Made by a program: the position numbers and the translations under genes
NCBI GenBank assembly: GCA_031763465.1
Contig: JARFOE010000013.1
Coordinates: 8,577,708 to 8,611,615 of the forward strand
DNA length: 33,908 bases
Direction: 5' to 3'
From: Squatina squatina
Taxonomy: Eukaryota
Part shown: positions 1-33,908 of the stretch, piece after piece
Layout of the letters: every line of letters begins with the position of its first letter
Numbering within the stretch: position 1 is the first letter of the stretch
The notes under the pieces: generated by a model
Seen by the model: only the letters and a program-made list of their open reading frames with translations
Databases searched by the model: none
Told to the model about the DNA's origin: nothing

Positions 1-572
1 CAAGAGCTGAACGAATATAAAAGGGGAATAGGAGGTCTTTCCAAGAGTTATAGGTTTTGTCATCATAATTAAAGTTGAGAACAAGAAAAAAAGCTTAATT
101 CTGAATGACAACTATCCAAATATATTAAACAGCATTAAGAGAATGATACACCTCACCAATAGCATTAGAAAAAGAAAATTGATTTCTTGTTGAAGAACAA
201 AGCCCAACACCACTATTATTACTGTTGTCCAAAAATGGCAATTAAATTTGTTGTATTAAATAACTTTATGGTTAGCTTCAACTCTAAGTAGCTGTGTCTT
301 GGACACAACTGACAAAACCATTAACATTCATCGAGCTCTAGTGTCGTAATCCACTAGATCAATGGAACCCAAAATTCTGAAAGCTTTAGTGTGATGCAAG
401 GTGAGGTGGGACCTCTGCATGCCATGATAGTGTGACACTGACACCGCTCAGTAAAATAATTTGNNNNNNNNNNCATACTGAGATTTGTATAAATTCAGCC
501 TGCAATGCCTCAGATATGCCCAGAGTGGAATTTAGCATGCATTTTAAACAGAAAGAAGGACTTGTATTTATA

Positions 573-707
573 TTCTGGTCACCATATTATAAAAAGGAAA
601 GAGAGTCACGGGAGAGGGCGCAGAGAAAATTTACAAGATTGATACCAGAAATGCGAGGGTATACCTATCAGAAAAGGATAAACAGGCTGAAGGTCTCTTT
701 TCTCTTG
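573..707 (+). mobile_element. CR1-type LINE ORF2 C-terminal fragment
   Basis: FWSPYYKKERESRERAQRKFTRLIPEMRGYTYQKRINRL resembles the CR1 motif FWSP..KD...LERVQRRFTRMIP.LR..SYEERL. Confidence 0.85.
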
Positions 708-829
708 NNNNNNNNNNNNNNNNNNNNNNNNNNNNNNNNNNNNNNNNNNNNNNNNNNNNNNNNNNNNNNNNNNNNNNNNTAAGTTCAGAACCCTGAACTT
801 AAAGAAATAGTGCCATAAGATCCACCTGA

Positions 830-1000
830 GAGGTTTAATGTCTCATCCAAAAGATAGCACTTCCGATGGTGCAAAACTCCCTCAGTATTGCACTGGAGTG
901 TCATCTTAGATTTTGTGCTCCAGTCTCTGGAGTGGAACTTGAACCCACAATCATCTGACTCACAGGTGAGAGTGCTAACCACTGAGCCAAGGCTGACACC
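830..1000 (-). mobile_element. tRNA-headed Deu-domain SINE (SacSINE1-like)
   Basis: Minus strand has A-box TGGCTCAGTGG and B-box-like GGTTCAAGTTCC, then Deu-domain-like TGACACTCCAGTGCAATACTGAGGGAG...GGATGAGACATTAAAC. A homologous copy lies at 9940-10113. Confidence 0.8.
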
Positions 1001-1117
1001 TTTGCCAAGCTGAGGAAATAGTTCACTGTGACTACTTAATGTTAACACCACCCAGGAGAGGGTGAGCAAAAATTCCTGTTTGCAGTCTTGAAATGTGAAT
1101 GAAAGTCTTAGAAGTCT

Positions 1118-1330
1118 GTTCTCTGCTGAGTTAGCCGATCTCAGTCAGGGCCTCCAGTTGACTCCAGGGCCCCAGGGTCAAGGAAGGGAAACTGGGGCAG
1201 AGTTCTCGCTGTTGGTGCAGATTTTCCAGGATCCGGCTCCACTGTGGAATACCCCACAGTTGGATGGTCCACCAGTGCACAATGTCAAGGCTCACACGTG
1301 AATAATGATCACTTGGATGAGCCAGCCTTC
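1118..1330 (+). mobile_element. Degenerate SINE body
   Basis: ctgctgagttagccgatctcag is related to ctgttgagctagctaatctt near 11885. Family not identified. Confidence 0.45.
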
Positions 1331-1449
1331 AAGAAGGCAGAGGAGAAGAAACTTTAGAAAAAAAGGTCTTTGTCATTACACCAACAACAACAACTTGCAT
1401 TTACATCGCGCCTTTAACATTGTAAAACTTCTCTGGTGTTAGGAAGGAC

Positions 1450-1579
1450 AGGCTCGGTAGCATAGTGGTTAAGTTGCGGGACTAGTAATCCAGAGGCTTG
1501 GACTATTGATCCAAAAACGTGAGTTCAAATCCCACCACGGCAGCTGTGGAATTTCAAGTCAGTTAGTTAACTAATCTGG
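1450..1579 (+). mobile_element. tRNA-derived SINE 5' head, truncated by gap
   Basis: A-box TAGCATAGTGG and B-box GAGTTCAAATCC, followed by a body typical of shark SINEs. Confidence 0.75.
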
Positions 1580-1756
1580 NNNNNNNNNNNNNNNNNNNNN
1601 NNNNNNNNNNNNNNNNNNNNNNNNNNNNNNNNNNNNNNNNNNNNNNNNNNNNNNNNNNNNNNNNNNNNNNNNNNNNNNNATTTTGAACACAGTTCTTTTG
1701 CCATAAATCTTCATGTTGGGCACAATTCTACACCGCGGTTGCTGTAGATGATTCTG

Positions 1757-2053
1757 CCATCTCCACCCTATCTGGACTCATCTTTTGTTATTTAACTTGT
1801 TCCATTACCATCTCCTTTTGCCTTGCACTATCATCCCTTTTGCCTCTTAAACTCTTCTGCCTTCCATCCTATCACAGATTTTCTCTTTGTTCTTTTCTCC
1901 CCTTCCCCCACCCCTACACTTGCTTTAAAAACCTGTTACATCTCTTAACTTTTTCCAGTTCTGATGAAGGGTCATTGACCTGAAATGTTAACTGTTTCTC
2001 TCTCCAGGTGCTCCCCACCTGACCTGTTGAGTTTTTCCAGCATTTTCTGTTTT
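1757..2053 (+). mobile_element. Penelope-like element terminal (pLTR) fragment containing a hammerhead motif
   Basis: Pyrimidine-rich tract, then CTGATGAAGGGTCATTGACCTGAAATGTTAAC...CCTGACCTGTTGAGTTTTTCCAGCATTTTCTGTTTT. A homologous inverted copy lies at 28220-28488. Confidence 0.75.
1956..1994 (+). ncRNA. Minimal type I hammerhead ribozyme motif
   Basis: Stem I cagtt (1956-60) / aactg (1990-94); core CTGATGA (1961-67); stem II ag(g)gtc-att-gacct; GAAA (1982-85); ATGT stem III; GUU cleavage triplet. Confidence 0.7.
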
Positions 2054-2953
2054 TAACCCCGTTTGTACTGCCCGACTAAAAATTCAAGCCTGCTGCTCAG
2101 GAAAAACCACTGCAAACACTGAGCTCTTCGTGCAGCAAATGACGTGTTTGGGGTGCAAAGTTGGCACAATGATAACAAATTTAGCAGTGGGACGGCCCGC
2201 ACCCGATCAATGCATGCGTTTGGGCCACTGCTAAATTCATCGGGTCCATTTTTTTTTAATAAGAAGTGTTCCGGGCATCCGCCTAAAACAGGCTTGAAGC
2301 CCCTTACATATGGTAATGAGGGGCCTAACACCTGTTCCAGGTCCTTTGTGGGATGAGTGGAGCAGATGCTGGGCCTGTTCGCTCAGGATTCTTCAGCAGC
2401 TGTTGCATCCTAAGTCTGTTTTCAGTAGAGAAAAGAAAATGAAGAGATATGATGCCAGAAAGAACAGAGGGAACTTTCTTCTGCATGTGTCGATGCTACC
2501 AGGGTGTCTGTGAATGGGAGCTGTCCGGAGTGAAGAGTCCAGCATTGACATTCCTCGCTATGGTGAGCAAAAATATTCATCAGAAAATAGAAACTTAAAA
2601 AAGCTTAATTCTATCCTATGATCCTTCCACATAGGTGAGAAAATAACTTGCCCAGTATATCCCAGGAATAAAATGGCCTGCTTAAAATCGATATATCGGT
2701 CATGGCAGGCCTACTTGAGGCCAGCTAAAGCAATGACGTGTGTGCCTTCCAAATTTGGAAGGCACACACATCATTGCTTTAGCTGATCTTCTAGTATCAG
2801 GTGATCTCCTTGGAATGTTTCCGTTCATCTTGCACCAATTAAACTATGAAATACCAAGATTAATTTTCAACTTACTGCTGGAGTATAAAACTGGCGTTTC
2901 AGATTGGGCATCCGTAATGGAAAGCACCCGATTGAAATCAATGGAAAGGAACA

Positions 2954-3042
2954 ACATTTTGGGGGTAATTTTCTGCTACGTGCTGGTGGCAGACAAGGTT
3001 CCCTACCACTAGCACGTCCTCAGGAAATTACTCCCAAAATGT
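2954..3042. repeat. 89-nt inverted repeat / long hairpin
   Basis: 22-bp outer arm (2954-2975 / 3021-3042) and 12-bp inner arm (2978-2989 / 3006-3017). Within these arms all three non-Watson-Crick pairs are G.T on the plus strand. Confidence 0.9.
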
Positions 3043-4488
3043 AATTTAAATGGAATTGCATGTGTTAACAAAGATCTTGTACTCATTTCTGACCTAAAAT
3101 CCCAGCCATGAAATACCATCCATTAAAGGTAATTCATCAGAATTGATCCCTGCCTGATTTCTTAGCCCTTACATGCCCATTCCACACTTACATGAACATT
3201 TTTACTGACCAGAATATCTGTACCATTACATGTGCAGAGTTTTGAGACATTGCTGAGAGACCGGGTAAGGACCTAAATAATAAAAGTNNNNNNNNNNNNN
3301 NNNNNNNNNNNNNNNNNNNNNNNNNNNNNNNNNNNNNNNNNNNNNNNNNNNNNNNNNNNNNNNNNNNNNNNNNNNNNNNNNNNNNNNTATGTAAACAGGA
3401 GACTATGGGCTCAGTATCTCCTAAACTGGTTGATTTCCTGTAAAGTAGTATTCAGAAGTATGAAAATGTGAAATCACACTGTAAATTAACTCATGCCATA
3501 ACACTTGCTAAACAAGTATTCGATTTATTAAGCTAGTGGATCATCTAGGAGAAAAATTTTTCACTTCCGTGATAGTAATCTGCCTGAAAGGCAAACATTC
3601 AAAGCTAGGAAGTTGTATTTAAAAGACATTACAGAAGTCTAAAAATTTAAATCAAACCGAGGTACATTTACTTAGGACAGTTTCATCAACGGTCGTATCA
3701 AACATCTAGCATCTTCTCCGTAGACAAATGCACTTTTCTGAAACCTATGTAATACATAGTACAAGAAAAAAAATGAACATTGCATTCAACTGGTTGCACA
3801 TACATTTTTAAAAATTATATTTCAAAACCAGGAATAATTTGGGTAAAGAATCTTGCATAACTTCTGGTTTGTTTCACATTTGGCAAAATGTTAATTCAAT
3901 TTATTTGCTTTATTTACTACAATAGTTTCCATTATATTGGATTTATTAGTTTGAACTAAAAATTACATGATATCCAAATTGTCTCTGCGGAGCAAAATTA
4001 ACTTAAAAATAAATCCTACAGCACAAAAAAAGTAGGTTGAAGAGCTAAGCATCGCAAAATCTCAGATCAGTGACCAAACTACACTTGTTAATTGTTAGTA
4101 TTAAACAAATCCAAAAAAGGTTATTAATTGGTTTCTCACATTCACTCAATTTCTGTATTCCAACTAAGAGGTTGAGCTTAGAAAGACAGCAGTTACTGAT
4201 AAAAGCTTTAGGAAGGCAGAAAGTGCTTGACAAAGTTATAGCGCTCAAATGTGGTTTGTGAGATAAGAGTATAAGGGCAAATGCAGCAATGAGAACCAAC
4301 ACGGAAAGCCAATCTCGTGTTCGAGTGTTCAAAAGAGGTTGCCTTGAGCAATAAAGTTCCAATAACCATGGTTCCTTGAAGATACTAGNNNNNNNNNNNN
4401 NNNNNNNNNNNNNNNNNNNNNNNNNNNNNNNNNNNNNNNNNNNNNNNNNNNNNNNNNNNNNNNNNNNNNNNNNNNNNNNNNNNNNNNN

Positions 4489-4975
4489 GGGCCGAAAACA
4501 TACTGATCAAGAAAGTTCTGCTGAACACACTTCAGAGATTCTTCCCCCTCTCTGCCCTTCACTATTTTTATTATCCCAGTCTATATTAGTATAGTTGAAG
4601 TCCCCCATTATCACTGCCCTATAGTTCTTGCATCCCTCTGTAAATTTGCTCCTCCATATTTTTCCCACTAATTGGTGTCATATAGAATACACCAAGTAGT
4701 GTAATGGTACTTCTATTATTTCTTAACTCTAGAGGACTCTTGACCCCTCCAGGGTATCCTCTCTCTCCAGCACTGTAACATTCTCCTTAATCAACACTGT
4801 CACACCACCTCCCTATGTCCAGGAATATTTAATACCCAATCCTGCCCTTTTTTGAGCCTGGTCTTAGTTATTGCCACTGCATCATATTCCCACGTCACTA
4901 TTTGTACCTGCAACTCACCAACCTTGTTTACTATGCTTCATGCGTTCACATACATACACTGTAAATCTATCTTAG
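4489..4975 (-). mobile_element. CR1-type LINE ORF2 AP-endonuclease remnant
   Basis: Minus strand encodes YVNA*SIVNKVGELQ, KKGQDWVLNIPG, AVIMGDFNYTNIDWD and LKCVQQNFLDQYV, which are APE motifs, with stops and frameshifts. Confidence 0.9.
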
Positions 4976-6536
4976 ACCATCATATATAAAATTATATTCA
5001 TAAAATGACAACAAATCACAACTGAACAAGGAATCAAAACCAACAATCATCAATTTCAAAAAGCTGCACTGTACCTCTTCATTGGTGAACCTGTAACGTT
5101 TAAAACAACTCTCATTCCACTTAAATAATTTAATCCACTTCCGCTGGAATTTTAAAAATTAAGTTATAGTTCAATTCAATGACCATAGACACAGTGATTT
5201 CCCAATGGATACAGAGAATGTCTTCATTTGCCTGAGCTATAGATTGTCTCCACGGGGAACCGATGCAGAGGCCTATTAATATCTCTGTAGATCAATTGCA
5301 TTGGTTTCTTTCTTTGGAGGGCTTTCATAATTCAGCCCAGTTTCCCACAAAACGATGCTCCACATCAGATCCTACCTGTGAGCAATGGCACAAGGAGAAC
5401 ACTAAATATAAAAATGTTGCTCCTAGCATACATTGTCCCTCGCACTTGGAGTGTCACACCTTTGAATATGCAAATTTCTGTATCATGCTTACATTGAATA
5501 GTAACAAATCACAACTGAAAAGGATACCAGCTGGATGCCGGCAAAGCATGCACATAAACTTCTGATGAGAAACTACTAAGGATAAATGAAAACAATTGGT
5601 CTAGAATGAGTAGTCACCAAAAGCTATCATTATAAAAAGGGAGGCAAACCAATAAAAATATTCAAAATGTTCTGAAATTCTTTTCAGCCATCATCTCTGT
5701 TTCTCCATTACTGGAAATAAGATTTGTTACATAAGAAAATGTTTAATAAGTTCAAAATGTAAAAATTGATTCCATTTACTTGTGCAATAGAATTTTTGGT
5801 GTTCAAAATGCTTCCAAATATATTTTCTGCCATCTGTTTGAGAAGCTTGATTTCATGGAGCTCCCTGCAGCTTCACTTTCAACTGAACAGATTCAACAAA
5901 GTAACAGCGCAAAGCTGCCAGGTTGTATTTGTGCCTAAAGCTCCCAGATTTTTTTAAATGATTGCCGGCACGACAGGCCATTCAAAAAGATTGCCACAAC
6001 TTGCTGTTCATGAGCCTCCCACCTCTTGAAGTTGCTGTTTCTCTCTGGTGCAACAATGTAAAATTACCAGTGGTAACACTCTCCAACTACCCCCCTTCCT
6101 NNNNNNNNNNNNNNNNNNNNNNNNNNNNNNNNNNNNNNNNNNNNNNNNNNNNNNNNNNNNNNNNNNNNNNNNNNNNNNNNNNNNNNNNNNNNNNNNNNNN
6201 TACAGCTAAGTGTACCAGTGTTGATTTTGAAATGTGCAAATTATATACATCAATTTATCTAAATGTACCAGTTTAATTCACAAGGTAAACACCATTACCT
6301 GAATCCTTAAATGTTCTGAAGGTCACAGGCCTGTAGAGGAGAATCAGCAGTACCCTGAATAGTTTCTTGTGCACTACAGATTTCTAATACACACTCAAAT
6401 GCATATATTAGGCAAGTGTGTATAAATTATGGGATTGTGTGTACAAAATATCAGAAATCTAAAGAATTTTAAACACCAGTACTGCACAGCATAGCTGCAG
6501 ACTAAATATCAGTCTCAACAGTTATTTTATACTTGC

Positions 6537-6879
6537 CCTACGTATGGCTTCCTCCTCCTCTTGACGCTTTTCATAATGTGCAAAGTCATCAAAGATTGAA
6601 GTGGTATGCTTGTAAGTAGCAATTATTTTAAGCACTTGCTTGGCTTTTTCCAGGGGCACCTCCTGTGTGTCCCTTGAGTTGGTAACTGGTTTGTTATCAT
6701 TGTTTTCCAATCGAATATGCCGTAGCTGATTATTGGGTACATCTTTCACAAAGATCCACTTCACTTCAAACTTGCCCTTCCACTTATCCTGTGACCACAC
6801 TCCAGCATAAGCATTATAGTCCACTGCTGACTTCATCTCAGCCACTCCACAAAAATGTCCACTTCCATTTACACTGAAG
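6537..6879 (-). CDS. YTHDF3: YTHDF3 large exon, 3' part encoding the C-terminal YTH (m6A reader) domain; 5' part lost in the gap at 6880-6979
   Basis: Translation [114 protein letters not shown] is nearly identical to human YTHDF3. Ends AGG|gcaagt. Exon 3 and the canonical last exon (ERNRNKQ*) were not found. Confidence 0.97.
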
Positions 6880-7715
6880 NNNNNNNNNNNNNNNNNNNNN
6901 NNNNNNNNNNNNNNNNNNNNNNNNNNNNNNNNNNNNNNNNNNNNNNNNNNNNNNNNNNNNNNNNNNNNNNNNNNNNNNNCCTCTCTTCCCCTGTTCCAAT
7001 CTCCAAACCACATCCCAGTCCTCCCACCCCGTCCCCAGTCTCAATCTCACTTTCACACCTCATCAACCCCCTCCCCTCCCCCTCTGTATTTTAGTGGTCT
7101 CTGAGAAAAAGATGTTTTTGAAGCATGCATCAGACCAAATTGCCTCATTTTTAGGATGTCAGTTTGGTAGAAATATGGTGAGGGTGGTGGGAAGAAGATA
7201 TGGGAGACTGGGTTGCATTTTATGTCAGAACACAAATGTGTAGGATTATGAAGTGGTGGGATGCACAGTTAATGCTCTGCTTTGTTCCCGAACTTAAATT
7301 TGTTGATCTCCGGAGGTGCTTAGTTAGAGAAATACAGTGTCATATGCAGGGTGCGCACAACATTACCAACAGCAAGAAACAGATTGTACTCCTTCAACCC
7401 TACTGCCCTGAATCACCACCATCTAAGCTTAAGCTGTTAGTGCCTAGCCTCTCGAAATTATGGAAGAAAACAGAGGAAGTTTTCTTTCAAGTAAGAATAA
7501 TGATTAAAAGTACCAAACTGAATAGTTTTTTTTAACAATTAATCATGCGGATGAATTTGAGAAGCAGTCAAGCGGACTGTGGAATTTATAACCTGTAAAG
7601 TTCAGTAAAAAGCACCAACCCCTTTCCCATCCTTGAAATTGTTGATAAATTAAGGCAGTATGCACTGGAATCTTATCAACTGCCATACATCTCAGGAATA
7701 CCTATTTTCCCATGG

Positions 7716-8075
7716 TCATTTAGCCATGTCATCAAAAATATTTGATTTCTTCTCGGATGTAGTTATTACTGTAAGATTCTCCTCTTCAACCTTTCCCGGG
7801 CACGTAGGAAAATGCCTGTCTGTTGTTTTGCAGCTCCTTAGGACCTGCCACTTCCATATCTACCTGCATCTGGGCAGTTGCCTCATAAGAGTGCCATATC
7901 TAGAGTCCACGGATAGCTGTCCAGCAGACACTTGCAACATTCTAGGATTTTTCATCAACATTGAGAAAGGTTACTTGGAGTGTTTGCAGGCGATGAAATT
8001 TGTCAGAACCCTTTTGCAAACTGCAGTAGAGAGTTTCCTTGCCTCAGATTTATTTTCATCCCTTTCAGACTTTGT
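7716..8075 (-). pseudogene. Possible highly decayed YTH-domain duplicate inside YTHDF3 intron 2
   Basis: One minus-strand frame with two internal stops carries collinear YTH-like blocks ending LTVITTSEKKSNIFDDMAK* versus [20 protein letters not shown]. Alignment was by eye only. Confidence 0.4.
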
Positions 8076-8715
8076 GCCCCTTCTTTTGAGGGGATTTCCT
8101 GATTCCAATAGACATGAACCCCATGTCCCCAGTCTGACTGGGACAGCCACATTGGTGGCCCGCAGTGTGAAGCATTTTATGAGGTTGTTCCAGTAGAACC
8201 TACTAAAATAGTCTCTCAAATTGCCTTTGCAATTGGTTAGGATCAACAGTGTATTCAACCCCTTCCTCATCAGCTGACCTTTGGGAGAGACGTCACTTTC
8301 AGGCTTTGAAACAAATGAAAGCAAAACTCATGTCAAAAAATAAGTTCACAAACTGTAAACAAGTGAAATTAAAGTAGTAAAGCATCATAAATTTCAGACT
8401 GAAATGAATTTGATAAAACCAATGTAAAAAAAAATCAAGGTAACCTAAAACTTCAGTCAAGTAAAGCATGGAAGCTAATTTGTCCCATAGGACAAGTTAG
8501 AAATCATGTCCTGCAATATGAATACTAAGTGTTCTTAACTTTGATAAAAGTGAAGAAAATATTACGAAGTTTTCAAAGTTTGATTTGCTGAGTTTAGAAA
8601 TAAAAATGCGCACGTTAGGAAAAATCTTCAAGTCAAAGCGCTCTCTAGGAAAAGAAAAAAAATCAAAACACTCAGTCTGTATGAAATCAACAGAATGAGT
8701 AACGGACCAACTCAC

Positions 8716-8740
8716 CTTTACTTCCCTGTCCTTTCGGTCT
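8716..8740 (-). CDS. YTHDF3: YTHDF3 coding exon 2 (RPKGQGSK, 25 nt)
   Basis: catcag|AGACCGAAAGGACAGGGAAGTAAAG|gtgagt. Matches human RPKGQGNK with canonical splice sites. Confidence 0.93.
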
Positions 8741-8999
8741 CTGATGTAGTATCGTGTTTAATAGAAAGCAAAAATACAAAAGAAAAGAAAACAAAAAAAA
8801 CACACAAAAAGAAGAAAACACCCGTCAGTACCTTATGGAAATTCTGAATTAAATATCAACAAGTTCTTTTAAAAAAATAATCATAAATAAACCTTGTTAT
8901 AATATTACAGGAAAGGAAATGTCTGAGAATGAGTCGTGGCCTGCGAGGCGGCGGCCCGGACTCGAGCACTCGCTCCCCAGCTGGCAGTCAGCGTATTAC

Positions 9000-9023
9000 C
9001 TGATCCACGCTGGTAGCAGACAT
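9000..9023 (-). CDS. YTHDF3: YTHDF3 coding exon 1 (MSATSVDQ)
   Basis: Minus strand reads ATG TCT GCT ACC AGC GTG GAT CAG|gtaata. MSATSVDQ matches the YTHDF3 N-terminus (YTHDF1 has MSATSVDTQ). A GT donor follows at 8999. Confidence 0.95.
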
Positions 9024-9423
9024 TCTTCATCAAAGATCAGCAGGCAGGGGCTCGGCCTCAGCCTCGGGCTCGGCGGATTCGGTTCAAACCGTGCTCCCAG
9101 CGGATCGTGCAGCGGCTCGAGCCAGTGACTGGCGGGAAATCCCAGGAGGCGGGAAAGCGCGCCGCTGTTTGCGTGTCGGCCGGTCTCCCTTGGCCTCTGT
9201 CTGTCGTCGTGCAGGCGGCAGCGAGTCTATGTGTGTACGTGTCTGTAAATGTACGATGATTATTATCTCTCTCTCACACACACAATGGCGGAGGACTCCA
9301 GCACTCACTTCCGTTCGCAGCCTCTGACCTTCCGGCACCTGACGTCATTGCGTGAAGGACAACCGAAGAAAAGTGGAAGACATGGGCGGAGAGTGAGAGA
9401 GGGAGGCGGGAGAGAGAGGGAGG
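9024..9423 (-). promoter_or_regulatory. YTHDF3: YTHDF3 5'UTR and CpG-rich TATA-less core promoter
   Basis: CpG-dense from about 8930 to 9420. YY1-like AATGGCGG at 9284-9291, ETS cores CACTTCCG at 9306-9313 and CTTCCGG at 9329-9335, and a full CRE TGACGTCA at 9340-9347. This is a typical housekeeping promoter motif set. Confidence 0.85.
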
Positions 9424-9939
9424 NNNNNNNNNNNNNNNNNNNNNNNNNNNNNNNNNNNNNNNNNNNNNNNNNNNNNNNNNNNNNNNNNNNNNNNNNNNNN
9501 NNNNNNNNNNNNNNNNNNNNNNNAAACGGTGGCTACGCAACCCAAATTCTAGGCATCCACATCCAATAATTGAATGTCTCCCTGGCCTTGACAGGTACAG
9601 GTGGCATTCTTAGTTCATTGTGTGATTGAGATGGGCCTCATAATTCAGAACCAAATCCAGTGTCACTCCAGTTCTATAAAGAATTCAATTTTGTACAACA
9701 TTTTTAAACTTACCAGACTAGTTAGTAGTAGTAATTGTTGGACATGTTATTGCTCAAATTTTTCTTCCCCCTACTCATGCCATCGGCTCATGCTGTGATG
9801 CAGTTCCATTGCAGCTGACAGCCCTTCACTACTTCGTCAAAGTGACTATTCATATGTGAGCTTAAACAATAATAAGTGTTGGCAGGATTTGCAGCCATTA
9901 GAGGGATCCTGTGTCAACTTATTGGCAGTCTTATATCTT

Positions 9940-10113
9940 GGTCAGACAGTCATAGGTTTGAGTGTCACACCAAGAAGTGACTGCATAATCTAGGCTGACG
10001 CTCCAGTGCAGTTAAGAGGGAATGCTGCACTGTTGGGGTATTTCAGCCATCAGATGAAACACTAAACTGAGGTCCTATCTTTCTGTTCTTTTAAAGACCC
10101 CTTGGCACCATTT
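9940..10113 (+). mobile_element. Deu-domain SINE fragment
   Basis: ataatctaggctgacgctccagtgcagttaagagggaatgctgcactg...agatgaaacactaaactgaggtcc is homologous to 830-1000. Confidence 0.75.
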
Positions 10114-10308
10114 AAACATTTGGGAATGTTGTCAAGGCATGTACCCGAGGAGCGGCCACTTGGGCATTAGCATGTTCAGGAGAGGACAGGACAAAACTGG
10201 GATTTAAAAAATAAAAACAAATGTTTAGCATCAACTGAATAAGGGAGAGAGGAATCGCATTCCTTTGATCAGTTACCCAGCTAAGAACTTTTCACATTCT
10301 CTTCACAG

Positions 10309-10462
10309 TTACTGTCAAATTACCACAAATGGAGAGCTGAATGCCCTGAGATAAGTGCAGATCTGAGGCCTTTATCAGTCGTGGGTCTCCTTAAGGCTGG
10401 TTACCATGGAGTATTGAGGTCTCGTGATTCCAGTGGAAGCAGGGTTTTGATATATAAAATTG
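10309..10462 (+). CDS. TTPA: Alpha-tocopherol transfer protein exon 2 (154 nt)
   Basis: ttctcttcacag|TTA CTG TCA AAT TAC... = [52 protein letters not shown]|gtgagt. Matches human [51 protein letters not shown]. Divergent to YTHDF3 as in human. Not in the ORF track. Confidence 0.95.
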
Positions 10463-10989
10463 GTGAGTTCTGCATCTTCTAAGTCATGCACGCTCCTTGA
10501 TTCTCTAATTTTGGCATTGGTGTACAGAACAGATCACCACCCTACAGATGACTAGCATAAAAAATATAATTCCCTGAACATCAGTAGTTTATTGAATTGT
10601 TTGCACTGTTGTGGTAGTGAGGTACAATGTATTTATATGTGAGGAATGCANNNNNNNNNNNNNNNNNNNNNNNNNNNNNNNNNNNNNNNNNNNNNNNNNN
10701 NNNNNNNNNNNNNNNNNNNNNNNNNNNNNNNNNNNNNNNNNNNNNNNNNNGTGGGTGTTTTGGATGTTGTGGTCCATGTGAAGGCTATAAAGGTGGTTTT
10801 CTGTAGGCTTTGAGTCTAAAAGGGTGCTTAAAGCTGCCAAGTGCCTTCGAAGAATGTGGAATGATGTAGGCTGAACCTATCATTTAGGGTATTACAATCA
10901 AGCCACATGCTCCACTCAACAGACAAACATGACAATTCTCAACTGCTTCAGTGAGTGGAACACAGCAATAATGAGAATAAAAGGTTTCT

Positions 10990-10995
10990 TTTAAT
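10990..10995 (-). promoter_or_regulatory. Candidate NKAIN3 polyadenylation signal ATTAAA
   Basis: Minus-strand ATTAAA about 580 nt after the stop, followed by a U-rich stretch. No transcript evidence. Confidence 0.3.
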
Positions 10996-11573
10996 CACCT
11001 AATCTATAATCCATAGAATGGTCTAACAGATGTGTCACATAAAATGTTTGTAACATTCACACGACTACAAAATACTGTGGTGCTAACATTATCTTACAAA
11101 TGTGTTAAGAATTAATACTTCATAAATCCATAAAAAAGTATTTTTGTACAAGTTGAAAACTGAATCATTTAAATATTCTACAGAGAAACAGTTGCTACCA
11201 TCAGAGGGACTGATTCACTCTCAGCACAAGTCCAGTAATGTTTTCCTGTTTCACAGTGGATTTTACCTGAAACAAATCACTTGACTACTGAATTCACTGT
11301 TTGCTACAGTGTACATACTTTAACTAGATGCTCCAAACAAGATACCATTATTGTACAGCAAAGGACAAGAAACAGTAACCAGAACCAAGAAATTCATCAT
11401 CAACTTGGATATCCCTAAAAATAAGTCCTTGACTTGAGTTTTGGTCAGAAATGAATTATTACGTGGGAGTACCTGCCCACACCTGATATCACATATAATG
11501 TTTTCTCTAAAGTGTAGTTTGAAGTAATCTTCATCAGAGGCCAATCCATCCATGATTATCTGTTGTCTGTCAT

Positions 11574-11583
11574 TTACTTCGAC
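11574..11583 (-). CDS. NKAIN3: NKAIN3 terminal coding exon ((M)SK*)
   Basis: Strong pyrimidine-rich acceptor ending ...tttacatctcttccag|G TCG AAG TAA. Fits the NKAIN-family C-terminus ...PMYMSK* and the position and strand relative to the other NKAIN exons. Confidence 0.75.
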
Positions 11584-11914
11584 CTGGAAGAGATGTAAAA
11601 AAACAAATCAGTATTGACTTTTTTGTGGCAAGATAAACTATGCTGTTTTCAGAATGTATGCATCATGCCTTGGCAGCATTAACCTTTTCAGCATAAAATG
11701 TCTGAAAAAGTTTTTTAATACATTGATGAAAAGAGCCTGAAGGCACATCAGTGTAAACATATAATTACAGATCTCTTATGATTGATCACTGGGCTTTGCC
11801 AAATGATTTAGTGGGTGAGTACAATGCATGATATAGTTGTGAGCTCATGCAAAACGGAAATATTACTTGAATTGATCCCTGGCTTCTGTTGAGCTAGCTA
11901 ATCTTATTGGTGTG

Positions 11915-12045
11915 AGCAACAGTTTCTTACATTACAACGGTGACTACACTTTAAAAATACTTCATTGGCTATAAAGTACTTTGGGATGCCCTGTGGTCGT
12001 GAAAGGCGCTATATAAATGCTATATATAAATTTCCTTCTTTCTTG
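11915..12045 (+). mobile_element. L2-type / Deu-SINE 3' tail
   Basis: ...ctttgggatgccctgtggtcgtgaaaggcgctatataaatgc...ttctttctt. Related tails at 1383-1430 (-), 23875-23950 (+) and 27060-27090 (-). Confidence 0.75.
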
Positions 12046-12787
12046 CTTTCTAAAGTTGGTATGTATATGCATCCTAAGATTAGAAGTTTGCGTCTTTAAG
12101 CATGATTTAAGATGCAACCTCATCATATTTAAAGAAGCTTGTCGGGAATATAGTAATTAAAAAAAAAGTAAATTCACTGATCCCACAATCCCGGAAGAAG
12201 GGGAGGGGGCTGTACTTGAAGTGAGCACAGGTCAGAGAATTGCCACTATATTGTAGCTTTAACTCAGGCCACCTTCCTGTCAACCACAGGATCTATGAAT
12301 GTATCCATAAATATTCAAAAGCCTTTGGTATTTTGATTTCAGAAAGCAGCTTAAAGTGTTGGTGTAAATGAAATACTTTTTTGCTATTATCTGCTGATTT
12401 GTGTTGCATCAGAATGCAATTTCTTTCTTTACCTTCCTTTCTATAAATTTATGTTTCATAATAAATTTAGCTTGCAACTTTGTCCTGAATTATGTGATCT
12501 ATCCATGTGGTGTATTTCAGCCAATCAAAAGCAGCTAGGAGCATAGGGTGGGCATCTGCACTTCCAACAGAGCAAAATAACTTGGCAATAATGTAACTGC
12601 TAATTATGTAGCATGGTAACCCATTGACTCCAAGCAAGAGGCTTTGGTTCATGGGTGGTGATCCCCTGCCAGTGGAAACTGCCCTATTGGATGAAAAATG
12701 TTGGGAGAAAGCTGACCAAAAAAATTCTCCCTACCACGGCGATAACTTAACTATCAAGTCTATACTGATCCTCATAAATCAATTGCA

Positions 12788-12852
12788 ATTCAGCCATGGT
12801 CTCATTGAATGACAGAACAGGCTCAAGGGGATGAATGGCCTACTCCTGTTCC
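12788..12852 (+). mobile_element. CR1-type LINE 3' tail
   Basis: cagccatggtctcattgaatg...ggctcaaggggatgaatggcctactcctgttcc. Confidence 0.75.
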
Positions 12853-13994
12853 NNNNNNNNNNNNNNNNNNNNNNNNNNNNNNNNNNNNNNNNNNNNNNNN
12901 NNNNNNNNNNNNNNNNNNNNNNNNNNNNNNNNNNNNNNNNNNNNNNNNNNNNTTGCACCTTCTCACATTTAACAAAAACACCCAAAAGTTGTAAAGCGCA
13001 ACAACAGAATTAATTACAGGCACTATTTTTTGTAGTCAGTTGACCAACAAGATTGTCAGTAGAAGCCTTGGAGCAAATTACTTCTGCCTTTGGAAATGGA
13101 GTGCAGTGGAGAGTGACCAAGGAGGAGAAAATAACATTAAAAAGTAGGTTAAGAAAATATCTATTCAAATCCAGTGACTGCTTAATTTAATGATAATTGT
13201 ATTGGGTTGGATGTCAGTGGGTGTAAATTCTAGTCTGGGTATGATACTAATATACAAAGTGAAAGATGCAATCACTCTATGTGAGCCCTGCTTTTTAAGA
13301 GAAAGCAGTTTGACATTTTTTAAAAGTTCACATATTGGAATACAAATCATCCAATTACATTTATTTTTATGTCATAGCGTAAAATATAGTATTTAAAGAT
13401 AAAGATTAAATCTGACTTACTTTTAGGAATTCTGAGATGCAGTTAACCTTCAACTAACATCCAGGAGCACTACGGTGGTATATATCAGGACAGGAAAGGA
13501 GTGAAATGAAACCCTGAGGTGCAGTCTCAGTGGAGGATCTGATTTAGTTCTGAGAATTTGTCTGTCAATTTCCCCTTGTGGACTCTGATATTTCTACACC
13601 AACTGTCAATTCCTTCTGGTTATGTACATTGTTGTTTTAATGTAATGATCCATCAGAGAAACTTAAAGAGCCACATATTGTATTACAAACTAAACCAGCA
13701 AAATGTACCTCAATATATACACTAAGTGAATTTCCCGTATTTGCTACTTGACATAAAACTGCAGCACGAGTTTCCATGTAATAAAATATTTTGAGTTACG
13801 GTCTTGTGGTATGGGAAGCCATTAAGCAGCTGACGGCCACTTCCATAAAGGAAGAAGGAAGGTGGCACTTCAGGCTCTTTAACAGACTCCCGTAGCAACT
13901 GGTCCTGAAGTGGTAATAGTAGGTACCTGACAGCAGGTTAGTAACTCCCTAGTTTGGCCAAGGTCATGGCACAGTGGGCAACAAGGAGGCCACT

Positions 13995-14119
13995 TGCAAC
14001 ATGGTTTAGTGGTTAGGATTTGGCGCTTTTACCGCTGCGGCACAGGCTCGATTCCCAGCCGGGGGACCTGACCTTTCAAATGGGCTCAAGCGGCTGAATG
14101 ACCTTCTCCTGTTCCTATA
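13995..14119 (+). mobile_element. tRNA-Glu-derived pseudogene (13995-14066) fused to a CR1-type 3' tail; minimal SINE
   Basis: 72-nt region collinear with vertebrate tRNA-Glu (…TGGTTTAGTGGTTAGGATTTGGCGCTTTTACCGCTGCGG…TCGATTCCC…), with a broken acceptor stem and a TTT anticodon. Followed by gggctcaagcggctgaatgaccttctcctgttcctat, homologous to 12819-12852. Confidence 0.8.
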
Positions 14120-15103
14120 GTTGCTGAGAGCAAGGGTAANNNNNNNNNNNNNNNNNNNNNNNNNNNNNNNNNNNNNNNNNNNNNNNNNNNNNNNNNNNNN
14201 NNNNNNNNNNNNNNNNNNNNNNNNNNNNNNNNNNNNNNNATCAATAAAAGTAGACATTCACCCGGAGAAATCTTATTATCTCCTCTTGATATAAATAGGA
14301 ATTATGATTGTAATTGTTATTCTCAGAGTATCTTCATTTATACGTACATTTTAAACTTTCATAGCTGTTGATTTTGATTTTCATCTGGATAAAGAACTAT
14401 ATTGATTTTTGATTTACCTTGACACATTAGATATACTGGTATTCCCCTGTACTAGTCATTAAAATAAATCTCAGTAGGCTAGAAACTACCAGCAATATTA
14501 GCAGATGAATTCTTTTTCTACCAATTTAGGGAAGGTATTAAACCATTTCAAATCATTTGGGACTGTCCCGACAATGACTGTCAGATAGCAACTTACCCTT
14601 TCCCATTCAGGCATGGCTCCCAGAACAAAATTTTTGATTTAAAGCTGGTTGCTATTACCCTATTTAGAACCCACTTGGAGATGCGCTGTTGTCTGATAGG
14701 AACTGGCCTGTTAACACTTATGCTTGCATGTGTCCAGAATTTAATTTGAAAATGCATTTCCATCATTTCCAAAGTCTTTGGGCCCAAACTTCCGATTGGC
14801 CTGGTGGATCTGCAGTGGATTGCCCAACCACAACCCTGAACATTGGACAGAACAAAGCTGTGCTTGGATTCTGCCCTGTGTCTTTAGTCCAGCCACTTTC
14901 TGATGGGGTGGGGACATAATTAAATCTTTTTCCTGCCCCCTCCACATTAAGGGATGTGTTTGGGTAATGTTTCCAGGCCACCGTAGGAATTCCACCCGTC
15001 ACACCTTTAAAAGGCCTCAGTGTAACTCATACCAGCTGACAGCCGGAGTGAGTTTTATTGAGGCCCCTGGAATGGCCCCATACCTTGCCAGAAGTAAGAT
15101 AAT

Positions 15104-15937
15104 NNNNNNNNNNNNNNNNNNNNNNNNNNNNNNNNNNNNNNNNNNNNNNNNNNNNNNNNNNNNNNNNNNNNNNNNNNNNNNNNNNNNNNNNNNNNNNNNN
15201 NNNNNNNNNNNNNNNNNNNNNNNNNNNNNNNNNNNNNNNNNNNNNNNNNNNNNNNNNNNNNNNNNNNNNNNNNNNNNNNNNNNNNNNNNNNNNNNNNNNN
15301 NNNNNNNNNNNNNNNNNNNNNNNNNNNNNNNNNNNNNNNNNNNNNNNNNNNNNNNNNNNNNNNNNNNNNNNNNNNNNNNNNNNNNNNNNNNNNNNNNNNN
15401 NNNNNNNNNNNNNNNNNNNNNNNNNNNNNNNNNNNNNNNNNNNNNNNNNNNNNNNNNNNNNNNNNNNNNNNNNNNNNNNNNNNNNNNNNNNNNNNNNNNN
15501 NNNNNNNNNNNNNNNNNNNNNNNNNNNNNNNNNNNNNNNNNNNNNNNNNNNNNNNNNNNNNNNNNNNNNNNNNNNNNNNNNNNNNNNNNNNNNNNNNNNN
15601 NNNNNNNNNNNNNNNNNNNNNNNNNNNNNNNNNNNNNNNNNNNNNNNNNNNNNNNNNNNNNNNNNNNNNNNNNNNNNNNNNNNNNNNNNNNNNNNNNNNN
15701 NNNNNNNNNNNNNNNNNNNNNNNNNNNNNNNNNNNNNNNNNNNNNNNNNNNNNNNNNNNNNNNNNNNNNNNNNNNNNNNNNNNNNNNNNNNNNNNNNNNN
15801 NNNNNNNNNNNNNNNNNNNNNNNNNNNNNNNNNNNNNNNNNNNNNNNNNNNNNNNNNNNNNNNNNNNNNNNNNNNNNNNNNNNNNNNNNNNNNNNNNNNN
15901 NNNNNNNNNNNNNNNNNNNNNNNNNNNNNNNNNNNNN
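15104..15937. other. Largest assembly gap (834 N)
   Basis: N run. Most other gaps are 100-N placeholders. Confidence 0.99.
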
Positions 15938-17270
15938 CAGAACAGTGCCGGCCTTGGAAAGCCCCCACCCCCCAAGTTCCATGCCTTTTAATGAACTTGT
16001 GTCACAGTAATGTCATCAGAGCCTCATTAGCCGTTTTATAAAATGATTCTGTGCATTAATTAAATGCACAAAAAAAGTCTTTTTATCACCGTAGAGGGGT
16101 TGGGAGAAGATTATGTCGGTTAATTGCAGCTGCAGGCGGAAATGCTGCGTAAATTGTATTAAGTGCAAATTGGTGGATTGACAAGATTCCAGTATTTGCA
16201 TTCCGGAGAAGCACATAAGTGCGGAAAGCTTCTTCCGGTTGTTTATCGGTGTAAGTCATGCAAAGTTCTGTTTTATTTATGCGTTATGCAAATACTTGTT
16301 AATTACACACAAATAGATTAGACATTAACCTTCTTGTGAGCTGACCTGTTCATTGGAAATGTTTCATTTAAGGCGCTTACTGCCTGGAAAACTTTTAGCT
16401 ATTTCTCAAGTCTGCCTGCGTATTTTAGGTCTTCTTTTTCTGCTTTGGGGAGCTCATGAGCTGGACTTTGAACTGCCCGAGTGACGGACCCTCTGGTCAC
16501 CAGCACATTTCTGACCCGCCACTCGTGGCAAGGGAAACTATTAAGCAGCATGGTTTTTTTTTCGTTTGGTGCAGAAATGTCTTGTTTAATGTCCGGGGAA
16601 GTAAAACAGGCAGTAGAGGATTACCTATTCATTGAATTTGATGAAAATGATAATCGGAGGGTGTATAAAGAGCGGCCGCTCTGCTGCTGCCCATTTAGGG
16701 TCCACCAAATGTTGAAAGTTCCATCCCATGATTTTTTTCCCCCCAGTAGAACTGTATGCATGTTTCTTTGGCTGTATTGGATCTAAAGTACAATCATGTC
16801 TTTATTTGTTATCCAAACGGGTCATTTTCCAACGGGAATGAATAGCAATCAAGAATATCAACTGTGCCTAGATCAGGTACATTGGAGTCAATTGCAGCAG
16901 TCCTAGCACTGCCCAGCTAACTCACACACAACGGGGATCCTGAACAATAAACCTTTATTTTCCTCAGCTTTTGAGACTAATGTTTCTCACAGTACATGAA
17001 TTTGTGGGAAAACAAGATGGCTGGTATCAATGATAGATTTTTATCTCTATTTCAATTTGATTAAATAAAATCTGACATATCTTACATAATTTTACTAGCG
17101 GTGGCATCAGCTTGGCAAAACCAGAAAATAGGCACTGTCTCAAGAAAATGTTCATTGCTTTGATGCGTCCCTGCTGAGATGTAGTGTGAATGTATGATAA
17201 ATTAGTCATTATTGCAAAGGTCATGTCTCACCCTGGAGTGATCCAGAGACGGGTGTGTTTCAGTACTTAC

Positions 17271-17331
17271 AGCTGTCCTCTTCCTCAGTGAAAACGCTGA
17301 TCACATAGCAGGCATAGACAAAACCAATGAG
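17271..17331 (-). CDS. NKAIN3: NKAIN3 exon 5 (61 nt)
   Basis: tctcttctcctcacag|CTCATTGGT...GACAGCT|gtaagt = [20 protein letters not shown]+T (human [20 protein letters not shown]). Confidence 0.95.
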
Positions 17332-19009
17332 CTGTGAGGAGAAGAGACAAAGAGAATTCAAGGTTATATACTGTTTGAAATAGATTTTATTGTATTTATT
17401 CTACAATCCTTGGATTAGAACTAACTAGTTCCTCCATTCTTATTATTTAAGGTTGAGTTTATTTAAGAATGTGTTGGTGCTTTCAAAGATGGCTTTTTTA
17501 CATTTTTAACCTTTTTAGTTTTAGTTGTCAATTCAGGATAGTTCAATGCCAGTAATGCCACTCTAAACTACACTTCTCTTAGGCCACTTTGAAATCTTCA
17601 TCTAATATATCTGTAAGGAATTGGAAGCCACGTTTGTGAGATGAAGGTACCATGTTTTAGTAAAATATGCCACCTAGTCCTTGCGAGTGGTTTTTATGAA
17701 ATGCAAAGTAATATTTGCTGACACAGACATGAATGAGTAAAAGAGCAGCCAAACTTTGCAAAAAAAAAACACAATTAAGGTACCTAGAAATCACGCAACA
17801 GTCAACAGCTACTTGTCGTGAAGAACTATGCCANNNNNNNNNNNNNNNNNNNNNNNNNNNNNNNNNNNNNNNNNNNNNNNNNNNNNNNNNNNNNNNNNNN
17901 NNNNNNNNNNNNNNNNNNNNNNNNNNNNNNNNNCAGCGAACTCCTGCTATCTGATACCACAATGCACAAGATGACATTTGGTTATCTACCCAAATGATGA
18001 ATGCTCAACAGTGTTACAAAGAATGAAAGAAGCCCTCCATGTTTCACTTCTCAGTGGTCTGCAGAATAGAGTGCATTGATCTTGACAAGCCTATAGCAGG
18101 AGAAGGTACCTTATATTATTAGCATATCAGTCCGTCCCCTCGCTCATAAGAGGTATTTATTTCTATCAGGCTGCAGTTGGTGTATCATTTTTTCCTGCAT
18201 AATACAAGCTGTTGGACAGTTAGATCTGCACTTCATCTTCATTAATATGTGCTGCTGCTGTCACTGAATTCCCTGCATTTAATTTGAAGATGCAAATTTC
18301 ATTGATGTAGTGACAGAGAGCAGACAAACTTAAGAAACATTACAATATTTATAAGGCTACCATGGTCCTCGTAAGGGTGGAGAGCAGTTAATACCACAGG
18401 AGATTGGGGTCAAATTTTCAGCAGTACTAAAATTCATGAAGAGAAATACATATCTTTCAGTTGCCAAGTACATGCTCAACACCACATGGCTCACAAATTG
18501 GCAGACATACAATTTGAACTGTNNNNNNNNNNNNNNNNNNNNNNNNNNNNNNNNNNNNNNNNNNNNNNNNNNNNNNNNNNNNNNNNNNNNNNNNNNNNNN
18601 NNNNNNNNNNNNNNNNNNNNNNCTCCGACAATAAATTATTGTTGGGCACGCCTGAAGTTTAAGTTATGGCAAGCCCGTGTCCCACTGTTTCATAAGACAC
18701 ACTGTCTCCATGTGTCATAAGACTTATGTTTAGGGAGAGATGCAAAAGTAAAGTAGCTTTATTTTGTGAATGTAGAATCCACTGCTAGTAGAGCCTTTTG
18801 AGCTGCCCATGTGTCTGGGACGACATCAGCTTGTTTGAAGGGCGTGGTCAGTTTTTCTCGAGGTTGGCATGTATTTTGGTGGAAGGAGCTAATGTGAGAG
18901 GACTTGTGGATGTAAGTTTAGAAAAACTCACAATTAACAAAGTCCAATTTTGGGTGGACATGTTTTGGTTTCAGTTTAAAGCTCACCTGCTTCTGTAAAA
19001 AGTCAGACA

Positions 19010-19575
19010 CGGGCCTAAAATTTGGATCTACCAAATCAGGCTGAAATCCTGGTGAAGCGCACCCGCCTATTGAGCGGGCGACAGGGCCAGGACAAGTTAG
19101 TCTTATTAACATAGTACCAGTGAACTGCGGGTAGCAGTTGCAGCCCCAGAGGTAGCTCACCGGTCGTAAGCCAAGGAGGAGAAAATTCAACCAGTTGGGA
19201 CATCCACTGAGGTCCTCAGGTGAGTCTGGGGGGAGGGGGAGGCAATCGGAAGGATGGCATGTAGTGGCCTGCTGCAGCCTTATTAGTGCGAAGCCAGGAG
19301 GAGCACTCCTGCTCTGTCTGGCTCCACANNNNNNNNNNAAGGGGCCTAAAACAGACATTAGGCTCCCGGTTCACATAAGCAATGGGCCTAACAGCACTTT
19401 TAGGTGGATGCCATGGATGACTGCAGGGCACCTTAGCCAATAGGGCGTGCAGCACACTTCTGGTGTGGACTGTGTGCATCCATGCCATATTGGGTTCTAC
19501 AGTGTCTATTTTTCACCCGAAAAATGGCTGGTGTGCAAGAGAATTTCTAGGCTGGGGTATTTTAACTCTCGGGCC
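19010..19575. mobile_element. GC-rich non-autonomous DNA-transposon-like insertion
   Basis: Abrupt GC/CpG-rich block beginning gggcctaaaattt and ending ...ctcgggcc. TIRs are only weakly recognisable. Confidence 0.4.
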
Positions 19576-19957
19576 TCTTTATAATCTCACTGGTTTCCCA
19601 CTCAGTTGGCTGACCCAAACAGAAACCTGTCTACTTCCATTAAACAATATTTGGTGGGTCAGCCAGAGGCCTACTTAAAGCAGGAAGGCACCTCTTAAAG
19701 GAAATTTGCAGCCCCTGCTGGAAGATTCCTGCAAGAAGCGTTCTTTTTTAGAGAAGCGGGGCAGAAGCTTGCCCCCAGCTGGTCTAAGGCTTCCCTGGAG
19801 GCACTGAACAAAGAAGTGAGGGCAAGGAGAAAACAAATGGCTCTGACATCTCACTAAAGGGAGATGCTGGTGAGGCTAGAGTTGAATTCATCATTCACTC
19901 CAAAGCCAATACAAGCCAAGGAATCTCCAGCTGGCTTCGTATATAATGGTTGTTTTA

Positions 19958-20053
<96 letters not shown>

Positions 20054-20729
20054 CTAGACACAAAACAAAGAAAGAAGGAAAAATATTTAAATCAATAATA
20101 AATAAACACCAGAAAGTATAAGGCAGGGTGAATACATCGAGCATTGAGAGTGCTTCTCACCCCTCCCCTATTCAACTATCCTGTAAGAAATTGAAGTTCT
20201 ACATGTAAACCAATAAATAAAGATTGATACTTTGTCAAGAATATATCTACCATCGTCCCAATTTACTCACAATGCTGACCTGGGCAAAATGTTATTGTCA
20301 TCGCTAACAAGCAGAGTGAAAATGAGAAACATGCTTAGAAGCAGATATTTTAGGGACACGTCTGTCATAGATGCTCAGAGTTGACTAGCACAGCACGTTT
20401 TAGTTAGGGGGATGGGAACCTAAGCAGGGTGACAAGGGAGAAGGAAACAAAGATAGAAATGAAAGAAAGAAAAGTAGAACGCAAAAGCAGAAGGCAGGGA
20501 AATCAAGGGCGAGAGGCAAATAGGGNNNNNNNNNNNNNNNNNNNNNNNNNNNNNNNNNNNNNNNNNNNNNNNNNNNNNNNNNNNNNNNNNNNNNNNNNNN
20601 NNNNNNNNNNNNNNNNNNNNNNNNNCCTCCAAGTTAAAATCCTGCCCACTGTCTTGATTGAGTTGGAAACCATCTTCTAAACTCCATCATTATCTATAAC
20701 ATTTATTAATTTGCATTTCAAGGATAATA

Positions 20730-20920
20730 CTCAAGGTGCTCAAATTGTTTCTCATAACTCATTCTTCAACCAGAGTCTGTATGTCCCCTTTGTGTATCTG
20801 TGATAAGAACTGGACATGATACTCCAGATGTGGTCCAACCAGAGTACTAACCACTTTAATCATGACTTCCTCTGACTTGTGCTCTACATTTTGGCTCTAT
20901 AGTTCAGCATTCTGTTGGTT
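20730..20920 (-). mobile_element. Old CR1-type RT C-terminal fragment
   Basis: Minus strand LVGPHLEYHVQFLSQIHKGDIQTL resembles LVRPHLEYCVQFWSP..KKDI..L. Confidence 0.75.
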
Positions 20921-21475
20921 TCAGAATAAAATCAAAAGCACTGAAGAACATTTCTTGGCTTTGACCTCTGTTATATAGCCACTGATACTGTAGTTAATAA
21001 CAAACAGAAGCTACATTTCATATCCCTTGCCCAGCCTGATTCCAGTCAACATTATTAGATTACTATTGTTCACTACTGTAATTTTGAGAGGGAGACAATT
21101 TAATATGTTGGCACTGCAACTCATTTTATCACAGAACTGTAGACCACTAGTTCACATGTGTGATTCGTCAGATTACCAATCCCAGTAAGAGAGAAGTGAC
21201 AGGTGGAGATCATGTGCTTCACGACAGAGATGGAAAATCTGAGGGTGAGTCACCAGTCTTACAACCAATTGTCGAGCCATTGGCTGAGATTTGGGAGCTG
21301 GTTGTCCGGTCACTATCTTAGCCTGGAAGTCATGTGCAGTAATTGGAGAACAGGAACTAGAGAAAGTGCAACAGCATTTATCAGTGACAGTCAAACATAA
21401 AACTTTTCCAGGTAATTGCTATATTCATGCTTATGTGATTTGCTAGAAAGTGAGTTCAGCATTTTTGTTCCTTCA

Positions 21476-21640
<165 letters not shown>

Positions 21641-24020
21641 CTATGAGAAAAGACAAGAAAATGCTTTTTAGAAACTGAGAAGTTGAGTTATACACATATT
21701 CAACTCATATTATGATTGACCTCTACNNNNNNNNNNNNNNNNNNNNNNNNNNNNNNNNNNNNNNNNNNNNNNNNNNNNNNNNNNNNNNNNNNNNNNNNNN
21801 NNNNNNNNNNNNNNNNNNNNNNNNNNCTTACACACCTTGACCATGCTGTGCAGGGATCCCTACTGTTTATAACAGCATTTCAAAGTTTTTGTAACTTTCA
21901 ATTACAGTATTGTGAGATCCATTTTTTGTTCATCTAGATAAAAGATATCCGTGCTTGGGAATGGGAAATGTTCTTGTCTTACAGCTGGCAGAGAAGAGAG
22001 TTTCATTCCAGGTACCACCTGGTACTCCATCATAAAAGTTCAAAATTCCCAGTTCCATGTAAGTCCATTGCTCTCTGGCATACAGTGTCCTAGAAATCTG
22101 AGCAAACAAGCTAATATTCACAAGGTGTCACTAACCTCTGAATCACACTGCCAAATAAAATATACATTTTTAACATTTGAACATTTCAGAGCATCATTTG
22201 CAGAAGATGAGAATTAAATTTAGTGCTGACTTTTCTAATTTCTCAATACTTTTTACTGAAGTATTCATATTTTGCTTTTAATTACTTTTTTAGTGTCTGG
22301 AATGTTTAGGAGGTATCAGTGAGAAAGGTAACCGACTATCATGATATTACTTTGTTTTTGTCTTTCAGAAAATGAATAATGAAAGTTTTGTCATGGGGAA
22401 TAATAAGGTATCTATACTCCTTGGCGTAAACCCTTCGTATTCTAATAATGATGTTATATATCGCATAAAAGTGACAAATGTTTTCTAACATATTGCATAG
22501 AAAAAAGTTATTTTTATGCAATAGCTTGGATTAGCAAGGTAGAACTTTATATCTGACAGGAAGTGAGAGAGAGCAAAAATACAATTAGATGTCAAGTTTA
22601 TTTATTCCATTTTGTTCTTTCTGCTCTGCAACACGAGGCTTCTACTGGGTAATCAACCGTGATACTGCTACACCAAAGAGCCTGCATCAATCAGGCACAC
22701 ATTGCCTTGATTTGACAAGAAGGAATGAGTGGTATTGCTAAATCTCTTGGGCTGCCTTATCTGACACATTGACAGGATCATAATACAAGTTTAATAACTC
22801 AAAGAGGCATATCGTAAAGATAAATNNNNNNNNNNGTATGATGATGTGAGCTTCTCTGGATTCAGTACAGTGTTAGCTTCTGTATAGGAAACTGCTGAGG
22901 TTAAATTTTTTAATTCGTTCTTGGGCTGTAAGTGCGCTCAGTATTTATTGCCCATCACATTTATCGGTTTGATACAACTGAGTGTAAGATTATCATGGGT
23001 TAGTTGTTTTTTAGAATACTTATTTTATTATCTTATAATCATCAGTATCTTATTCTTCTCAGCAATTAATTTATAATCGTATGTAAGAATTAAATGAAGA
23101 AGTCTGTAATCATCAATTTATGCAATGATAACCTGAACTATATATGACATATGACCCTTTTGCTTAAAATTAAAAGTCTGTGAGTAAGCTGTCACCAGAC
23201 AGCCTGGGGTGAGNNNNNNNNNNNNNNNNNNNNNNNNNNNNNNNNNNNNNNNNNNNNNNNNNNNNNNNNNNNNNNNNNNNNNNNNNNNNNNNNNNNNNNN
23301 NNNNNNNNNNNNNTTATATCCCTCACGTTAATGAGCACTACAATTGACTCAGTTAAAAATATAAGCTCCTTGCCTGAGCAATGATATTGCTTAAAAAGCC
23401 ATAACATTTATTAGGATTCACTACCTGACTCAATCATTTTGAAATGAGTTGCTTTATCTTATGTATTACAGCAGATCTAGAATGTTGAACAAAAGGCATG
23501 ACTTCTTCAAATTTCACAGATGATTCATTTTCAAGTGCTTGGAATTGCTTGTGCAAGAAAAAATAATTGCAACCAAGGAATGATACTCGGAAGCAGGCTG
23601 TCATCACAGTACATAGATTCATATCAAACATCCCATTTATTTTATTGCTGTGAAGCACAGCATTTAAAAGACTTTCCCTTTCCCTTTTGCCTCTATATCC
23701 ATTTCTTTGTGGAATCTTGTTGTTATTTGTTTCAATTAAAGTGATTAGAAGCACAACTAACCAGTCAGATTAATGGACAAATCACACAGATCCTTATTAA
23801 CCTATTTGCTGTGTGATCTACAATTATTTTGTATACTGTTTACTTACTCAACAGCACTCTTGCATCTATCTTTACATTGCCTGTAAAGCACTTTTGGACA
23901 TCCTGAGGTCAGGAAAGGTGCTACAAAAATGTAAGTCGTTCTTTCCTTCTTTAATCCCCTCCAAATTTCACATGGTTTCCCAACCCCGCTATTCTTTTTG
24001 GTTCCGTTTCGCACCATCAA

Positions 24021-24380
24021 TAACAAAAACCACTTGCATTTATATAGCACCTTTAATGTAGTAAAACATTGCAGGAACGTTGTCAAACCAAATTTGACAC
24101 GGAGCCACGTAAGGGCATATTGGAATAAACAAAGTAGGTTTTAAGGAGCTTCTTAAAGGAGGATGGAGAGGTAGAGAGGCGGGGAGGTTTAGGGCGGGAC
24201 TTCCAGAGCTTAGGGCCTAGGTAACTGAAGGCGTGGCCAACAATGGTGGAGTGATGAAAAGCAGGGGTGTGCAACAGGCCAGAATTGGAGGAGCACAGAG
24301 ATCTAAGAAGGTTGTAGGGCTGTAGGAGGTTACAGAGATAGGGTGGGGCAAAGCCATGGAGGGATTTGAAAACAAGCGTG
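24021..24380 (-). mobile_element. L2 LINE 3' end
   Basis: IVGHAFSYLGPKLWKSRPKPPRLSTSPSSFKKLLKTYF resembles L2 GGRAFS...PKLWNSLP..LR...S...FK..LKT.LF. Followed by the gctatataaatgcaagt tail. Confidence 0.88.
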
Positions 24381-24480
24381 NNNNNNNNNNNNNNNNNNNN
24401 NNNNNNNNNNNNNNNNNNNNNNNNNNNNNNNNNNNNNNNNNNNNNNNNNNNNNNNNNNNNNNNNNNNNNNNNNNNNNNNN

Positions 24481-24580
24481 TCTAAATTCCAATGAGTAGA
24501 GTCCCAACCTGTTCAACCTTTCCTCATAGGACAATCCCTCCATACCCAGAATCATCCCAGTAACCCTTCTCCAATAAACT
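24481..24580 (-). mobile_element. CR1-type LINE fragment
   Basis: RRVTGMILGMEGLSYEERLNRLGLYSLEFR. Confidence 0.9.
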
Positions 24581-25609
24581 GGGTGTCCAACCACAAAGAC
24601 TGTCAGCTAGACGGAGGAGTTTCTTGTTTGGTTTTATTCCATATTCTGCTGATGTGCACCGTTTCTGTGAAGAACTTTGATTTGGAGCAGTAGTTTAGCT
24701 CGGATTAAATCCAAGCAAACTTTACTGAAGCAGACAGGGTTTAAATGAAGAGCTGGATCTTGGAATTAATCATTCTCCATGTAGAGTTAGTTTTCAATTT
24801 AGATTTAATTAGATGTAACAAAATCAATACTGTAGCTACGTGAATCTAACTAGAGTTTTAATGCAGAGAAAAGCTGGATTGGAAGAGCTTGAGTAAAATA
24901 TGAAGGTTCTTTCTCTCTCTCTCTCTCAAATTGATTTCCTTTCATTTCTTTTTTCCCTTTCTTTTTACCGTTTCCATCCTTCTTTCAGCCTCTCTGCATT
25001 CTGTGAGGATCCTCCTCAGTCCCTTGGCCTGATAAATCAATCCCTGGCTACAGTGACAGAATTTTGTAGCTTTCTTTATCTATACCTTCTTGACATTAGC
25101 CAGATGAAGTCGACCACTCTGGTAGTTTTCCGGGTGGAGAGAAATACTGCATACAATTTAAATAGATTTATTGAATAATGCAGCTAGAATGACTGTCAGA
25201 GCAGTGAGACAGGACTGTGGCACTGTGCATTCCTCAATAAAATGACACAACAAATTGACTTACTGAGTCTCCTGACACAATAACTGATTCAATGAAACCC
25301 AAATACAGGGAGGCCTACGAAGATTTATTGGACACACAGTGCCATTGATTCTAGCATATGATAATGAGAGAATGGATTAGAAATAAACTGACCACCTAAC
25401 AATCAATGCTAGGGACCTGTAAAAGTTCTGATTTAATAAGATTCTTTATATGATGCATTTATTCTCACAGATTATTTTTTAGCCCATTGCAATATATCAA
25501 CAAACAGCACTTTAAAAACATGTGCACTGTTGGCTGACTGCCATTATTTTTTATCAGATGTGGATAAAAGTGAATGAAGCCGTCTTAACACAAAATGTCT
25601 TAAAATGTT

Positions 25610-25918
25610 GGGGCAGCCAATTCAATACACACTGCCTGCTGGTTAGCACCGTTAAATCGGCGTTTGACCCTGAACGCCATTTTTTGTCGGTAATAGGCAA
25701 TTTGTCGGGGCTTAGTGCAGTGTACAAAACTCAGTGTATGGCACTAGGTGGCATCCATGACGTCATCAGTGCACGTTACACTAAAAATGACTGGCCACCC
25801 GTCAATTAAAGTAAGTTACTGGTCCTTAAAAATAGCGGTGACACCACCTGTTTTTTTTGGCGGTGTCACCCGGTGGGGAGGACTGTTTTATCAGTAAAAT
25901 GAGCGCCAATTTTTTTTT
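25610..25918. mobile_element. End of a GC-rich MITE-like element, truncated by gap
   Basis: Starts ggggcagccaattc, resembling the TIR of 28776-29543. CpG-rich, with the palindrome atgacgtcat. Confidence 0.4.
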
Positions 25919-26018
25919 NNNNNNNNNNNNNNNNNNNNNNNNNNNNNNNNNNNNNNNNNNNNNNNNNNNNNNNNNNNNNNNNNNNNNNNNNNNNNNNNNN
26001 NNNNNNNNNNNNNNNNNN

Positions 26019-26232
26019 ATGAATGGGACCACCACAACCTCAGTTCTCCAAGTCACACGCCATCCTGACTTGGAAACTTGTTGCCATTCTTTCATCCTGG
26101 AACTCTACCTAACAGCACTACAGTGGTTCAAGACAGCTCACCACCACCTTCTCAAGGGCAATTAGGGATGGGCAACAAATGCTGGCCTTGCCAGTGATGC
26201 CCACATCCCAGGAATGAATTTTTTAAAAAAAA
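26019..26232 (+). mobile_element. LINE 3' end with A-rich tail
   Basis: ...ggttcaagacagctcaccaccaccttctcaagggcaattagggatgggcaacaaatgctggcc...cccacatccc...aaaaaaa. A related inverted tail lies near 22905-22955. Confidence 0.75.
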
Positions 26233-26791
26233 TCCTCGAATCCCATGTGTCCTAATTTTATTAACCTCTTAATTTAATAACCTCTTGAGTAGCATCTTAT
26301 CAAATGCCTTCTGAAAATCCAAATGCACCACATCCCCCTCATCTATTCTGCTGGTTACAACCTCAAAAAACTCCAAAAGATTTGTCAAACATGATTTCAT
26401 AAATCCATGTGGACTCTGCCCAATCCTATTATGATTTTCTAAGCACCCTGTGACTACCTCCTTAATAATATAATCTAGCATTTTCCCTATTATTGATGTC
26501 AGGCTAACTCTTCTTTAGTTCCCCATTTTCTCTCTCCTTTCTTAAATAGTAGCGTTACCTTCTAATCTGCAGGTACAGTTCTAGAATCTATGGAATTTTG
26601 GATGACGACAACTAATGCATTCATTATCTCTATAGCCACCTCTTTCAAAATCAGGTCCAGGGGATTTGTTGGCTTTCAGTCCCATTAATTTAGTACTTTT
26701 TTTTTTAACCAATACTAATTTCTTTCAGTTCCTCTTTCTCGCTAGACCCTTGGTTCTCCACGATTTCTGGAAGGTTTTTTGTATCTTCTTC
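26233..26791 (-). mobile_element. CR1-type reverse transcriptase remnant
   Basis: QSPHGFMKSCLTNLLEFFEVVTSRIDEGDVVHLDFQKAFDK matches the non-LTR RT motifs QHGF, SCLTNLLEFFE and LDFQKAFD. Confidence 0.92.
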
Positions 26792-28219
26792 NNNNNNNNN
26801 NNNNNNNNNNNNNNNNNNNNNNNNNNNNNNNNNNNNNNNNNNNNNNNNNNNNNNNNNNNNNNNNNNNNNNNNNNNNNNNNNNNNNNNNNNNCACCCAAGA
26901 ACCAAACTGAAGCCCGTTTGGCTTCAATTATACCCCAATTATTAGCCAAACCACTTCAGAGAAGCAAAATATATCGTATACCTGGTCTGTAAGAAACACA
27001 GGAATAGAAACAATCTCACATTATAGCACACAAAATGGAATATCTGGAACAGTGCTTTAAAACAACAACTTGCATTGATATAGCACTTAAATAAGTGGAA
27101 TCTGTCTCTCAAAACTTAGGGTACAACACACACTTTAAAAACATATTACTCTCCGATCACTTAGTTTTTCTTGAAGTTTGAGAAGAACCCACAGCTAATT
27201 TTCAGATTCTAGATTGTCATGACTACTATTTTTTGATCACCATAAAGCACTGTTTTGTCTTATTATTTATAATTTTTCACTATATTATTGTATAAAATGA
27301 TTGCAACTCTACTGGAAGAGCTCAACCACCATCATACCCACTTACATTTAAATTTCAAAAGCTATTTTTAAAAACATCCTGTTTATGATCATCATGATGC
27401 TTAATTTTCCATTTGATAATTAGATTACATTGTAGCCTGAACAAAAGAACACACAGAATCTTGTTTTAAGGTGAAAATTGAAAATTACTTTAAAACATCA
27501 TTTTGAATTGCTAACTGAGTTTGAAGTACTAAGAAGGCCTTGCTCTGTAAAAAGCACAGCTGCAAAACAAAGCAAACAGCCACTGACATGACCAGAGCCC
27601 TAATTACAAATTCCGGTGGGTGGCTGAGCAGCTGGGATGCCTGTTTATCTGTAATGAATAAAGGGTTGGTTATCACTAATTTCTAACATCTCAACAGCAC
27701 AATTAAAACCAGCCATCCCTACCCAGGTCCACCTGTGTCCATGAAATAACTCCTCAGTGTCCTCTGCACACAGGCAGCATGCTGGCCAGATATTTCCATT
27801 GCCTAGCAAAAAGTCTGCCTTTTATAAGTATGGTTTTACTAAACTGGTCTCCAAGGGCCCTTAAGTATTATGATTAAATCCATAGCTTATAAAGCATAGG
27901 AGCCAGCTTGCACAGTATTCACCAGCAAAAAACAGAGAACTAATCCATCATATTGCAAAATAGGATGTGTGACAGGGTTTTCGATCCATTCACCCATCTG
28001 AATAAAACCTTCAGCTAACACAAGTATTGAGCCAATGGAAGCAGATCCTTGGTGTGCAGGATAGTTGAGAGTGTCCCATTTTGCTGAAAATATTGAGTGA
28101 TGCAGGGCAAAGAGCTGGTCCCATTATCCAATCAATAAAACCGTGTGAAGAAACAATGTAGTGATTTTTAGTTTCAAATCACTGCATTTCAAAGTGAAAA
28201 CCTGGGAAATATTTTTAGA

Positions 28220-28488
28220 TACAAAAGCTAAATACTGCAGATGCTGGAATCTAGAATATAAACAAAAATTGCTGTAAAAACTCAGCAGGTCAGGCAGCAT
28301 CTGTGGAGAGAAAAACAAGAGTCAATTTTTTGGGTAAATAACCCTTCGTCAGAACTGAATAAAGCCAGTAATGCAGCAGGTTCTCAAGCACCTGCAGGGG
28401 CAGGGAAAGCAGGGAGGGGAGGAAAGAACAAAGGGAAAGATCAGTGATTGGGTGGAAGGCAGAAGAGATTAAGAGATGATGCAAGGCA
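28220..28488 (-). mobile_element. Penelope-like element terminal fragment with decayed hammerhead
   Basis: Reverse-complement homolog of 1757-2053. Reads cagttCTGACGAagggttatttacccaaaaaattgac, with the GAAA box lost. Confidence 0.75.
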
Positions 28489-28588
28489 NNNNNNNNNNNN
28501 NNNNNNNNNNNNNNNNNNNNNNNNNNNNNNNNNNNNNNNNNNNNNNNNNNNNNNNNNNNNNNNNNNNNNNNNNNNNNNNNNNNNNNNN

Positions 28589-28727
28589 CTTTTACAGTCA
28601 GTTTTTATGTTCCCTGCAAGCTTACTCTCATACTCTATTTTCCCCCTCTTAATCAATCCCTTTGTTCTCCTTTGCTGAATTGTAAACTGCTCCCAATCCT
28701 CAGGTTTACTCCTTTTTTTGGCCAATT
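28589..28727 (-). mobile_element. CR1-type ORF2 linker fragment
   Basis: AKKRSKPEDWEQFTIQQRRTKGLIKRGKIEYESKLAGNIKTDCK is a typical CR1 region between APE and RT. Confidence 0.85.
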
Positions 28728-28775
28728 TATGTCATTTCGGCACATTAGACAAATGGTGCACAAAAAAAGATAAAA

Positions 28776-29543
28776 GGGGTCCAATTGGTCTGCTTTAGCC
28801 CTGTGGTAGTGCCAAACAGCGGCGCTACCCGGGCGCTAAAGCACCGTGAAGATAAAATGTTGTTCTTTGGCCAATTAGGCCTGGCGCCCCTGCAGCGTTA
28901 AGGCCTCTTCACCAGGGACGTCATTGTTGACGGGATAAGGCACTTGATGCCATCATGTCGCACGGCACCCCCACAACACTGCCCTGCAACCCCCTTCTGT
29001 GTTGCCGGCAAGCCACGTCCGGAATTGGAGTGTGCTTGCTGGCGAGGCCCACGGCGTTGACAATGACAGGTTTTACTGCTTAAATGTGCGGTGACAGCGC
29101 CGCCGGCCACTATGTTTTTCCATTGGCTGACTTCATTGTTAGCTGATGTCTGGTGGCCAATCGGCCGCCATTGCTGCTGGCCCCACTTGCCAACATGCTC
29201 TCTGGCGTGCCAGCATTTTTCATGCTCCGGACCTGGCTCCCTGGTGGTCCAGTGACATTTGGCGAGCCTCCGTGGCCTCAGGCTGTGGTCCTCCCCTTCA
29301 AGGCAGGGGGCGGAGCCACGGCTGACATCATCATGTTGGCCTGCCGACGCAACCACACACTGCCGTGCATAGGCCAGGTCAGCGCCAGGGCAATGCTTCC
29401 TTAGCGTTGCCACGTTGCGCTGACCCGGAATTGCGGCGAGGAGCCCAATTCCAGGTCAGCGACCTTCGTTGCCGGTGCAGCGCCCCTGCGGTGAGGAGGC
29501 AGCGAATGCAGCATCCCGTTTGGGCGCTGTCCAATTGGGCCCC
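28776..29543. mobile_element. MITE / non-autonomous DNA transposon (PIF/Harbinger-like)
   Basis: TIRs ggggtccaattgg and ccaattgggcccc (12/13 match). AAA lies within 1 nt of both ends (possible 3-bp TSD). GC/CpG-rich interior with no transposase. Confidence 0.75.
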
Positions 29544-32500
29544 CAAATTGAGATAAATGTACATTTAGATAACGAACACACACACTTGACTAAAGATGCA
29601 TCTGGATAAACAATGTTTTTGGACAAAGATATTCATTAACTATATTATATTTTAATGTATTTCTATAATTCCATATTAACGTTAACACTGATACAAAAAT
29701 TGATGATGCCTGAATGACCCTACACCTTTGCACAATTCAAACTCTGGTTGTGTTGGCCAACATTAAAAACCATCAATCAGCTTCAGTTTTTGTCCATGTG
29801 CTTCATGAAGGCGAAATGAAAATAAGTGTTGTGCTTCTGATTAAATGAATTTTTAAAGTTGACCACCCTGCAGGGGCCCTAAATGTAAAGCATTTCAGCA
29901 AGTAATAAATCATGTAGCCTTTAGCTTGCCTGCTCATTAATGTCTGCCTCCAGGCATAAGTTACATTTTTATTCCTAATTATATTCTTTCAGTACTGTGT
30001 TGCAATGTATGTAACTATTAAAGAGCAGTAATTCCAACAAATTGAATACTGTGTATAACATCCTTTTTATTTCTGAGTATGTGTCTGTGTGTGTGCGTGC
30101 ATGACACAGAAATACATTAGCCAAGAATTTCACATCTCTGTTCAGTTTATGTGTCCAGAATGTGTTCATTGCAGATAAAACATGCATTGATCAGATATTG
30201 TTCCTTTTTAATTTAACTCTAGAATATTCCACTTAATAACAATGCTGTCAAGAGCAAGTTCACTTAATGAGGTACAGTCTTCATGCCTCGAGATGAAGAC
30301 AGAACCACCACAAATGGTTTCTAACGTGATGACATTGTGCACAAGGATCAAAATTTTATTTTTGTGATGTTGTGACACACATGCCATTTATATTATTCAG
30401 TAAAGCAGAATTCTAACCAATATGTTTCAGTGCTTGACAAATATGGATAAAGGCCAAACACTTTTTACTACTAACAGTACTCTTTAAGAAAAGGTTTGTT
30501 CTGTATATATACATAGCCCTACTGCATCCCTCATGCATTTCAGTGACGTGATATTCCTGATTTAGTCCAGCTCGTTCTAATCAATGTGTAGATTAAGAGG
30601 ATGATATTCACCTGCCCACCACCCCAATTACATTGGAAGACGGGACAGGAGGCAGACAAAAATGTAAAAAAACCACTGCCTATTTGCTGCCCAAGGCACA
30701 CCTGACTCAATTTTTGAGTAGACCTCAGAATGGGCACCAGTGTTCCTGCCCAAAACATGCAGGAGGCTTATTAAGATATTTAAATCAGGGTCCTATGCCA
30801 TTTGTGTGACCCTGACGCAAATTTGAACTTCCACTGGGCGCAGGTTGTTCCCAAAGACAAAACTGTAGCATTGATACTTGTGGGGCCAGGAAGAGTATGA
30901 ATGCTACAAATATCTTTCCACCCACTGCCAGTCGATCAGTGAACCCACCCCCATGATTGCCTCAACCTCCTTTAAAAGCTTATTTCTCTATGGGGGAGGT
31001 TCTGGAATTCATTCTGGCTCCAGCTTACCCTCCCTTCACCCACCCTGCCTTCCCCCCAACCCTCAGTTGGCTAGTTGGCTGTCAGCACTCGTTCAATGTT
31101 CTCAGCTCCTGATCAAATTAAAATGACTCCTGACCATGAAAATAGTTCAGCCATCCTACTGGTATCATCAACAGGTGTAGCGGACACCCTGTCAGTCATT
31201 TAACTTAATTTGCATCATCTGAGTGAAATATCTAATCGTTAACAATAAAATAATTTTGTCCTTTATGCAAACACACTGAGCTGTACTTCAAAGGTTTTTC
31301 CTCTTTGAAAANNNNNNNNNNNNNNNNNNNNNNNNNNNNNNNNNNNNNNNNNNNNNNNNNNNNNNNNNNNNNNNNNNNNNNNNNNNNNNNNNNNNNNNNN
31401 NNNNNNNNNNNCTTATCCTATAATTTCAAATATTAATAATGTTGCTGGGTTTATCCCTGTATGGAGCTGCACTCTTAGTCATTGTACCATTGTGTTAGAA
31501 ACCTATTAGAATCAATTAATAATCTGGGCTTGAGGCAGTTGGGTCTTGAATCGGTTCACTTCTCAGCTCATAAGATCCTAATATATGCACTAGAAGCCTG
31601 TATCCCAGAGATAACCGAACAAAAAGGGGACCAGGATTCAGCTCCGAGCTCTCTTAAAGTAAGCAATTTCTAACGTAAAGGATATTATCTTTTTCTAAAT
31701 ATTTATTCAGACGAAAATATATATAATCTGAGCATCAGATTGCTATGGTACAAAAGCTCAAAAATTATGCACTTTTGGTCTGAACATCCCAGGTGCAAAA
31801 TACATTAGCAGGGCTATACTGCACCTGCTTTCCGAGCTCACACCAGCAGGCATTCGGCATGCAATCACTGCCTTTGTCAGTTGCATTATCCATCCAGTAC
31901 TGTTTCATTTTATTCACGGATTGCCAGATGCTTCCTCTCCTTAAAAAATCAATACGGTGGCAAGCATCCTGCATCTAACACATTATTTAGCCAACAATTG
32001 TTCCATTTTGATTCTCGATTTCCGAAAACGTGTTCTTTCGGCACAGAACAAACGTTTGTTCTGTTACCATGTTGCTCGGGGCACTTAGTGCTTCAACGAT
32101 GTACACTACGAAAATGACCGAGCAGACACAAATATTTGAATTCACTGTACACTTTACAGGATCCGATTTACACGCACACACACAAACCAAACCGATTTCT
32201 GTAACAAATTTGTTGAAAAGACAATTTCACTTCAGGCTGTATACGCCTTGTGTAATGATTGTACAGTCAACGAANNNNNNNNNNNNNNNNNNNNNNNNNN
32301 NNNNNNNNNNNNNNNNNNNNNNNNNNNNNNNNNNNNNNNNNNNNNNNNNNNNNNNNNNNNNNNNNNNNNNNNNNGAACCTGTGCATCAACACTACTACAA
32401 GTTCAACTGGAACTGTGAGCTTTTCTAGCGAAGACTGTGACACCGGTAACCTCTGTTGTGAATGGCATGTTGTTGAGCTCGATTATCCTCATTAGTGCTT

Positions 32501-33169
32501 GATGTTTGTAGCTTTGATTGTACCAGTTGAATTTGTGTGCTTGCATGCAGTGTTTTTTCTGTGCTTTTTTTTTTCTTTCCTCTGTTGTCTGAGCAGCTTG
32601 TAAGCTCCTGGGCAAGTAAGATGCTCTTTGAGTTGACATATTGGCATTTGTAATGAGATTGTTTTGTTCAGTAACCAAAAAATGTGAAGTGATGTGCTAA
32701 TTTTATTTGCACGTTTCATTGCTATAGTTGTGCTGTTTAGCAATGTTAATATTTTGGTTGTGGTGAAGATGTTTTTTTTGTTTTTTTTTAAAACCCTGAC
32801 TAACCAAGGTTTTTTTGGCCAAGTAGATTTTGGACTTAACTCTGCATGAATGTACTCTTAAAATCATTTTGGAATGTCAAACCTAAAATATAGATGCTTG
32901 TACAGAGTAATCAAAGCTGAGAGGACGTGGTTGTGCTTGCCGCCCATTTGCGGTTTTTTTTTTGCAGGACAATATGTTCTAGTTTTCATATTTCGATCAT
33001 TCCATTCTTTTAANNNNNNNNNNNNNNNNNNNNNNNNNNNNNNNNNNNNNNNNNNNNNNNNNNNNNNNNNNNNNNNNNNNNNNNNNNNNNNNNNNNNNNN
33101 NNNNNNNNNNNNNTAATCAGAAGTCTTTTTCCAGATTTACCTTTTCTATTTATTATATCGCTCGATAAG

Positions 33170-33420
33170 ATGACCTCATAGTTGTCTCCTTTTGAAGGTT
33201 GAAAACCCCAGGCATCCTGAATCGTTGCCCATATTTCAGTTCTCTGACGCTCTTCTCTGCACCACCTCCAGGGCTTAAGTGTTCTCCTAGTGTCTTGATG
33301 ACCAGAACTTGACTCAGTACTCAAGGTGTGACCTGACCACAGCACAGTACAGCTTAAATGTAACTTCTTCCAAACTATGTAGTTTAGCATTCTAAGTGCT
33401 TTGTTGTCTGTGCGCCAGAG
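33170..33420 (-). mobile_element. Old CR1-type RT C-terminal fragment
   Basis: LYCAVVRSHLEY*VKFWSSRH*ENT*ALEVVQRRA. Confidence 0.8.
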
Positions 33421-33908
33421 CAATTGGACATGTTGAGCACAAGATGCAGCAACACCTTGATTTTAGATCTAGACAGTTTCACCCTTCTTAAGAATGGGAT
33501 TATATTATTGTTCTTGGTTTTCTTTTGCTGTGTTTATAATAATTCTAATCCACAGTACATTCAATTTTTTTATTTTTATCATGCATGCAGCAAAAGCAAA
33601 GGAATTTCGCTATAACTTTTCAGAGGTGTTACAAGGTAGGATTTTCACTATTCCCATATGCTGTCTATCCTGAAATCTCCTCTCTGCACCTGTTGAATCT
33701 GTGAGTTCTATGTTGGAACCTGCTATATTTATCTACTGGGTTTTTTTCTATCTTGGGATTTGTAATGCATACTGGTTTAGGTTTCCTTCACTGTACCATC
33801 TATTTTTAGTGCCCCTTTTCTATTTTACACAATATTGAATGTGGGAAGGCAGTTGTGTACCAGCTATTGCCTAAAAGTAGCATTCAATATGTGCTGCTTT
33901 ATGACTTT

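Follow-up and report, generated by a model that had tools for sequence, protein, structure and literature searches.

A minimal type I hammerhead motif in an abundant Penelope-like element beside YTHDF3 of Squatina squatina, and the 5' ends of its copies

The motif at positions 1956-1994 of the window (the whole stretch of DNA analyzed, 33,908 nucleotides from Squatina squatina) is very probably a minimal type I hammerhead carried by the pseudo-LTR (pLTR) of an abundant Penelope-like element (PLE), in a copy that is a relic, 5'-truncated and CpG-decayed, and probably unable to cut. Taken alone, this worn representative of a known class of ribozymes, which lies next to YTHDF3 in antisense orientation, is of little consequence. 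The pattern of 5' ends among its relatives bears on an open question, the role of hammerheads in PLEs, and offers a precise, testable start site.

The hammerhead motif and its element family

The core of a minimal type I hammerhead (CUGANGA, GAAA and an NUH triplet) was present at 1956-1994. The letters and coordinates of the original prediction (CTGATGA at 1961-1967, GAAA at 1982-1985 and the GUU triplet at 1987-1989) all matched the sequence, and the cut site that it placed after GUU, at 1989/1990, agreed with the sequence as well. The core pattern alone was observed three times in the window, against 0.84 expected by chance. The descriptor that combined the core with stems I and II gave one match in the window and none in 1000 shuffles, which preserved non-overlapping dinucleotides only. 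An Rfam search of the window returned no hammerhead family at E <= 10, and the monomer fold of the motif was not unusually stable (z 0.59); both results are expected because the motif is without helix III. These two results are what could be said for a chance match. However, that reading is refuted by the shuffles, by the 1,126 exact matches of the 32-mer motif in the genome (850 with U11.1, the T-form, and 276 with C11.1, the C-form, against 0 in reversed controls) and by the full pLTR-ORF-pLTR unit described below; the position of the motif is, moreover, fixed within the PLE pLTR, and we regard coincidence as practically out of the question.

The stems differed from their first description. 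Stem I had been called a perfect 5-bp helix, but its fifth pair, C1956-G1994, is a by-product of the loss of two nucleotides. The column that faces C1956 holds C in 27 of the 29 closest relatives, and helix I has 4 bp in the family and 5 bp in this copy through the deletion, which fits the range of 4-5 bp for this class. Stem II had been drawn with A-U pairing and a bulged G, a fold of -0.3 kcal/mol, and an alternative with A1968 unpaired and five pairs closed by G.U was preferred (-4.4 kcal/mol). A1968 is the extra base between positions 9 and 10.1 by which minimal PLE hammerheads are recognized. The coordinates of the features are collected in Table 1.

Table 1. Features of the window, in window coordinates
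Feature	Position	Strand	Remark
5'-truncated 3' pseudo-LTR fragment of PLE, bears motif	1733..2056	+	shorter of the family's two 3' ends
TATA-like A/T run, putative upstream promoter	1925..1931	+	about 31 nt upstream of A1957
Initiator-like site, alternatively 3' splice site (CTAAC, pyrimidines, CAG); family 5'-end hotspot	1954..1960	+	
Stem I 5' strand (AGUU)	1957..1960	+	C1956 paired in this copy only
Core box C3-A9 (CUGAUGA) and extra unpaired A	1961..1968	+	T1965 = decayed CpG, free position 7
Stem II, 5 bp, 3-nt loop, closing pair G10.1.U11.1	1969..1981	+	U-form fixed in subfamily, replaces G-C
G12-A13-A14, helix III half (AUGU; family ACGU palindrome) and GUU triplet	1982..1989	+	predicted cut after 1989
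Stem I 3' strand (AACU)	1990..1994	+	G1994 supplied by 2-nt deletion
Probable YTHDF3 3' UTR with AATAAA at 3529	3450..4388	-	single-copy, 67% AT
YTHDF3 YTH-domain exon (part), ends at GC donor	6537..6878	-	closest to YTHDF3
Second family copy, other subfamily with tail extension, upstream of YTHDF3	28219..28475	-	core broken, G12 lost

The assignment of the repeat to the PLEs was borne out by longer copies, which carry a reverse transcriptase (RT), a CxxC linker and GIY-YIG. The fragment in the window aligned over about 300 nt with many genomic copies at 81-85% identity (40 scored of 7,097 first-look candidates). The claim that the repeat family is abundant also held, with thousands of genomic matches; the tail 31-mer of the family had 6,623 exact matches in the genome, and its reversed control had 0. 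Longer copies ran upstream into a GIY-YIG ORF (150 scored of 13,351 candidates). One of these, L134, had the RT motifs, a CX4CX2C linker, a GIY-YIG domain and a pLTR with the motif, and was flanked by a 15-nt target duplication. Another, L176 (G000:C149:3023500-3031000, minus strand), was a full unit, though decayed, of about 3.2 kb with a pLTR bearing the motif at its 5' end, the ORF and a shortened second pLTR. RT plus a C-terminal GIY-YIG with CCHH were found in a single ORF in both L134 and L176 and were absent from the truncated copy in the window.

The RT motifs of the longer copies were DKG and YIDD, with tblastn similarity to a second PLE. In Pfam, GIY-YIG was matched at E 1.4e-4 and 22.5 bits (cut-off 22.6) and RVT_1 weakly at E 0.21, both below the cut-off, and a PDB search with the RT piece of the element found nothing. 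A linker motif of the CKRRRCNTC type lay between RT and EN in many copies. By this CX2-5CxxC linker the element would be of the Neptune type, an assignment from one motif, which also occurs in Nematis. The 3' ends of the family fell at two points about 33 nt apart, inverted 5' pieces were frequent, and target duplications were about 15 nt.

Several further observations were made on these loci. The L134 copy sits inside a LINE-like element, and its target duplication is AT-rich. In L176, a frame of about 40 codons starts with an ATG about 20 nt past the cut site, and ahead of the conserved N-terminal frame lies a pyrimidine-rich CAG that hints at an intron near the start of the ORF. The subfamily with G at position 1.1 (L182-L281) often adjoins assembly gaps, which suggests that it is the youngest. 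The Pfam GIY-YIG search of the genome led to two loci (L035 and L036) of a second, distinct GIY-YIG PLE family; as relatives of the motif-bearing pLTR they were rejected, being unrelated to it and with no core motif found in either locus.

The upkeep of the motif was surveyed in 100 copies picked by the tail 31-mer, 29 of which span the motif gap-free; both core boxes were kept in 22 of the 29, and core, stems and palindrome together in 7. Non-CpG change in the 29 relatives amounted to 45/891 (5.1%) in the motif versus 448/8020 (5.6%) in the flanks (P = 0.59). Inserted copies decay neutrally, and there is no selection on the motif among the relatives. Stem variation between subfamilies was a one-sided A/G change at position 1.1 (U-A or U.G), and a search for variants in this one genome gave 10 matches without compensation. 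The suggestion that so abundant a family could seed many ribozymes thus keeps its first half, abundance, whereas the seeding is weakened by the neutral decay, by the count of 7 intact motifs in 29 and by the published finding that single motifs were not cleaved.

Decay of the copy and its place beside YTHDF3

Compared with the 29 closest relatives, the motif of the copy in the window differed at three CpG sites (1965, 1976 and 1986) and had lost 2 nt just after 1993; all three of the CpGs in its motif have decayed. The proposal that ATGT arose from ACGT by CpG decay was supported by the relatives, in which C occupies position 1986 in 13 cases and T in 12, and A occupies position 1987 in 4. The calculated energy of a 4-bp dimer helix III was +2.6 kcal/mol for the AUGU of this copy versus -1.7 kcal/mol for the ACGU of the family, and the palindrome 15.2-16.2, broken here, keeps its CG in 19 of the 22 core-intact relatives. 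U11.1 is found in this copy and in 28 of the 29 relatives (T at 1981), so that the conserved G10.1-C11.1 pair is absent; the C-form occurs in sister subfamilies. T1981 was considered as a CpG decay private to this copy and rejected, because T is fixed in the subfamily. The G.U at 10.1-11.1 throughout the subfamily suggests that the element spread well despite a weakened ribozyme.

The 144 kb surrounding the locus, of which 91 kb is gap-free, contained four family copies, and the three besides this one were all on the opposite strand. No target-site duplication was found for the 1733-2056 copy, the longest word common to its flanks being 5 nt. "Near-intact", the term first applied to the motif, does not hold in a functional sense: the helix III palindrome is broken, U replaces the conserved C11.1, and no same-strand partner lies nearby. 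A lone AUGU copy has neither partner nor palindrome, and this one is likely inactive and very probably a 5'-truncated, CpG-decayed relic.

These same defects weigh against the view that this copy is a working or domesticated ribozyme that affects YTHDF3 expression by cutting an antisense transcript at the gene's 3' end. That view can draw on the intact core boxes and triplet, on the fifth stem I pair of this copy, on the retention of TATA/Inr-like elements and on the absence of non-CpG changes from the motif (0/29 positions versus 19/274 in the flanks). However, about two such changes were expected, so that their absence is not significant and lies within chance, and the copy had been chosen for its intact look. 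In addition, the motif is not on the RNA strand of YTHDF3, and with a broken palindrome, a G.U at 10.1-11.1, a monomer without helix III and no same-strand partner among the four copies in 144 kb, a working ribozyme at this locus is very unlikely.

The neighboring gene had been named correctly as YTHDF3, on the minus strand with the motif (plus strand) antisense to it; the best PDB match of the exon had E 1e-73, and YTHDF1 had 2e-70. The placement of the motif inside a YTHDF3 intron is unproven, since no terminal coding exon was found in the gap-free sequence of the window or of 90 kb beyond. Peptide-pattern scans for the last YTHDF3 exon in the window and 90 kb beyond (39% N) did not find it in the gap-free part. 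Three assembly gaps lie between the YTHDF3 exon and the element, and in the paralogue on C162 the last exon comprises seven codons and lies about 12 kb past the donor. The stretch from 4388 to about 3450 (minus strand) is one that we take to resemble the mammalian YTHDF3 3' UTR; if it is this UTR, the gap at 4389-4488 would contain the last coding exon, and the element would lie about 1.5 kb beyond the AATAAA. On the basis of this resemblance, the intronic placement is probably wrong. The comparison of 3450-4388 with the UTR of the YTHDF1 paralogue was not significant; one scoring was borderline (11/200 shuffles, 4/97 real controls) and HOXD70 was null (39/97). A metagenome pattern search for the putative 3' UTR gave 0 matches, 80 metagenome YTH loci gave no UTR match, and a literature search with motifs of the window led to one unrelated hit.

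The donor of the YTHDF3 YTH exon at 6535-6536 (minus strand) is GC (AGG/GCAAGT), where the paralogue has GT at the same place, and read-through of this GC donor would add four codons before a stop. Exon 3 and most of exon 4 of YTHDF3 appear to fall in the gap at 6880-6979, and 8716-8740 and 9000-9023 (minus strand) are presumably coding exons 1 and 2. Other repeats in the window include a tRNA-related SINE-like repeat at 1383-1560 (tRNA match of 24.7 bits at 1500-1543), with related heads at 24022 and 27058, and a 32-bp near-perfect palindrome without spacer at 2722-2785, inside what is apparently another repeat.

Where copies of the element begin

The 5' ends of the family were counted in the 100 copies picked by the tail 31-mer, from which 52 that adjoin assembly gaps and 8 that are inverted were dropped, leaving 40 informative copies. 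The 5' end lay at -5 to +2 of C3, the first bases of stem I, in 17 of the 40, versus 1.4 expected (P about 2e-13). At the cut site (+26 to +29) there were 3 ends among the 40 versus 1.0 expected, an excess that is not significant (P = 0.09). With 17 ends at stem I and only 3 at the cut site, the templates were mostly uncut RNA. When the 17 tail-picked copies were joined by 15 from exact motif matches, the upstream flanks of the 32 boundary copies shared nothing, and duplications of 14-15 nt were found at the boundary in 4 of the 32, against a maximum of 11 among 992 mismatched pairs. These are therefore true insertion ends, copied through the uncut motif.

A TATA-like box at -30 to -33 read TTAAAA or TTTAAA in 57 of 70 pattern matches and the imperfect TTGAAA or TTCAAA in the other 13, the loci not being de-duplicated. 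The boundary at 1954-1960 is taken by us to resemble both an initiator and a 3' splice consensus. Given the TATA-like run and the initiator-like boundary, a transcription start is the simplest reading of the pile-up. Accordingly phrased, the RNA of this Neptune-type element would start at the first base of stem I under an upstream TATA/Inr-like promoter in the pLTR, and the thousands of promoterless mini-elements of 100-135 nt would be run-off copies of the uncut 5' end, a proposal to which we give an even chance of being right.

The boundary could also be a 3' splice site, in which case an intron would extend up to stem I, as it does in Drosophila virilis Penelope, and the short copies would be products of spliced or intron-processed RNA. 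Directly ahead of TT-CTGA stand CTAAC, a pyrimidine run and CAG, and the D. virilis intron reaches as far as the 5' end of helix I, according to PMC4209133 (see also PMC2377424). However, the 32 boundary copies have no common upstream sequence and so carry no exon 1, several of them have 14-15-nt target duplications adjoining the boundary, and the branch-like CTAAC is missing from some subfamilies; splicing is an unlikely source of the pile-up. We have an equally low expectation that it reflects arrest of the reverse transcriptase or fold-back of the cDNA at stem I, in which case it would be uninformative on the RNA start. Inverted junctions at or in the motif fit such an event (8 of 48 informative copies were inverted, and L096 joins at AGTT), but a stop at a structure would be expected on its 3' side, where there was no excess (7 ends in +3 to +25).

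For an active element, published work on PLEs suggests that helix III would form when two motifs in one tandem transcript pair by way of the ACGU palindrome, that the cut after GUU would probably be aided by the element's protein, and that the reverse transcriptase would begin 60-95 nt downstream of the motif. From the present data we would add that the first base of stem I is the likely start of the element RNA, under control of the TATA/Inr-like pLTR promoter, and that most insertions were probably copied from uncut RNA. The 1733-2056 copy would derive from a longer template, its synthesis having stopped about 230 nt upstream of the motif. If transcription does start at stem I, the genome records both the RNA start and a ribozyme that was mostly silent on the templates that inserted, and the start site explains why tandem copies alone can be active. 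Ends that cluster sharply at stem I, and show no clear excess at the cut site, are in line with in vitro work in which uncut RNA serves as the template. Literature searches on PLE hammerheads and promoters yielded no report of a 5'-end hotspot and none specific to this family; repeat databases may well hold the family.

Relation to known hammerheads and elements

Minimal hammerheads in PLEs are already published, and this element adds another case. In the survey by Cervera and De la Pena (2014; PMC4209133), single minimal PLE motifs showed no cleavage and dimers cleaved weakly, and the G10.1-C11.1 pair is called highly conserved in minimal hammerheads. The family described here has in common with those metazoan motifs the type I core, a helix I of 4-5 bp, the extra nucleotide between 9 and 10.1, the palindromic 15.2-16.2 (in the family), the lack of loop 3, the position in the pLTR and the occurrence mostly as single dispersed copies, and its stem II with an unpaired extra A fits the published consensus. 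It differs in helix II, which has 5 bp here versus 7-8 in the Schistosoma motifs, and in the G10.1.U11.1 of the subfamily versus the conserved G-C. No shark is named in those parts and supplement files of that survey that were searched.

One chondrichthyan genome is reported to contain non-LTR retrozymes (Li et al., 2026; bioRxiv 10.64898/2026.07.22.740005), which are likewise derived from pLTRs and carry a type I hammerhead. Retrozymes consist of units arrayed in tandem, each with its own motif, whereas the copy here is alone, with four dispersed copies in 144 kb, and does not qualify as one. The CX2-5CxxC linker is a mark of Neptune and Nematis that Penelope and Poseidon lack (Craig et al., 2021; PMC8557442). 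With these EN+ PLEs the family has in common the C-terminal GIY-YIG with CCHH, the linker, pLTRs, the tail and inverted 5' pieces. As a difference from them, we saw no microsatellite targeting in the loci viewed here.

A further comparison is with PAc, a Poseidon element of Anolis carolinensis (Frangieh et al., 2024; PMC11167929). According to the accessible sections of that paper, its motif cleaves only with the element's protein and cleavage is dispensable for insertion; uncut RNA is the main template, and reverse transcription starts internally at two sites that define the tail. The CX4CX2C linker of the present family is missing from Penelope and Poseidon, and the hotspot of 5' ends at stem I is not described for PAc in those sections. 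Both elements have the hammerhead at the junction of pLTR and ORF and two 3' ends separated by a tail of 30-40 nt, and the genomic record here is consistent with an uncut RNA template, as in PAc.
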